This document shows, in pieces, positions 1 through 64,000 of a stretch of DNA of 64,000 bases. The notes below the pieces were generated by a model. That model had not been told where the DNA came from, made no database searches, and worked only from the letters and a program-made list of their open reading frames with translations. Made by a program: the position numbers and the translations under genes. Source of the DNA: an uncultured Chloroflexia bacterium. GTDB lineage: Bacteria > Chloroflexota > Limnocylindria > Limnocylindrales > CSP1-4. The DNA lies in contig CAVQJC010000004.1 in assembly GCA_963712745.1 (NCBI GenBank), positions 192,001-256,000 of the forward strand, read 5' to 3'. Every line of letters starts with the position of its first letter. Positions within the stretch are counted from its first letter, which is position 1.

Positions 1-60
1 GACCCCAACGGGCGCACGGTCATGGAGAAGCTCATCGAGGAGCGGCTCTACAACGACTGA
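1..60 (+). CDS. 3' end of an unknown CDS (partial)
   Basis: Frame 1 reads DPNGRTVMEKLIEERLYND-stop with high-GC3 codon usage; small hairpin GGGCC-TCAC-GGCCC follows at 101-114. Confidence 0.55.
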   Translation, partial: DPNGRTVMEKLIEERLYND

Positions 61-1012
61 CAGACGTGCTTGTCCGCCGACGTACGCACACGCACGATAG
101 GGGCCTCACGGCCCAGACGGGCACCGGCACAAGGTGCCAGATAGAGTGCCAAGCTCAGCGCGCAGCCTCGCGATGTAGGGGTGCTGTCGTGGTGGCGGCT
201 CGCCTTTGAGGCTGAACGGCCGTCCTGGGCCGTCCTAGGGGCTCGTGGGTCTCGACACGGGTGCTACCGTGGTCGAGGTGCGCAGGCCGCTGTTCGAGCG
301 CCCGAGCCTCACCTCCCCGGTGCCGTGACCGGGGGAGAGCCGTGACGAGGGAGATAGCGAGAGTGAGCGTGCGACACTTCGTGTTCGCACTGGTGTTCGC
401 CGATGTCGCTATGACGATTGGGACGGTTGCCCTCTTCGTCTTTGGCGCCGACGACTATCCCGTGCGAGAGACCGTCCTAGGCAATCAGACTCGGGCCCGG
501 CCCGCGATGGGCGGACGTCTTCTCAGCTTCAGAGGAGGCAGCTCGGTAGCGCCAACGGCCTGACATCCACCAGCGACTCCGCGACAAGGCCCCGCCCGCA
601 CCCGACCGCTGGCGTAGGGCTTGCCGCGGGCGGGTATAACGGGCCCAGGAGCCCGCGGAGCCCAGGGGCCGGGTGGCGTCAGGTCCTCGGGCTCGCGTCC
701 CTCTAGCAGCGCGTCGAGCAGCACCGCCGCGTCATCCTCGCTCAAGACGCGGCCAAATACGAGGCGCATGTCTGGGACGTCGCGTCCTACCAAGGACGAA
801 ATCGATACAACGAGTCCCGCGGCTTCTCGAACAGCGAGATCAGTGAGAGTTCGGCGGACGACCTCATCCATACGAACATCGATGGCGAAGGCAGGCACGG
901 TGATTCCACGGCCAGTTATCCGGAGACCGGCCTGGACGAGCGCCGCCAGAACTCGAACGACGACGCCTTCATCGAGGTGGAGGTCTACTAGCCCACCGAC
1001 GAGCCACCGACC

Positions 1013-1039
1013 GAGGCCCATCCCGCGAGGGCGGGCCTC
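1013..1039. terminator. GC-rich hairpin, possible bidirectional terminator
   Basis: GAGGCCC-ATCCCGCGAGGGC-GGGCCTC; lies between stop codons of two convergent ORF remnants (TAG 989-991 on +, TAG 1043-1045 on -); near-identical to hairpin at 1845-1870. Confidence 0.45.
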
Positions 1040-1540
1040 CACCTATGTCTCAGCGTTCTCCAACAGGGACCGGTCAACGGCCACCCGCATGCCCCGCGAG
1101 CTGTCTGTCGGACCGGGACTCAACACCGTCCCCGTGTCGGGCGTGACGCCCGCGATGGTGAGCCGATCCTAGCCGCGCCATCGGCCATCGAGGACGGGCC
1201 ATCCACGAGTCAACCGGCTCGGCCACGCAACCCCGCGGGCCGAACCTCCCTCTACGTATGTGTGGGCGGCTCGCTGATGAGTCTGCTCTCACTCAGGGTC
1301 CGGTGGCTCCAGGCAGGCGGAGTCGCCGGACCCTCGGCACTCGTGCCGAGAGCGCGGGTCCCTTGCGTGCGCGACTAGCATGGTGCTGCCCCGGCCGTCG
1401 CCTGCCCGCGGAGCAGGCAGGGGATCCGCGACGGCTGTGGGCGAGCCGGTTGAACGTACGGGCAAGCGCTGGCATCGTCCACCGAGCACCGGCCTGCCTG
1501 CCCCCGAGCCGTGGCGGGTATCCGGTGCCGCTGAGAGGGA

Positions 1541-1759
1541 GTGGCCGCTACGTCGCTCGGAGACCCGGTGGCGCGGAGCCGCGACGGCTACCGGCATCGG
1601 GAACACGTTCGCCAGGCCGACGGCTCGGTCCTGACCCTGTGCGGCAACCTCATCGTCCAGCCCCACTATCACGGCGCCGGCGCCATGTGCCCGGCATGTG
1701 AGGCGCGCTGGCGAGAGCACACGCGCCATCCGCCTCGGCCGAAGGAGCTGGTGGTCTGA
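1541..1759 (+). CDS. small putative zinc-finger protein (H...TLCG...CPAC); alternative start GTG 1568
   Basis: EHVRQADGSVLTLCG...MCPACEARW gives His/Cys spacing of small zinc-ribbon proteins; GGAG precedes GTG 1568. Confidence 0.5.
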   Translation: MAATSLGDPVARSRDGYRHREHVRQADGSVLTLCGNLIVQPHYHGAGAMCPACEARWREHTRHPPRPKELVV

Positions 1760-1844
1760 CCGCCTGTGGACAACCCCCTTGACAATGCGCAAGACCGAGT
1801 GTGGCGGTGACCCCACGGTCGAGGCATGGTCGGGCAACCGCCTA

Positions 1845-1876
1845 AGGCCCGTCCCGCGAGGGGCGGGCCTCTTCTT
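1845..1876 (+). terminator. Rho-independent terminator
   Basis: AGGCCCGTCCC-GCGA-GGGGCGGGCCT stem with GNRA loop followed by CTTCTT. Confidence 0.7.
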
Positions 1877-2140
1877 ATGCCCGCTGCGAGCACGGGGCCG
1901 GTCGAGGAGGGCGTCCAACTCGGCGTCGTGGCCGGTCAGCGCTCGTCGGCTTGCGAGTTAGCTGGTGAGTAGACATTGGGCAGAGACTCGAAGGCAGCGG
2001 CAGGCCGTGAAGTCCGACTCGCGTACGCTGGCCGCCTGAGTCGCTCCGAGCCACTGGCGAACCCGACCCGCGAACGACCGAGCGCGCTCGGCATCATCGC
2101 GGCATGATGGCTCGATGAACGGGGTGCCAGAGGCCCGACG

Positions 2141-3838
2141 ATGAGCGAACCGGTCGACGTCGTCGCGCTGGTAGAGCGCCTGGCCCAGAGCGCGGAGCAA
2201 CGCTGGCAGTTGCTCGCCGAGGCCCAGCGGGAGATCGGCCTCGACCCCGAAGCCCCCGTCTCGCCTACGGCGGCACGCGGACCGCGCGAACGTGCCCGTG
2301 AGCTGCGCGACCATGCGCGTTCCTTCCTGTTGCCACGGGCCCATGACCTAGATGCGCCACTGCTCGTCGCCATCGTCGGCCCCACCGGTTCCGGCAAGTC
2401 CAGCCTCCTGAACACCCTGGCCGGCGCAGCGGTGAGCAAGACGGGCGTGCTGCGACCGACCACGCGAGATGTCGTCGCGGTGGGCGACGCCTCCGACCTG
2501 GAGCGCGCCGTCGAGGTCGGCGCCCTGGCCGGCCTCCCTGCCGAGCATATCGAACTACACGTCGCGGACATCCTGCCTGGCTTGGTGATCGTCGACGCAC
2601 CCGATGTCGATTCGGTCGAGCGCGCCGATCGCGCCCTGTCCGACCACCTCCTCGAGGCCGCTGACGTGGGCGTCTTCGTGACGACCTCGACGCGCTACGC
2701 AGACCGCGTCCCGTGGGACGTGCTGGAGCGGGCCGAGGAGCGTCATCTCAACCTCATCGTCATCGTCAACCGGATGCCCGCAGGAAACGACGCCGCGGTC
2801 GTGCTCGAGGACATCAGGGCGCTGTTGGCAGAGACCGAGCTCCGTGTGCGCGAGATCATCAGCGTTCCCGACGGCGCCCTCGCGGACGACGGCGCCTCGT
2901 TGGTGCCGTCGACCGTCGAGCCACTCACACGCTGGCTGGCGACATTGTCGGCCGACGCTGCCGAGCGGCGTGCGCTCGCCGAGGATGCCCTGGCCGGTGC
3001 TCTCCGGGGCGTCACGCCCCTCGCCCATACCGTGGCCGACGACCTCGACCGGGAGGTGCGGGCACGAAAGACGCTCCTCGAGTACGCCCGGCACGCCTAC
3101 GCCGATGAGAACGCCGCGATGTGCGAACGGCTGTTCTCCGGCTCGTTCCTGCGGGAGGAGGTCATCCGCCACTGGCACAGCTTTGTGGGGGCCGACCAGG
3201 TCACGCGATACTTCGCCAAGGGCGTAGGCCGGGTGCGCGGCACGTTGGCGGCGCTCCTGCGCCGGGCTCCTCGCGCGCCGGTGGAGGCGGTACAGCAAGG
3301 CGCAGCCGACGACATCGCCGCGCTCGTCGCGAGTCACACCGCAGAAGCCGCCCGCCGGACATCAGAACGCTGGTCGGCCGACCCCGATGGTGCGCTGCTG
3401 ATCGAAGCTCACCCGGAGCTCTGGTCGTGCTCGCCTGAGCTCGAGACCGCGACGCGCCAGGCGGTGGACGCTTGGATCCAGACGATGGCGCACGACGTGG
3501 CCGAACGCGGTGCTAGGCGGCGCGGTCCCGCGCGCCTCGCGGCGCTGGGCGTGAACGCGGCTGCGGTGACGCTCATGCTCGTGACGTTCAGCAGCACCGG
3601 CGGAATCAGCGGCGCGGAATTCGGCATCGCCGCGGCCACCGCCTTGCTCAATCAGAAGCTGCTCGAAGCCCTCTTCGGTGAGGCAGCGGTGCAAGCGATG
3701 ATCGGTCGTGCGCGCCGGAATCTGAGCGATGCTCTGGAGGCACTCCTGGCCGCGGAGCGGCGACGATTCGAGGTCCAGCTCGGGGATGTCGCCGCGCGTG
3801 AGCGGCTAGCAGACGAACTCCGAACCGTCGGGGCATGA
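2141..3838 (+). CDS. dynamin-like / TRAFAC GTPase (first of tandem pair)
   Basis: G1 GPTGSGKSSLLN, G2 RPTT, G3-like DAPD, G4-like VNR, long helical C-terminal region with hydrophobic paddle (LAALGVNAAAVTLMLV). Confidence 0.85.
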   Translation: MSEPVDVVALVERLAQSAEQRWQLLAEAQREIGLDPEAPVSPTAARGPRERARELRDHARSFLLPRAHDLDAPLLVAIVGPTGSGKSSLLNTLAGAAVSKTGVLRPTTRDVVAVGDASDLERAVEVGALAGLPAEHIELHVADILPGLVIVDAPDVDSVERADRALSDHLLEAADVGVFVTTSTRYADRVPWDVLERAEERHLNLIVIVNRMPAGNDAAVVLEDIRALLAETELRVREIISVPDGALADDGASLVPSTVEPLTRWLATLSADAAERRALAEDALAGALRGVTPLAHTVADDLDREVRARKTLLEYARHAYADENAAMCERLFSGSFLREEVIRHWHSFVGADQVTRYFAKGVGRVRGTLAALLRRAPRAPVEAVQQGAADDIAALVASHTAEAARRTSERWSADPDGALLIEAHPELWSCSPELETATRQAVDAWIQTMAHDVAERGARRRGPARLAALGVNAAAVTLMLVTFSSTGGISGAEFGIAAATALLNQKLLEALFGEAAVQAMIGRARRNLSDALEALLAAERRRFEVQLGDVAARERLADELRTVGA

Positions 3839-3842
3839 TCCG

Positions 3843-5432
3843 ATGACCCTCGAGTCGACCCGGTCGGCGCTCGGGCGCGCCGTCGAGGCCGCCGAGACAC
3901 TCGGCCTTGGGACCGCTGAGGCGCAGGTGGTGGCCCGGACCATCGACGAGCGCCAGGGCTATGCGAGCGACCTCTATGTGCTCGGGCTAGCCGGCGGGAC
4001 CGGCGTTGGCAAGTCGAGCCTCCTGAACGCCCTCGCGGGGACCGACATCAGCCCTGCCGGTGCACGTCGTCCCACCACCAGAGCGCCCGTCGCCCTGCTA
4101 CCCCTTGAGTACCAGGCCGAAGCCGGCCCGCTGCTCGAGTGGCTGGGTGGGGCGGAGGCCAGGACATGGGCCGGTGAGGGCTCCGCCGTCGCCATCGTGG
4201 ATCTGCCGGATCTCGACTCCATCGAGCCGGCCCACGCCGCCCGGGTCGATGCCGTCCTACCGAAGATCGACGCGGTGCTGTGGGTGACCGATCCGGAGAA
4301 GTACGACGACGCCATCCTGCACGATCGCTACCTGCGGCGCTGGATGCCGCGTCTCGCTCGCCAAGCGCTCGTGGTCAACAAGTCCGACCGACTGGCTCCC
4401 GAGGACATGCAACGAGTCTGCGATGACCTTCGGCAGCGACTCAAGGTGGAGGCCTTGCCGGCGGTCCCGGTGCTGGACGTGTCCGCCATCGCCAATGTGG
4501 AGCCGCTACGTGAGTGGTTGCTCGAAGGGGCATCCGCCAAGGCGGTCGTGACCGCGCGACTGCATCAGGGAGCTGTCGATGCCGTAAGGGAGCTGGCCGC
4601 GACTGCCGGCATCGACGACGCCGCGGCGCCCGGCCCGCTCGCCACGACGGCGGCACAGGCCGAAGCTGTGGCCGCCAGTCGCGATGCCATCCTTGACCTC
4701 ATCGGCCCTGAAGGATTGCGCGCTCAGGCGGCTGCGGCGGTACGAGCCGAGGCAGGCGGCGGACCGATCCAGCGCGCACGGACGCTCCTCGATCGCGGCT
4801 CAGGTATCACAGCGCGGCGCGACGATCCCGAGGGCTACCTGCGGCGCTGGCGCGAACGGGGCTCGCTCGACCGAGCCATGGCACCGATCCGGCAGGTCCT
4901 GCTGGCGGCCGCCGGCACCCTGCCCGCGCGACTGCGGCCGAGCCTGCTCGCGTCCGCGGACCCCGTATCCATCGGCGAAAAGCTTGCGATGGGCGTCGAT
5001 GCCGCGGTGAGTAGCCCCGTGGTCAGGGGCGACGGAACGAGCAGCAGGCTCTGGCCGGTGATCGGGCTCTTGCGGCTCGCAGCCATCGCCTCCGTGCTGG
5101 CCGGGGCCATCTGGCTGTTGGTGCAGTTGGCCGTGGCCGGGTCTTCGTCCATACCGGCCGTGCTCATCGTCGGTGGCTTGCTGGCCGCGTTCCTCTTGGG
5201 TCGCCTCCTGCACTGGCAGGCTGGTCGGTCAGGGAAGGAATGGGCGGACTCGATCCTCGAGGACCTTGGGCGTGGGGTGTCGGTGATGGTGGCCGACGTT
5301 CTGGGCGCGCATCTGGGCCCGATGGACGAGGCGCGACATGCACTGTGGGCCGCAGTGCGAGACGTCGAACGAGCGTCTGCGATCGACCGTGATACCCAAA
5401 GGGTTCCGCCGAGGCCGGAACCTCGACCTTGA
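3843..5432 (+). CDS. dynamin-like / YfjP-like GTPase with two C-terminal TM helices
   Basis: GGTGVGKSSLLN, RRPTT, DLPDLDS, WVTDPEKY, NKSD; two hydrophobic helices near C-terminus; starts 4 nt after previous gene. Confidence 0.85.
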   Translation: MTLESTRSALGRAVEAAETLGLGTAEAQVVARTIDERQGYASDLYVLGLAGGTGVGKSSLLNALAGTDISPAGARRPTTRAPVALLPLEYQAEAGPLLEWLGGAEARTWAGEGSAVAIVDLPDLDSIEPAHAARVDAVLPKIDAVLWVTDPEKYDDAILHDRYLRRWMPRLARQALVVNKSDRLAPEDMQRVCDDLRQRLKVEALPAVPVLDVSAIANVEPLREWLLEGASAKAVVTARLHQGAVDAVRELAATAGIDDAAAPGPLATTAAQAEAVAASRDAILDLIGPEGLRAQAAAAVRAEAGGGPIQRARTLLDRGSGITARRDDPEGYLRRWRERGSLDRAMAPIRQVLLAAAGTLPARLRPSLLASADPVSIGEKLAMGVDAAVSSPVVRGDGTSSRLWPVIGLLRLAAIASVLAGAIWLLVQLAVAGSSSIPAVLIVGGLLAAFLLGRLLHWQAGRSGKEWADSILEDLGRGVSVMVADVLGAHLGPMDEARHALWAAVRDVERASAIDRDTQRVPPRPEPRP

Positions 5433-5514
5433 GAGGTGGATCGGCGAAGGGCGGCATCCGCTGGTCGCCGCCGCGACCACACTTGGCCCCAGACCACCCG
5501 ACGTGACGGAGCGA

Positions 5515-5718
5515 CTACGTCAGCCAGGTCACGAAGAGCCAGACCAGTCGCTTGTCGGTGGCGAACCGTTCGATGGTGACGAGCGCCCCCACTTCGAGCT
5601 GGGTGATATCGAGCGTCGCGACATGCCCATCAGGGTCGGCATCGGGCCCAAACTCGTGCGGATAACGCTCGGCTCGGGTGACGGGGACTCCGACGAGCGG
5701 ATAGGTGCTGTCTGCCAT
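5515..5718 (-). CDS. small hypothetical protein (67 aa)
   Basis: Strong RBS AAGGAGG before ATG at 5718; MADSTYPLVG...LVWLFVTWLT. Confidence 0.6.
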   Translation of the reverse strand: MADSTYPLVGVPVTRAERYPHEFGPDADPDGHVATLDITQLEVGALVTIERFATDKRLVWLFVTWLT

Positions 5719-5780
5719 CGCATCCTCCTTCGTGCTTCGCTCCAGGTGGCTCGATCGCGCGGCTCGCATCCTGGCCCGCC

Positions 5781-6260
5781 CTAACCGCAGGGAAGGTCGC
5801 GGAAGCGTGCGTCGACGCGGTCGTACAGCGGATCGCAGACGGCGGCCAGGACTGGCCCAACCCAGGCGGGCATCCCCCGGCGCTCGGTGTAGTAGGGCGG
5901 CATGGCCTCGAAGATGAAGCGGGCACCTCCCAGCGTGTCGCTGGCACCGAACACGATGCGACCGATGCCGCAGAGCAGCAGCGAGCCGAAGCACATGAGG
6001 CACGGCTCGAGGGTCGTATAGCAGGTCATCTCGGCAGCACTGGGCCACAGGTCGATAGGTAACCCCGCCAGCGCCTCGCGTTCAGCGTGGCGCAACGGCT
6101 GGTACCCCTCGCTCAGGACGCGGGCGCTGCCCTCGGCCACGACCTCGTCTCCGAGGGTGATGAGGCTGCCGACGGGAACGTCTCCGCGCGCCTCGGCCTC
6201 AAGAGCCAGTGTCACCGCCCGCTCCATCAGGACGACGTCCCGGCTCGTCCAGTCGATCAT
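5781..6260 (-). CDS. nucleoside deaminase (TadA/cytidine deaminase fold)
   Basis: PVGS, HAE and TLEPCLMC zinc-binding motifs; ATG at 6260. Confidence 0.9.
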   Translation of the reverse strand: MIDWTSRDVVLMERAVTLALEAEARGDVPVGSLITLGDEVVAEGSARVLSEGYQPLRHAEREALAGLPIDLWPSAAEMTCYTTLEPCLMCFGSLLLCGIGRIVFGASDTLGGARFIFEAMPPYYTERRGMPAWVGPVLAAVCDPLYDRVDARFRDLPCG

Positions 6261-6496
6261 GCCGTCAGCCGCTCCCCGGCTGACGCCAAGCCGAACGTGA
6301 CGCAGGCCCGGGCCGTCGGGTCGGCCGGTTCCTCGGCGGTCGCCGCAGTGGTCCACGCCCCCGGCACTTCGAGGACGACCACCGTGCCTGCTCCCATCGC
6401 ACGCATTCCGTACCTCCTGGGTGCCAACGAGCGGGTCGGGTTCGCCAGTGGCTCGGCGCGGTCCAGGGCGGCCACGGTCGACGAGCCGCGCGTCAT
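6257..6496 (-). CDS. hypothetical protein
   Basis: GGAGG RBS before ATG 6496; ATGA overlap with deaminase start; no recognisable motif. Confidence 0.3.
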   Translation of the reverse strand: MTRGSSTVAALDRAEPLANPTRSLAPRRYGMRAMGAGTVVVLEVPGAWTTAATAEEPADPTARACVTFGLASAGERLTA

Positions 6497-6690
6497 CGCC
6501 TCCCGCTCCACCCGATTCTCTCGCGGTCGTCCACCGGTCTCGCGAACACGACCGCGAATCGCCATATGCAGAGTGTGATATCTGGTCGCCGCCGCCCACG
6601 CGATCGCGCAATCGTGGCGACATCGAGACCGTTGCCGCGTACCGGTCATCCGCATCCGGTCATGTGCCTGGGCGACCCGGGAAGGATCCG

Positions 6691-7446
6691 TCAGTCGCGC
6701 ACCAGCTCGATGCGTTGCGAGAGCTTGATCCGCCAGGGCCAGCGCCACGTTCGGGCCGAGATGAGGCGCAGCTCGCTCTCGCGGAGCAGCTCGGCAGGGT
6801 CGGGCACATGGCCGTGGAAGAGCGCGAAGACACTCGGTCCGAGGTCCCAGATGAGCACACGCCCACCTGGTCGCAGGACGCGCGCGATCTCATCGATGCC
6901 AGCACCGGGATCAGCCCAGTGATGGAGGGAGAAGGTGCTCACGACGAGGTCGAAGGATTCCGGCTCGAACGGGAGGGCCGCGACGTCGCCGACAAGGAAG
7001 TCGGCCGATGGCCCCGAATCGCCAGAGGACCGTCCGAGTGCGTTCGAGCGAGCCCGCTCGATCATGGCTGGATCAAGGTCGAGTCCGGTGACATCGAACC
7101 CATTGACAGCGGCGATGAGGCCCGCGAGATGTCCTGGCCCACAACCGATCTCGAGGATCCTGGCGCCCGGAGTGACCGTGGTGACGATGTCGGCGGAGAT
7201 CGATTCGAAGAAGGGCGCGAAGAGGACGCCGGTCACCCGGTCGTACGCACCTACCTGGTCGATGAGGATGCCGCCGGGGTCGGTTCTGGACGACCCGGGG
7301 GCCCGAACGAGACGCGTGACGATGAGCGCCAGCCCGGTGGACAGCGCCACCAGCGCGACGAAACGGATGAGCCGGCACATCAGCGCTGTTCGGACGATGC
7401 GAAGCCGGCTTGCGACGACATGCGGTCTCCGCGGCGGCTCTGGCAT
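6691..7446 (-). CDS. class I SAM-dependent methyltransferase with N-terminal hydrophobic segment (start may be ATG 7380)
   Basis: ILEIGCGPG, GLDLDPAM, GDVAALPF, FDLVVSTFSLHHW, RVLRPGG. Confidence 0.9.
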   Translation of the reverse strand: MPEPPRRPHVVASRLRIVRTALMCRLIRFVALVALSTGLALIVTRLVRAPGSSRTDPGGILIDQVGAYDRVTGVLFAPFFESISADIVTTVTPGARILEIGCGPGHLAGLIAAVNGFDVTGLDLDPAMIERARSNALGRSSGDSGPSADFLVGDVAALPFEPESFDLVVSTFSLHHWADPGAGIDEIARVLRPGGRVLIWDLGPSVFALFHGHVPDPAELLRESELRLISARTWRWPWRIKLSQRIELVRD

Positions 7447-7585
7447 GGCATGGTCGCTCGAGGATACGTGCTCGGTCGTGGGCCCGCCGGTACGCCTGGG
7501 CCTGAGCCGACGCGGTCGTGAGCGTTCTCTCGCCAGCCTGCGTCAGCGGCGTATCCCGCAGTCGTGGCCGACGGCGTGCGCCGTG

Positions 7586-8290
7586 CTACTCCTCCGCGGG
7601 TTGCCCCGAGCCGGCGTCCTCGAGCGCGGTCACGCGCTCGTCCAGGTCTTCGACGGCCTTCTCGGTGTCCTTGAGGCGGTTGCGCACGTTGACCACGTTG
7701 ACGTCACCCACCTGCTCCTGCAACTGGTCGACATCCGAGCGGAGCTGCTGGACCTCGGCGTCGATTCGGGCGACGGTCGCACTCAGCTCGCCGACGTCCG
7801 ACGGGCCATAGCGCTTCGTCAGCGTCACGGTCGGGGCGTGCTCCGACTCGACGTCGCCGCATCGCTGGACTACCGGGAATTCGATGACCGCGTCCTGCTC
7901 GTCAGGGAAGCGGGCTCTGAGGCCGAACTCCAGTAGCTGCCCGTCGTCCAACGAACCATCGCTCCAGAGGACCACCGTGAGCGCACCCTCGTCGTCGGGC
8001 TCCGCCCCTTGGTCCTCGTCGTTCGCCGGCACGCCCACGAAGAGCTCCCAGCCGGGCATCGCCTCCGGGGTCGGATTGGTGACGTTCTCCGGTACCGTGA
8101 CCTCGAGCTCGTTCGTCGGCAGGCCATCGCAGCCCGACGTGACCTGGAAATGGATGAGGAACGTACTACCGGGCGTCACGGCGCCACCCTCCGGGATGTT
8201 GACCGCGCTGGCCGGGAGTGCAGCCCCGATGAGGAGCGTTGCCAGTGCAACCGCGACGGCGACCCGGCGCGAGGCTAGATGTCGTTTCAC
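7586..8290 (-). CDS. secreted YcnI/DUF1775-family protein with C-terminal coiled coil
   Basis: Signal peptide ending ASA; FQVTSGCDG..T..LEV.VP, P.AMPGW, W..GSL, EF, FPVVQRC; heptad-rich tail; GTG 8290 after GGAGAG. Confidence 0.75.
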   Translation of the reverse strand: MKRHLASRRVAVAVALATLLIGAALPASAVNIPEGGAVTPGSTFLIHFQVTSGCDGLPTNELEVTVPENVTNPTPEAMPGWELFVGVPANDEDQGAEPDDEGALTVVLWSDGSLDDGQLLEFGLRARFPDEQDAVIEFPVVQRCGDVESEHAPTVTLTKRYGPSDVGELSATVARIDAEVQQLRSDVDQLQEQVGDVNVVNVRNRLKDTEKAVEDLDERVTALEDAGSGQPAEE

Positions 8291-8624
8291 GTGCTCTCTC
8301 CGGTAAGGGTGGCTGGGCCGCCAATCGTAGTCGCCCGGCCGGTGGCGCGCTCGAAGGCATCGCCCGTGCGCTCCTTGCCGCCGAGTGCCGCGACTTCCCC
8401 ATCGATGGACTCGAAGGGGCCACCGGATACCCTCGAGCTGTTGATGGCGAGATCGACAGCGGAGGATGGCCCATGGCCCCGGTGGACAGTCTGGCACGCC
8501 TGCGCAAGGCACTCATCGACCCAGCCGAGCGGGGTGAGGCACCCGTGACCCAGGCCACGGCCGGTCGAGCAGAGCGGGGCCTCCGTCTGCTCCCGACTGG
8601 CTAGATACCCCAGGCCCGTAGCTG

Positions 8625-9840
8625 TCAAGCAGCAAGCTGCTCGAGGGGTCGACCCCAGGCCGTCTCCTCGTCGTAGCGGGTCCGATGCGTGAGGCAGCCG
8701 TGGAGGATGCCCACGAGCCTGTTGGCGAGCTTGCGACGGGCGGTCCTGGACGTGTGTGGTCCCGGGTCGTGGGCGTCGTAGTAGGCGCGGGCACCGGGTG
8801 ACGCGCTCAGGGCACAGAGGGCCCACTGGTACGTGGCATCGGCGAGCCGGCGGTTGCGCACGAGACGAGCCACGACGACGTGGCTCGTGCCCGATGCCCG
8901 CGTGATCGGGCTGGTGCCCGCGTAGTTGCGCCGGGCCCTAGCATCGGCATAGCGGTCGGGGGCATCCCCGAACTCCGCGAGCACCCGGGCGCCGAGGACA
9001 GCACCGAGTCCAGGCAGACTTCGCAGGATCTCGGCGTCCGGGTGACGATCGAAGGCATCGACGAGCTCGGCCTCGAGCCGGGCGATCTGCTCGCTCAAGG
9101 TCCTGATGACCGCCACGAGCGCGGTGGTGTTCGCCGCCTGGGCCTCGGCCACGAGCGCTGGAGCCGCCAGTTGTGGCGCCCGCAGGGCCGAGCGGATCTC
9201 GCTCGCCCGCTGCTCGAGGTTCCGCTGTCGGCCGCCCTTGCGCAGGAGCGAGACGGTCTTCGCCTGGCTGAGCTTGCGTCCGCGCACAGGATCGGGTGCC
9301 GCCATGAGCACCGCGGTCGCATCGGGGTGCGCGAGGTCCTCGAAGGCGACCATGGCCCCCGGGTAGTACTCGCGCAGGGCGCTGCGCAGCGCGTTGGTCT
9401 GGCGCCCCCGCGTCCAGATGAGGTTCTGGTGGGCCCGGGCGAGGACCTTGATGGCTGCCTGGAGCTCGCTGTCGGGGGCCACCCGACGATGATGCTGGCG
9501 GTCGGTGCGGACGAGATCGGCGAGGACCCGTGCGTCGCCCCGGTCGGACTTGGCCCGGCTCGTCGTATGGCGCTCGCGATATCTCGAGGCCGCGAGCGGG
9601 TTGACCGCATACACCCCGTACCCCGCCGCAAGCAGGGCGGTCACGAGCAGGCCCCGGTCGGTCTCGATGCCGACGATCACATCGGCCGGCTCGTCGGCAT
9701 GCTCACCGAGCAGCGCGTGCAGGCGGGCCACGCCCTCGAGGCCCTCGGGGATGCGCCTGGTCGCGAGCACCTCCCCCTCGCTGTCGAGCACGCAGACGTC
9801 GTGGTGCGTCTCGGCCCAGTCGATGCCGATGAAGATCGAT
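8625..9840 (-). CDS. IS110 DEDD transposase (bridge recombinase); start codon appears as ATCG (extra C)
   Basis: IFIGIDWAETHHDVC, IETDRG, KSDRGDA, LPGLG, TRASG catalytic Ser; frame open to 9836, GGAGGGAG RBS precedes ATCG at 9840. Confidence 0.92.
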
Positions 9841-9874
9841 CGCTCCCTCCATCTCCGCTTCGGAGCCGCAGGAG

Positions 9875-10050
9875 GCGGTCATGGCGCCCTAATGGACCAG
9901 TGCTCATCGGCACGTCACCCCAGCAGCCATCTCGACCGTCCTCGCCGACCGCCGGGGGCACGATCTAGCCGTGGGACTCAGACGTCCTGACTCGGCCAGT
10001 GCTCACCCGGTGGTCCGGCTCGGCGACCAGTCTGAACCCTCAGTCCGGTC
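9875..10050 (-). ncRNA. IS110 bridge RNA (5' stem-loop, target-binding loop, donor-binding loop)
   Basis: Two internal loops closed by stems, with guide segments matching the insertion target (GGCCGAGTC / GGCTAGA) and the donor junction (CTGGGGTGAC / TGGTCCATTAG); ends approximate. Confidence 0.8.
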
Positions 10051-10058
10051 TGGCCCAT

Positions 10059-10064
10059 TAGACT
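10059..10064 (+). promoter_or_regulatory. -10 box TAGACT of leaderless HAD gene, spanning the IS junction
   Basis: TAGACT 7 nt before GTG 10072; first T supplied by IS end. Confidence 0.6.
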
Positions 10065-10071
10065 CAGGCGT

Positions 10072-10830
10072 GTGAACCTCGCGACCGACCCTTCCGTCAT
10101 CCTGCTCGACGTGGGCGACACGATGGCCAAGGCCTATCCCTCCTGGCGGGACGTGTATGCCACCGTCTTCGCGCCCCACGGCATCCAGGCCGACGGAGAC
10201 GACTTCGAGGCCGCCTTCCGCGAAGCCTGGGCCGAGTGGGCACACGAAGGGCCCTTCGAGGCCACCGAGGAAGCCTCCTTCCAGCGGCTCATGGAGCTCG
10301 ACCAGCTGGTCTTCGACCGGCTCGGCTATCCGGATCTGCCGGAGTCGTTCTTCCGCGATGTCGACGCCGCGTTCCGGCAACGCTCCGCGTTCTATGTCTT
10401 CCCCGACGTCATCCCCGCGCTCGACGTGATGCAGGCAGCAGGCCTTCGTCTCGCCGTCGTCAGCAACTGGGGCTGGGCCGCCCCGGAGCTGCTGCAGACG
10501 CTGGAGCTGGCCCGCCACTTCGAGGTCATGAGCATCAGCGCTCGCGTGGGCTACCAGAAGCCGCACCCAGCGATCTTCGAGCACGCGCTCCACCTGCTGG
10601 GCGTGGGACCGGATGAGGCCATCCACATCGGGGACGATCCCCAGGCCGATGTCGTCGGCGCACGCCGAGTCGGCATCGAACCGGTGCTCATCGACCGCCG
10701 CGGCCGCATCGACACGCCCATCGGGGCCGGGTCTGGGACCGGTCAAGTGGCCCTCGTCCGCGACTTCTGGCAGTTGCTGGATCTGCTCGGGCTGGAGCGG
10801 CCGGCATCGATCGACGGGGATCAGGCCTGA
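10072..10830 (+). CDS. HAD-IA family hydrolase
   Basis: LLDVGDT motif I, VVSNW, KPHPAIF, HIGDD..ADVVGA. Confidence 0.92.
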   Translation: MNLATDPSVILLDVGDTMAKAYPSWRDVYATVFAPHGIQADGDDFEAAFREAWAEWAHEGPFEATEEASFQRLMELDQLVFDRLGYPDLPESFFRDVDAAFRQRSAFYVFPDVIPALDVMQAAGLRLAVVSNWGWAAPELLQTLELARHFEVMSISARVGYQKPHPAIFEHALHLLGVGPDEAIHIGDDPQADVVGARRVGIEPVLIDRRGRIDTPIGAGSGTGQVALVRDFWQLLDLLGLERPASIDGDQA

Positions 10831-11399
10831 GCGAGCGACGACCGGCGCGCTGGCGACTCTTCATCGCTCATCCCGTTCCAGCGGCCGTGCGCGACGAGCT
10901 CCACGCGCAGCTCGCGCCCTACCGCGCGCGTCACCTCGACGTGCGATGGACCCGGCCGGAGACCTGGCACCTGACGCTGCTCTTCCTCGGCTCGGTCGAG
11001 CACGCACGAGTTACCGAGGTCGAGGCTTTGATGGCTCAAGTGGCACAACAAGGCGCGCCCTACAGGGCACGCGTCGAGCGCGGCGGCGGCCGCGTCGGTC
11101 GGGGCGACGGCGTGGCCTGGATCGGCCTCAGCGTGGGTTCAGGCCAGCTCATCGAGACGGCGCAGCAGGCCGCAGCGGCGTGTCCGCCCGACATCAGCGA
11201 TGGCCCCGCCCCACGGCGCACGCCCTCGGCCCATCTGACGGTAGTGCGGCGCGCGGACCGGTCGGTCATCGAAGCGCTGCGGACCCAGGCACACGGCGAG
11301 CTGGGCGTGGAGTGGACGGTCGACCGCGTCGCGCTGGTGCGCAGCCACCTGGAGCCCTCGGGCGCGAGCTACCAGACGCTGGCTGAAGTCGCGTTGTAG
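10827..11399 (+). CDS. thpR: RNA 2',3'-cyclic phosphodiesterase (2H phosphoesterase); probable CTG start
   Basis: RLFIA N-terminal motif upstream of GTG 10887, two HLT motifs ([14 protein letters not shown]). Confidence 0.85.
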
Positions 11400-11460
11400 G
11401 CTCCCTGCAGGCACCTGCCTGGAATCATGCCGCCAGCCCGGCGGCGACGAGGAGAAGACC

Positions 11461-12823
11461 ATGGCGCTGCAGCAGACCAAGTTCATCCTGACCGAGGACC
11501 GGATCCCGCGCGCCTGGTACAACATCAACGCGGATCTCCCCGTGCCGCTCTCCCCGCCGCTCCATCCAGGTACCAGGCAGCCGATCGGCCCGGACGACCT
11601 CGCGCCACTCTTCCCCATGGCCCTCATCGCCCAGGAGATGAGCGCCGATCGTGAGATCGAGATCCCCGAGCCGGTCCTGCAGGCGTACACCATGTACCGC
11701 CCGTCGCCGCTGTTTCGCGCCCATCGCCTCGAGAAGGCCCTGGGCTCGACGGCCAAGATCTTCTACAAGTACGAGGGTGGCAGCCCGGCCGGCAGCCACA
11801 AGCCGAACACGGCCATCCCGCAGGCGTTCTACAACAAGGAAGAGGGCGTCACACGCCTGACCACCGAGACCGGGGCCGGCCAATGGGGCACGGCGCTGGC
11901 GATGGCGGGTGCCATGTTCGGCCTGGAGGTGATCGATCTACCAGGTGCGGGCCTCATACGACGCCAAGCCTGGACGCCGCAACCACATGAAGATGTACGG
12001 CGCCAACGTCGTGGCCAGCCCCAGCACTCTGACCGCGTACGGCCGCAAGGTGCTGGCTGAGACACCTGACACTCCGGGCTCGCTGGGCATCGCCATCAGC
12101 GAGGGTGTCGAGGACGCGGCCACGCACGAGGACACGCGCTACGCGCTGGGCTCGGTGCTCAATCACGTGCTCCTGCACCAGACCGTCATCGGCCAGGAGG
12201 CCATGGAGCAGATGGAGCTGGCCGGCGAGGACCCGGACATCATCGTGGCCTGTGCCGGCGGCGGCTCCAACTTCGCCGGCCTCACCTTCCCCTTCATCGG
12301 TCGCAAGCTGCGCGGCGAGGCCGACTACCGCTTCATCGCAGCGGAGCCCTCAGCTGCCCCCAGCCTGACGCGCGGGGTGTACGCCTACGACTTCGGCGAC
12401 ACCGGCCAGATGGCGCCTATCGTCAAGATGCACACACTGGGCCATGACTTCGTGCCCGATCCCATCCACGCCGGTGGCCTGCGCTACCACGGCATGTCGC
12501 CGCAGGTGAGCCTGCTCAAGGACCAGGGGATCATCGAGGCGCAGGCCGTCCCGCAGTCGAGGACCTTCGATGCGGCGCGGACCTTCACCCAGACCGAGCT
12601 GGTCCTGCCCGCGCCCGAGCCGGCGCACGCCATCGCCGTCGTCATCGACGAGGTCAGGAAGGCCAAGGAGGCCGGCACCAGCCCGACCATCCTCTTCAAC
12701 ATGTGCGGCCACGGCCACTTCGATGCGTCCTCGTACACGCGCTACCTGGACGGTGAGCTCGAGGACTTCGAGCTACCGCAGGAGCGCATCCAGCACGCGC
12801 TCGAGACGGTCCCGTCAGTCTGA
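11461..12823 (+). CDS. trpB2: TrpB-like PLP enzyme (TrpB2), split by a +1 frameshift near 11931-11938
   Basis: [17 protein letters not shown] in first frame; [37 protein letters not shown] in second. Confidence 0.92.
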
Positions 12824-13428
12824 ACGACAAGGAGCGGGAGCTCGTCCTCGGGCTCCCGCGTTCCCGCATCATCGGGGACCGTCCATGGAACGGCATCCTT
12901 GTTGCGGAGGTCGACGGATACCTCGACCTCATCGCGGCAGAGGGCGAGTACCGCCCCCGTGGCGAGGCCGAGAAGGACCCCGGCTGGAAGCAGATCATCC
13001 CGTATCTGCTGATGCGTGATGGTGAGCGCCTGTTCCTGATGCAGCGCACCCGGGCCGGTGGCGATGTTCGCCTGCACGATCTCTACTCGCTCGGCATCGG
13101 GGGGCACCTCAACCCCCAGGACGGGGGCGTGCTGGGCGGACTCCGGCGCGAGTTCCACGAGGAGATGGTGGCCGACTGGGAGCCCGAGCCGCGGCTGGTG
13201 GGCCTGCTCAACGACGATGACGTGCTGGTGGGCCAGGTCCATCTGGGCGTGGTCTTCGAGGCTGACGCCGCCGGACGCGCGCTTGAGGTTCGTGAGATCG
13301 ACAAGCTCAGTGGACGGTTCGTGCTGCCCCGCGAGGTCGAGCCCATCTACGAGCGCATGGAGACGTGGAGCCAGCTCCTCTTCGACCACGTCACCGGCCG
13401 CCAGGCGAGCCCGATCGAGAGAGGCTGA
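12820..13428 (+). CDS. NUDIX-family phosphoesterase; probable CTG start
   Basis: In-frame upstream extension ELVLG...RGEAEKDPGWKQIIPY, then RLHDLYSLGIGGH, REFHEE, VGQVHLG. Confidence 0.85.
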   Translation: MNDKERELVLGLPRSRIIGDRPWNGILVAEVDGYLDLIAAEGEYRPRGEAEKDPGWKQIIPYLLMRDGERLFLMQRTRAGGDVRLHDLYSLGIGGHLNPQDGGVLGGLRREFHEEMVADWEPEPRLVGLLNDDDVLVGQVHLGVVFEADAAGRALEVREIDKLSGRFVLPREVEPIYERMETWSQLLFDHVTGRQASPIERG

Positions 13429-13460
13429 CCCGCGAACCGGCGGTGGGATAATCGACACAG

Positions 13461-14858
13461 GTGAAACTCGTGGCACGTCGACTCTCGCCGCTGACCGTCG
13501 TCCGCTCACTCCTGCTGCTCGTGGGCACGATCAGCCTGCTCCTGAGCACGGCGCTGGCCCAGGACGGCGCTGAGGAGCGAAGCACGGTCATCGTCCTGCC
13601 CACCAGCGGCGTGGTCGACCAGATCATGTCCGAGTACCTGCGCTCGGGGATCGAGCGCGCCGTGTCCGAAGGCGCGGCCGCCGTGGTCATCGAGCTGGAC
13701 ACTCCCGGCGGTTCGCTCGAATCGACCCGCGAGATCGTCCAGTCCGAGCTGTCCGCAGAGGTGCCCGTGATGGTCTGGGTCGGCCCTGCCGGCGCCCGGG
13801 CCGCCAGCGCCGGCACGTTCCTGACACTGGCCGCCCACATCGCCTCCATGGCGCCGGCCACCAACATCGGCGCCGCCACGCCCATCTCGGGCGACGGCTC
13901 GGACATCCCCGACGACCTGGGCGAGAAGGTCATGAACGACACCATCGCTACGATCACGTCGATCGCCGAGGAGCGCGGCCGGCCGGTGGAGTGGGCCGTG
14001 GCCACGGTCGAGGAAGCCGCCTCCTATACGGTCGACCAGGCGCTTGCGGCCGGCGCCATCGACTTCAAGGCGGAGTCGATCGAGGACCTCCTGGCACAGG
14101 CCGACGGCAGGACCGTGAACGTGGCCGGCGAGGAGATCGTGCTCGAGACCGCCGGAGCACGGATCGAGGAGCTGGGCATGAACCCGTTCCAGGCCTTCCT
14201 CCACCTGCTCAGCGACCCCAACATCGCCTTCATCCTCTTCACGCTCGGGTTCTACGGCATCTTCTTCGAGCTCCAGAACCCCAACTACGTGACCGGCATC
14301 CTCGGCGCCTTCGCGCTGATCCTCGCGTTCATCGGCTTCGGCAGCCTGCCCTTGAACATCGCCGGTCTGCTGCTCATCGGCCTGGCCGTCGTGCTCTTCG
14401 TACTCGAGCTCACGGTCACCAGCGGAGGTCTGCTCACCATCGGCGGGCTGGTGGCCTTCGTACTGGGCGCCTCGGCGCTCTACACCCAGCCGGGCGACCC
14501 GGTGGCGCCATCAGTGAGCGTCTCGACTGACGTCATCGTGGTCATGACCGTGCTCACGGGCCTCGTCGTGCTCGGCGTCTTGTTCGTAGTCATGAAGCAA
14601 CGCCGACAGCCCCAGACGGCCGTGGGCGTCGGCCACATCACCTCGCCGCTGGTGCCCCTCGGGACTCCAGGAGAGGTGCGTAGCCCGCTGCAACCCACCG
14701 GCACCGTCTACGCTGCCGGCGAGGAGTGGACGGCCCGGGCCGCAGATGCTCGCCTCGTCGAACGCGGGTCCTCCGTGCGCGTGGCCGGCAACGATGGCAT
14801 GGTGCTCATCGTCGAGCAGATGACAACAGTCGCCGACAGCACAGAAGGGATGGTTTGA
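13461..14858 (+). CDS. nfeD: long-form NfeD membrane-bound serine protease
   Basis: Signal peptide, LDTPGG, GARAASAG, MAPATNIGAA, TM bundle, C-terminal OB domain (GTVYAAGEEWTA). Confidence 0.93.
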   Translation: MKLVARRLSPLTVVRSLLLLVGTISLLLSTALAQDGAEERSTVIVLPTSGVVDQIMSEYLRSGIERAVSEGAAAVVIELDTPGGSLESTREIVQSELSAEVPVMVWVGPAGARAASAGTFLTLAAHIASMAPATNIGAATPISGDGSDIPDDLGEKVMNDTIATITSIAEERGRPVEWAVATVEEAASYTVDQALAAGAIDFKAESIEDLLAQADGRTVNVAGEEIVLETAGARIEELGMNPFQAFLHLLSDPNIAFILFTLGFYGIFFELQNPNYVTGILGAFALILAFIGFGSLPLNIAGLLLIGLAVVLFVLELTVTSGGLLTIGGLVAFVLGASALYTQPGDPVAPSVSVSTDVIVVMTVLTGLVVLGVLFVVMKQRRQPQTAVGVGHITSPLVPLGTPGEVRSPLQPTGTVYAAGEEWTARAADARLVERGSSVRVAGNDGMVLIVEQMTTVADSTEGMV

Positions 14859-14860
14859 CC

Positions 14861-15808
14861 ATGGACCTCGGTAGCGGACTCATCGTGACTGCGTTGTTCC
14901 TGCTCGTCGTCGGCGCCGTCATCCTCTATCTGTCGGTGCGCATCGTGCGCCAGTACGAGCGCATGGTCATCTTCCGACTGGGCCGCACCGATGAGGGGCT
15001 CGTGCGCGATCCCGGCCTGCGCTTCCTCATCCCCTTCATCGACCGCCCCGTCAAGGTCGACATCCGCGAGGACTACATCGAGGTCCCCAGCCAGACCGTC
15101 ATCACCCGCGACAACGCTCCGGTCGACATCGACTTCCTCATCTACTGGCGCATCATCGATCCCATGAGCAGCCTCATCAACATCGCCGACTTCCGCGGTG
15201 CGCTGCAGGGCATCGCCATGACCACGCTGCGCGCGGTGGTGGGCGACATGATGCTCGACGACGTCCTCTCCAAGCGCGACGACGTGAACAGGGTGCTCCG
15301 GGCCAAGCTCGACGAGCAGACCGAGCGCTGGGGCGGCAAGGTCACGACGGTCGAGATACGGGAGCTTACCCCGCCGCCTGACGTGCAGAACTCCATGAAC
15401 CGCGTGCTCACCGCCGAGCGGACTCGGCGCGCGGTCATCACCGAGTCCGAGGGCGAGCGGCAGTCGAAGATCAACGTGGCCGAAGGCGAGAAGCAGTCGG
15501 CCATCCTGCGAGCGGAGGGCAAGCGTCAGTCGGCCATCCTGGAGGCGGAGGGCTACAGCCAGGCGCTCACCCGGATCTTCGAGGCCGCCAAGGCCATCGA
15601 CGACCGCACCATGACGCTGCAGTACTTCGAGGCCCTCAAGGAGCTCGGCGCGAGCCCCTCGACCAAGTACATCCTCCCGCTCGAGCTGACAGACCTGGCC
15701 AGGCGCCTGGGCAACTTCCTTGACAGTGGGCTGGACACCGGTGCCTCGGTCAGACTGAGCATCGCGAGCGATACGGCCGAAGACGAGGAGCGCACCGCCG
15801 GCGCCTGA
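14861..15808 (+). CDS. SPFH/stomatin (slipin) protein
   Basis: N-terminal TM, RQYERMVIFRLG, Q.VITRDN, TTLRAVVG, WGGKV, AER.RRA coiled coil; adjacent to nfeD. Confidence 0.93.
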   Translation: MDLGSGLIVTALFLLVVGAVILYLSVRIVRQYERMVIFRLGRTDEGLVRDPGLRFLIPFIDRPVKVDIREDYIEVPSQTVITRDNAPVDIDFLIYWRIIDPMSSLINIADFRGALQGIAMTTLRAVVGDMMLDDVLSKRDDVNRVLRAKLDEQTERWGGKVTTVEIRELTPPPDVQNSMNRVLTAERTRRAVITESEGERQSKINVAEGEKQSAILRAEGKRQSAILEAEGYSQALTRIFEAAKAIDDRTMTLQYFEALKELGASPSTKYILPLELTDLARRLGNFLDSGLDTGASVRLSIASDTAEDEERTAGA

Positions 15809-15824
15809 GCGCCGTCCGCGCCAG

Positions 15825-16592
15825 ATGCTGCCCACCGTCCGCGCCTCCCGCTACGTCGCGCCGCTGCGCGAGGGCGGCTCGATGCCCGGGCTGATGGAGG
15901 CCGACGACGAAGGCACCTACGTGGTCAAGTACCGCGGCGCCGGCCAGGGGCCCAAGGCCCTGGTGGCCGAGCTCATCGCGGGGGAGATCGCGCGCGCCGT
16001 CGGCCTGCCCGTGCCCGAGGCCGTGCTGGTGGATCTGGATGCATCCTTCGGTCGCCTGGAGATCGACTACGAGATCGGCCACCTGCTGCGGTCGAGCACA
16101 GGCCTCAACTACGGGCTCGACTTCCTGCCCGGCTCAATCACCTATGACCCGCTGGTGCCGCCGGCTCCCGATCCGGTCCTGGCAGCAGACATCGTCTGGC
16201 TGGATGCCTTCGTGACCAACCCCGATCGGACGGCCCGCAACACCAACCTGCTGGAGTGGCACGGGCGTATCTGGCTCATCGATCACGGCGCTTCGCTCTA
16301 CTTCCACCACGACTGGGGCGACGTGCTGGCACGCGCGGCCGATCCCTTCGATCACGTGGCGCGGCACGTCTTGCTGCCCTTCGCGGGCGACCTGGCGGCC
16401 GCCGATGGACGCGCGCACGAGCGACTCTCGCGCTCGGTGTTCGAGGCCATCGTCTCGGCCGTGCCTGACGCCTGGCTGGCCCAGCACTACGGCGGATCCA
16501 CGCCGCACGATGTCCGCGCTCGGTACGCGGACTATCTCGCCACCCGGCTGGCCGGATCGCACGTGTTCGTGGAGGAGGCGGCCCGTGGCTGA
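15825..16592 (+). CDS. HipA-like kinase
   Basis: PLREGGSMPG, YVVKYRGAGQG.KALVAE, NPDRTARNTNLL, LIDHGASL. Confidence 0.88.
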   Translation: MLPTVRASRYVAPLREGGSMPGLMEADDEGTYVVKYRGAGQGPKALVAELIAGEIARAVGLPVPEAVLVDLDASFGRLEIDYEIGHLLRSSTGLNYGLDFLPGSITYDPLVPPAPDPVLAADIVWLDAFVTNPDRTARNTNLLEWHGRIWLIDHGASLYFHHDWGDVLARAADPFDHVARHVLLPFAGDLAAADGRAHERLSRSVFEAIVSAVPDAWLAQHYGGSTPHDVRARYADYLATRLAGSHVFVEEAARG

Positions 16593-16974
16593 GCCCTGCA
16601 TCTACGACTACGCCGTCGTGCGTGTCGTGCCCGACGTGGCTCGGGCGGAGTTCCTCAACGCCGGCATCATCCTTTTCGCCAAGTCCCACGGTGCACTGCT
16701 GGCGCGGGTCGCGCTCGACGAGGCCCGGCTGGCGCTGCTGGCACCGGACGCGGACGTGGCGGCCATCCGCTCACATCTCGAAGCCATCGAGCGCATCTGC
16801 GCCGGCGGCGCCGCGGCCGGGCCGCACGCGAGCCTGAGCGCGTCGGAGCGGTTTCATTGGCTGACCTCGCCGCGTAGCACGGCCATCCAGGTCTCGCCCG
16901 TCCACTCCGGCATCTGCGACGATCCCGAGGTCGAGGCGGACCGCCTGTTCGAGCGACTCGTCCACACTCGCTGA
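16585..16974 (+). CDS. DUF3037 domain protein
   Basis: YDYAVVRVVPDVARAEFLNAG...ERFHWLTSPRST.IQ.SPVHSG; overlaps kinase stop; GGAGG RBS. Confidence 0.88.
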   Translation: MAEPCIYDYAVVRVVPDVARAEFLNAGIILFAKSHGALLARVALDEARLALLAPDADVAAIRSHLEAIERICAGGAAAGPHASLSASERFHWLTSPRSTAIQVSPVHSGICDDPEVEADRLFERLVHTR

Positions 16975-17032
16975 CAGTCCCCGCGCAGCCGCGGCGAAGG
17001 TCCCGTGAAGTGGACACGGCCATGCTCAATGC

Positions 17033-18595
17033 ATGCTCGCGATCCTCGATACCGCCGTCGTCAGCGGCCTCCACGGTGAGCTCGTGCGCGTGGAGGTCGA
17101 TGTCGCGCCGGGCCTGCCCAGTTGCCACATCGTGGGCCTGCCAGATACGGCCCTCTCGGAGGCGCGTGAACGGGTCCGCAGCGCCATCCGCAACGCCGGC
17201 TTCGCCTATCCGCTGAGCCGCATCACGGTCAACCTGGCGCCGGCCGACCGGCGCAAGCACGGGGCCGCCTACGACGTGGCCATCGCCACCGGCATCCTGC
17301 TGGCCGCCGATGAGCTGCGGGCATCGGGTGGTCCGTGGGCGCTGCTGGGTGAGCTCTCCCTCGATGGCGGTGTCATGCCCATCCCGGGGGTCCTGCCCAT
17401 GGTGGCCACCCTGCGCGAGGCGGGGCATGCCCGTGTCTGTGTGCCGAAGCCGAACGTTGATGAGGCGCGGATGGTCGCGGGCATCGAGGTCATCGGGGTC
17501 GATGGGCTCGACGATGTCGCTCGCCTGGTGGCCGGACCGCGGGGGCGGAAGGCAGCTGCGGCCCGTCGCCGGCGACCGATCCGCGTGGCCGGTGGATCGG
17601 GACCCACAGCGGTCCCCAGCACGCTTGACACGTCTGAGGTCACCGAGCTGTCCGACGTGCGGGGACAGGAGCAGGCACGCTGGGCCCTGGAGGTGGCCCT
17701 GGCCGGCCGGCACAACCTGCTATTCATCGGTCCGCCCGGGGCAGGCAAGACCATGCTCGCGCGAGCCGTGCCCGGGCTGCAGCCGGAGCTGACTGACCAC
17801 GAAGCCCACGAGGTCGCGGTCATCCACAGCGTGGCCGGCCTCGATGTCGGCGCCGCCGACCGGCGGCGCCGCCCGTTCTGCAGCCCACACCACACGACCT
17901 CGTATGCGGCCATGGTCGGCGGCGGGCCGCGGCTGCGGCCGGGACTCGTGAGCCAGGCGCACCAGGGGGTGCTCTTCCTCGACGAGCTGGCCGAGTTCGA
18001 CCGCGACGTGCTGGACGCCCTGCGCCAGCCACTGGAGGACGGCCAGGTCGAGGTCGTGCGCGCACACGGTTCGGTCCGCTATCCGGCCCGCCTCCAACTC
18101 ATCGCGGCCATGAACCCGTGCCGCTGTGGCTGGTATGGCGACGCTGAGCGCCCATGCCGCTGCCCGCTCCGCGAGCCCGAGAGGTACCAGCGCCGGGTCA
18201 GTGGGCCCCTGCTCGACCGCATCGACCTGCGTGTCCTGATGCCGCGTCTGGTGACCGAGCAACTCGTGGCCCCCCTCCGGCCGGAGAGCAGTGTCGTGGT
18301 GGCGGCTCGCATCCGCGGGGCCCGGGAGCTGGCGCTCGCACGCAACGATGGGTTGCCCAACGCGGGCCTGCGCGGCCAGCACTTGCTGCTCACATGCGCA
18401 CTCGACACGGCCGCCAGGAACACCCTCTCGGACGTCTCGGCCAGCCTCGGGCTCACTGCTCGTGGTGTCCATCGCATGCTGCGCGTGGCCCGCACCATCG
18501 CCGACCTGCGAGGACACGAGAGAGTCGGCTCCGACGAAGTCTACGCGGCCACCTCCATGCGCGACCGTTCGCTGGAGGCGCAGATCGCTGCATGA
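17033..18595 (+). CDS. comM: YifB/ComM Mg-chelatase-like AAA ATPase
   Basis: VGLPD...EARERV, NLAPAD, GELSLDG, GPPGAGKT, LFLDE, AMNPCRCG, SGPLLDRID. Confidence 0.95.
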   Translation: MLAILDTAVVSGLHGELVRVEVDVAPGLPSCHIVGLPDTALSEARERVRSAIRNAGFAYPLSRITVNLAPADRRKHGAAYDVAIATGILLAADELRASGGPWALLGELSLDGGVMPIPGVLPMVATLREAGHARVCVPKPNVDEARMVAGIEVIGVDGLDDVARLVAGPRGRKAAAARRRRPIRVAGGSGPTAVPSTLDTSEVTELSDVRGQEQARWALEVALAGRHNLLFIGPPGAGKTMLARAVPGLQPELTDHEAHEVAVIHSVAGLDVGAADRRRRPFCSPHHTTSYAAMVGGGPRLRPGLVSQAHQGVLFLDELAEFDRDVLDALRQPLEDGQVEVVRAHGSVRYPARLQLIAAMNPCRCGWYGDAERPCRCPLREPERYQRRVSGPLLDRIDLRVLMPRLVTEQLVAPLRPESSVVVAARIRGARELALARNDGLPNAGLRGQHLLLTCALDTAARNTLSDVSASLGLTARGVHRMLRVARTIADLRGHERVGSDEVYAATSMRDRSLEAQIAA

Positions 18596-19770
18596 ACGAA
18601 CGGGAGGCCTGGATCGCCCTGGCCGGTGTGAGCGGCGTCGGAGACCTCACCTTCGCCCGCCTGCTGGCGCGCTACGGCAGCGCGCGTGCAGCGCTGGAGG
18701 CCGTGTCCGCATCGCCTCCGGCTCAGGCCGACCGACGCCTCGCCGACGAGCTCGGTCAGCGCCTCCGCCCGGGCCTGTGTCGCGGCGTGCGCGCGGCTGC
18801 CCGCGACCCCCTGCGCATCGAGCGGGAGATGGCAGCGCTGGGTGGCTGGATCGTGACGCGCCTCGACCCCTGCTACCCGTCGCGGCTCCATGCCATCGAA
18901 GAACCGCCGCCGGTGCTCTACGGCCTGGGCGACCAGGCCCTGCTCGAAGGGCCACGGCCGGTGGCCATCGTCGGTACCCGCCGGCCGACCGCGGTCGGCC
19001 GGGACCTGGCCGTGCGCATCGCCACCCGACTGTCGGAGGCCGGCTACACGGTCGTTTCCGGGCTGGCCGTCGGCATCGATGGGGCGGCGCACCTGGCCGC
19101 GCTCGAAGCCGGCCGCGAGACCATGGCCGTGGTCGGCAGCGGACTCGATGCGCCTGGACCGTCGGTCCATCGCCGACTGGCCCGGCGCATCGCCACATAC
19201 GGCGCCGTCGTCAGCGAACTGGCGCCGGGCGTGCGGGCCACGCGGGGCACGTTCCCCCGACGCAACCGCATCGTCAGCGGCCTGGCGTCGGCCACCATCG
19301 TGGTCGAGGCGCCGGCCCGCAGCGGGGCTCTCATCACCGCTCGACACGCACTCGAACAGGGTCGCGACCTTCTGGTGGCGCCCGGCCGCCCGCTCGATCC
19401 TCGGGTGGCGGGCAACCTGGCCCTGCTGCGCGAGTCCCCGGCGCGGCCCCTGGTCGGTCTCGACGAGATGCTGGCCGACCTCGATCCCGGAGGAGGAGGG
19501 GAGGACGGCCGCCCGTCTCTCGCCGCCCCCGCCCGTCTCTCGCCGGCGGCCGCCCTCGAGCTGCTCGATCCCACTGTTCGCTCGGTCGCGCGGCTGCTCC
19601 TGAGCGGCCCGCACTCGACGGACGGACTGTGCCGGGCAACGGGACTCGATGCGGGGGTGGTGGCCGCGGCCCTGACGATGCTGCAGCTGCGTGGCTGGGC
19701 CCGGGTCCATGGCGTGACCCACCTGGCGGCGGGACCATTGGCCGGGATGGACAACGACCGTGCGCCATGA
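18592..19770 (+). CDS. dprA: DNA-processing protein DprA
   Basis: AIVGTR, VSGLA.GIDG.AH, FPRRNRIVSG, SGALITA; ATGA overlap with comM. Confidence 0.95.
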   Translation: MNEREAWIALAGVSGVGDLTFARLLARYGSARAALEAVSASPPAQADRRLADELGQRLRPGLCRGVRAAARDPLRIEREMAALGGWIVTRLDPCYPSRLHAIEEPPPVLYGLGDQALLEGPRPVAIVGTRRPTAVGRDLAVRIATRLSEAGYTVVSGLAVGIDGAAHLAALEAGRETMAVVGSGLDAPGPSVHRRLARRIATYGAVVSELAPGVRATRGTFPRRNRIVSGLASATIVVEAPARSGALITARHALEQGRDLLVAPGRPLDPRVAGNLALLRESPARPLVGLDEMLADLDPGGGGEDGRPSLAAPARLSPAAALELLDPTVRSVARLLLSGPHSTDGLCRATGLDAGVVAAALTMLQLRGWARVHGVTHLAAGPLAGMDNDRAP

Positions 19771-19826
19771 GAGAGTCCGCCGAGCCCCAGCGGAATACGC
19801 CGGTCGTCGCAGCGTAGGATGGAGCC

Positions 19827-20234
19827 ATGATCCGGAACGTCATCTTGCACCTCCATGGCGAACAGCCCATGAAGGCGGACATCGAGTCCCTGCCCACCGC
19901 TGCCGACGCGGGCCTGCTGTGCACGAACCTGCGCACGCTCGAGGGCCGCAAGCCCCTCTCGACCGAGTTCCTGGACTCGGTATTCCTGCTGCCCTACAAC
20001 ATCATCCGCTTCATCGAGATCCCCCGCGCGGCCATCCACGCGGCCGGCCTGGACGAGGATCTGCCCAGCGGACCGGTGGCATTGCCGGCAGAGGCAGAGG
20101 CGGTGCCGGAGGGAGCACACGTCATCGTGACCCCGGCCCCCGCCGCCCACGCTGGGACTCCGGCCGCCGCCGAGGACGCGCCGGAACGGCTCGAACCCGA
20201 CGCGGAATTGCTCCGCCGCATCCGCGAGGCATGA
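19827..20234 (+). CDS. hypothetical protein
   Basis: Good codon usage; globular N-terminal ~70 aa, then Ala/Pro linker and C-terminal helix (DAELLRRIREA). Confidence 0.75.
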   Translation: MIRNVILHLHGEQPMKADIESLPTAADAGLLCTNLRTLEGRKPLSTEFLDSVFLLPYNIIRFIEIPRAAIHAAGLDEDLPSGPVALPAEAEAVPEGAHVIVTPAPAAHAGTPAAAEDAPERLEPDAELLRRIREA

Positions 20235-20292
20235 GCTCCAGCCTCGTGGGGGCGGGTGGTGCGTCGACGCACCGCTGCTACACTTCCCCGCC

Positions 20293-22755
20293 GTGACCAA
20301 GAACCTGGTGATCGTCGAGTCGCCCGCCAAGGCCAGGACGATCGAACGCTACCTCGGAGACGGCTTCAAGGTGCTGGCCTCGTACGGCCATGTCCGAGAT
20401 CTGCCGGAGAACCCCGGCAAGGGCAAGTTCGGCGTGGACGTCGAGCACGATTTCGCGCCCGAGTACGTCGTCAACGAGGACCGGCGCAAACAGCTCAACG
20501 CCATCACCCGTGAAGCCGCGCGGTCCGACCTGGTCTATCTCGCCACCGACCTCGACCGCGAGGGTGAGGCCATCGCCTGGCACGTCGTCGAGGCTGTCGA
20601 GATCCCCGAGGACAAGACACGGCGCGTGACCTTCAGCGAGATCACCAAGTCGGCCATCACCGAAGCCTTCGCGGCGCCGCGCGACATCGACATGGGCCTC
20701 GTCGATGCGCAGCAGACTCGTCGCATCATGGACCGCCTCGTGGGCTACACGTTGAGCCCGCTCATCAGCCGCAAGGTTCGCAGCGGTCTATCGGCCGGGC
20801 GCGTGCAGTCGGTGGCGGTACGCCTGGTGGTCGAGCGCGAGCGCCAGATCGAAGCCTTCAGCGCACGCGAGTACTGGACCCTCGAAGCTCTCCTCGAGAC
20901 TCCGTCCGGCGAGCGCTACAAGGCCGCACTGGTCAGGGTCGACGGCACACGCATCGCCCAGGGCGGCGAGGTCAAGAAGAACGAGATCCCCATCCCCGAC
21001 GAAGCCACGGCGAAGGCCTATGTCGAGGCGCTCAAGGGCGACACCGCCACCATCATCTCGGTCAAGGTCCGTTCGAGCAAGCGCAACCCGGCTCCACCCT
21101 TCACCACCAGCACCATGCAGCAGGAGGCCAGCCGCAAGCTGGGCTACGGCCCCAAGCGCACGATGTCGGTGGCCCAGCGCCTGTACGAAGGCATCGAGAT
21201 CGACGGCGAGCCAACCGGACTCATCACCTACATGCGAACCGATTCGGTCAATCTGGCCAAATCCGCCCAGCTCGAGGCCTACGAGGTCGTCACCGGTCGC
21301 TATGGCCCCGAGTACGCCGTGGAGGGCGGGCGCGGCTACAAGACCAGGGCCAAGGGTGCCCAGGAGGCACACGAGGCCATCCGGCCGACCTCCTTCACAC
21401 GCGACCCGGAATCGCTGCGCGGGAGCATCAAGGACGACGAACTGCGGCTGTACCGCCTCATCTGGCAGCGAGCGCTGGCCTCGCAGATGGCACCCAAGCA
21501 GATGGAGACCACGGCCGCCGAGCTCGAGGCCGGTCGTTTCGGCCTGCGCGCCAGCGCCACCCGCACCACCTTCGACGGCTTCACCAAGGTCTATACCGAA
21601 GGCCGCGACGACGGCGAGGAGGAGGAGCAGGAGGCACGCCTGCCAGCCCTGGCCGAGGGCGACCGCTCCACGGTCCACGACGTCGAGGGCGAGCAGCACT
21701 TCACCGAGCCGCCGCCGCGCTACACGGAGGCCACGCTCATCAAGGCGCTCGAGGAGAACGGCATCGGCCGCCCCTCAACGTACGCCGCCACCATCAGCAC
21801 GATCCAGGACCGCGGCTATGTGAGGGTCGTGGACAAGCGCCTGCGGCCGGAGGTCGTGGCCAACATCGTGACCGACGTGCTGGTCGAGCATTTCGGCGAC
21901 TACGTCGACTATGACTTCACCGCGCGCATGGAATCGGAGCTCGACGAGGTCGCGGCCGGTAAGCGTGCATGGGTGCCGCTGCTGCACGAGTTCTACGATC
22001 CGCTCCAGAAGCTCGTCGACGAGAAGCGCAAGACGCTCAAGCGCAGCGAGCTGACCACCGAGGAGACAGACGAGGTCTGCTCGGAGGGCCACCCCATGGT
22101 CATCCGGCTCGGCCGCAACGGGCGCTTCCTGGCCTGCTCCATGTACCCCGACCACAAGGAGACGCGCGACATCCCCGGCGAAGAGCCGGACATGCCCCCG
22201 GTCGAAGGGGCCGGCGAGCCCTGCCCCAAGTGTGGCCAAGGAACGCTGGTGGCACGCCGTGGACGCTACGGTGCCTTCGCCGGCTGCTCCCGCTACCCCG
22301 ATTGCGACTACATCCATCGCACGGGGCCGCCCCCGCCTCCGCCGCTGCCGTTCGAGGTGGAATGCCCCAAGTGCGGCGAGGGCAGACTGACGGCCCGCCG
22401 GGCCCGCCGGACGGGCAACGTCTTCTACGGTTGCGGCCGTTATCCCAAGTGCGACTTCACCACCAATCTCGAGCCGCTCGGCGCGGTGCACGATACCGAC
22501 GCGGGAGCCGTGGCCCTGAAGGACGACAGCGGTATCTGCCTGCGCTGCGGCGCTGCGGTGGACTTGCCCGCTGAGCGCGCCGCACTGCCTGGCCAGAAGC
22601 TGGCGGGTGGTGAGCCCAACCCGGCTGCTCTGACACCGTCGCGCAAACGGCGTGCCACCCAGGGTCGCACCTCCGCAGCCAAACCGGGGTCGCGCAAGCG
22701 CAAGACGACGAAGAGCGCCGCCACGGCCGACGCGGACGACGACGACGGCAGCTGA
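20293..22755 (+). CDS. topA: DNA topoisomerase I with C-terminal zinc ribbons
   Basis: LVIVESPAK, GHVRDL, ATDLDREGEAI, SAGRVQS, ITYMRTDS, GIGRPSTY, CPKC repeats. Confidence 0.98.
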   Translation: MTKNLVIVESPAKARTIERYLGDGFKVLASYGHVRDLPENPGKGKFGVDVEHDFAPEYVVNEDRRKQLNAITREAARSDLVYLATDLDREGEAIAWHVVEAVEIPEDKTRRVTFSEITKSAITEAFAAPRDIDMGLVDAQQTRRIMDRLVGYTLSPLISRKVRSGLSAGRVQSVAVRLVVERERQIEAFSAREYWTLEALLETPSGERYKAALVRVDGTRIAQGGEVKKNEIPIPDEATAKAYVEALKGDTATIISVKVRSSKRNPAPPFTTSTMQQEASRKLGYGPKRTMSVAQRLYEGIEIDGEPTGLITYMRTDSVNLAKSAQLEAYEVVTGRYGPEYAVEGGRGYKTRAKGAQEAHEAIRPTSFTRDPESLRGSIKDDELRLYRLIWQRALASQMAPKQMETTAAELEAGRFGLRASATRTTFDGFTKVYTEGRDDGEEEEQEARLPALAEGDRSTVHDVEGEQHFTEPPPRYTEATLIKALEENGIGRPSTYAATISTIQDRGYVRVVDKRLRPEVVANIVTDVLVEHFGDYVDYDFTARMESELDEVAAGKRAWVPLLHEFYDPLQKLVDEKRKTLKRSELTTEETDEVCSEGHPMVIRLGRNGRFLACSMYPDHKETRDIPGEEPDMPPVEGAGEPCPKCGQGTLVARRGRYGAFAGCSRYPDCDYIHRTGPPPPPPLPFEVECPKCGEGRLTARRARRTGNVFYGCGRYPKCDFTTNLEPLGAVHDTDAGAVALKDDSGICLRCGAAVDLPAERAALPGQKLAGGEPNPAALTPSRKRRATQGRTSAAKPGSRKRKTTKSAATADADDDDGS

Positions 22756-22780
22756 TGATCGTCGGGCGGGGAGGGGCGCG

Positions 22781-23803
22781 ATGACGAGACGGGGGAACAG
22801 CCGCGACGGGCCTTCCGCAGCGGTCGCCTTCCTGGCCTCGCTCGACGCCAAGGACGCTTCCCCGCACACCAAGCGCGCCTACAGGACGGCCCTCGAACAG
22901 TTCCTCAGCTGGCTCGAAGGCGTGCCCGGCGTGGACTGGGTGCGGCCGCCACGGCGCACCCTGCGGGCGTACCTCGCCGAGCTCGACGGCCGCGGCCTGT
23001 CGCGCGCGACGATCAGCAGCCGTATCGCGGCGCTGCGCTCGTTCTACCGCTTCGCGCGCCGCCAGGGCTGGGTCCAGGGTGACCCCTGGGCAGCCATCGT
23101 CACGCCGCGTCGCTCGTCGCGCCTGCCCCGCGTGCTCGAGGTCGCCGAGGTGGAGCGACTCCTCGACGTCATCCCCGGCTCCGGTGGCCATCCGGTCGGT
23201 GGCGCCTGGGTGCCGGGCATCCCCGAGGCCCTCGAGCTCCGCGACCGCGCCATCGTCGAGTGCGCCTACGCGGCGGGTCTACGCATCAGCGAGATCGCCG
23301 GCGCCGGCGTAGCCGACGTCGACCTCAGCCACGGCGAGATCCGGGTCCTGGGCAAGGGTCGCAAGGAACGCATGGGCATGCTCGGAGCACCTGCCCGGGA
23401 TGCGCTCGAAGCCTATCTGCACCTGGGTCGTCCGACCCTGGCGGCAGCCGGAGATGGCGACGACGGCGCGCTCTTCCTGAGCACCAGGGGCAAGCCGCTG
23501 TCGACGCGCGGCGTTCGCAGCCGCATCGACCAGCTCGTACGCCGGGCCGGGCTGCCCGAGCGGACCACACCCCATACGCTACGGCACTCGTTCGCCTCCC
23601 ACCTGTTGGAAGGTGGTGCCGATCTGCGCGTGGTGCAAGAACTGTTGGGCCACGCCAGCCTCTCGACGACACAGGTCTACACGCACGTGAGTCCGGGCCG
23701 CCTCCAGTCGAGCTACCGGGCCGCGCATCCCCGGGCCGTCTCCGACGGTGGCTCGCCGCCGGCAGCCGACGACCAGGGCGACGAGGGCGACGACCGCTCG
23801 TGA
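22781..23803 (+). CDS. xerC: tyrosine recombinase XerC
   Basis: RDRAI.E..YAAGLRISE, GKGRKER, PHTLRHSFASHLL.GGADLR.VQELLGH...STTQVYTH; follows topA. Confidence 0.9.
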   Translation: MTRRGNSRDGPSAAVAFLASLDAKDASPHTKRAYRTALEQFLSWLEGVPGVDWVRPPRRTLRAYLAELDGRGLSRATISSRIAALRSFYRFARRQGWVQGDPWAAIVTPRRSSRLPRVLEVAEVERLLDVIPGSGGHPVGGAWVPGIPEALELRDRAIVECAYAAGLRISEIAGAGVADVDLSHGEIRVLGKGRKERMGMLGAPARDALEAYLHLGRPTLAAAGDGDDGALFLSTRGKPLSTRGVRSRIDQLVRRAGLPERTTPHTLRHSFASHLLEGGADLRVVQELLGHASLSTTQVYTHVSPGRLQSSYRAAHPRAVSDGGSPPAADDQGDEGDDRS

Positions 23804-25350
23804 GCAGGGGAGCACTCGCTCGCGCCGGGCTCATCATCACCGGCGCCTTCCTCGCCTCGCGCATCCTGGGCTGGCTGCGAGTGGTCGTGCTCAGCAACCT
23901 CTTCGGTGCCGGGGCGGATCTCGACGCCTACTACGCTGCCTTCCGCATCCCGGACCTCATCTTCGAGCTCGTCGCCGCGGGTGCCATCACTTCGGCGATG
24001 ATCCCCGTCCTGGCGGGGCTCATCGAGCACGGGGAGCGGCCCAGGGCGTGGCGGGTGGCCTCGACCGTGCTCAACCTGATGCTGGGCGTGCTCATCGTGC
24101 TGGCCGTCATCCTGGCCGTCTTCGCGCCCAGCATCGTGCCTCTGCTGGTGCCGGGCTTCGACGAGCCCACGACACGACTGACCATCGAGCTCACGAGGCT
24201 GATGCTGATCAGCCCCATCTTCCTCGCCGCGGGCTCCATCGTCACCGCCATCCTCCAGACACAGGACCGCTTCGGCCCGACGGCCATGGCCCCGGTCGTC
24301 TACAACGCCAGCATCATCATCGCGGCCCTCGTCCTGGCGCCGGTGCTCGGGATCCAGGGCGTTGCGGTGGGTGTCGTCATCGGCGCCATCGGCCACCTCG
24401 TCGTACAGCTGCCGGCGCTACGCGGCCACTTCACCTACTCGTTCTCTGCCGACACGGGGGACCGGGCCGCGCGCCAGACGTTCTGGTTGATGCTGCCCCG
24501 GGCCATCGGCATGGGCGCCAACCAGATCACGTTCCTCGTCAACACCGCCCTCGCGAGCACGGTGGCCGTAGGTGCGGTCGTGAGCTACACCGTCGCCTTC
24601 AGCGTGGTGCAGATCCCGCTCGGTGTCATCGGCCTGCCGCTGGGCATCGTGCTGCTGCCGACGATGTCCCGCGCGTTGGCCAACGGCGACGAGGACGAGT
24701 TCGGGACGATGGTGGCACGTGCCCTGCGCCTGCTGCTCTGGGTCATGGCCTTCATCGCCGCGGTCGGCATCGTCGCCCGGGAGCAGATCGTGGACCTGCT
24801 CTTCGGCTGGGGCTTCGACGAGACCGCGCTGGCGGCTACGGCCGCTGCCCTCGGTGTATTCCTCATCGGCCTCCCGGCGCACTCCATGAACGTCATCCTG
24901 GCGCGAGCGTTCTACAGCGGCAAGGACACCATCACACCGGTGTCGGTGGCCATCGTCTCGGTCGGCGTCAACGTGGCCATCTCCGTCCTCGCTGTCGGCA
25001 CGCTGGGGATCCGCGGCCTCGCTCTTGGCATCGCCCTTGGGGCCTGGTTCGAGGCCACCACCCTGACGCTCCTGTTGCGTCGCCGGCACCCCGCCATCGC
25101 GACCCGCAGCGTCGTGCAGGGCGGTGCGCTCTCGGTGGTCGGCGCGGTCATCGCCGCCCTCGTGGCCGCGGGCGTCCTGGCCCTGGACCTGGCCCCTGAG
25201 AGCCTCTCGCGGGTACTCGCCCTCATCGTCGACCTGACGCTGGCATCGGCCGCCGGCCTGGGCGTATACGTCCTGTACAGTCGGCTGGTGCGACTCCCTG
25301 AGCTGCCGCGCTCGGTCGACCTCGCTCGCTCCGCCATCCGCGGCAGGTGA
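23800..25350 (+). CDS. murJ: lipid II flippase MurJ
   Basis: SRILG..R, FGAG..LDAY.AAFRIPD, RAFYS.KDT.TP, ~14 TM helices; GTGA overlap. Confidence 0.95.
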   Translation: MSRGALARAGLIITGAFLASRILGWLRVVVLSNLFGAGADLDAYYAAFRIPDLIFELVAAGAITSAMIPVLAGLIEHGERPRAWRVASTVLNLMLGVLIVLAVILAVFAPSIVPLLVPGFDEPTTRLTIELTRLMLISPIFLAAGSIVTAILQTQDRFGPTAMAPVVYNASIIIAALVLAPVLGIQGVAVGVVIGAIGHLVVQLPALRGHFTYSFSADTGDRAARQTFWLMLPRAIGMGANQITFLVNTALASTVAVGAVVSYTVAFSVVQIPLGVIGLPLGIVLLPTMSRALANGDEDEFGTMVARALRLLLWVMAFIAAVGIVAREQIVDLLFGWGFDETALAATAAALGVFLIGLPAHSMNVILARAFYSGKDTITPVSVAIVSVGVNVAISVLAVGTLGIRGLALGIALGAWFEATTLTLLLRRRHPAIATRSVVQGGALSVVGAVIAALVAAGVLALDLAPESLSRVLALIVDLTLASAAGLGVYVLYSRLVRLPELPRSVDLARSAIRGR

Positions 25351-25367
25351 GTGGACCCTAGCCGGTC

Positions 25368-26417
25368 ATGCGCGTCGTCGCCGATGTCATCGCACCACCG
25401 CCCCACTGGGATGAGAGGGCGGTGGCTGTCCCGGGCGGGCACGCCCTGCAGTCCGCAACGTGGGGCACATACCGCACCAGCCAGGGGTATGAGACGCGCT
25501 ACCTCACGTTCGACGACGACCGCGTGGCGCTGGTGCTGCTGCGGCGCTCAGCCGGCTTGCCCGGCTCGGACGCCGCGGTCCGCCGCGGGCCGGCTCACGC
25601 CGACCAGGGTGGGGCTGTGCTGGCCGCTCGTGCTGCCGCCCTGGCCACGTGGGCGCGCGACTCCGGAGTACGCGAGCTCTATCTCGACCCGGAGCTTCCG
25701 GCCGATCCGGGGTATGCCTCGAGCATGACCGGGAGCGGGTTCGGGATCACCGAGGGACTCGAGCCTTCGATCCACGTCATGCGCCTCGAGTTCGAGCCGG
25801 ACACTGACGCCGAGTCCGTGCACGCGGGGTTCTCCAAGTCCACCCGTCAGCGCATCCGCGCGGCCGAGCAGGCCGGCACGGTCGTGGAGCCCGACCCAGC
25901 CGGTGACCACCTGGACGAGTTCGCCGTGCTCATGCAGGAACGAGCCGAGGTCGTGGGTATGCAACTCCAGCAGGGAACCGACTACCTCCGTGGCTGGCGC
26001 GCGTTGCTGGCGGCGGATCTGGCCAGGCTCTTCACGGCCTATCACGAGGGCGAGCTGGTCGGCGGGTTGTTCCTCTTCCGCCATGGCGGCATCTGGGCCA
26101 CGGCCTACTCGGCAGACAGGGCTTCGCGCCGTCGCGACCTGGCGGGCACCATGCACCTGGTCCGGGCCACGGCCATCAAGGGCGCACTGGCCGATGGCTG
26201 TCGCGCCATCGAGCTCGGCGGCGTGGACCTGCCCGGGCATCGCAGCCCACCACAGCCGGGTGATCCGAACCGGGGCCTGTATGAGCACAAACGGGGCTTC
26301 GGGGCAAGCTGGGTCGAGCGGGAACCGCCGCGTGGCATCGTGCTCCGGCCCGCTGCCGTGCGCCTGGCACGGGTCCGCCGCCGCACCATCGACGTCCTCC
26401 GCGGGATGCGAAGATAG
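25368..26417 (+). CDS. FemAB/FemX-like peptidyl transferase (GNAT)
   Basis: HALQSATWG, RGP, FSKSTRQRIRAAE, GLYEHKRGFG. Confidence 0.85.
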   Translation: MRVVADVIAPPPHWDERAVAVPGGHALQSATWGTYRTSQGYETRYLTFDDDRVALVLLRRSAGLPGSDAAVRRGPAHADQGGAVLAARAAALATWARDSGVRELYLDPELPADPGYASSMTGSGFGITEGLEPSIHVMRLEFEPDTDAESVHAGFSKSTRQRIRAAEQAGTVVEPDPAGDHLDEFAVLMQERAEVVGMQLQQGTDYLRGWRALLAADLARLFTAYHEGELVGGLFLFRHGGIWATAYSADRASRRRDLAGTMHLVRATAIKGALADGCRAIELGGVDLPGHRSPPQPGDPNRGLYEHKRGFGASWVEREPPRGIVLRPAAVRLARVRRRTIDVLRGMRR

Positions 26418-26422
26418 CGGGC

Positions 26423-27472
26423 ATGCCTCCCGAGCTCGATCGACTGCGCACCGACGACGACGCTTGGGACGCGTTCGTCGAGGGCTCGGACACCGCGTTC
26501 CCGCTGCAGATGACGGCGTGGGCGAGGGCCAAGGCACCCTACGGCTGGAGCGCGGCACGGGTCGTGGCCGACGGCGGCTCAGGCCCGATCGGCGGACAGG
26601 TGCTGATGCGCAGCCTGGGTCCGGGACCCTTCTCGATGGGCTATGCGCCGCGCGGCCCGGTGGCCCGGTCCTTCGACGGGGCCAGCCTCGATGCCTGGAC
26701 GACTGCGCTGCGCGCGTTCGCCCGCGAACGGCGCCTCACGCACGTCACGGCTGACCCGGGCCTCGAAGGCAGCGGGCACCATGCCCTGTTCGAGGCCGCC
26801 GGCTGGGAGCCGAGTGACGCCCTGCAGCTGGCCTCGACCCAGATCATCGACCTCTCGAGATCCGAGGAACGACTGTGGCATGACGTCTACAAGTCGAGCC
26901 GCCGTTACGCCAACGGAGCTCGCAAGATGGGCTGCTACGTGCAGGAAGGTGGCGAAGACGAGCTGCCTGCCTTCTACGAGATCCTGGTGGAGACCGCCGA
27001 GCGTTCCGGCTTCATCCCCAGGGCGCTGGAAGCCTACGCCGACGTGTACCGCGCGTTCGCAGCGGGCGGCAGGGCGCGCATCCTCATCGGTTACCTGCCG
27101 GATGGGGCCGCGGTCTCGAGCAAGATGATCCTGACCAGCGGCGGCCGGGCGTCGCAGCTGTACGGCGGCCTGACCGATGAAGGTGGCCGGGCACGCTCGG
27201 GTCACTTCTTCGAATGGGAGGCCATCATCCGCAGCAAGGCCGCCGGCGCCACCATCTTCGACATGTGGGGCCGTTCGACCAAGGGCATCGCACACTTCAA
27301 GCAGGGCTTCGGCGGTCGCGTCGTCGAGTACGGAGGCACGTTCGACCTGGTCGTCAACGCGCCCGTCCGCTCGCTCTACCTGCGGGGCCGGCGGAGCTGG
27401 GTCCGTTTCGCGCGCCGGCGCCGCGGGCTCGACCCCAACACGCCCGTGTCGGCCTCGCCGGCAGGCGACTGA
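26423..27472 (+). CDS. FemAB/FemX-like peptidyl transferase
   Basis: LQMTAWARAK, YAPRGP, ETAERSGF, FDMWG, GIAHFKQGFGG. Confidence 0.88.
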   Translation: MPPELDRLRTDDDAWDAFVEGSDTAFPLQMTAWARAKAPYGWSAARVVADGGSGPIGGQVLMRSLGPGPFSMGYAPRGPVARSFDGASLDAWTTALRAFARERRLTHVTADPGLEGSGHHALFEAAGWEPSDALQLASTQIIDLSRSEERLWHDVYKSSRRYANGARKMGCYVQEGGEDELPAFYEILVETAERSGFIPRALEAYADVYRAFAAGGRARILIGYLPDGAAVSSKMILTSGGRASQLYGGLTDEGGRARSGHFFEWEAIIRSKAAGATIFDMWGRSTKGIAHFKQGFGGRVVEYGGTFDLVVNAPVRSLYLRGRRSWVRFARRRRGLDPNTPVSASPAGD

Positions 27473-27480
27473 GACCAGTC

Positions 27481-29070
27481 GTGACGCCGCACCGGCTCTC
27501 GGAGCTGAGCGCACTGCTCCATCGTCGCGGCCTGCTGGCGTCGGACCCGCTGCCCGCACACGGAGCCGAGCCCGACCCGGCCATCAACGCCGTGCGCTAC
27601 GACTCCCGCCTGGTCGAGCCCGGCGACCTCTTCGTGGCACGGCGCGGCCAGCACGCCGACGGACACGACCACATCGCTGGCGCGGTGCGATCCGGAGCGT
27701 GCGCGGTCGTACTCGAGCGGCCCACGCCCGCGCTGGCCGTGCCGCAGCTGGTCGTGCGTGACGCCAAGGTCGCGCTCGGAGTGGCCGCAGCCTGGCGCGC
27801 CGGCGACCCCTCGCGGTCGCTGGGCACGGTCGGCATCACCGGCACCGACGGCAAGACCACCACGGCCTACCTCGTGCGAGCGGTCCTTGAAGCGGCCGGC
27901 CGCCAGACCGGCTTGCTGGGCACCACCGACGTCATCGTGACCGGCCGCAGCCTGGGCAACGCCGCCCGCACGAGCACACCGGAGGCACCGGAACTGCAGG
28001 CTCACCTGGCTGCCATGCTCCAGGGTGGCGATCGATGGGCCGTGATCGAGTCGACCTCCCACGGTCTGGCCCAGCAGCGCGTGGCCGGCGTGGCCTACGA
28101 CGTGGCCGTGCTCACCAACGTCACCTCCGAGCACCTCGAGTTCCACGGCACGCTCGACGCCTACCGTGCAGCCAAGCGCAGCCTCTTCGCCCGCCTGGCG
28201 TTGAGCGAGGAGAACCCCGAGAAGGGTTGGGGCAAGCACGCCGTCGTCAATGCCGACGACCCGGAGGGCGACTCGTTCGCAGCGGTAGCAGCGGAGTCGG
28301 GCGCGACGGTGCTGCGCTACGGGCTGGTCCGCGAGCTGGTCGCGGAGGGTCCCGGACCGCACGTCCCGACCCGGCTCGACCTGGCCGCGATCTCGCTCGA
28401 GGAGACCCCATCCGGCATGCTCGTCGGCGTGGCGCGGGACGGCTGGCGGGGAAGCATGGCGTTGCGCCTGGCCGGGCGCTTCAACGTCTACAACGCTCTC
28501 GCCGCTCTCGGTGTGGCCGCGGTCCTGGGGCTCGACCTGGACGAGGCCACCGCGGCGCTCTCGGAGGTCGAGGCCGTACCCGGGCGCATGATGCGCATCG
28601 ACGAGGGCCAGCCGTTCAGCGTGGTCATCGACTATGCCCACACGGCCGAGTCGCTGGCCAAGGTGCTCGACGAGCTGTCTCCGGCCGATCCCGGAAGCGG
28701 GCTCATCGCGGTGTTCGGCTCGGCCGGCGACCGGGACCCCAGCAAGCGTGAGCCGATGGGGCGCGTGGCAGGCGAGCGCTGCCGGGTCGTCATCGTCACC
28801 GACGAGGATCCGCGGAGCGAGGACCGCGCCGCCATCCTGGAGGCTATCGCCGCCGGCGCCGAAGCTGCTGGGCGGGTGCGCGGCCGGGACCTGCTGCTCA
28901 TCGCCGACCGCGCGGAGGCCATCGCCGAGGCCATGCGCCGAGCACGACCCGGCGATGTCGTGCTGCTGGCGGGCAAGGGCCACGAGAAGACCATCGAGTC
29001 CGACGGCCGGGAGGTGCCCTGGGACGAGGCCGCCGCAGCTCGAGGTGCGCTCCGGACTGGCCGCCACTAG
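27481..29070 (+). CDS. murE: UDP-MurNAc-tripeptide synthetase MurE
   Basis: DSR, GITGTDGKTTT, STPEA, TNVTSEHLEFHG, VPGRM, DYAHT, EDPRSE, AGKGHE. Confidence 0.95.
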   Translation: MTPHRLSELSALLHRRGLLASDPLPAHGAEPDPAINAVRYDSRLVEPGDLFVARRGQHADGHDHIAGAVRSGACAVVLERPTPALAVPQLVVRDAKVALGVAAAWRAGDPSRSLGTVGITGTDGKTTTAYLVRAVLEAAGRQTGLLGTTDVIVTGRSLGNAARTSTPEAPELQAHLAAMLQGGDRWAVIESTSHGLAQQRVAGVAYDVAVLTNVTSEHLEFHGTLDAYRAAKRSLFARLALSEENPEKGWGKHAVVNADDPEGDSFAAVAAESGATVLRYGLVRELVAEGPGPHVPTRLDLAAISLEETPSGMLVGVARDGWRGSMALRLAGRFNVYNALAALGVAAVLGLDLDEATAALSEVEAVPGRMMRIDEGQPFSVVIDYAHTAESLAKVLDELSPADPGSGLIAVFGSAGDRDPSKREPMGRVAGERCRVVIVTDEDPRSEDRAAILEAIAAGAEAAGRVRGRDLLLIADRAEAIAEAMRRARPGDVVLLAGKGHEKTIESDGREVPWDEAAAARGALRTGRH

Positions 29071-29113
29071 CCAGACCGCCGCCACTGGCCAGACCGTCGC
29101 CACTAGCCAGACC
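29063..29113. repeat. 18-bp tandem repeat (~2.8 copies)
   Basis: GCCACTAGCCAGACCGCC / GCCACTGGCCAGACCGTC / GCCACTAGCCAGACC overlapping the murE stop. Confidence 0.85.
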
Positions 29114-29156
29114 CCGGACATCGCCCAGAGCACGCCCCTGGTTCCCGAGGCCGCCC

Positions 29157-30833
29157 CTAGTTCGAGCCCAGCACCGCCCTGACCAGCTTCTCCATCGGTT
29201 CGTCGGTAAGCCAGTTGCCCTGGTTCGAGAGCAGCACGACCGAGACGCCCGAGCCCGGGAAATACCACATCGAGGACTCGAAGCCGCGCAGGCCGCCGCG
29301 ATGTCCGTGCGCCCGATGGCCGGCGAACGAGGCGATGTCGGTGCCCAGCCCGTAGAGACCCGGCCGCAGGAACGTCGTCATCTGCGCCAGCGATGCCTCG
29401 TCGAGGACCTTGCCGCCATAGAGGGCGTCGGCCCACACCGACAGGTCGCGCGCGGTCGATGCGATGGCTCCCGCCGCGTCGGCCACGCTGGCCGCGGCCA
29501 TGAAGGGCAAGTACCTCGACTCGCCCGTGTGGTCGGTGTGGCCACCACCCCAGTTCCAGTGCCCGTGGGCGGCGTCGGCGGGCGGCTTCTCAGCCGGCTG
29601 GAAGTAGGTGTCCCGCAGGCCCAGCGGCTTGAAGAAGCGCTGGCGCAGCTGCTTGTGCAGGGGCTTGCCCTCCAGCGCCTCGGCCACCTTGCCCAGGATG
29701 ACGTAGTTCGTGTTCGAGTAGTGGTAGCACTTGCCGGGCTTGCAGTAGCCGTCCTTGACGAGGTCCATGATCTCTTCGTACGTCCAGCGATGATCGCGAG
29801 CCTTGAGGCCGCCGGCGTCGCGATCCTGCCACCAGGCGGTGGCCGCCTTGCCGTAGCGCGGGTTCTCGAAGTAGTTGTAGATCCCACTGGTGTGACTGAG
29901 CAGCTGGCGGAGGGTGACGGTGTTCTTGCGCGGCGCGTCGGCGAAGTACCTGCCGAAGGGTTCGTCGAGATCGACCTTGCCCTCCTCGGCCAGCTGCAGG
30001 ATGAGCGCAGCCACGAAGGTCTTGGTCACGCTGGCGATAGAGAAGACGGTGTCGTCCTCGATCGGCCGGTCCGGGCTGAACTCGGCCATGCCGGCGGTAC
30101 CCAGCCAGGTATCCCCCGAAGGCAGGCGCACGGCTGCCTGGAGACCGGACACACCCTTGTTCTTCACCCGGTTGCGCAGAACGCGGTCGAGCTTCCTGGT
30201 CGTCCGGCTGTCGAGCTCGGCACCGTCGCTTGCCGCGACCTCGATCAGCTCATCGGCAGCGGGGGAGGCCACCGAGGCAAGAGCGCCCGGCGGGGACTCC
30301 GTGGGTGCGGAGGTGGGGGGTGGAGCGGAGGTGGTCGCTGCTGCCATCGGGTCCTGTGTCGGCGGGACAGTCGGTGCAGGGCTCGGCGTAGCTGCGAGCT
30401 CGGGGCTCGGGGCAGCGGCGAGCTCGGCGCTCGGCACGGTGGGCCTGGCGCTCGGCACGGTCGGCTCGGAACTCGGCGCGGTCGGCCTGGCGCTCGGCAC
30501 GGTCGGCTCGGAACTCGGCGCGGTCGGCCTGGCGCTTGGCACGGTCGGCTCGGAACTCGGCGCGGTCGGCCTGGCGCTGGCCGAGGCTGCGAGCACGGCG
30601 CTCGAGACGGAGGCGGTCTCGGCGCCCGGCGTGGCTGCGGGCTCGAGGCTCGGTGTCGGGCCGGTGATGACCGCGTCACCCCGATCAGGAGTCGCCGCCG
30701 GCGCGGGAGTGGTCTGCGCCAGGACGGTCGGCCGGACCGTGGGCACGGGGGCCGGTTGTGAGGCCGTGGTCACGCAACCCACGAGGACACTCATGACGAG
30801 GGGCACGAGGGCATACGAAAGGCTCGCTCTCAC
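29157..30833 (-). CDS. lipoprotein serine hydrolase (beta-lactamase/DD-peptidase family) with Pro/Ser/Thr/Ala-rich linker
   Basis: Lipobox LVGC; SVTK (SxxK), YSN, GHRG motifs; start may be 30863. Confidence 0.9.
   Translation of the reverse strand: MRASLSYALVPLVMSVLVGCVTTASQPAPVPTVRPTVLAQTTPAPAATPDRGDAVITGPTPSLEPAATPGAETASVSSAVLAASASARPTAPSSEPTVPSARPTAPSSEPTVPSARPTAPSSEPTVPSARPTVPSAELAAAPSPELAATPSPAPTVPPTQDPMAAATTSAPPPTSAPTESPPGALASVASPAADELIEVAASDGAELDSRTTRKLDRVLRNRVKNKGVSGLQAAVRLPSGDTWLGTAGMAEFSPDRPIEDDTVFSIASVTKTFVAALILQLAEEGKVDLDEPFGRYFADAPRKNTVTLRQLLSHTSGIYNYFENPRYGKAATAWWQDRDAGGLKARDHRWTYEEIMDLVKDGYCKPGKCYHYSNTNYVILGKVAEALEGKPLHKQLRQRFFKPLGLRDTYFQPAEKPPADAAHGHWNWGGGHTDHTGESRYLPFMAAASVADAAGAIASTARDLSVWADALYGGKVLDEASLAQMTTFLRPGLYGLGTDIASFAGHRAHGHRGGLRGFESSMWYFPGSGVSVVLLSNQGNWLTDEPMEKLVRAVLGSN
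30442..30578. repeat. 42-bp coding tandem repeat x3.3 (ARPTAPSSEPTVPS)
   Basis: GGCCTGGCGCTCGGCACGGTCGGCTCGGAACTCGGCGCGGTC at 30442, 30484, 30526 plus partial copy at 30568. Confidence 0.95.
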
Positions 30834-31021
30834 TCCGAGAGGAGGGCGCCACGACATCACCAACGCACCCTACACCGCGGGTCGGGTCCTTGGGCGGGCG
30901 CCGGTTGAGTAGGGGTGGAATCGGCGTTGCGTTCCCGACATCGCTCTGGACGACCGCCGGGACGCTCACCCGCTGCGACCTTCAGGGCTACCCTGTCACG
31001 ACCAGCCCCAAGAAGGAATCC

Positions 31022-31642
31022 ATGACGAAGCTCCGCCGGCCGGCCATGCTCACGCTGACCGCCGTGCTGATTACGGCCGGGGTTGCCCTGGCCCAGGACG
31101 AGGTCGAGCCGAAGGCCTCGCCCGATCCGGCGCCAGCCGATGTGAGGCTGGAAGCTCTCGCGGCCCTGGTCCCGCCGACCCTGGGCGGGCATCCGCTGGC
31201 CGACGGCCTCCAACTCGCGACCGGAGAGGAGTTGCTCACGGTGATGGGCCCGGAGGAGGCCGACGCCGTCCTGGACCTGCTCGGCGACCAGGGCAAGACC
31301 ACCACTGACTACGCTGTCGCGACCACGGTGCTGACACTCGACGATGGTTCGCTCGTCGTGGTCCAGGCTCACCGCGTCGAGGACATCGACGCCTCGCGCA
31401 CGATCGCCGGCTGGCTGGACGTCCTCTCGGTGAGCCTCGATCGACCCGAGACGACCCAGGGCATCGTGGCCGGCCGCGGGGTCACGCTCCTGAGCGACGC
31501 GGCCTTGCCGCAAGTGCCGCCGCTCTACCTCTTCTCCGCCGACGACACCGTGTGGATGGTCCTGGCTGCCGACGAGTCACTGGTGGAGGAGGCCATGGAG
31601 GCGGTCGGTGCCGATGGGGCCGAGGAGGAGACCGCCGCCTGA
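31022..31642 (+). CDS. secreted acidic hypothetical protein
   Basis: AAGGA RBS; signal peptide MTKLRRPAMLTLTAVLITAGVALA-Q. Confidence 0.75.
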   Translation: MTKLRRPAMLTLTAVLITAGVALAQDEVEPKASPDPAPADVRLEALAALVPPTLGGHPLADGLQLATGEELLTVMGPEEADAVLDLLGDQGKTTTDYAVATTVLTLDDGSLVVVQAHRVEDIDASRTIAGWLDVLSVSLDRPETTQGIVAGRGVTLLSDAALPQVPPLYLFSADDTVWMVLAADESLVEEAMEAVGADGAEEETAA

Positions 31643-31703
31643 CGGGCTCCACGATGCTGGCGCGGACGTTCGGTTGCAGCGCCTTCGGTACACTCGCACG
31701 ACG

Positions 31704-33956
31704 ATGACCAGCCCTGCGACCGAGAAGGCCGATGCCGCTGCCGCGAAGGGTGCGGCCAAAGACGCGCGCGCCAAGCGGCGTGCCCGGCCTGAGCCGGTAG
31801 AGGATTTCTCGCCCGCGGGTATGCAGCGCATGCTCGAGGAGGTGGAGCAGGAACTCCACGCCCGCTATCCTCAGGCCGACCTCTCGTCGGTCGCGGCCTC
31901 CTACGCCTTCGCCATCGAGGCGCATGGTGACCAGAAGCGTATCAGCGGGGAGCCCTACGTCAGCCACCCCCTGGCCGTGGCCAAGATCCTGGCCGAGCTG
32001 GGACTCGATCCCGTCGCCGTCACCGCCGCGTTCGTGCACGACGTCCCCGAGGACACCGAGTACTCCCTCGGCGATGTGGAGGAGCGATTCGGAGCGGATG
32101 TCGCGAGACTCGTCGACGGCGTCACCAAGCTGGGCAAGTTCAGCACGCTGACCCATGAACAGCAGCAGGCCGAGAACATCCGCAAGATGTTCCTGGCCAT
32201 GGCCGAGGACATCCGCGTCGTCCTCATCAAACTGGCCGACCGCCTTCACAACATGCGCACGCTCGCGTCACTGCCGCCGGCCAAGCAGCTGCGCATCGCC
32301 CGCCAGACCGCCGAGATCTACGCACCCCTGGCCGAGCGACTCGGCATCTGGCAGATGAAGTGGGAGCTCGAGGACCTCTCGTTCAAGTACATCGACCCCG
32401 AGGCATACCGTGAGCTGGCGGGGCAGTTGGAGACGCATCGCAGGGCCCGCGAGGCCTACGTCATACGCGCCATGGATGTCTTGCAGGAGGCGCTGCTGGA
32501 GTCGGGCATCGAAGCGGAGCTCTCGGGCCGACCCAAGCATATCTACAGCATCTACAAGAAGATGCAGCGCAAGCGGGCCGAGTTCGGCGAGATCTACGAC
32601 GTCCACGCCCTGCGGGTCCTGGTCGGAGACGTGCGCGAGTGCTACGCCGCTCTGGGAGTGGTCCATTCGCTGTGGCGACCCATCCCGGGGCAGTTCGATG
32701 ACTACATCGCCATGCCCAAGAACAACATGTACCAGAGCCTCCACACCGCTGTGGTGGCCCTCGACGGCAAACCGCTGGAGGTGCAGATCCGCTCCCAGGA
32801 CATGCACCGCGTGTCGGAGGTCGGAATCGCCGCCCACTGGCGATACAAGGAGGGCTCGCGCTCGGACCGCGCCTACGACGCCAAGCTGGCCTGGGTGCGC
32901 CAGCTCATGGAATGGCAGCTGGACGTCTCGGATGCCACGGAGTTCATCGAGGGCGTCAAGCTCGACATCTTCCAGGATCAGGTCTTCGTCTTCACGCCTG
33001 CCGGGGACGTCAAGGACATGCCGGCTGGCGCCACTCCGCTCGACTTCGCCTACCGCATCCACACCGAGGTCGGCCACGCCTGCATCGGAGCCAAGGTGAA
33101 CAACCGCCTGGTGCCGCTCGACTACAAGCTCAAGAATGGCGACATCGTGGAGATCGTCACCACCAAGAGCGCACACGGGCCGTCTCGTGACTGGCTCAAC
33201 ATCGTCACCACCAGTCACGCCCGCGAGAAGATCCGCCAGTGGTTCAAGCGCCAGCAACGCGACGAGAACATCGCCCACGGCAAGCAGGTGCTCGACCGGG
33301 AGCTGCACCGACTGGCACGGACGAGCCTCGACGCGGTGCCGCACGACAAGCTCGAGGAGCTGGCCGAACAGCACAATCTCAAGTCCGTGGACGACTTCTT
33401 GGCGGCCGTCGGTTACGGCCAGATCGGGGCCCAGCAGATCGTCTCGCGCCTCGGCGTCGTGGACGACGTCGACGAGGTCCAGCTGCCACAGGTGGCGCCG
33501 CCCCCACCCCAGCCGGGTGGTGTGCGGGTCAGGGGCGTCGGGGACCTGCTGGTGCGCTTCAGCAAGTGCTGCCATCCCATCCCGGGTGACCCCATCATGG
33601 GCTTCATCACCCGCGGCCGCGGCGTGACCGTCCACCTCGCCACCTGCCCCACCGTGGTCAACGAGCGCGCCGTCGAACGGCTCATCGACGTGGAATGGGA
33701 GACCGCAGCCCAGCAGACGTATCCCATCGCCATCCTCATCGAGGCCTACGACCGCACCGGCCTGCTGAGCGAGATAAGCCATGTCATGGCCGAGGACAAG
33801 ATCAACATCGTGGCCGCCTCGGTGCGCGTGCACAAGGATCACCGCGCGACGGTGCAGGCGACGCTCGAGGTCTCGTCGGTGGCCCAGCTCTCGCGCGTGA
33901 TGGCGCACCTGGAGCAGCTGAAGGATGTCTACTCGGTCCAGCGCGACCGCACCTAG
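31704..33956 (+). CDS. rel: bifunctional (p)ppGpp synthetase/hydrolase (long RSH)
   Basis: SGEPY..HP, HDVPED, KLADRLHNMRT, RPKHIYS, YQSLHT, TGS (ATPLDFAY), KCCHP, ACT domain. Confidence 0.97.
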   Translation: MTSPATEKADAAAAKGAAKDARAKRRARPEPVEDFSPAGMQRMLEEVEQELHARYPQADLSSVAASYAFAIEAHGDQKRISGEPYVSHPLAVAKILAELGLDPVAVTAAFVHDVPEDTEYSLGDVEERFGADVARLVDGVTKLGKFSTLTHEQQQAENIRKMFLAMAEDIRVVLIKLADRLHNMRTLASLPPAKQLRIARQTAEIYAPLAERLGIWQMKWELEDLSFKYIDPEAYRELAGQLETHRRAREAYVIRAMDVLQEALLESGIEAELSGRPKHIYSIYKKMQRKRAEFGEIYDVHALRVLVGDVRECYAALGVVHSLWRPIPGQFDDYIAMPKNNMYQSLHTAVVALDGKPLEVQIRSQDMHRVSEVGIAAHWRYKEGSRSDRAYDAKLAWVRQLMEWQLDVSDATEFIEGVKLDIFQDQVFVFTPAGDVKDMPAGATPLDFAYRIHTEVGHACIGAKVNNRLVPLDYKLKNGDIVEIVTTKSAHGPSRDWLNIVTTSHAREKIRQWFKRQQRDENIAHGKQVLDRELHRLARTSLDAVPHDKLEELAEQHNLKSVDDFLAAVGYGQIGAQQIVSRLGVVDDVDEVQLPQVAPPPPQPGGVRVRGVGDLLVRFSKCCHPIPGDPIMGFITRGRGVTVHLATCPTVVNERAVERLIDVEWETAAQQTYPIAILIEAYDRTGLLSEISHVMAEDKINIVAASVRVHKDHRATVQATLEVSSVAQLSRVMAHLEQLKDVYSVQRDRT

Positions 33957-34014
33957 CAGCGGGACCACTCCGGGCAGCGCGGGCCGGTCCCCTCCGAGCG
34001 TCCGCCGACGCCGC

Positions 34015-34020
34015 TAGACT
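34015..34020 (+). promoter_or_regulatory. -10 box TAGACT of leaderless hisS
   Basis: TAGACT 8 nt upstream of ATG 34029, no SD. Confidence 0.6.
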
Positions 34021-34028
34021 CGCAGGCG

Positions 34029-35330
34029 ATGCCCAAGCTCCAAGCCCCGCGGGGCACCCGCGACCTGCTGCCGAGCGAGCGCGCGGTCTTCCTGCGCCTC
34101 GAGGACACTGCCCGTGACCTGGCCATGCGCTATGGCTACGGGCCCATCGAGACGCCCATGTTCGAAGGCTCGGACGTCTTCGAACGCGGAGTCGGCGCGG
34201 TCACCGACGTGGTCGAGAAGGAGCTCTTTCGCGTGCAGGCCGGGCGGGGCGAGTCGGAGCGCGAGCGCTGGGCCCTGCGCCCCGAGCCAACGGCCGGCAT
34301 CGTCCGTGCCTATGTCCAGCACGGTATGCGCACCTGGCCCCAGCCAGTGAAGCTGACCATGACCGGCCCGATGTTCCGCTACGACCGGCCCCAGGCCGGC
34401 CGCTACCGCCAGTTCTGGCAGTTCGACGTGGAGGCCATCGGCGACCCGGGGCCGGCCATCGACGCGGAGATCATCGAACTGGCCATGGCCTTCTTCGGGG
34501 CCGTGGGCCTGGCCGACGTGCAGGTGCTGCTCAATTCCATCGGCGACGTCTCGTGCCGGCCGGACTTCATGGCGGCGCTCACCACGTACTTCCGCCGCCA
34601 CCAGGATGAGCTGCCAGAGCTGGAACGGGCTCGGCTCGAGACCAATCCGCTACGCCTGCTCGATTCCAAGGACGAGCGCATGCAGGCCCTGATCACAGCG
34701 GCGCCGACTATCACCGATCATCTCTGCCACGACTGCCAGGCCCACCTTGACGGACTGCTCGGGCACCTCCAGGGCGTCTCGATCGAGCCCCGACTCGAAC
34801 CGACCCTCGTGCGCGGCCTGGATTACTACACCCGCACCGCCTTCGAGTTCTACCGATCGGGGACGGAGGGGCAGCAGCAGGCGCTCGGCGGGGGCGGCCG
34901 ATACGACGGGCTGGTGGAGTTGCTTGGCGGCCAGCCGACGCCGGGCATCGGGTTCGGCATCGGGCTGGACCGCGTCGCCATCGCGCTCGCCGAGCAGGAT
35001 GCGGCACCGGCGAGCGAACCGTGGAGGCCTGCCGTGGTGGTGGTCGGCGCAGACCCCGAGGACACGGTCGTCCGGTTGCAGCTGGCCACGGAGTTGCGCG
35101 GTGCCGGGCTGGCCTGCCGGGCTGACCTCACCTCGCGCCGGCTGGGCAAGCAGCTCGACGGTGCGGCCAAGGCCGGCGCTCATTTCGTCGTCATCTGCGG
35201 CGACGAGCTCGAGACTGGTCACGTGCAGGTGAAGGACCTGCAGGCTGGCACCCAACGCCAGGTCGACGTCACCGAGCTCGCCCGGGATCTCACCCGCGCC
35301 CACGCCCAGCACCGACATGGTGAGGAGTGA
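34029..35330 (+). CDS. hisS: histidine--tRNA ligase
   Basis: PRGTRD, LRPEPTA, FRYDRPQAGRYRQF, LVRGLDYY, GGGRYDGL. Confidence 0.98.
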   Translation: MPKLQAPRGTRDLLPSERAVFLRLEDTARDLAMRYGYGPIETPMFEGSDVFERGVGAVTDVVEKELFRVQAGRGESERERWALRPEPTAGIVRAYVQHGMRTWPQPVKLTMTGPMFRYDRPQAGRYRQFWQFDVEAIGDPGPAIDAEIIELAMAFFGAVGLADVQVLLNSIGDVSCRPDFMAALTTYFRRHQDELPELERARLETNPLRLLDSKDERMQALITAAPTITDHLCHDCQAHLDGLLGHLQGVSIEPRLEPTLVRGLDYYTRTAFEFYRSGTEGQQQALGGGGRYDGLVELLGGQPTPGIGFGIGLDRVAIALAEQDAAPASEPWRPAVVVVGADPEDTVVRLQLATELRGAGLACRADLTSRRLGKQLDGAAKAGAHFVVICGDELETGHVQVKDLQAGTQRQVDVTELARDLTRAHAQHRHGEE

Positions 35331-35360
35331 GCGGCGAGTGAAGGGGCCCGAGGTCGCCAC

Positions 35361-36425
35361 GTGACCTTGTCGCTGCGCGAGGCGACCGACGCCGACCGTG
35401 CCGACTGGACCGCCTTCGTGGCCTCCCAGCCCGAGGGCGACTTGCTGCAATCCTGGGCCTGGGGCGAGGCCGGGGCCGGTGAACCGGGCGAACACTGGTC
35501 ACGACTGGCGGTCGTGGACGGCGGTGGCCATATCCGCGGTGTGGCCCAGATGCTCGACCGCGCCACATCCCTCGGACGCACCGTGGCCTATGTGCCGCAT
35601 GGACCGCTCTGGGATCGCGGTTCCCCTGACGCCGCCGAGGTGCTGGCCCGGCTGCTCGCGGGTGTCAAGAGTCACGCCAAGCGACGACGGGGGATCGTGC
35701 TGAAGCTCGATCCGCGGGGCTCGGGTGACACGGCCGCGGACGCAGCCGTGCGACGAGCCCTGCTGGCCAACGCTCAGCTCGCGGCCCACGACCTGCAGGC
35801 GCCGACCACGCGAGTGATCGACCTCCGGACCGCTGATGACCCGGTCGCGAGCTGGTCCAAGGACGCGCGCGCCGAAGCCCGGCGAGCGGAACGCGAGGGC
35901 ACCACCGTCACCGTCGACCGCAACGCCGACCCGACCGCGCTCGACACTTTCCACGCCCTCCTCGCCGAGACCTCGGAACGCTCCGGCTTCCGCATCCGTC
36001 GGCGATCGTTCCTGGCCGCCCTGGCAGAGCCGCTGGCTGCTACCGGCGACTGGTTCCTGGCCCTCGCCGAGCACGATGGCAAGCCTCTGGCGGGCGCCGT
36101 GGCGCCGCGCACCGGCGACCGCGCCTACTACCTGTACGCGGCTTCGACGCGGGACAGGGAGCTGTCGAAGAAGCGCGGGCCCTACGCCGCCATGGCCGGC
36201 CTGCAGCGAGCCCTACGCGAGGCGGACACGGCCACGCTCGACCTGTGGGGTGTGCGTGAGCCCGATGACGAGACAGTGGATCCGTCGTGGGAGGGCTTCA
36301 GCCTCTTCAAGCGGCGGTTCGGCGGCACCCCGATGCGCCACCCCGGCACCTTCGACATCGTCGTCGATCCGACCTGGAACCGCCTCCGGGATCTGCGCGA
36401 GCGGCTCCGCGGCGTCGCGCGGTGA
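35361..36425 (+). CDS. third FemAB/FemX-like peptidyl transferase
   Basis: DLLQSWAWG, YVPHGP, ETSERSGF, YLYAAS, LDLWG, FKRRFGG. Confidence 0.87.
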   Translation: MTLSLREATDADRADWTAFVASQPEGDLLQSWAWGEAGAGEPGEHWSRLAVVDGGGHIRGVAQMLDRATSLGRTVAYVPHGPLWDRGSPDAAEVLARLLAGVKSHAKRRRGIVLKLDPRGSGDTAADAAVRRALLANAQLAAHDLQAPTTRVIDLRTADDPVASWSKDARAEARRAEREGTTVTVDRNADPTALDTFHALLAETSERSGFRIRRRSFLAALAEPLAATGDWFLALAEHDGKPLAGAVAPRTGDRAYYLYAASTRDRELSKKRGPYAAMAGLQRALREADTATLDLWGVREPDDETVDPSWEGFSLFKRRFGGTPMRHPGTFDIVVDPTWNRLRDLRERLRGVAR

Positions 36426-37381
36426 CGAACGGGCCGCGAGGGGAAGCGGCCGGACGTCGACCGCTCGAGCTCTTCGATCGCGTTCCCCGCACCGCCGCGG
36501 CTGCGGCGGCGGTGGGCATCTCCTTCGCGGCCATCCTGTTCGTGCTCTCCGACGCCTCTCCCAGCACGGCCACGGTCTTCCGCTGCCTCTACGCTCTGCC
36601 GCTGCTGTGGTTGCTGATGCGACGTGAGGACGCGGCCTACGGCCGCAGGCCCCGGAGTGCTCGGCGCTGGGCCTTCCTGGCCGGCGTCTTCTTCGCGGGA
36701 GACCTGCTGCTCTTTCACCACGCCATCCTGCTCATGGGGGCGGGCCTGGCGACCGTCATCGTCAACGTGCAGGTCGTCATCGTCATGATCGCAGCCTGGT
36801 TCATCTGGCATGAGCGTCCAGGCCTGGCACAGGTCGTGGCCGTGCCCATCGCCCTCGGCGGCATCGTACTCATCAGCGGCGTGCTGAGTGCGGATGCCTA
36901 CGGCGATGATCCGTTTCTGGGCACGCTGCTGGGCATCCTGACCGCCGTCTGTTACGCGGGCTACCTGCTCTTGCTGCGCAAGGGCCGCGACCGTAGCCGC
37001 GCTGCCGGCCCCATCTTCGACTCGACCGTCGCCTGCCTGCTGACCGCGCTGGTGGCCGGGCTGGTGGTAGGCGATCTCGACCCCCTGCCGCCACTGCCTA
37101 CGCAGGTCTGGCTGCTGCTGCTGGCCCTGACGGCGCAGGTCGCCGGCCAGGTCATGATCGCCGTCGCCCTGCCGCGCCTGCCGGCAGCCACGACCTCGCT
37201 CATCCTGCTCATCCAGCCGGTACTGGCCACCATCTTCGCCATGCTCATCCTGGCCGAAGCGCCGTCCGCGGCGCAGCTGGTGGGCGTGGTGCTCGTCATC
37301 GGCGGCGTGCTCCTTGGCTCATCGCGCGGCCGCCACACGTCCCCGGCCGCGACCACCCCTATCACCACCGCCGCTACGTAG
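36422..37381 (+). CDS. DMT/EamA family transporter
   Basis: ~10 TM helices, two EamA repeats; GTGA overlap. Confidence 0.9.
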   Translation: MTNGPRGEAAGRRPLELFDRVPRTAAAAAAVGISFAAILFVLSDASPSTATVFRCLYALPLLWLLMRREDAAYGRRPRSARRWAFLAGVFFAGDLLLFHHAILLMGAGLATVIVNVQVVIVMIAAWFIWHERPGLAQVVAVPIALGGIVLISGVLSADAYGDDPFLGTLLGILTAVCYAGYLLLLRKGRDRSRAAGPIFDSTVACLLTALVAGLVVGDLDPLPPLPTQVWLLLLALTAQVAGQVMIAVALPRLPAATTSLILLIQPVLATIFAMLILAEAPSAAQLVGVVLVIGGVLLGSSRGRHTSPAATTPITTAAT

Positions 37382-37443
37382 GCCCGGCGCGAGGGCTACC
37401 ATGAGCACTCCCATCCATCCCGCCGTTCGATGTGTGCCACCCC

Positions 37444-39276
37444 GTGAAATCGACCTCCTACCGTGACCTCACCTGTGCCGACGCCCGTCTCGAGGACGTA
37501 GGCAAGTCCGCCACCCTTGCCGGCTGGGTCAACCGGCGCCGCGACCTGGGCCAGCTCATCTTCCTGGACCTGCGCGACCGCTACGGCATCACCCAGGTCG
37601 TCATCGACAATGCCGACTCAGCGGCTGCCCATGACATCGCCGAGACCGTGCGCGGCGAATACGTGGTCCGCGTCAGCGGCACCATCACCAGGCGGTTGAA
37701 GGGCATGGAGAACGAGAAGCTCGAGACGGGCGCCGTCGAGCTGCGCGCCACCGACATCGAGATCCTCGCGGTGGCCCAGACGCCGCCCTTCGTCATCAAC
37801 GCCCCGGAGGCGGAGGTCGACGAGTCGATCCGGCTCAAGTACCGCTACCTCGACCTGCGACGCGAGCCCCTGCAGCAGCGCATCGTGGCCCGGAGCAGGC
37901 TGGTCAAGGCCATCCGTGACGCCCACGACGAGGCCGGGTTCGTGGAGATCGAGACGCCCCTGCTCATCAAGTCGACGCCCGAGGGAGCTCGCGACTTCAT
38001 CGTGCCCTCCCGGCTCCAGCCGGGCTCCGTCTACGCCCTGCCCCAGAGCCCGCAGCAGATGAAGCAGCTGCTGATGGTCAGCGGCTTCGATCGCTACTAC
38101 CAGATCGCCCGCTGCCTGCGCGACGAAGACCTGCGCGGCGACCGCCAGCCCGAGTTCACCCAGCTCGACCTCGAGATGAGCTTCGTCGACGACGCCGACG
38201 TCATGGCCTGGGTCGAGGAGATGGCGCTGGCCGTGACCCGCTCCGTGGCTCCCGGGCGGCCCCTGCTCAACGACCCCTTCCCTCGCTTCACCTACCGCGA
38301 GGCCATCGACCGCTTCGGATCGGACAAGCCCGACGTGCGCTACGGCATGGAGCTGCACGACCTCGGGGAGCCGGCCCGGGCCTCGGGCTTCAGGGTCTTC
38401 GAATCGGTGCTGGCCCAGGGTGGCCGGGTCTTCGGCTTCGCGGCCCCGGACCTGGGCGGCGTGACCCGCAAGCAGATCGACGAGCTGACCGAGCGTGCCC
38501 GCAAGGCCGGCGCCGGCGGCCTGGTCTGGCTGGCACTCGACGGCGAGGGCGGGATCCGCGGCTCCATCGTCAAGATCGTGGGCGAGGACATGAGCCACAA
38601 GCTGGCCGCCGAGGCCGGAGCGCGCAACGGCGATCTCGTGCTCATCGTGGCCGATGAGGACATCACTGCTCAGGAGGTCCTGGGCAGCCTGCGCGTCGAG
38701 CTGGCCGAGCGCAACGCCATGTACGATCGCGCCATCCTCAGCTACGTCTGGGTCTACCAGTTCCCGATGTACCAGTGGGACGACGACAACGCGCGTTGGG
38801 ACGCGACGCACAACCCCTTCAGCGCGGTCCTGCCCGAGGACGAGGATCTGCTGACCACCGTGTCGGGCGACCCGCTCGTGGCCAGCCACGAGGACCCCGC
38901 CGGCCGCGCACGCGCGCAGCAATACGACATCGCCCTCAACGGCTGGGAGCTGGGTGGTGGTTCGGTCCGTTTCCATACGCGCGAGATGCTCTCGAAGTCG
39001 TTCTCACTCATGGGGCACTCGGCCGAGGCCCAGGAGGAACAGTTCAGCGGCATCCTCGAGGCCTTCGAATACGGCGCTCCGCCACACGGCGGCATCGCGC
39101 TCGGCGTCGACCGCTGGATCGCGCTGCTGACCGACCAGTCCAACATCCGCGAGGTCATGGCCTTCCCCAAGACCTCGTCGGGGTCTGACCTCATGCTCGA
39201 TGCGCCGTCGCCGGTGCATCCCGAGCAGCTCGACGAGCTGGGCCTGGCGCTGAAACCACCCAAGCTGGGCCGGTAG
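37444..39276 (+). CDS. aspS: aspartate--tRNA ligase
   Basis: GWV.RRRDLG.LIFLDLRD, STPEGARDF, LPQSPQ, RQPEFTQLD, GAPPHGG.A.G.DR. Confidence 0.98.
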   Translation: MKSTSYRDLTCADARLEDVGKSATLAGWVNRRRDLGQLIFLDLRDRYGITQVVIDNADSAAAHDIAETVRGEYVVRVSGTITRRLKGMENEKLETGAVELRATDIEILAVAQTPPFVINAPEAEVDESIRLKYRYLDLRREPLQQRIVARSRLVKAIRDAHDEAGFVEIETPLLIKSTPEGARDFIVPSRLQPGSVYALPQSPQQMKQLLMVSGFDRYYQIARCLRDEDLRGDRQPEFTQLDLEMSFVDDADVMAWVEEMALAVTRSVAPGRPLLNDPFPRFTYREAIDRFGSDKPDVRYGMELHDLGEPARASGFRVFESVLAQGGRVFGFAAPDLGGVTRKQIDELTERARKAGAGGLVWLALDGEGGIRGSIVKIVGEDMSHKLAAEAGARNGDLVLIVADEDITAQEVLGSLRVELAERNAMYDRAILSYVWVYQFPMYQWDDDNARWDATHNPFSAVLPEDEDLLTTVSGDPLVASHEDPAGRARAQQYDIALNGWELGGGSVRFHTREMLSKSFSLMGHSAEAQEEQFSGILEAFEYGAPPHGGIALGVDRWIALLTDQSNIREVMAFPKTSSGSDLMLDAPSPVHPEQLDELGLALKPPKLGR

Positions 39277-39356
39277 GCCTCGACGGCCGAGCTGCCCCGC
39301 GAGCGCGACCGCCGCTCCGGACCAGGAGTGGTCGAGCGGAGCCTTCGCCCCTGGCG

Positions 39357-40001
39357 CTACGGCTCCGCGGTAAGCTCCGGTTCGAGGGTATCGGCAGCAG
39401 CGGCACCCCACTCGGGAGGCGGTCCGCCGACCGGTTCCGGCGGCCCGGCATAGTCGGGAAGGTCGTCGAGAGCCACCTCCGCGCCGAGCACGGATCCGGG
39501 GTCGCCCAACTCGACCGAAGTCGTGTCCAGGGCGGCGATGGCCTCCGCCAGCGACCCACCCGGGCCGGCCAGCGCCCGCGGCACATCAACCACCGGCAGC
39601 AGCACGGGCCAGCCTGATTCGCCTGCTCGGCGCGGACGCGTGATAGCCAGGCCATCGCGACCGTGGGCCTCGATGAGCGAGGTGACCGTCTCGGGGTCGG
39701 CCCAGGTCATGCGCCCCGGCCAGAGCAGCACTGCGCTGGTCTCATGCACAGCTGCCATGGCGGCGTCCGCGCCAAGCCGGTACGTCTGCACCTCCGAGGC
39801 CCGCCCGGGATCGACCACCGCGGCCGGCGAACCCCCGAGCGCCTCGGCGATGCGCCCGTCCGGGTCGCAGGCCACGACGATGATGGGCATGGCACCACCG
39901 GCCCAGGCGGAATCGACGATGCGCCTGACCGCGGCGCGGCCGGTGGCGTCAGCCAGGGCCTCGCGCACGCCATCGGGCACGATCACCGCCCCGACCGTCA
40001 T
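39357..40001 (-). CDS. MobA/MocA-like NTP-transferase-fold protein (degenerate)
   Basis: GRAAVRRIVDSAWAGGA.PIIVV, WPGRM...DPETV.SLI, GWPVLL; lacks clear LAAG loop; ATGA overlap. Confidence 0.6.
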   Translation of the reverse strand: MTVGAVIVPDGVREALADATGRAAVRRIVDSAWAGGAMPIIVVACDPDGRIAEALGGSPAAVVDPGRASEVQTYRLGADAAMAAVHETSAVLLWPGRMTWADPETVTSLIEAHGRDGLAITRPRRAGESGWPVLLPVVDVPRALAGPGGSLAEAIAALDTTSVELGDPGSVLGAEVALDDLPDYAGPPEPVGGPPPEWGAAAADTLEPELTAEP

Positions 40002-40954
40002 CGCCGCTTCGACGTGCCCTGCACGTCGTCCTCTTCGTCGCGGTTCCACTCGGGCGGTGCGGCCCAGGCCCAGGGCGAACGCTGTGCGCGCGGCTCCACC
40101 ATCGTGGGCAATACGATGCCGTCGTCCTCGTCGTCCATGTCGCTGGTGCTGGCCCGGTCGTGGGGAGCTCGCGAAAGGCGATCCGTCGGTAGCATCGGCT
40201 CGGGCGCCACGGGCACCTCCAACCTGGAACCCTCGACCGCCGGCGCCTCGGTCAGGGAGGCATCGTCGGTCGGGCCCACGGCCATGCTCGGGGCCCCGGA
40301 GTCGCCACTGGCAGACACGGCGGTCTCCGACGCGGTGGGCCCAGCCACTTCCTCACCTGCCGTGGCGGTGCTGACTTCGCCGCTCGACGCCGGGCTCGGA
40401 GGAGTCGAACTCCCGATCCTGGAGGCCAGGTCGCTGACCGTTTCTTCGGCTCGGCTGCGTCGCGGCAACGTCCGCGGCACCGAGGTCGCCAGTGCCTGGG
40501 TCGTGGGCGATACCCGCGGCACCTGCGTGCCAGGGCGCAGCTTCTCTCGCTGATCCCAGCGCCACCGTCGTGGCGAATCGAGGAAGACGCCGCTGACGAT
40601 GCCAAAGACGGCCGCGAACGCAGCCAGCAGCAGCGGTGCACCGGAGACCCGGAACAGGTCGTCGCCGAACCAGCTCATCACGAGCGTGAACCCGAAAAGG
40701 AGTGCGACCGGCGCATTGGAGGCGGCCATGGGCCAGCCCACGCCGCCAAGCAGCCAGTAGAGCCAGCTCCCACCCAGAGCCAGGGCCATGAGCATGAGCA
40801 CGACACTCACCGAACCCAGCCCCACGCCCTGGTCCTGCCAGAACCCCACGGCCATGTACATCAACACGCCAACGAGGAACGCCTGGGCGGCCGTGAGTAG
40901 CAGCTCCACGGCCACGACGTCGAGGGGGCGGGCGACGGGTTCGCGAACCTTCAC
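39998..40954 (-). CDS. 4-TM membrane protein with long acidic disordered tail
   Basis: Four hydrophobic helices, then S/A/E/P-rich tail ending PWAWAAPPEW; TATGCT 6 nt before GTG 40954. Confidence 0.75.
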   Translation of the reverse strand: MKVREPVARPLDVVAVELLLTAAQAFLVGVLMYMAVGFWQDQGVGLGSVSVVLMLMALALGGSWLYWLLGGVGWPMAASNAPVALLFGFTLVMSWFGDDLFRVSGAPLLLAAFAAVFGIVSGVFLDSPRRWRWDQREKLRPGTQVPRVSPTTQALATSVPRTLPRRSRAEETVSDLASRIGSSTPPSPASSGEVSTATAGEEVAGPTASETAVSASGDSGAPSMAVGPTDDASLTEAPAVEGSRLEVPVAPEPMLPTDRLSRAPHDRASTSDMDDEDDGIVLPTMVEPRAQRSPWAWAAPPEWNRDEEDDVQGTSKRR

Positions 40955-41028
40955 GGCGTCAGCATACGGGTAGTCCGCGATCGCGTGCGACAATCTGGTC
41001 TCCCATGGGTTTCACTCCTCTGACCATC

Positions 41029-42936
<1,908 letters not shown>

Positions 42937-42960
42937 GACCTTGGCCGTATCATCTCCGCC

Positions 42961-44139
42961 GTGACCGTCTATCTCGACCACGCCGCCTCCGCCCCGTTGC
43001 GCCCCGAGGTGCTGGAGCAGATGTTGCCCCACCTCTCAGGGGTCCAGGCCAACCCGTCCTCCCCTCATGGGCCCGGACGCCGGGCACGCATGGCGCTCGA
43101 CGAAGCCCACGAGCGACTCGCGCGCGCCGTCGGCGCCGAGCCGCGCACGCTCGTCTTCACCGGTGGCGGCACGGAGGCCATCAACCTCGCGGTCAAGGGC
43201 GCTGCCTGGGCCGGCAAGGCGGAGGGCCACCGCATCGTCACCAGCGCGGTCGAACACAAGGCCGTGCTGGAGTCGTGTCTGCTGCTGGAGAAGTACGGCT
43301 TCGAGGTGCGGAGGCTGCCGGTCGACCGTTACGGGCGCGTAGACCCGGACGAGCTCACCGCGGCGCTGACGGACAAGACCGTGCTGGTGAGCCTGCAGTG
43401 GGCCAGCAACGAGGTGGGCACGATCCAGCCCCTGGCCGAGCTCATCACACGGGTGCGGACCGGCTGCCACGCGCGCGTCCACGTCGATGCCGTCCAGGCT
43501 GCTGCCTGGCTGCCGCTCGACGTGGAGACCATGGACGCCGACCTGGTCACCCTGGCTGCCCACAAGGTCGAAGGGCCCAAGGGCACCGGCGCCCTGTGGG
43601 TCCGTCGCGGCACGGCCATCCTGCCCCAGGTGCACGGTGGCTCGCAGGAGCGCTACCGCCGCGCCGGGACCGAGAACGTGGCTGGCGCCGTGGGCATGGC
43701 CGCTGCCTTCGAGCTGGCTGCCGCCGAGCGCGAGGCGACGACAGCCGCGGTGAGAGCGCGCCGGGACCGGCTGCGCGAGGCCTTGCTCGCCCTCGACGGG
43801 GTGGAGCTGACCGGCCACCCCACCGAACGGCTGCCCAACTCGCTATCGCTGGTGGTGCGCGACGTGTCCGGCGACGACATCGTCATCGCGCTCGACCTCG
43901 ATGACGTGGCCTGCTCGACCGGCTCCGCCTGCACCAGCGGCTCGACCGAGCCCTCGCACGTGCTGAGCGCGATGGGCTACCCGCCGGCCGAGGCCAGGGG
44001 TGCGCTGCGCCTGTCCCTGGGGCGTACGACCACGGACGCCGAGGTCGCGACGGCGCTCGCTGCGCTGCCCGCGGTCATCGAGCGACTGCGGCAGGGCGAG
44101 GCCCGCCTGACCGGCGGGGCAGGGGAGCCCGGGTCGTGA
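42961..44139 (+). CDS. iscS: cysteine desulfurase (IscS/NifS family)
   Basis: [40 protein letters not shown]. Confidence 0.95.
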
Positions 44140-45251
44140 CTCGCCAGCGCGTGCTGGCCGCGATGTCAGGCGGCGTGGACTCCTCGGCAGCGACGGCACT
44201 GCTCGTGGAACAGGGACACGACGTGGTCGGCGTGTGGATGCGCCTGCACGACGCGGCCGACAGCTACAGCACCACCAACCGCTCGTGCTGCTCCCTCGAC
44301 GCCGCCGAAGACGCCCGTCGAGTGGCGGGCCAGCTGGGCATCCCGTTCTACGTGCTCAACCTCGAGCGCGAGTTCGCGGCCGGCGTGATGGAGCCGTTCT
44401 TCGCGGCCTATCTCGACGGGCGCACGCCCAGCCCCTGCGTGGAGTGCAACTCCCTGGTGAAGTTCGGAGCCCTGCTCGGACGAGCTCGCCACCTCTATGA
44501 CTGTGACGCGGTGGCCACCGGCCACTACGCCCGCATCGAGCGAGGCGATGATCCCGTGGGCCGGCCGCGATATCGTCTCCTGACCGGGCGAGACGAGGAC
44601 AAGGACCAGACGTACTTCCTCTACGGGCTCGACCAGGAGCAGCTGGCCCACACCCGCTTCCCCCTGGGCGAGCTGACCAAGCCCGAGGCACGCGCGGTCG
44701 CCCGCCGCCACGGGCTCGTCACCGCCGACAAGCCGGAGAGCCAGGAGATCTGCTTCGTCCGCGATGGCGACTATCGCACCGAGCTCCAGCAGCGCACCGA
44801 GTGGCGTCCCACCCCCGGACCGCTCGTCGACGCTGACGGCGAGACCGTCGGTGAGCATGTCGGCGCTCCTGCGTACACCGTGGGCCAGCGCAGCGGGCTC
44901 GGCGTGGCCCTCGGCGAGCGCCAGTACGTGGCTGCCATCGACCCGGGCGCCAACCTGGTGACGCTGGGGCGACGAGAGGACCTCTACCGTCGCTGTTTCG
45001 GAGTGACCGAGGCTTCGTTCATCGACGAGCGCCCCACGGAGCCGTTCCGGGCCCGTGTGCGCATCCGCCACCGCGCCGACCTGGTCCCGGGGCTTGTCCG
45101 CCCGGCCCCTGGTGTCGAGGGTGCCTGGCGGGTCGAGCTGGAGCGAGCGGCCTGGGCGCCGGCCCCCGGACAGGCGGCCGTGTTCTACGACGACGCTGAT
45201 GCGGTCATCGGGGGCGGACGCATCGACGTGTCCACCGACCGGGCCGCCTGA
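44136..45251 (+). CDS. mnmA: tRNA 2-thiouridine synthase MnmA (CxxC type)
   Basis: [52 protein letters not shown]. Confidence 0.97.
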
Positions 45252-45271
45252 GCGACGCGGCGAGCGCCGGC

Positions 45272-45604
45272 ATGGACGACGGCCTGGCCACCTTCGTGCT
45301 CAGTCCCGCCTTCGTGCTTTCCCTGCTCGTCGGTGCCTTCCACACCTGCATCTACATCTTCGTTCGCGGCAACCTCGGCTGGCATATCCCGGCGGTCCTG
45401 GTCGGAGGCATCCTGGGAGCCCTGGTGGGGCAGGCCATCGGCGCCCGAGTCGGCGACCCGTTGCGTATCGGCGACTACAGCCTGCTGTGGGCTTCGGCGA
45501 TCGCCTGGATCGGCATCGGGCTGGCCATCGTGCTCAGCACGCTATCGGCACGCAAGGCGGAGCCCGATCCCGGAGGCGGCCGGATCCGCGCTCGCCGCGA
45601 CTGA
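45272..45604 (+). CDS. small membrane protein
   Basis: Three Gly-rich hydrophobic segments. Confidence 0.7.
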   Translation: MDDGLATFVLSPAFVLSLLVGAFHTCIYIFVRGNLGWHIPAVLVGGILGALVGQAIGARVGDPLRIGDYSLLWASAIAWIGIGLAIVLSTLSARKAEPDPGGGRIRARRD

Positions 45605-45626
45605 CACTCGGCCCCCACGGGGGCGG

Positions 45627-46376
45627 TCAGCGCGTGAGACCAGCCCTTTCCGCTTCCTCCGCCTCGACCTCCGCCACTGCCTGCTCGTGCGGTTCGATGG
45701 CCGCCACCACGCCACCCATGCCGATGACCGCGGGCTTGACCGGCGCCTCCCTGGCCCGCGTCCTGTCGCGCCGGCGCTGGATGAAGTAGATACCGCCGGC
45801 CAGGAGCGCGGAGAGGAAGAAGCCGAAGACCATGGCCAGCCAGGGCTGATCCTGGATGAGCGCACCTCCGATGAACCCCGGTAGCGCGGCCTGGAGGGCC
45901 CAGATGACCGCAGCGATAAGGTCGTAGAGGACGAACTGCGGCCAGCTGAAGCGGAGCACACCGGCACCGACGGCCACGGCTGTCCGTCCACCCGGCACGA
46001 AGCGTCCGATGATGACGAACGTGCCCCCGCGCCGGTCGAACTGCTCCTGCACGACCTCGAGCTGCTCGGTGTTGCCGCGCAGGACCTTCTCCACCAGCGG
46101 GCGACCGGCTGCCCGGCCGATCCAGTAGGCGATGTTGTCACCGACGAAGGCGCCCAGGCCGGCCGCGACCATGACCCACAGGATGTTGAGGGTGCCCTGC
46201 CCGGCGAGCACGGCGGCCGCGGTGACAGTGCCCTCGGCGGGGATGACGGGCAGGAGCACGTCGATGGCGGCCATGGCGAAGATGACGAGGTAGGTGACGG
46301 GCGAGTCGGTGACCATGGCGGTCAGCGAGTCGATCAGCTCGGTGGCACGCGTGAGGAGGTCGGTCAGTGTGTCCAT
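45627..46376 (-). CDS. DedA family membrane protein
   Basis: P.IPAE, GA..GDN.AYWIGR, GRFVPGGR. Confidence 0.9.
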   Translation of the reverse strand: MDTLTDLLTRATELIDSLTAMVTDSPVTYLVIFAMAAIDVLLPVIPAEGTVTAAAVLAGQGTLNILWVMVAAGLGAFVGDNIAYWIGRAAGRPLVEKVLRGNTEQLEVVQEQFDRRGGTFVIIGRFVPGGRTAVAVGAGVLRFSWPQFVLYDLIAAVIWALQAALPGFIGGALIQDQPWLAMVFGFFLSALLAGGIYFIQRRRDRTRAREAPVKPAVIGMGGVVAAIEPHEQAVAEVEAEEAERAGLTR

Positions 46377-46537
46377 CGGTGCGGGCAAGACTAGCGCCCT
46401 ACCACGCTGGAGGAACGATGACGACGAGCGAAGCACCCACGGCCTCGTTCATCCCCGCGTCCATCCTGCCCAGTCGTTCCATCAGAATCCGGACACGCAT
46501 TGCAGGCCGCCATCGGTGGCCGCCATACTGTCGAGTC

Positions 46538-48917
46538 ATGAGCACATCGCGCGACTCCACCGGCGCTGCCGAGCCCACCCAGGCGCAGAAGCCCGACAGC
46601 GAAGCGAAGCCGGGCGACCAGCCGGATCGAGGATCCCGAGCCCGTCGAAGACCTCGACCGAACTGCATTCGAGAAGCGACTCGGAACCACGCCCCAGAAG
46701 CCCGGGCTCCTGCACCGCATCGCATCGGTCTGGAAGGATGAGTACGACACGGCCATGAACTGGCCGCGCGGCAAGCGACACCTCGTCATACGCGGCTTGA
46801 CCCTGCTCATCGTCAACACCATCGCCCTGCTGCTGGTGGCGGCGGTCATGGACGGCATCAGCTTCACCGGGGATCTGTGGAACATCGTCCCCGCCGCGCT
46901 GGTGACCCTCGTCGCAGGCGCTATCACGTTCCTGTTCCGACCGGTCGTGTTCGTGGCCCTCGGCATCAACAACGTCATCGTCACCGCGCTGCTGACCGTC
47001 CTCTCCATGGGCTTGACGCTGCTCGTCGCCAGCTGGCTCGTCAGGGGCATCGAGATCGATGGCTTCATCCCGGCCTTCGTCGCCTCGATCCTCATCGCGG
47101 CCGTCAACACCGTCATCGTGGCCATCATCGGTCTCGACGAGGACGAGTCGTTCTTCCGCCACTCGATGAAACGCATGGCGCGCGTCAGCGGCGACGTGGA
47201 TGATCGACCGGGCCCGGGCTTCATCATCATCCAGATCGACGGCCTAAGCGAGCCAGTCATGCGCAACGCGCTGCGCACCGGCTACATGCCCTTCCTTAAT
47301 GACTGGCTGGCCAGCGGCAGCCATCGGCTGGGCAAGTACGAAGCGCTCGCGCCGTCGATGACCAGCGCCGGCCAGGTCGGCCTCCTCCATGGCGCACAGC
47401 CGGGCATCCCGGCCTTCCGCTGGTGGGAGAAGGAACGCAACTACCTGATGGTCTCGAACCATCCCGACGACGCCTTCGAGATCGAGCGGCGGTCATCGAA
47501 CGAGAACGATCTGCTCAAGGACGGCGGGACAAGCATCAGCAACCTCGTCTCCGGCGGAGCCACGCGTGCCATCGCCACCAATAGCCAGTTGGCCAAGAGC
47601 GGGCAGGGCCTGCAGATGAAGTCGTTCAGCATGTTCCTCTACAACCCCTACAACCTCACGCGCGGCGCGGCGCAGTTCGTGGGCTCGGTCATCAACGAGT
47701 ACTTCCAGGCGCGACGCCAGCGCACCCGCGATGTGAAGCCGCGCATCGCGCGCGGCATGCCCTTCCCCTTCCTCAAGGCCAGCACGACCACCATCATGCG
47801 CGACATGCTCGTCGACCTCATCATCGGCGAGATGGGCCGCGGCACTCCGATCGTCTACGCCGACTACCTCGGCTACGACGAGGTCGCCCACCACGCCGGT
47901 CCCGAGCGGCCGGAGACGATGCAGCAGCTCGACGCGGTCGACCGCATCATGCGCTCACTCAGCCGAGCCGCCGAGGACGCCCCGCGCGAGTACCACTTCA
48001 TCCTCGTCTCCGACCACGGTCAGACCCAGGGCGCACCGTTCGAGGATCGCTATGGCATCGGGCTCGAAGAGCTCACCCGGAGCCTGATGGAGGGAGATGT
48101 CTCAAGCCTCGATGCCAGCAATGACGTCGAGGGCTGGGGCCCGGTCAACACCTTCCTGACCGAGGCCAGCCGTGCTCCCGGTGCCAGCGGCAAGGTCGTC
48201 CAGCGTGCCCTTCGCAGCGATACCACCGACGGCGTGGTGGGCCTCGGCGATACCGAGGCCTTGCACAAGGGCGCCGAGCTCAAGACGGCCGACGGCGACG
48301 AGGACGAGATCCCCGACCTGGTCGTGGCCGCCTCCGGCAATCTGGCCAACATCTACTTCACCGAGATCCGCGAGCGGGTCAGCCTCGAGGGTATCGCCAA
48401 GATGCACCCCGAGCTCATGCCGGGGCTTGTCCGGCATGAGGGCATCGGTTTCATCATGGTCCATTCCGAGGAACACGGCCCCCTGGTCATCAGCGCCCGC
48501 GGCGTGCGCAACCTCGAGACGGGCGAGGTCGAGGGCGAGGACCCCCTCGAGCATTTCGGCGAGCACGCCGCGGCGAACCTCAAGGAGCTCGACAGCTACA
48601 AGCACATCGGCGACATCTTCGTCATCAGCATGTATGACCCCTCGACCGACGAGGTCGCCCCGTTCGAGCACCAGGTCGGTTCCCACGGCGGCCTCGGAGG
48701 CATGCAGACCAAGGCCTTCGTGATGTATCCGGCCGCCTTCGCCACGCAGGACAAGACCGTGGACCTGGTGGGCGCGCCCGCCGTCAACCACAAGTTCCAT
48801 GAGTGGATCGGCCGGGCCAAGGAGATGTACGCGGCGGGCGAGACGCCCGAGACCAAGCCGGCCGAAGCGGAGCAGGAGCTGCCGTCCGTGCTGCGAGGGG
48901 AGACCGAGGCCGCCTGA
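46538..48917 (+). CDS. holin-like (4-TM YvlD type) domain fused to alkaline-phosphatase-superfamily domain; probable +1 frameshift near 46625 (intact frame from 46755)
   Basis: 4 TM helices, IQIDGL, SMTSAGQ, YDEVAHH, SDHGQ, GSHGG; protein-like frame extends upstream of 46755 to ~46629; CATACT 8 nt before ATG 46538. Confidence 0.85.
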
Positions 48918-48947
48918 TGGCCAGCCCGGCGGCGCTCCGGTTCGTGG

Positions 48948-49832
48948 CTAGCGGACGACCGTGCCCTCCGGCAACACCGGCAGGATGAGCATGTACTTGC
49001 CATCCCGTCGCGGGTACCGGGCCCGGGGTCGCTGGTACGGAAGATAGTCCTCCTGGAGCTTGCCCACCGGCACCAGCGAGTCGGGCGGGCGTGATGCGCC
49101 CCAGATGGTGCTCACATAGGGGTACCACGTGTCCTGGATGTAGACGGCCTTGACCCGGAAGTCCTTGTCGTAGGCCGGATCGGCCGTGGCCGTGAAGCCG
49201 GACATGACCCAGGAATGGGCCCCACGCCATGTCACCAGCCCGACCGGCTTGTTGGTCATCCGCAGCGCCCTGGCGGCCTTGCGGATGGCGCTCTTCAGCG
49301 TGGGGGCGCCGACGACCTCGTAGGGTCCGTAGCCGCCCGTGTTGAGCAGCTCCTTCCAGCCGGTGAGGTCGACGCCGATGGGTCCCAGCTTGACCTTGTT
49401 GGGCGAGAGCCTGCGTCCTCGCTCGTAGAGCCGCTCCTGGAACCTGACCGAGCGGTTGGGCTCCGAGTCGATGATGTTCATCATCGTCTGGGTCGAGCCG
49501 GCCACACACCAGTCCTTGGTGGCCTGGTGCATGAAGTCTCCCTTGCGGTAGAGGTCGAGGTCGAACGGGCCAGGCTTGGGGCGCGGCTTCAGCTTCATCG
49601 TCTTCAGCTTGGCCTCGACCCTGTGGGGGTTCGTCTCGGACGCCGAGCGTGGCCGTGGCGTGACACTCGGGGCAGCGACCGGTGGAGCCGTGGGGACCTC
49701 GTCGCGAGCACGCTCGGTCGGCGGGACGGCCAGGAGGTTTGCCGGCAGCGCCGAGCAGGAACTCGCGACGAAGGCACCAACCAGTGCCAAGGCGAGCACA
49801 CGGCCCGCAGAGGCGAGATCGTCGACACGCAT
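48948..49832 (-). CDS. lipoprotein with C39-like/papain-like cysteine peptidase domain
   Basis: Lipobox-like VASSC; Q...WC (HQATKDWCVAGS), GAHSWVMSG, IQDTW give Gln/Cys/His/Asp order. Confidence 0.7.
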   Translation of the reverse strand: MRVDDLASAGRVLALALVGAFVASSCSALPANLLAVPPTERARDEVPTAPPVAAPSVTPRPRSASETNPHRVEAKLKTMKLKPRPKPGPFDLDLYRKGDFMHQATKDWCVAGSTQTMMNIIDSEPNRSVRFQERLYERGRRLSPNKVKLGPIGVDLTGWKELLNTGGYGPYEVVGAPTLKSAIRKAARALRMTNKPVGLVTWRGAHSWVMSGFTATADPAYDKDFRVKAVYIQDTWYPYVSTIWGASRPPDSLVPVGKLQEDYLPYQRPRARYPRRDGKYMLILPVLPEGTVVR

Positions 49833-49854
49833 GAGGCCCAGACCGTATCGGTCG

Positions 49855-49988
49855 CCGAGCCGCCTGTGGGCCTTCGCTCAGGAATCTTCACCCAAGCCTG
49901 TCTTCGGACAGGCGGGCCCAAGCTGCTTTCCTCCGGCGGACACTGCGTTGACGCCACCCCTGCCATCAGTGACCGGTGGCTGGCTCGG
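49855..49988 (+). ncRNA. candidate structured RNA of unknown family
   Basis: Outer stem CCGAGCC/GGCTCGG, inner stem TGGGCC/GGCCCA, GCCTGTC-TTCG-GACAGGC tetraloop hairpin. Confidence 0.35.
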
Positions 49989-50057
49989 ATGCCTACGGGA
50001 CCGAGGGCGCCGAGAGCGACGGGGGCGTCGACGACTGACCGAGGTGCGCGACTCGAT

Positions 50058-50092
50058 GCCCGCGGGAGCGAGGCTCCCGCGGGCTTGACTTT
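50058..50092 (+). terminator. perfect 12-bp hairpin with T-rich tail
   Basis: GCCCGCGGGAGC-GAG-GCTCCCGCGGGC then TTGACTTT. Confidence 0.65.
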
Positions 50093-50125
50093 GTGCTGCC
50101 TGCCGCGTTCGCTACACTCGCGGTG

Positions 50126-52893
50126 ATGCCAGAACAACACGACCGGGCCGCCCCGGAGGCCCGGATGCAGCCCCTGTCCGCGGACGAGATCCGCGCCCGC
50201 TTCCTGCGTTTCTTCGAGGAACGCGGCCATGAGGTCGTGCCCAGCGCCAGCCTGGTGCCCGGCGGTGACCAGACGCTGCTCTTCACCAACAGCGGCATGG
50301 TCCAGTTCAAGGACGTCTTCCGCGGCGTCGAGAAGCGGTCATACACGCGAGCGGTCGACTCTCAGCGCTGCCTGCGCGTGGCCGGCAAGCACAACGACTT
50401 CGAGGAGGTCGGGCGCACACCGCGGCACCACACGCTCTTCGAGATGCTCGGGAGCTGGTCCTTCGGCGACTACTTCAAGCGCGAGGCCATCCACTGGGCC
50501 TGGGAGTTCCTGACGCAGGACCTGGGCATCCCCGGGGACCGGCTGGCGGCCACCACCTACACCGACGACGAGGAATCGTGGGCCATCTGGCGCGACGAGA
50601 TCGGCCTGCCGCCCGACCGCATGGCCCGCTGGGGTGACGTGGACAAGGGCGACGACCACAACTTCTGGCGCATGGCCGACACCGGCCCCTGCGGCCCCAA
50701 CAGCGAGATCCACTTCGATCGCGGTGAGCATCTCTCGGAGGGGCCCGGCTGCGTGCCAGATCACACCGAGACCTGTCCGCGCTGGCTCGAGATCTGGAAT
50801 CTCGTGTTCATGGAGTTCGATCAGCCGGTCGACGGTCCGCGCACGGAGCTGCCCTTCAAGTCCGTCGACACCGGCATGGGCCTCGAGCGCCTCGCCTCGG
50901 TGCTGCAGGACGTGCCCAGCAACTACGACATCGACCTCTTCGCGCCTATCCACGAGCGCATGCGCGAGCTGCTCGGACACGATCCCGAGGCCTTCGAGAG
51001 CGAGCGCTTCAGCTACCAGGTCATCGCCGACCATTCGCGCGCCATCACCTTCCTCATCGCCGACGGCGTGACCCCTTCGAACGAGGGTCGCGGCTACGTG
51101 CTGCGCCGTATCGTCCGGCGCGCCGTGCGGCACGGCCGCCTGCTGGGGCGTCACGAGCCGTTCCTCGAGCACACCGCGGCGGTGGTCATCGATCTCATGG
51201 GTGAGGCCTACCCCGTCCTGGTCGAGCGCCGCGAAGCCATCCTCGGCACCATCGTGCGCGAGGAGACCGCCTTCGCCCGCACGCTCGATGCGGGCACCAT
51301 CCAGCTGGAGGAGGCGCTCATCGGGCTGACCAGCGCCGAGCGCGTGGTAGGCCGCCGCCCCGAGGAGGTGCCGGCGGATGCGCCCGAGCTTGACGGGGAG
51401 ACGGCCTTCCGCCTGCACGACACGTATGGCTTCCCCATCGACCTGACCATCGAGTTGGCGGCCGAGTACGGCGTGCGCGTCGACCGCGTGGGCTTCGAGG
51501 CTGCGCTCCAGCAGCAGCGTCAGCGGAGTCGCTCGGGCAAGAAGCTGGACCTCGCCCGCCAGGCCGAGCAGACCGCGCTCTTCGACGGCATCGCCCGGCG
51601 CGTCGGCGATACCGTCTTCCACGGCTACCAGACGACCACGCACCCCGGTCGCGTCGTGGGCATCGTTCGTGACACCACCGAGTACGAGGAGCTCGAGGCG
51701 CGCGGCGACATCGAGGGCCGCACCGACACGTCGGCGGAGGCCCGCATCGTCCTCGACCAGACGCCCTTCTATGCCGAGGGCGGCGGGCAGATCGGGATCG
51801 CGGGGTCTTCCGCGATGACGCTGGCCAGGTGGCCTTCAGCGTCGAGGACACGCAGCGGCCGGTGGCGGGGCTGGTGGTCCACCACGGCCGGCTCCACGGC
51901 AGCATCGCCTTGGGCCAGGAGGTGAGTGCGGAGGTCGATCCGGAGCGGCGGGCGCGCACGATGCGCAACCACACCGGCACGCACGTGCTCCACCGGGCCT
52001 TGCGCAACACGCTCGGCGATTCCGCCCGGCAGGCCGGTTCGCTGGTCACGCCCGACTACCTGCGATTCGACTACCCCTCCGACCGCGGACTCACACCCGA
52101 TGAGCGCGGCACCATCGAGCAAGAGGTGCGCCGCGTCATCCGCGAAGACCGGCCAGTCACGCCCGAGCACATGTCGATGGCCGAGGCCCAGGCGGCCGGG
52201 GCCGACGCGTTCTTCGACGAGAAGTACGGGGAGACGGTGCGCACGGTCCGGGTCGAGGGCTACAGTCACGAGCTCTGCGGCGGTACACACTGCCGCGCCA
52301 CGGGCCAGATCGGCGGCTTCATCATCACCGGCGAGCGCTCGATCGGCTCCGGCATGCGTCGCATCGAGGCCGTCACCGGCGAGGCCGCCGAAGCCCTCAC
52401 CGAGGAGCGCTTCCGCCTGCTCGAGGCCGCCACCACCGCGGCCGGGGCGCAGACCAGCGAACAGCTGGTGGCGCGCATCGAGGAGCTCAGGGAGAAGAAG
52501 CGCCAGGCAGCTGCGCAGCAGACCGGCCTGCTGCCGACCGCACAGGCCGCGGTCAAGACCGCCGAGCTGCTGCACAAGGGCGCTTTCGTCTCGATGATGG
52601 GCGGGTTCCGCTCGATGGATGAGCTGCGGGCCTGGGCCAAGGAGGTGCGAGGGGCCATGAAGAGCGGCGTCATCGCGGCCGGGCTCGACGATCCCGACAA
52701 GCCACAGCTCTTCGTGACCGTCAGCGACGACCTCATCGAGCAGGGCCTCGACGCGGGCGAGCTGGTCAGGGACGCAGTCAGCGAAGCCGGGGGCAAGGGC
52801 GGCGGCAAGGCCGGCATGGCGCAGGGCAAGGTGCCCGAGCCTGATGCGCTCCAGGTCGCGTTCCAGAGGCTGCGCGAGCGACTGCAGGGGTAG
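50126..52893 (+). CDS. alaS: alanine--tRNA ligase, split by a single-base deletion near 51794
   Basis: LLFTNSGM, HHTLFEMLG, CGPNSEI, DTGMGLER, TPFYAEGGGQIG | DRG, NHTGTH, FDEKYGE.VR, ELCGGTH, GKGGGK..MAQG. Confidence 0.97.
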
Positions 52894-52906
52894 GGGCGGC
52901 CAGAGC

Positions 52907-54172
52907 ATGTCCCTCGTGCGACGCCTGTTCCGAAGGGCACCTGCCGGTTCCGCCAGCGACGCCCATCTCGCGCTCGATATCGGCACCGAGTACGCCAAGG
53001 CCCTGCTCTTCGAGCACGACGACGGCGACGGCACCGTGGTCACCGGCGTCGGCCGTCAGCGACAGGGCCTGTCCCACATGCAGTCGGGCACGGTGGCCGA
53101 CATCCCCGCGGTGGTGAAGAACTGCCGGGCCGCGCTCGACGAGGCCGAGGAGATGTCCGGGCGTGCCGCGGATAAGGTCGTCATCGGCATCGCCGGCGAG
53201 CTGGTCAAGGGCTTCACCACCACCCGCAGCGTCGAGCGCAAGCGACCGGACAGCTCGGTCACCCACTCGGAGCTGGAACGGCTGCTGGAGGAGATCGAGT
53301 CCGACGCCTCGGCCGAGGCCCAGCGGACGATCACCTGGGAGACGGGCCTGCCCAACGTCGACGTGCGGCTGGTGCATGCCAGCGTGGCCTCGGCCGGCAT
53401 CGACGGCTACGCGGTCTCCAACCCGGTCGGCTTCCAGGGCCGCCACCTTCGCATCTCGGTCTTCAACGCCTACGCACCGCTGGTTCACCTGGGCGCGCTC
53501 GAATCGGTCGTGGAGCAGCTCGGCCTTGAGCTCATCAAGGTCGTGGCCGAGCCGTACGCGGTGGCCCGATCGATCTCCGGCGAGCAGGTCGGTCAGTCGG
53601 GCGCACTCTTCATCGACGTCGGGGGCGGTACCACCGACGTCGCACTCGTGCGCTCGGGCTCGGTCGAGGGCACTCGCATGTTCGCCCTCGGTGGCCGCGC
53701 CTTCACCAAGTCGCTGGCAGATCGTCTCGACGTGGGCTTCGAGGCGGCGGAGGCGGTCAAGATCGCCCATGCCGCAGGCAAGGACGTGGAAGACGCCGAC
53801 GAGGTGGCCACCATCATCAGCGAGGACATCGCGGTCTGGGCTGCGGGCGTCGAACTCGTGCTCGAGGAGTTCGGGCAGGCGGGTCTGCTGCCCGGTCGCA
53901 TCGAGCTCTGCGGGGGCGGGGCGGCGCTGCCGGAGATCCGGGCCGCGCTCGAGGACGAGCGGTTCGGCCGCGGCCTGCCCTTCGCGCGGCGCCCGCTGGT
54001 GTCGATGATGGATCCCGACTCGGTCAGCGAGATCACCGACGGGACCGGGCTGCTCGTCGACCAGCAGGACGTGACACCGATGGCCCTGGCCTACCAGGCA
54101 GTGGAGGCGGCCAAGCCCCAGGAGCCGCTCGATGCCGCCCTCACCCGCGTGCTCAAGGGGATGCGCGTCTAG
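52907..54172 (+). CDS. FtsA-like actin-fold ATPase (outside dcw cluster)
   Basis: ALDIGTEY, IDGY.VSNPVGFQG, VVAEPYA, FIDVGGGTTD, LCGGGA. Confidence 0.85.
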   Translation: MSLVRRLFRRAPAGSASDAHLALDIGTEYAKALLFEHDDGDGTVVTGVGRQRQGLSHMQSGTVADIPAVVKNCRAALDEAEEMSGRAADKVVIGIAGELVKGFTTTRSVERKRPDSSVTHSELERLLEEIESDASAEAQRTITWETGLPNVDVRLVHASVASAGIDGYAVSNPVGFQGRHLRISVFNAYAPLVHLGALESVVEQLGLELIKVVAEPYAVARSISGEQVGQSGALFIDVGGGTTDVALVRSGSVEGTRMFALGGRAFTKSLADRLDVGFEAAEAVKIAHAAGKDVEDADEVATIISEDIAVWAAGVELVLEEFGQAGLLPGRIELCGGGAALPEIRAALEDERFGRGLPFARRPLVSMMDPDSVSEITDGTGLLVDQQDVTPMALAYQAVEAAKPQEPLDAALTRVLKGMRV

Positions 54173-54221
54173 CGCGGCGCACCGCTGACGAAGAGTGCCC
54201 CGGTAGGGCAGACTGCGGACG

Positions 54222-55746
54222 ATGGCCGTCTGGTACCTGGACAACGACGACGAGATCACCGATGCCGTCGCACGCCTCCGCGGAGCGGACGACGAGCACG
54301 TGGTCTTCGTGGTGCCGCCGGGCTCCCGTATCGCGACCGGACGCATGAACTTCAAGCTCCTGGCGCGCGAGGCCGAGAACCGCGCCCTGCACCTGGCCAT
54401 CGCCAGTCCCGATGAGCAGGTCCGCGCCCTGGCTGCTTCGGCCGGTGTGCTCGCAGCCGTCACGCCCGACGAGGCGGAAGCCGCGCTCGAGCGCGGTGAC
54501 GAGGCCCCGGCCTCGACAGCGCCTCCGGCCGCCCCCACCATCGTCGCCGGCGAAGCCGGCAACGGCCAGACCAAGTCCGGTTCGGGTGGCGGCGTCCTCA
54601 TGTGGCGCAGCCAGCGCCTGCGCGTCACTACCGTCGTCGTCCTTATCGCCGTGATCATCGGGGGCTATGCCACCCTCCAGACCGTACCTACCGCGGAGGT
54701 CACGCTGAGCCCGCGACTCGCCCTGCTGGGACCGCTGGAGACGACGATCTCGGCGTCCGCCGAGACCTCCACCGTGGACCCCTCTTCTTCGACGGTGCCC
54801 GCCACCGTCATCACGGTGCCGCTCTCGGTGCAGGACGGCTATCCCGCCAGCGGGGTCGAGGCCACCGAGACGCGGGCCACCGGCGAGGTCGTCTTCTCCG
54901 CAACGGACCAGGAGTTCGACCAGGAGATCGCGGCCGGTACGCGCGTGCTGACACCGTCCGGCATAGCCTTCCAGACGACCGAGACGGTGGTGCTGCCGCG
55001 AGGCGATGACTCGGCCAGCGAGATCCGGACGCCGGTCGAGGCGCTCGAGAGCGGGGAGTCTGGGAACGTGCCGGCGGAGGCCATCAGTATCGTGCCCTCG
55101 CTCGAGAGCCAGGGCATCGGCGTAGTCAACCCCGAAGCCGACCGGCGGCGGCCGCTTCGAGGAGGTGCCGTTGGTGACCGCCGCCGACTACGACGCCGCC
55201 GCGGTCGACCTGCGCAACCGGCTGGCCGGGGCCCTGGCCGCGTACCTGCGTGACGAGGCCAACACGCCCGCGGGCCTGACGGTCTATCCGGAGACCGCAC
55301 AGCTTGGCGCCGTCAGCCACGACCCCCCGGCCGACGAGCTGGTGGGCACGCGGGCTGCGGAGTTCACGCTGGGCGGATCGGTGGCGGCGACGGTGATGGC
55401 TGTCGACGAAGCAAACGTGGACCAGGTCACTCGCACGCTCCTGCTCCTGTCAGCGCCCGCGGGCACGGAGGTCATGGTCGAGAGCGTGGCAGTGACCCAC
55501 GGCGAGGGCGTCGTCGACGGCGACCGCATCGTGTTTGACGGCACCGCCAGCGGCAGTACCGTGCAGCTCATCGACCCCGATGAGCTGCGCACGAAGATCG
55601 CTGGCCTGCCGGTTTCCGAAGCGCAGGCCATACTGGAGGGGCTCGGGACAGCGACCGTGAACGTCTGGCCCGGGTTCTTGGGCGATCTGCCGAACGATCG
55701 CGAACGCATCACGCTCGATGTCCTCGAGGCATCGACCATGGAGTGA
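54222..55746 (+). CDS. membrane-anchored baseplate J/gp47-like protein, +1 frameshift near 55130
   Basis: Cytoplasmic YLDNDDEITD...NFKLL.REA domain, one TM, ATGEVVF...AGTRV.T.SG..FQT...VEA.E.GESGNV...VVNP; continues TGGGRFEEVPLVT..DYD in next frame. Confidence 0.75.
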
Positions 55747-55791
55747 GTCAACGTACCCCATGACCGTCGACACGCACCCGCGCGCGCCGAG

Positions 55792-56259
55792 GTGCCGGTG
55801 ACCGTGCTACTCGGTATCGATCTCGGCGACCGCCGCATCGGCGTTGCCAGCGGTGACACCACCACCGGATCCGTCAGACCACTGCTCACCTTGCGCCGCG
55901 GCACGCCCGCGCAGGATGCCGAGGCCATCGGCCGCATCTGCGAGGAGCGCCGAGCCAACGCCCTCGTGGTGGGGCTGCCCCTGCACATCGATGGCAGCGA
56001 GAGCGAGCAGTCAAAGCGCACGCGCGCCTGGGTGGCCACGGTGGCGCCGGCCCTGGGCCTGCCGGTGTCGCTGCGCGACGAACGCCTCACCAGCGCCACT
56101 GCCGAAGCGAGCATGGGCCCGCCACCTCGCGGGCGTGCCGGCGGTCCGCCTTCGGCAACAGCGCGCAGGGCCTGGCGGGCCCGCGTCGACCGCGAAGCCG
56201 CCGCCGCCATCGTCCAGAGCGAGCTCGACGCTCGTGCAGCCACGGAGGTGAATACGTGA
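55792..56259 (+). CDS. ruvX: YqgF/RuvX pre-16S rRNA nuclease
   Basis: LGIDLGDRRIGVA, VVGLPL, DERLTS, VDREAA. Confidence 0.93.
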   Translation: MPVTVLLGIDLGDRRIGVASGDTTTGSVRPLLTLRRGTPAQDAEAIGRICEERRANALVVGLPLHIDGSESEQSKRTRAWVATVAPALGLPVSLRDERLTSATAEASMGPPPRGRAGGPPSATARRAWRARVDREAAAAIVQSELDARAATEVNT

Positions 56260-57560
56260 GCAGCCCGCCAGAAGGCGGCAACGGCCGCGTCGGCATCGTC
56301 GAGGGCTGGGAGCTCCGCCAGCATCGTCAGCAGGATGCCAATTCGGGCGCGTTCAAGGGCCTGGTCTTCGTCGTCGTGGCGCTGCTGCTCATCGTCGTCG
56401 GCGGTTGGTTCGCGGCGCGTCCGATGGTCGGGCCCTTCCTCACGGACGTCTTCGCTGAGAGCCCCGGCATCATCAACCTGCCGGTGGCCGGCGACCTCAT
56501 CGCGGCGGAGTTCGCCGACCGTCTCGACAAGTCCGCCGCCGATAGCGACCGCGAGATCGAGTTCGTGGTCGAGACCGGTCAGTCGGTCGACGAGATCCAA
56601 GAGGCCCTCGTCGAAGCGGGCCTTCTCGCCGACGAGCCTGCCTTCAAGTACGCGGTCGTGCGAGACCGGGTCGACCAGCTCATCAAGGCTGGCACCTACA
56701 CCATGACCCCGCGCATCACGCCCGCAGGCATCGCAGCTCGCCTCGAGGGCGATCCCGATCCGCCCACGCCGGTGACGACGCTGGACATGCGCCTGGGCCG
56801 TCGCATCGAACAGGTCGTGGCCTACCTCCAGCAGGAGACCGAAGAGGTCGGCCTCGAGCTGGACCCCAAGGAATTCCTGCGCCTGGCACGCAGTCCCAGC
56901 GAAGCGCTGCGCAAGCGATACGCCTTCCTGAAGCAAGCGCCGGACGGCAGCAGCCTGGAGGGCTTCCTCTACGGAGGCACATACGAGGTACCCGTCGACA
57001 TCACGTCCGAGGAGCTCATCGGCCTGATGCTGGGCAAGTGGGATGACGCGGCCAGCAGGTACCTGGCCCAGTCGCGCAAGCAGGGCAAGGACTTCTACGA
57101 CGTGCTCACCATCGCCAGCCTGGTGGAGCGCGAGGCCAAGGCGGACAGCGACCGTGCCAAGATCGCCGGCGTCTACTGGAACCGACTCAATCCCAAGATC
57201 AACAAGCAGACCGACGGGCTGCTACAGGCCGACCCCACCGTGGTCTACGCCACCGACTCCATGGCGCTCGAGAAGGTCCCCGTCAAGAATTGGGACGAGT
57301 ACGTCTTCTGGGACCTGCTCGGTATCAGCGACTACTCGACGGTGGACGTCGACAAGAGGTACGAGTCCTTCCAGACCTACCAGAACCCGGGCCTGCCAGA
57401 TCTGCCCATCGTGAGCCCGTCGGCGAAGTCGTTGGCGGCTGCGCTCAATCCGAACACCAAGTCGAAGAACCTGTTCTTCTATGCCTGCCCCGGTTCGGAC
57501 ACGCACAAGTTCGCCAAGACCTTCAAGCAGCACCAGCGCAACATCAATAGCTGCAAGTAA
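56256..57560 (+). CDS. mltG: endolytic transglycosylase MltG
   Basis: N-terminal TM, KAGTY, LEGFL, TIASLVEREA, VYWNRL, LQADPT, TY.NPGLP, LFF. Confidence 0.93.
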   Translation: MSSPPEGGNGRVGIVEGWELRQHRQQDANSGAFKGLVFVVVALLLIVVGGWFAARPMVGPFLTDVFAESPGIINLPVAGDLIAAEFADRLDKSAADSDREIEFVVETGQSVDEIQEALVEAGLLADEPAFKYAVVRDRVDQLIKAGTYTMTPRITPAGIAARLEGDPDPPTPVTTLDMRLGRRIEQVVAYLQQETEEVGLELDPKEFLRLARSPSEALRKRYAFLKQAPDGSSLEGFLYGGTYEVPVDITSEELIGLMLGKWDDAASRYLAQSRKQGKDFYDVLTIASLVEREAKADSDRAKIAGVYWNRLNPKINKQTDGLLQADPTVVYATDSMALEKVPVKNWDEYVFWDLLGISDYSTVDVDKRYESFQTYQNPGLPDLPIVSPSAKSLAAALNPNTKSKNLFFYACPGSDTHKFAKTFKQHQRNINSCK

Positions 57561-57631
57561 CCGCCGTCGAGGCGCCTGACCGGCGCCGCACCGCCCATCG
57601 CCACCAGCCCAAAGGGAGAACGTCACCACCC

Positions 57632-58189
57632 ATGATCTCAGTCGGAGACCTGCGCAGGGGCATCGTCATCGAGCTCGATGACGAGCTCTGGCAGATCCTG
57701 GAGTTCCACCACATCAAGATGGCCCGGGGCTCGGCCCAGATCCGGATCAAGCTGAAGAACGTCAAGCGCGGGCAGACCGTCGAGCGCACCTTCCAGGCCA
57801 CGGCCAAGTGGCCGCGCGCCATCCTCGAGACTCGTCCCGTGCAGTTCCTGTACCAGGACGGCGACGAGTACCACTTCATGGAGAACGAGACGTACGAGCA
57901 GTTCCACCTGACCGGGGAGCAGCTCGGCGATGTGACCCAGTACCTGGTCGAAGGCATGTCGGTCGACCGCACCACCTACGAGGGTGAGACGATCGGGGTC
58001 GACCTGCCCATCTCGGTGGAGCTGAAGGTGGTCGAGACCGAGCCCGGCTTCGCCGGCGACACCCAGTCGGGTGCCAAGAAGCCGGCCACGCTCGAGTCCG
58101 GCCTTGTCGTCCAGGTGCCGATCTTCATCGGTGAGGGAGACACCATCAAGGTCGACACACGCACCGGGGAATACCAGACCCGCGTGTAG
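57632..58189 (+). CDS. efp: elongation factor P
   Basis: FLYQDG..YHFM..ETYEQ, EPGFAGDT, KPATLESG...VP.FI..G..IKVDTR.GEY. Confidence 0.97.
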   Translation: MISVGDLRRGIVIELDDELWQILEFHHIKMARGSAQIRIKLKNVKRGQTVERTFQATAKWPRAILETRPVQFLYQDGDEYHFMENETYEQFHLTGEQLGDVTQYLVEGMSVDRTTYEGETIGVDLPISVELKVVETEPGFAGDTQSGAKKPATLESGLVVQVPIFIGEGDTIKVDTRTGEYQTRV

Positions 58190-58198
58190 CGGCCACTC

Positions 58199-59602
58199 AT
58201 GGAGCCGCGCAGCCTCTGGGACGACCCGCCTCCAGCGCCCGAGCGCGCTGAGGCTCCGCTGCCGCCTGAGCCCGGCTCCAAACCCCCGGCCGTGACAGAA
58301 GGCCCCGCGGGACCGACGGTGCTCTCGGTGGCCGCACTCAATCGACTGGTACGGGAAACACTGCGCCGGCAACCTCGCCTCAGTCCGGTGTGGGTCGAAG
58401 GTGAGATCGGCAGCGTCTCGGTCAGTGCTGCCGGCCACGCGTACTTCACGCTCAAGGACGACAAGGCCCAGCTGCGCTGCGTCGTCTTTCGCGAGGAGCG
58501 ACTGGCGCTGCCGCTGGAGCCGCGAACCGGATTGCGGGTGGTGGCCCAGGGCCGGATCGACGTCTTCGAGCAGCAGGGTGCCTACCAGCTCTACGTCGAC
58601 TCGCTACAGCCCGCGGGCGTCGGCGACCTGGCCCAGCGCTACGAGGCGCTGAAGGCGGAGCTGGAAGCCGAGGGCCTCTTCGACAGCTCGCGCAAGCGCG
58701 CGCTGCCGCCCTGGCCGAGGACCATCGGCGTGGTCACCTCCCTGAGTGGGGCCGTCCTCCACGACATCCAGCGCGTCATCGACCGGCGCTGGCCGTTGGC
58801 GCGGCTGCTCGTCAGCGCCTGCCGCGTGCAGGGTGCGGGGGCAGAGGCCTCGATCGTACGCGCCCTGCGCCGGCTGGGACGCTGGACCGACCCCGAGAGC
58901 GGACGAGCCGTGGACGTGGTCATCGTGGCGCGCGGGGGTGGCTCGCTCGAGGACCTCTGGGCGTTCAACGAAGAAGCGGTCGTGCGTGCCATCGCGACTC
59001 ACCCTCGCCCGGTCATCGTGGGCGTCGGCCACGAGACCGACGTGACGCTGGCCGAGTTCGCCGGCGACAGGCGTGCCGCCACGCCGTCGGTGGCGGCGGA
59101 GCTGGCGGTCCCGGACCGGGCCGCTCAACGCCAGCAGCTGCGAGCGCTCGAGGCTGCGCTATCGGTGGGTGCGGGCCGGCGGCTGGGCAGCACGCGCGCG
59201 GCGCTGGAGACGGAGCGACGTGCCCTCGAGACGTTCCGGCCCGGTGCCTACCTGGCTACCGAGCGTGAGCGCGTCGGGCTGCTCCTCGACCGGGCCTCGC
59301 GTGCCCTGCTGGGACGCCTCGCGGCAGATCGGGCCATGTTGGACCGCAGCGCCGACGGCCTGCCGTCCCTGCTGCGGACTCGCACCGCTGGCGCCCGCTC
59401 GGAGCTGACCCGCTATGCGGCCGGCCTGACTGCCCTCGACCCCTTCGGCACGCTCGAGCGCGGCTACGCCATCGTGCGCACGACCGATGGTCACGTGGTC
59501 GTCGACGCCGCCGGCCGTGTCCCCGGCGACCGGCTGGAGGTCCGCCTGGCCAGAGGCCTGTTGGACGTGTCGGTCGATACCGTGCGAGACTCCCGCTCGT
59601 GA
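58199..59602 (+). CDS. xseA: exodeoxyribonuclease VII large subunit
   Basis: WVEGEI, GHAYFTLKD, ARGGGSLEDLW.FNEE, VGHETD, L.RGYAI. Confidence 0.96.
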   Translation: MEPRSLWDDPPPAPERAEAPLPPEPGSKPPAVTEGPAGPTVLSVAALNRLVRETLRRQPRLSPVWVEGEIGSVSVSAAGHAYFTLKDDKAQLRCVVFREERLALPLEPRTGLRVVAQGRIDVFEQQGAYQLYVDSLQPAGVGDLAQRYEALKAELEAEGLFDSSRKRALPPWPRTIGVVTSLSGAVLHDIQRVIDRRWPLARLLVSACRVQGAGAEASIVRALRRLGRWTDPESGRAVDVVIVARGGGSLEDLWAFNEEAVVRAIATHPRPVIVGVGHETDVTLAEFAGDRRAATPSVAAELAVPDRAAQRQQLRALEAALSVGAGRRLGSTRAALETERRALETFRPGAYLATERERVGLLLDRASRALLGRLAADRAMLDRSADGLPSLLRTRTAGARSELTRYAAGLTALDPFGTLERGYAIVRTTDGHVVVDAAGRVPGDRLEVRLARGLLDVSVDTVRDSRS

Positions 59603-59898
59603 CCGAGACACCGACGGACGCCGCGAAGGCCGCGGGCCCCGACAGCACCCCCGACATCGCCTCGTTGACCTTCGACAAGGCGCTCGAAGAACTCCGCCTC
59701 GTGGTGGCCCGCCTCGAGGAGGGCGGCCTCCCGCTGGAGGAGTCGATCGCCCTCTATGAGCGCGGCGCCGCCCTGCACGAACACTGCGGGCGGCTGCTCG
59801 ACTCGGCCGAGCTGCGGGTGCAGCGTCTCGTCGACGGCGCCGGCGGCAGCGCGCCACGGGTGATGGACCTGCGCCCGGACGACGGCGACGAGCTCTAG
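59599..59898 (+). CDS. xseB: exodeoxyribonuclease VII small subunit
   Basis: TFDKALEEL..VV.RLE.G.LPLEESIALYERG. Confidence 0.93.
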   Translation: MTETPTDAAKAAGPDSTPDIASLTFDKALEELRLVVARLEEGGLPLEESIALYERGAALHEHCGRLLDSAELRVQRLVDGAGGSAPRVMDLRPDDGDEL

Positions 59899-59901
59899 CC
59901 C

Positions 59902-61884
59902 ATGGTCACGCTGCGTGACCTCCGTGGACCGGAGGACCTCAAGGACATCAGCCACGGAGAAGCCCGAGCGCTGTGCACGGAGATCCGCCGCGAGATCATC
60001 GACACCGTGGCTGCCACCGGCGGACATCTGGGCAGCTCGCTGGGTGTGGTCGAGCTGACCGTGGCACTCCACCGCATCCTCGACAGTCCCACCGACCGCA
60101 TCGTCTGGGACACCGGGCACCAGGCCTATGCGCACAAGCTCCTGACCGGCCGACTCGATCGTTTCGGGACGCTGCGCCAGCTGGGTGGCGTCGGCGGCTT
60201 TCCCAGGCGCGAGGAGAGCGTGCACGACGTCATGGACGGTGGCCACGCCGGCACCGGCATCTCCATCGCCGAGGGACTGGCGCTCGCGCGCGATGCCCGG
60301 GGCAGCGGCGAGCGCGTCGCGGTGGTGGTGGGCGACGCGGCCCTGATGAGCGGCCTCTCGCTCGAGGCACTCAACGACATCGGCCACCGCAAGACGCGCA
60401 TGCTCATCCTGCTCAACGACAACGAGATGAGCATCAGCCCATCCGTAGGCGCGGTCAGCCAGTACCTCAGCCGCATCAAGCTGTCACGCCAATGGCGCCG
60501 CTCCAGGCGCCGCTTCGACAGCGACATCGCCCGCATCCCCCGCATCGGGCCGTTCCTGCTGGAGTGGTCCCGCCGCATCCGCCACGCGGTCGTCGACCTC
60601 AGCCAGCCCGGGCGCCTCTTCGAGGACCTGGGCGTTACCTACGTGGGGCCGATCCCCGGTCACGACCTGATCGCGCTCGACAGCACACTGCGCAAGGCCC
60701 TGGAAGAGGAAGAGGCGCCCATCATCGTGCACGTGCGCACGCGCAAGGGCTTCGGCTACCGCCCGGCGGAGGCCGACAAGGTCGGGTTCCACGGTGCGGC
60801 CCTCCCTCCTATGCCCGAGCTGACGGTGGCAGCCTCGGCCGGCAACGGCGCCGCGCCGTCCGATGGCGATGCCGCGCCGCCGGCCCAGGAGCGTGTCGCG
60901 AGCAAGCTGCCCAACTACACCGCGGTCATGGCCGCCGAGCTCGTGCGCATCGCCGAAGAGGACGAGCGCGTGGTGGCCATCACCGCGGGCATGCCCACCG
61001 GTACGGGCGTAGCCGCCTTCGGCGAGCGCTTTCCAAAGCGCACCTACGACGTCGGCATCGCCGAGCAGCACGCCATGACCATGGCGACCGGTCTTGCCTT
61101 GGCTGGCCAGCGGCCGTTCGTGGCGCTCTACTCGACGTTCCTGCAGCGCGCCTTCGACCAGGTGGTCCACGACGTCTGCCAGAACGACACGCCGGTGGTC
61201 ATCGGCATCGATCGCACCGGGCTGGTGGGCGAGGACGGCACCAGCCACCAGGGCATGTTCATGCTTGGGCCCCTGCGCCAGCTGCCCAACCTGGTGATGG
61301 CCGCGCCCCGTCACGAGCAGGACCTGCGGTGCCTGCTGCGCACCGCCTTCGGCCAGGAGCACCCCTTCGCGCTGATGTATCCGCGCGATGCCGGCTTCGG
61401 GCTCGACGACGTCGATCCGGTCCCGCTCGAGGTCGGACGCGGCGAGGTCCTGCGCACCGGTTCAGACATCCTCATCGTCGGCCTCGGTCCCATCGTGGCC
61501 AGGGGCCTGGCCGTGGCCGGGCAACTCAGTACGGACGGCTGGTCGGTCGCTGTCGTCGACGCCCGCTTCGTCCGGCCTATCGACCGCGACCTAATCCTGG
61601 ACCAGGCCCAGGGCAAGCAGCTCGTGGTCACACTCGAGGAGAGCGTGCTGGCCGGTGGCTTCGGCTCGGCGGTGCTGGAGGTGCTGGCCGACGCGGACGC
61701 CGCTACCGCCGCCGTCCCGGTCAAGCGCATCGGCCTGCCTGATGGCAAGTTCGTGGACCACGGTGCGGTCACCGACCTGCGCCGTACCGTGCGCATCGAC
61801 GAGCCCGGCATCAGGTCCCAGGTCGAGGAGGCTCTGACCGCCCACGGGCTGACACCCGGCGCGCGCACCGCTGTCGAGGCCTGA
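59902..61884 (+). CDS. dxs: 1-deoxy-D-xylulose-5-phosphate synthase
   Basis: GGHLGSSLGVVEL, WDTGHQAY.HK, GDAA...NDNEMSIS, DVGIAEQHA, YSTFLQRA.DQ. Confidence 0.97.
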   Translation: MVTLRDLRGPEDLKDISHGEARALCTEIRREIIDTVAATGGHLGSSLGVVELTVALHRILDSPTDRIVWDTGHQAYAHKLLTGRLDRFGTLRQLGGVGGFPRREESVHDVMDGGHAGTGISIAEGLALARDARGSGERVAVVVGDAALMSGLSLEALNDIGHRKTRMLILLNDNEMSISPSVGAVSQYLSRIKLSRQWRRSRRRFDSDIARIPRIGPFLLEWSRRIRHAVVDLSQPGRLFEDLGVTYVGPIPGHDLIALDSTLRKALEEEEAPIIVHVRTRKGFGYRPAEADKVGFHGAALPPMPELTVAASAGNGAAPSDGDAAPPAQERVASKLPNYTAVMAAELVRIAEEDERVVAITAGMPTGTGVAAFGERFPKRTYDVGIAEQHAMTMATGLALAGQRPFVALYSTFLQRAFDQVVHDVCQNDTPVVIGIDRTGLVGEDGTSHQGMFMLGPLRQLPNLVMAAPRHEQDLRCLLRTAFGQEHPFALMYPRDAGFGLDDVDPVPLEVGRGEVLRTGSDILIVGLGPIVARGLAVAGQLSTDGWSVAVVDARFVRPIDRDLILDQAQGKQLVVTLEESVLAGGFGSAVLEVLADADAATAAVPVKRIGLPDGKFVDHGAVTDLRRTVRIDEPGIRSQVEEALTAHGLTPGARTAVEA

Positions 61885-61888
61885 TCGG

Positions 61889-62701
61889 CTGGCCACCACC
61901 AAGCGGCGCAAGCTGCGCCTCGACCAGCTCCTCGTGGAACGAGGGCTCGTGCCCTCGCGTGCTCGCGCCCAGGCCCTGCTGATGGCCGGACAGGTGCGGG
62001 TCGGCGCGGGCGACGCCGCTCGGCGCGACCGGCGCCCGGGCGAGCAGGTGGACTCGGACGTCGAGATCGTCGTGGCGGCCGGCCCCCGCTACGTGTCACG
62101 GGGAGGGGAGAAGCTGGCCGGCGCGCTCGACGCCTTCGGCGTGGACCCGGCGCAGCGCACCTGCCTGGATGTGGGTGCGTCGACCGGCGGCTTCAGCGAC
62201 TGCCTGTTGCAGCGCGGCGCGCGCCGTGTCTATGCTCTCGACGTGGGCCGGGGTCAGCTGGCGGAGTCGCTGCGGCAGGACGGGCGCGTGGTGAGCATGG
62301 AGCGCACCCATGCCGGACGTCTTGACCCTGAGGACGACGAACCGTTGGTGCTGCCGGAGCAGGTCAGCCTGGCCGTGGCCGATGTCTCGTTCATCTCGCT
62401 CACACGCCTGCTTCGCGGCATGGCCGCGCACGTCGAGCCCGGGGGTGACATCCTGCCCATGGTGAAACCGCAGTTCGAGCTCAGCCCTCGCGAGGTGCCT
62501 AAGGGCGTCGTCCGGGACGCGGCCGCCCGAGCGGCCGCCGTCACGCGCGTCCGCGAGCACGCGCTCGAACTGGGCCTCGAAGTCCTTGCCCAGTCCGAGT
62601 CGGTGCTCCTCGGGCCCTCCGGCAACCACGAGTACTTCCTCCATCTGCGGGTGCCCGCCCGCTGGGCGCCGGTGGGCTCCCGCGGGGGACCGGGCACATG
62701 A
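61889..62701 (+). CDS. tlyA: TlyA family rRNA methyltransferase; probable CTG start
   Basis: KLRLDQLLVERGL S4 motif upstream of GTG 61934; YVSRGG.KL, DVGASTGGF.D, DVSFISL, VKPQFE, GN.EY. Confidence 0.93.
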   Translation: MATTKRRKLRLDQLLVERGLVPSRARAQALLMAGQVRVGAGDAARRDRRPGEQVDSDVEIVVAAGPRYVSRGGEKLAGALDAFGVDPAQRTCLDVGASTGGFSDCLLQRGARRVYALDVGRGQLAESLRQDGRVVSMERTHAGRLDPEDDEPLVLPEQVSLAVADVSFISLTRLLRGMAAHVEPGGDILPMVKPQFELSPREVPKGVVRDAAARAAAVTRVREHALELGLEVLAQSESVLLGPSGNHEYFLHLRVPARWAPVGSRGGPGT

Positions 62702-63537
62702 AGCGCATCGGCTTCGCCTTCAATCCCACCTCGGAGATGGCCGTCGAGCTGCGAGAGCGGGCCCTCCGCTGGTGCTCGGACCACGGCCTCGACGCCTGGG
62801 CGCTGCCCTCCGACGAGGCGCCTTCGGATCGCGAGGTGCTGGCCACCACGGACGCCATCGTCGTGCTCGGCGGCGACGGCACCTTCCTGCGAGCAGCCCA
62901 GACCGTGGCCGACGTCGACGTGCCCATCCTCGGCGTCAACGTGGGCAAGGTCGGCTTCCTATCCAAGGCAGAGCACCACGCCCTCGAGGGTGTGCTCGGA
63001 CAGCTCAAGGACGACGACTACGAGCTGGAGCCGCGCCTGATGCTCGACGTCGGCGTGGTACCGGTCGATGGCCAGCGGGACGGACAGCTTCACGTCGCGC
63101 TCAACGAAGCAGCCGTCGTGCGCGGTCGCCACGCCCAGGTCATGCGTGTGGTCGTCGATGTCGGTGACTCCCGGGTGGCGACCTACATCTGCGATGGTGT
63201 GGTGGTGGCCTCGCCGACCGGCTCGACAGGCTACAGCTTCAGCGCGGGCGGACCCATCATCGAGCCCACCAGCCGAAGCCTCGTAGTCACCCCGATCGCG
63301 GCCTACCTGACCCCGTTACGCTCGAGCGTAGTCGGGCCCCAGCACGTGGTGAAGGCCACGGTCGAGGCGGCCTACGACTGCCTGGTGAGCATCGATGGGC
63401 GCCTGGACGTGGCCCTCGCGGTGGGGGACCGCGTGGAGGTGCGCGCCCGCGACAGGTCGATCGACTTCATCCAGCCGAGAGGGGCGCTGCCCTTCTGGGA
63501 CCTGCTGCGCCACAAGGCCACGCTGCTGCCGGATTGA
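62698..63537 (+). CDS. nadK: NAD(+) kinase
   Basis: LGGDGTFL, G.VGFL, ALNE, DG.VVASPTGSTGYSFSAGGP. Confidence 0.96.
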   Translation: MKRIGFAFNPTSEMAVELRERALRWCSDHGLDAWALPSDEAPSDREVLATTDAIVVLGGDGTFLRAAQTVADVDVPILGVNVGKVGFLSKAEHHALEGVLGQLKDDDYELEPRLMLDVGVVPVDGQRDGQLHVALNEAAVVRGRHAQVMRVVVDVGDSRVATYICDGVVVASPTGSTGYSFSAGGPIIEPTSRSLVVTPIAAYLTPLRSSVVGPQHVVKATVEAAYDCLVSIDGRLDVALAVGDRVEVRARDRSIDFIQPRGALPFWDLLRHKATLLPD

Positions 63538-64000
63538 CGATGATGGGCGGCCCCTCCGACGCCCGCAGCGGCGGCGGCAACAGCGAGAACCAGCGCGGTG
63601 CACCACGCGACCTGGTCGCCGCCATCGAGGCCTATGCCGACTACCTGCGGGTAGAGCGCGGCCTGGCCGCGGCAACCATCCGCGCCTACGACACCGACCT
63701 GCGGCTGTTCGGCCGCGACGCGCCGGGAGTGGGGCGCTGGGCAGCCTCGCCCGAGCCGGCCCGCGACTACCTCGGGGCCATGACCCGTCCGCCACGCCTG
63801 CTGCGGCCGACCAGCCTGCGGCGCAAGGCCGCCTCGATCCGGGCCTTCTACCGCTTCTGCTACGCCGAGGAGCTCATCGACGCCGACATCGCCGCGCTCA
63901 TCGACCTGCCGCGCCAGATGCAGCGCCTGCCCGACACGCTCGATACGCAGGAGGTGGGGGCGTTGCTCGATGCGACCTCCGGCGACGACCTCGTGAGCCT
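63534..64000 (+). CDS. xerD: tyrosine recombinase XerD, N-terminal part (truncated by window edge)
   Basis: AIEAYADYLRVERGLAAATIRAYDTDL...RRKAASIRAFYRF...RLPDTL; TTG 63534 or ATG 63540. Confidence 0.85.
   Translation, partial: MTMMGGPSDARSGGGNSENQRGAPRDLVAAIEAYADYLRVERGLAAATIRAYDTDLRLFGRDAPGVGRWAASPEPARDYLGAMTRPPRLLRPTSLRRKAASIRAFYRFCYAEELIDADIAALIDLPRQMQRLPDTLDTQEVGALLDATSGDDLVS

Follow-up and report, generated by a model that had tools for sequence, protein, structure and literature searches.

The window, a stretch of 64,000 nt taken as G000:C4:192001-256000 from an assembly (G000) of 4.22 Mb, 68.5% GC and 20 contigs, carries an IS110-family bridge-recombinase element whose guides appear to be aimed at the hexamer TAGACT in front of leaderless-type genes, the letters of this box being rebuilt on insertion. 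We place the probability of this reading at roughly 0.8. All insertions of the lineage that carries the GAGTC guide (4/4) lie within CTAGACT(C/T), a start codon following 6-10 nt after TAGACT. The four are two copies in G000, a sister-species copy that has decayed and an 83% relative, and they stand for two related lineages within one genus. The features on which the argument is built are collected in Table 1.

Table 1. Features of the element, its predicted guides, its neighbouring genes and its insertion sites. Positions are those of the window; flanks of the insertions are given on the gene strand.
Feature	Position	Strand	Description
IS110-family element body	8605..10059	-	1455 bp; 1457 counting one core copy
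Core dinucleotide, RE junction	8603..8604		AG on + strand, CT on transposase strand; same CT at both ends of the 8 complete or near-complete copies compared
TTGACA in RE	8623..8628	-	In a circle, 17 nt before TCTAAT spanning the joined ends (candidate junction promoter)
Transposase gene	8625..9853	-	ATG 9853-9851 out of frame in the window copy; listed ORF begins at GTG 9791
Bridge RNA region, LE to transposase	9860..10059	-	Consensus fold of 14 relatives
Right donor guide (RDG) CCATTAG	9889..9895	-	Exact; reverse complement of core CT + AATGG of LE
Left donor guide (LDG) GGGGTGAC	9914..9921	-	6/8 against RE end GGGGTAT-C; second internal loop of the consensus fold
Right target guide (RTG) GGCTAG	9965..9970	-	Reverse complement of CT-AGCC; exact at the HAD site
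Left target guide (LTG) GGCCGAGTC	9989..9997	-	7, 7 and 8 of 9 letters match left flank + core C at three insertions
Core dinucleotide, LE junction	10060..10061		AG on + strand, CT on transposase strand; read from the junction letters
Rebuilt TAGACT	10059..10064	+	T contributed by the IS end, AG by the core and ACT by the host; same in copy B, L028 and L002
HAD-family hydrolase gene	10072..10830	+	252 codons; GTG 7 nt after TAGACT; no SD-like run before GTG
Look-alike site GCTAGACTCG, unoccupied	34013..34022	+	TAGACT 8 nt before hisS ATG (34029)
Insertion A (window)			Left flank GGCT, core AG, right ACTCAGGCGT GTG; spacer after TAGACT 7 nt; HAD hydrolase, 252 aa
Insertion B (C20)			Left flank GCCT, core AG, right ACTCGGTGAC ATG; spacer 7 nt; 246-aa membrane protein with N-terminal hydrophobic stretch
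Insertion L028 (G005:C2)			Left flank GACT, core AG, right ACTTGGCCGACCG ATG; spacer 10 nt; ileS, TIGR00392 aligning from residue 10
Insertion L002 (G005:C4, 83% relative)			Left flank CTCT, core AG, right ACTCAGCGG ATG; spacer 6 nt; RarA-type AAA ATPase

The architecture of the element is that of the IS110 family. Terminal inverted repeats are lacking, and in the eight copies compared the ends are flanked by the 2-nt CT core with no longer duplication, this core being present once at the empty orthologous sites. On the + strand, the RE junction (8595-8609) reads ...GACTGGCT-AG-ATACC... and the LE junction (10052-10074) reads ...GGCCCATT-AG-ACTCAGGCGTGTG... The transposase, in read-through translation, contains both domains that characterize the family: a DEDD RuvC-like N-terminal domain (PF01548, DEDD_Tnp_IS110, E=2.1e-39, residues 8-164) and a C-terminal Transposase_20 domain (PF02371, IS116/IS110/IS902, E=1.1e-14, residues 273-358). 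In the window copy the first D (GIDW) precedes the GTG at which the listed ORF begins, and falls outside this ORF because of a 1-nt frame problem, where one extra base near 9838 puts the ATG out of frame. This base is absent from copy B and from a contig of run X2; a frameshift is present in both G000 copies, and both are possibly assembly errors. The cTTGAC of the candidate junction promoter is kept in all relatives. An RE-to-LE circle joint was not found among the DNA- and RNA-run contigs compared with the window, contigs being a format that drops rare forms.

A second copy of the element (copy B), 99.9% identical, is located in G000 at C20:26140-27595, with similarity ending exactly at the ends of the element, and the same contig bears a 3'-truncated 83% relative (C20:141093-142224). 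Five full relatives of 81-83% identity are distributed among sister genomes of the genus (G005, G031, G022 and two in G029), and the 81-83% relatives from four sister genomes have ends identical to those of the window element. The sister-species copy (L028, on G005:C2) is 98-100% identical and carries internal deletions. A search by LE across 49 genomes of the genus and 401 of the class added no full copy to those already known for this guide lineage. The exact pattern of the GAGTC-guide loop gave zero matches in genome contigs and zero in metagenome contigs, in scans that also missed the known carrier G005, and a looser clade pattern gave 18 stretches in metagenome contigs, none of which has the GAGTC guide. 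A protein-based search of genome contigs recovered 71 loci, the close ones being only the already known sister-genome copies. Four short LE fragments (L042, L008, L037 and L036) were not counted as insertions of the lineage, as they belong to other or truncated lineages and their flanks are not TAGACT.

Between LE and transposase lie approximately 200 nt that are strongly conserved in 14 relatives, variation being almost confined to the two arms of the first internal loop. The RNAalifold consensus of these relatives has 61 pairs, arranged as a 5' hairpin followed by two modules, each composed of a stem, an internal loop and a hairpin. Compensatory change is seen in only two pairs of this fold, and the bridge-RNA structure is therefore proposed on the grounds of conservation and of its resemblance to the architecture already published. 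Folding of the single sequence gave a result no better than shuffles (z=-1.67, not significant) in which the two guides pair together, and the alignment fold was preferred to it. An Rfam scan of 8400-10300 at E<=1 matched no bridge-RNA family, its only matches being Ms_AS-4 within the transposase gene and a chance snoRNA.

The guides were read by the rules given in Durrant et al. 2024 (PMC11208160), whereby the LTG equals the top strand of the left target, the right target read as its reverse complement gives the RTG, and both guides include the core. Read in this way, the arms of the first loop match the target flanks, LTG in the same sense and RTG antisense, and those of the second loop match the ends of the element. 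The RDG is conserved in the clade as CCATTAG or CCATCAG. Within the RTG window, six, six and five of eight letters match at the three copies of the element. In relatives the RTG co-varies with the right flank, with matches of 7/8 in L002, 8/8 in L027 and, after correction by eye of a 1-nt offset, 7/8 in both L003 and L005. Matches of the LTG to its flank are looser in some relatives (3-5/9), the overall range being 3-8/9. On the + strand, the two guides joined give the programmed target GGCT-AG-ACTCGGCC, whose central eight letters, on the gene strand, are CTAGACTC, i.e. TAGACT with one flanking letter on each side. The earlier note had joined the guides to this same target, TAGACT included, and the co-variation of RTG and target in relatives confirms that its guide call was right. 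It had also pointed to the region upstream of hisS as a match to the programme, and GCTAGACTCG is indeed found there, before an ORF of 433 aa that matches TIGR00442 (E=3.9e-128, profile from residue 5); this site is one of 32 CTAGACTC sites.

How this programme relates to actual insertions can be judged from the genes behind them and from their empty counterparts. At none of the four sites does an SD-like run lie between junction and start, so that an insertion of the kind attributed to IS900, an IS110-family element which reportedly enters between RBS and start codon, is not what is seen here; the site is the TANNNT hexamer. The L028 copy before ileS is decayed, with two internal deletions and a mutated RTG; since ileS has a single match in G005 (an 80%-complete genome), an insertion before a normally essential gene has persisted. 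In G000 the corresponding sites are empty: ileS is preceded by CTAGACT-10 nt-ATG (C10:158425), the counterpart of L028, and rarA by CTAGACT-6 nt-ATG (C4:143005), the counterpart of L002. Among 19 orthologues of the HAD gene, 18 retain TAGACT (17 of them with a preceding C) and one has TAGAAT, all at 5-9 nt before the start and with differing spacer letters. Orthologues of gene B (n=19) have TAGACT in 14 cases, TACACT in three and TAAAAT in one, one locus being not readable. Copy A has a left flank homologous to the G022 DNA upstream of HAD, which there is continuous with CTAGACT, and the same applies to copy B. An empty HAD allele is represented by a 185-nt contig of DNA run X1 that covers 8437-8605 and then continues with 16 letters of 10063-10078, an overhang that is shorter than the 31-letter bridging rule and therefore weak evidence, if letter-exact; the filled junction occurs in the same run (contig 10036-10273).

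These observations bear out several proposals of the earlier note. Its reconstructed empty site, with TAGACT 7 nt before the GTG of the HAD gene, agrees with the orthologues, which keep the hexamer, and the position of the GTG (10072) holds. The empty allele that it proposed to look for is provided by the X1 contig, weak as this is, together with the empty orthologous forms. Mapping of copies in the genome and its relatives, which it had suggested as a check for TAGACT before starts, places the insertions of the lineage in the hexamer, 6-10 nt before genes, in all four cases. The same four sites support, as a statement about position, its view of a recurring intergenic landing pad at which the ORF is spared and the upstream DNA is replaced.

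The identity of TAGACT itself rests on its distribution in the genome. For a set of 4041 long ORFs with GC3 >=0.82, words of the form TANNNT are several-fold enriched with their first base 12-15 nt before candidate starts (a spacer of 6-9 nt), out-of-frame registers included, and TAGACT is the commonest of these words at this position, where 44 of its 128 genomic copies are found (two of the 44 being IS junctions). The start of a long high-GC3 ORF follows within 6-10 nt at 27 of 61 CTAGACT sites and at 19 of the 41 CTAGACT[CT] sites in the 4.2-Mb genome (46%), compared with 422 of 9556 occurrences (4.4%) for 60 shuffled 7-mers used as a control. No -35 consensus is visible upstream of the native TAGACT sites. 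A TANNNT word that is position-specific at 6-9 nt before the start, conserved and without an SD has the pattern expected of the -10 box of leaderless genes, and on the letters this is the simplest reading of TAGACT. As a by-product, (C)TAGACT with a start codon 6-10 nt later is, in this genus, a strong predictor of leaderless gene starts. It is very improbable that TAGACT is instead a pre-start signal of another kind, for instance the site of a regulator or a signal for translation. The enrichment of a preceding C, found in 61 of the 128 genomic copies, is no classical -10 feature and would suit such a signal, but TAGACT fits TANNNT, its 6-9 nt position is shared with other words of this form (TAGGCT, TACCAT, TAGCAT and TATGCT), orthologues substitute TAGAAT, TACACT or TAAAAT for it and it fronts unrelated housekeeping genes.

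Taken together, these data allow a mechanism to be proposed. The target-binding loop would, through LTG and RTG, programme CTAGACTC, which coincides with TAGACT before SD-less genes. Recombination would take place at the AG (CT) core, which corresponds to positions 2-3 of the hexamer, and a core so placed within the hexamer would permit one insertion orientation, with the left end against the gene. The ORF would be untouched, and IS DNA would replace everything upstream of the hexamer. As the left end, like the target, begins with A after the core, the gene-side junction would again become T-AG-ACT. The earlier note had stated that the left end regenerates TAGACT, and the gene-side junction does read ...CCATT-AG-ACT at four of four insertions. 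Clade-wide, every LE starts CT-AATGGG and nearly all RTGs end in TAG; the T is restored because an A follows the core in the donor as well as in the target, and its restoration may be a by-product of this clade-wide rule.

Whether the rebuilt box functions is a separate matter from its presence. Because native sites have no -35 consensus, a promoter could survive the replacement of its upstream DNA, and the rebuilt box may still drive the downstream gene. An opposing account holds that insertion kills the native promoter, that the genes are silent or transcribed from or through the element and that the junction TAGACT is irrelevant. It can appeal to the replacement of the whole region upstream of the hexamer, and to the letter that precedes native TAGACT at the 44 sites, which is C in 24, G in 11 and T in only three, two of which are IS junctions, so that the rebuilt box is atypical at that position. 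RNA-library contigs cross both junctions at a depth of 2.5-2.7, but as they show neither strand nor ends and DNA may be present, they were given no weight on expression in either direction; one of them, X14 (9983-10156), spans the IS/HAD junction, which would be unexpected from a purely leaderless transcript, DNA carry-over again being possible. Against this account, expression must somehow survive behind the decayed copy at the single ileS match of the 80%-complete G005, a sigma-70 consensus scan of both strands of 8400-10300 found zero promoter-like sites in the integrated element, and the native TAGACT sites themselves do without a -35 consensus. We therefore consider a killed promoter unlikely.

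A closer contest concerns the question of why the guide spells this word. The lineage may have been selected onto the RNA-polymerase hexamer of leaderless genes, which would offer a genus-wide, multi-copy safe harbour where the donated T makes insertion nearly neutral and ileS, for example, still fires; we put this forward tentatively. The other explanation, which is possible but by no means favoured, is that of a by-product and not a strategy: the guide matches CTAGACTC by descent, the promoter location is due solely to the near-absence of this CTAG-bearing, AT-containing word from the rest of a genome of 68.5% GC, the restored T is accidental and selection plays no part, either in promoter targeting or in promoter repair. 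In its support, 19 of the 41 CTAGACT[CT] sites are promoter-type in any case, and against this 46% expected from the motif alone, four promoter-type insertions out of four are of marginal significance (p about 0.05). The shared CT-AATGGG start and the TAG end of the RTG, being general in the clade, fit it equally. The clade's other lineages have different targets: when 43 distinct left junctions were compared across the wider CT-AATGGG clade, 10 read TANNNT, which is near chance, and only six had a start codon behind them. In G000, moreover, there are two copies of the element against 41 candidate CTAGACT[CT] sites. The programmed 14-mer has no perfect match in the genome, 24 sites with two mismatches and 258 with three; the sites in use have two and three mismatches to the programme, and the best genomic match (C2:90205, one mismatch, promoter-type) is unoccupied. 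Against descent without selection stands the comparison of the guides of L001 and L002 (83% related), in which none of the nine positions that spell CTAGACTC differ, against six of the seven distal ones (Fisher p=0.0009). Nor are the core-proximal letters of the LTG mechanically fixed, since they vary freely in other lineages. Furthermore, two unrelated lineages from other taxa show the same layout of TAGNNT, 6-7 nt and ATG (TAGGTT-7-ATG in L060 and TAGGGT-6-ATG in L099). Our inference is that the guide may have been kept on TAGACT by selection, the motif offering many conserved intergenic sites. A bolder extension of this idea would be that promoter melting, starting at the core A, assists pairing of the bridge RNA with both DNA strands, which would make the promoter a mechanistically favoured point of entry besides a safe one.

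A number of natural targets are already recognised for elements guided by bridge or seek RNAs, including REP elements, the attC sites of integrons and a conserved segment within the transposase genes of the IS3 family. Transposon ends are a further known target of such elements. In the literature searched, the supplementary target tables of Durrant 2024 lying outside its scope, no paper was found on an IS110 element whose target is a -10 box or a leaderless promoter; the passages compared from the works consulted, among them Durrant 2024, Siddiquee 2024 and the ISPpu10 preprint, describe no -10-box-targeting element of this family, and a term look-up in PMC8141618 gave nothing that bears on targeting. 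To this extent, the suggestion of the earlier note that the targeting strategy is undescribed agrees with the IS110-family literature.

In its parts, the element closely resembles IS621 and the IS110 group as set out in Durrant et al. 2024 (PMC11208160). Both have a recombinase composed of DEDD and Transposase_20 domains, a bridge RNA upstream of its gene whose target loop holds LTG and RTG and whose donor loop holds LDG and RDG, and a CT core contained in the guides. In both, joining of the ends in a circle would bring a -35 of RE up to a -10, a feature that for the present element is predicted from the letters. The two differ in their targets, a REP element for IS621 (PMC11208160) and a candidate promoter hexamer before leaderless-type genes here. 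They also differ in the guides: the RTG, of four bases in IS621, is longer here, with up to eight letters matching in relatives, whereas matches of the LTG are looser (3-8/9).

As a precedent, IS900 of Mycobacterium avium subsp. paratuberculosis comes nearest; according to the title of Doran et al. 1997 (reference list of PMC2942039) it 'targets translation initiation signals'. Like the present element, IS900 belongs to the IS110 family, and it reportedly enters just before host ORFs in a fixed orientation, at a signal for gene expression, the ORF staying intact. The signal itself is different: IS900 reportedly recognises translation signals, whereas here the SD is lacking and the site is a TANNNT candidate transcription signal 6-10 nt before the start. 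In ISPpu9 and ISPpu10 of Pseudomonas putida, too, a conserved intergenic word present in many copies serves as the repeated landing pad, and P_junc is formed from the -35 of RE and the -10 of LE (PMC12288879; bioRxiv 10.64898/2026.03.19.712850), as is predicted here. Their pad, unlike TAGACT, is a REP stem-loop with no promoter role, and regeneration of a host signal is not described for them in the passages compared. Our verdict is that the element is of a known kind and that its target class, a candidate promoter hexamer, is a new natural one. The promoter core would thus be added as a further class of target, and a 14-nt RNA guide would be seen to be tunable to a short word that many unrelated host genes must keep. 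If the rebuilt box works, the element would represent a natural form of scar-neutral insertion directly upstream of genes, with a bearing both on the persistence of such elements in compact genomes and on applications in which bridge recombinases would set cargo before genes without silencing them.

Among the loci that carry orthologues of the HAD hydrolase gene (L134-L150), the gene upstream of HAD stops in many sister species only about 25-45 nt ahead of CTAGACT. Any -35 region before HAD would therefore overlap coding DNA in these species, an arrangement that fits a putative promoter dependent on the -10 box alone. Contigs assembled from an estuary RNA library (X14) span both junctions of the IS110-family element in the window (8470-8620 and 9983-10156) at low depth, and could reflect either read-through transcription or carry-over of DNA.

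The gene-side layout of the window element, in which a -10-like hexamer closely precedes the start codon, recurs in two unrelated lineages from other taxa, with TAGGTT-7 nt-ATG at locus L060 and TAGGGT-6 nt-ATG at L099. In another lineage of the clade (loci L050, L051 and L083; an Actinomycetes MAG), the host flank after the core begins with GAG, such that the junction reads AGGAG, a Shine-Dalgarno-like word that in L050 lies 6 nt ahead of an ATG. This lineage may represent a parallel case, with ribosome-binding sites as the putative aim.

A sister lineage whose left target guide is GAGTACAGC, represented by a copy in the window's genome assembly (contig C20, 141093-142224) and by metagenome loci L115, L116, L119 and L122, occupies several different sites. 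As these share little beyond a CAG before the core, left-guide matching seems much looser than right-guide matching. At L114, around positions 80-140, just ten letters separate one right end (…GGGGTAT-CT) from the left end that follows it (CT-AATGGG), and thus two elements are nearly back to back. Contig C1 of the window's assembly harbours a lone right-end fragment (178635-178866, 78% identity), followed by CT and ten letters that are the same as the DNA at and directly after the right target guide in the bridge RNA genes of relatives. The fragment looks like the trace of an element that recombined with another copy, within the DNA that encodes the guides of that copy, because the CTAG there mimics the target.

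The transposase gene of the window copy contains one additional base at about 9838, which places the ATG at 9851-9853 out of frame. This base is absent from both the 99.9% identical copy on C20, which carries an extra T mid-gene instead, and a contig from sequencing run X2. The ileS gene of the same assembly (C10, 157547-158408) is likewise divided between two frames, so the assembly probably contains indel errors. An Rfam match within the transposase gene, to an actinobacterial sRNA, is antisense to that gene and is probably conserved IS110 coding sequence rather than a distinct RNA gene.

Features of the element located in the window
Feature	Position	Strand	Remark
Ms_AS-4 (Rfam, Actinobacteria sRNA)	8937-9018	+	71 bits; gathering score 50
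TTGACA in right end	8623-8628	minus	in a circle, would lie ahead of the TCTAAT formed where 8603-8605 and 10057-10059 join

The TTGAC of the right end is conserved across all relatives of the element. If the element ends were joined in a circle, TCTAAT would come 17 nt after TTGACA, which is the known junction-promoter layout of the IS110 family.

Follow-up and report, generated by a model that had tools for sequence, protein, structure and literature searches.

The window is the whole stretch of DNA that was analysed, 64,000 nucleotides from an uncultured Chloroflexia bacterium, and positions are counted from its first letter. The genome of this organism (G000) is assembled in 20 contigs, is 84.6% complete and comprises 4.2 Mb. 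The minus strand of the window carries an insertion sequence of the IS110 family, located next to a gene for a HAD-type hydrolase. The element belongs to the IS110 subgroup, with a long left end (10059-9853, 207 nt), a short right end (8624-8605, 20 nt) and the guide RNA in the left end. The element, its ends and its flanks are the following:

8603-10061, minus strand: whole IS110-family element, 1,459 bp including both CT cores
10060-10061, minus strand: left core CT, with C1 and T2 unchanged in 35 left ends and the preceding base variable
8603-8604, minus strand: right core CT; T-CT closes the right end in 27/27 non-redundant relatives with an end found
10062-10069, minus strand: left target flank GCCTGAGT
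8598-8602, minus strand: right target flank AGCCA (positions +1 to +5), of which +1 to +4 are complementary to the right target guide
8605-8624, minus strand: right end, 20 nt, with T8605 as its last base

The left junction reads ..GCCTGAGT-CT-AATGGGCCA and the right junction ..CCTGGGGTAT-CT-AGCCAG, so that the window copy is bounded as ..GCCTGAGT-CT-AATGGG...GGGTAT-CT-AGCCAG. A second copy in the genome (L002) is bounded as ..CACCGAGT-CT-AATGGG...GGGTAT-CT-AGGCGG and is identical to window positions 10065-8601 except for two 1-nt indels. The motif CTAATGG opens 35/35 distinct left ends. Since the base before it varies, the core is CT, and TC was rejected as an alternative core. The state of the site before insertion can be read in the same genus, where the HAD-hydrolase orthologue lacks the element in nine loci, eight of them reading AGT-CT-AG at the corresponding spot (..(G/C)AGT-CT-AG..). 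One of these genus members (L081) contains an uninterrupted homologous site, ..CCCCAGT-CT-AGCCATCCGGGGGCAGAC.., with the empty site GT-CT-AGCC. This site runs on as ..AGT-CT-AGCCATCCGGGGGCAGACAGAAGCCCC, which by eye is homologous to the right flank of the window; a blastn comparison of the right flank (8602-8200) with the nine same-genus HAD loci gave no match. Set against the occupied site ..GAGT-CT-[IS]-CT-AGCC, the empty site ..CAGT-CT-AGCC.. of L081 holds the core once, and no other duplication is seen. The insertion was therefore exact at a single CT, as can be read directly from the two sites.

The interior of the element is occupied by the recombinase gene, for which three features are distinguished:

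8625-9851, minus strand: recombinase reading frame, 408 codons, with the stop at 8627-8625, recognised by Pfam, profile and motifs
9850-9852, minus strand: ATG that opens the gene in L002, here out of frame by one base
9836-9838, minus strand: extra-base site GCGATCGATC between the ATG and the frame, with one base fewer in L002 and in the X1 and X2 contigs

The encoded protein contains both domains of the family, PF01548 DEDD_Tnp_IS110 (E 2.1e-39, profile positions 1-155 of 155) and PF02371 Transposase_20 (E 1.1e-14, profile positions 1-86 of 87). A single-sequence phmmer search of the PDB sequences returned 0 matches, and the protein is too distant from that of IS621 for such a search, so that a profile was needed. 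A profile of 17 relatives (L063 was left out of the alignment for its 2 stops) reaches the IS621 transposase 8wt6 (E 2.3e-23) and the ISCro4 transposase (PDB 9t56, E 2.2e-21), a second solved IS110-family recombinase, compared here as protein alone. Against IS621, the profile aligns GiD with GID, gIEtd with IEATG, ksDagDa with KTDTVDA and raSGkk with YESGSS. The catalytic motifs are thus directly visible: D11, E63, D103, D106, S320 and G321 (numbering of the 408 codons) are unchanged in the 17 relatives. The catalytic residues of IS621 are D11, E60, D102, D105 and S241, as given in part of PMC11208158, and the Ser-Gly of its Tnp domain (S241, G242) has its counterpart here in S320 and G321. 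Two further observations concern the gene. A hairpin CUCCG-AAG-CGGAG lies directly 5' of the ATG, and the plus strand at 8937-9018 matches RF02464 Ms_AS-4, an actinobacterial antisense sRNA, with 71.2 bits (gathering score 50). The latter match, the sole one above its gathering score in Rfam 15, lies within the recombinase gene, antisense to its most conserved stretch and outside the bridge RNA described below.

The start of the gene in the window copy looks broken, by mutation or by assembly error. No in-frame ATG, GTG or TTG precedes GTG 9791, which is itself past the GID motif. The gene of L002 starts from the equivalent of the ATG at 9852-9850 and reads MEGAIVFIGIDW.., and GCGATGATC at 9836-9840 would be an in-frame version of the start region. 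Given that a normal in-frame start is missing, the window copy would be either inactive or misassembled at one base. The L002 gene is itself interrupted, as an extra T near 9515 breaks its frame after about codon 113, and a third related copy (L003) is 3'-truncated, its similarity ending after window position 8938. The preliminary description had regarded the system as a complete recombinase ortholog from a poorly sampled lineage. Completeness is doubtful in view of these three copies, and the second attribute is not supported: the genus is represented by at least 49 species genomes and 71 related loci occur in public genomes.

It is quite possible, if somewhat doubtful, that the window copy, and perhaps every copy in this genome, is a dead relic with an intact but orphan bridge RNA and no recombinase made. 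The window and L002 copies differ only by their two indels, each of which breaks another part of the gene, L003 stops matching after 8938, and the other three PF01548 loci of the genome are distant (64-72 bits). Contigs of the DNA metagenome runs X1 and X2, which come from two studies, have one base fewer at 9838, which brings the ATG in frame, and at 9515 they have the sequence of the window, so that an intact form does exist elsewhere in nature. On the other hand, both discrepant sites fall within GATC motifs. In long-read assemblies, consensus errors can fall at methylated sites such as GATC, which makes an assembly error a live alternative. Apart from their indels, the window and L002 copies agree at every position of 1,465 bp, and this suggests that the element was active recently. 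Moreover, two relatives (L007 and L032) also read CGATCGATC at the spot of 9836-9838, and L007 stays in frame from an upstream ATG.

The left end was compared among relatives of the element. The 71 related loci share 44-83% protein identity and come from records titled Chloroflexia, Acidimicrobiia, Dehalococcoidia, Actinomycetes and others. The left end has a blastn match in 54 loci. After removal of duplicates and of rows without the start motif (L067, L026, L031, L036, L021, L070, L019 and L044, besides the 5'-cut L028), the resulting alignment A1 holds 35 distinct left ends, namely the window, the own-genome paralogue L003 and 33 relatives. The structural elements of the RNA proposed from this alignment are:

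9878-10056, minus strand: bridge RNA as delimited by the family covariance model, 143.1 bits, E 9.3e-33, model positions 1-176
10025-10050, minus strand: 5' stem-loop GACCGG-a-CUGA-GGGU-UCAG-a-CUGGUC, present in the minimum free energy (MFE) fold; in helix 2, 5/5 pairs are changed on both sides and 81% of cells are paired
9999-10019, minus strand: 5' strand of the target-loop basal stem, ending in GCAC 10002-9999 (helices 3 and 4)
9944-9961, minus strand: 3' strand of the target-loop basal stem, beginning with GUGC 9961-9958, from alignment and MFE fold
9974-9987, minus strand: target-loop apical hairpin GGAC-GUCUGA-GUCC (helix 5; 3/3 pairs compensatory, 96% of cells paired)
9926-9930, minus strand: 5' strand AUGGC of the donor-loop outer stem (helix 6; 69% of cells paired)
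9881-9885, minus strand: 3' strand GCCAU of the donor-loop outer stem, from alignment and MFE fold
9900-9913, minus strand: donor-loop apical hairpin GUGC-CGAUGA-GCAC, with GUGC at 9913-9910 and GCAC at 9903-9900 (helix 7)

The fold can be seen directly in the alignment. In A1, 87.2% of the 1,526 cells of the proposed fold are paired, against 79.4% in column shuffles (0/500 reach the observed value), and pairing falls to 31-47% when the partners are slid. Changes on both sides occur in 25 of the 44 pairs. The stem GCAC/GUGC proposed earlier as the outer stem of the target loop is present as the inner part of a longer basal helix of 16 pairs (10019-9999 with 9961-9944; alignment columns 60-80 with 123-142), 11 of which are compensatory. 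Its segments have 93% and 96% of cells paired, and the larger one (96%) has 9/14 compensatory pairs. A separate hairpin CCGG-ACCA-CCGG was considered and rejected, since this stretch belongs to the basal helix. For the donor loop, four pairs of the outer stem AUGGC/GCCAU are supported, whereas the closing A-U pair of the preliminary description occurs in only 2/35 sequences. The donor-loop inner stem is invariant or nearly so in the 35 sequences, and covariation is consequently uninformative there.

The covariance model R1 was built from the 33 relatives with the window and its paralogues excluded, and it recovers the bridge RNA of the window with the score listed above. Across the 4.2-Mb genome R1 gives only 3 matches, and it matches 8/49 genomes of the genus, G000 counted. 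One match, L002:309-427 (25.8 bits), was set aside as chance: both loops are absent (31 and 36 model positions missing) and it lies within coding sequence. Two short pieces also resemble the element, one of 65 nt with 86% identity to the start of the left end (L005) and one of 229 nt with 79% identity to the 3' end (L004), and R1 matched nothing in either. A comparison with covariance models had been recommended as a check of the RNA, and it succeeds with the held-out model R1; the Rfam 15 search over 8300-10400 gave 7 matches at E up to 10, none to a bridge-RNA family, of which Rfam 15 may hold none.

The folding energy of the single sequence is no better than that of shuffles, both for 208 nt (z -1.49) and for 173 nt (z -0.94). 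The 208-nt fold, which includes the donor site, pairs CUAAUGG with the right donor guide. Folding of the 173 nt from 10050 gives back the 5' stem-loop, the stems of both loops and the long basal stem, and thus reproduces the layout that folding from this position had been expected to give, though with the z of -0.94. As single-sequence folding does not discriminate in a GC-rich RNA, the case for more than chance rests on the comparison of sequences.

The two internal loops hold the segments that read the target and donor DNA:

9989-9997, minus strand: left target guide (LTG) GGCCGAGUC, 8 nt plus the core C; 7/9 to the window target and 7/9 to the L002 target
9965-9970, minus strand: right target guide (RTG) GGCU plus the core-binding AG, the reverse complement of CT-AGCC, 6/6
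9914-9923, minus strand: left donor guide (LDG) CUGGGGUGAC, against the right end CTGGGGTATC; identical at 8/10, with a further G-T wobble to the bottom strand
9889-9899, minus strand: right donor guide (RDG) UGGUCCAUUAG, complementary to the left-end start CTAATGGGCCA, with family support for 9896-9889
9963-9964, minus strand: handshake guide AU of the target loop, the complement of the AT at donor positions 6-7, just before the right CT
9887-9888, minus strand: donor-loop handshake guide GG, forming G-T with T10062 in the window

The segments quoted in the preliminary description all lie where it had put them: GCAC at 10002-9999, GUGC at 9961-9958, GGCCGAGUC at 9997-9989, GGAC/GUCC at 9987-9974 and GGCUAGA at 9970-9964 in the target loop, and AUGGC at 9930-9926, GCCAU at 9885-9881, CUGGGGUGAC at 9923-9914 and UGGUCCAUUAG at 9899-9889 in the donor loop. 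Its guide match counts (7/9, 7/7, 8/10 and 10/11) are reproduced as well. Two of the guides are nonetheless redrawn. In the right target guide GGCUAGA, the part GGCUAG stands and the last A (9964) is a handshake guide. The right donor guide matches the window in 10 of its 11 nt as claimed, whereas the family supports just 7-8 nt of it (CCAUUAG plus a G-U).

The four correspondences between guides and DNA are directly visible, and three of them were compared with chance within the family. The flanks and the right end belonging to each left end were compared with the loop columns, and the flanks were permuted among loci 10,000 times. The LTG and left target (32 loci, 8 nt each) are identical at 145/256 positions against 70.6±7.6 in permutations, the RTG and right target (27 loci, 6 nt) agree at 126/162 against 59.7±5.8, and the LDG and left donor (27 loci, 10 nt) at 245/270 against 217.0±4.1; in each case 0/10,000 permutations reach the observed score. 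That insertion flanks should track the guides in homologous copies had been put forward as a check, and they do. These scores are conservative, in that the rows of three loci (L023, L029 and L024) are shifted by one column and were counted as they stand, at a cost to the observed score. Of 8 further same-genus R1 loci, four were parsed, and three of these share flanks with loci already in the guide set; none of them enters the scores above.

The reach of each guide follows from the same comparison. Right-target positions +1 to +5 are matched in 20-27 of the 27 loci (74-100%), with chance level from +6. For the left target, 28/32 loci match at positions -1 and -2, with the signal dying away by -7 and -8. 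The core C is covered by the LTG, but the guide base that follows is A, C or U and usually leaves the core T without a partner on this side. The LDG has at position 7 (A9915) a mismatch opposite A of the donor bottom strand, likewise in 9 other rows. The RDG covaries with the left-end start, with GC in 32, CG in 2 and AU in 1 at position 6, and GC in 24, AU in 7 and GU in 3 at position 7; beyond position 8 it has no family support in A1, and its lone mismatch in the window is a G-U wobble. The paralogue L003 has a different LTG, GAGUACAGC, and its left flank GAGTACCAGC fits it with one bulged base. The left target also shows, by coincidence, an 8/9 match to the apical hairpin GUCUGAGUC (9983-9975), which is conserved in the family.

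The strength of the matches in the window alone was estimated by shuffling the 197 nt downstream of the donor site 20,000 times. A left-target match of at least 7/9 occurs in 6,868 of these shuffles, so the LTG match is not significant alone. The full 7/7 complement of the right target turns up in 240, a match of 8/10 or better to the left donor in 2,059 and a complement of 10/11 or better to the right donor in 21. All four guide matches in the right order occur in 0/20,000.

These results bear on the reading of the left end as a mere structured 5' leader for translation or stability of the recombinase, in which the guide-like flank matches would be coincidental. The hairpin immediately before the ATG would suit a leader, the LTG match by itself is within chance, and the apical hairpin GUCUGAGUC beats the LTG in the left-target match. 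Such a leader is nevertheless very improbable, because the variable loop positions follow the flanks of each element itself (0/10,000 permutations for LTG, RTG, LDG and the handshake base), a tracking that a leader-only role does not predict.

The handshake base just mentioned is the last component of the guides. In IS621, each core-binding AG is followed on its 3' side by two bases that, once exchange has taken place, pair with the other DNA at its positions 6-7, and full cognate handshake pairing blocked exchange, as related in part of PMC11208158. The corresponding signal is directly seen here for one position of the pair. The donor-loop base (G9888 in the window) forms Watson-Crick pairs with target position 7 in 25/34 loci and G-U in 5/34 (shuffle mean 13.0; 0/10,000 reach). 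On the target-loop side, A9964 is unchanged in 35/35 left ends, donor position 7 is T in 27/27 donors found, and A9964 pairs with the target of its own element in only 5/34 loci; A9964 is therefore a handshake guide and not a target guide. The second handshake position has no clear signal (12/34; 647/10,000 shuffles reach). The window has T at position 7 of both target and donor, so that the handshake bases can pair with their own DNA too and cannot distinguish the two DNAs.

Expression of the RNA may depend on a promoter that is split between the two ends of the element. Its first half is located in the right end:

8623-8628, minus strand: -35 hexamer TTGACA, overlapping the stop codon

The promoter halves are conserved, as seen directly in the relatives: TTGACA occurs in 21/29 of them, and the spacer to T-CT-AAT is 17 nt in 10 loci and 18 nt in 19. 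In the window, TTGACA is followed by 17 nt, T8605, the core CT and AAT 10059-10057, which would yield a TCTAAT -10 hexamer if the ends were joined. The integrated form was searched over 8500-10200, and no sigma-70-like site was found. In IS621 the promoter is rebuilt across the junction of right end and left end (PMC11208160, section 5), and a promoter on the excised circle may be expected here as well. From the promoter position, the bridge RNA transcript likely starts near 10050. Contigs of RNA libraries cover parts of the gene and both junctions; such contigs cannot show a transcript end or transcription. The contigs of 4 runs contain no circle junction and no joints, and they carry no weight for or against the circle or the empty site.

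Taken together, the stretch 10061-8603 is very probably an IS110-subgroup insertion sequence whose 207-nt left end encodes an IS621-type bridge RNA. The earlier view that this RNA reads the element's own target and donor is supported by the covariation of the structure, the permutation tests of the guides, the held-out model and the same-genus empty site. Counted against the bridge-RNA reading are the missing Rfam bridge-RNA match, the unremarkable folding energies, the LTG match of 7/9 that is non-significant alone, the A9915 mismatch, the weak outer stem of the donor loop (69% paired), the missing in-frame start, and the T shared by target and donor at position 7.

Circle formation, transcription, RNA binding and recombination may be pictured as follows. 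By analogy with IS621, the element would excise as a circle, and its joined right and left ends would make the promoter TTGACA, 17 nt, T-CT-AAT. This promoter would drive a transcript of about 175 nt that begins just downstream of the donor site. Subsequently, the DEDD/serine recombinase would bind the bridge RNA, and the donor guides CUGGGGUGAC and CCAUUAG would pair with the circle junction GGGGTAT-CT-AATGG. After top-strand exchange at the CT core, one handshake base beside each core-binding AG would pair with the other DNA.

The likeness to IS621 of E. coli (Durrant et al. 2024, PMC11208160; Hiraizumi et al. 2024, PMC11208158) extends to most parts of the system, as far as the parts of these papers on the layout go (PMC11208160, sections 5, 6, 7 and 12). 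Both have a DEDD RuvC-like domain and a Tnp domain with the SG motif, a CT core, a long left end and a short right end. The RNA begins in both with a 5' stem-loop, followed by the target loop and then the donor loop, and in both each core-binding AG has a handshake base on its 3' side. The right end contains the -35 hexamer, and a -10 hexamer would likewise be completed here by the joining of the two ends. On the other hand, the recombinase here has about 400 aa and the IS621 chain 328 residues, the target loop stands on a 16-pair basal helix, the core T usually has no partner in the LTG, the RTG reaches 5 nt past the core, and the GC content is 68%. These differences from IS621 are of degree.

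The IS1111 elements with their seekRNA likewise use a recombinase of this family together with a guide RNA that the element itself encodes (PMC11208160, in part). Since the IS110 and IS1111 subgroups have the same protein domains in the subgroup description of that paper, the protein would also suit an IS1111-type element with its guide RNA in the right end. In those elements the RNA occupies a long right end with long sub-terminal inverted repeats, whereas the right end here measures just 20 nt against 207 nt for the left end, which is where the structured, guide-bearing RNA sits. An IS1111-type element at this locus is accordingly the remotest of the readings considered, with next to no probability.

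The choice of target by the IS621-type RNA permits a tentative proposal on the relation with the host. The guides may be tuned to the -10 box of leaderless genes, with the left terminus rebuilding the box, so that the target would serve as a promoter-sparing 'safe' landing site; this is rather unlikely. At both insertions in the genome, the opposite strand reads CATTAG-ACT, which gives TAGACT, then 7 nt and a start codon, GTG 10072 of the HAD-type hydrolase in one case and the ATG of a membrane-protein gene next to the sister copy L002 in the other. Eight genomes of the genus retain AGTCTAG upstream of the HAD gene, and TAGACT-N6/7-ATG/GTG is also found at 2/3 further free sites in the genome. 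If the proposal were true, insertion would keep the -10 box of the host gene and replace everything upstream of it.

Bridge RNAs have already been predicted in thousands of IS110 elements, including 85.7% of the ISfinder IS110 group (Durrant et al., PMC11208160, in part), and the present element consequently changes nothing in what is known of the family. The bridge RNA could be read correctly from the raw sequence. With the set of 35 left ends and their matched targets and donors, the IS110 bridge systems gain a GC-rich, well-documented clade from bacteria of sediments and estuaries. The parts of the IS621 model, the handshake base included, are visible in it by covariation alone, which provides an independent check of the model in distant relatives and a source of orthologues.

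The two near-identical copies of the IS110-family element in the window's own genome (G000), the window copy and L002, differ solely by two 1-nt indels (window 9836-9838 and 9515), with a GATC motif at each. The sequence CGATCGATC at the gene start is also present in two related loci from other records (L007 and L032), while four other relatives have CGATGATC. Either real variation or consensus errors linked to methylation could account for the indels. The same genome contains three more IS110-family DEDD domains, which are distant (64-72 bits):

C8:95500-95955, distant IS110-family DEDD domain
C20:452040-452462, distant IS110-family DEDD domain
C1:109267-109704, distant IS110-family DEDD domain

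A search of G000 with R1, the bridge-RNA covariance model built from 33 relatives without the window, gave no significant match near these three domains.

Sequence near-identical to window 8400-10260 occurs in 20 of the 24 public sequencing runs listed (X1-X20), which belong to 13 studies and comprise sediment, estuary and soil metagenomes. The contigs of X16, an RNA-library run, span both junctions of the window insertion; this shows presence only, not expression. Within the element, window 8937-9018 (plus strand) matches the Rfam family Ms_AS-4 (RF02464, 'Actinobacteria sRNA') with 71.2 bits, above the family's gathering score of 50. This match runs antisense to the recombinase gene where that gene is most conserved (..LPGLGAVLGARVLAEFGDAPDRYADA..), and RF02464 therefore seems to represent conserved DNA of IS110 transposases.

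The left guide of the target loop fits the left flank only with one bulged DNA base in L003, the own-genome paralogue (1490-1600; GAGTAC-C-AGC versus GAGUACAGC), and one bulged DNA base is likewise needed in L032 (1255-1360; GTTCA-T-GC versus GUUCAGC). In the window, the target loop's apical hairpin carries GUCUGAGUC (9975-9983), which is identical at 8 of 9 positions to the left target plus the core C, and is thus closer to this target than the real left guide is. This match was rejected as a coincidence, since the hairpin is conserved in relatives with other targets.

Both insertions of the element in G000 (window 10057-10074 and the left junction of L002) display CATTAG|ACT on the strand opposite to the element. 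They share a common arrangement, in which TAGACT is followed by 7 nt and then by a start codon:

Window insertion, GTG at 10072, strand opposite to the element, HAD-type hydrolase gene
L002 insertion, ATG, strand opposite to the element, membrane protein gene

Upstream of the HAD gene, AGTCTAG is kept in eight empty sites of the same genus (L079-L086). Three further free CNGAGTCTAGNC sites are found in G000 (L098-L100), two of them with TAGACT-N6/7-ATG/GTG. One of the three, the unoccupied site CCGAGTCTAGCC (L098, C5:164251-164262), agrees with the left guide in a run of 7 contiguous bases and with the right guide across CT-AGCC. A full-text literature search retrieved no publication tying an IS110 bridge RNA to promoters of leaderless genes. 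TAGACT in this arrangement looks like the -10 box found in leaderless genes, which the terminus of the element would have rebuilt.
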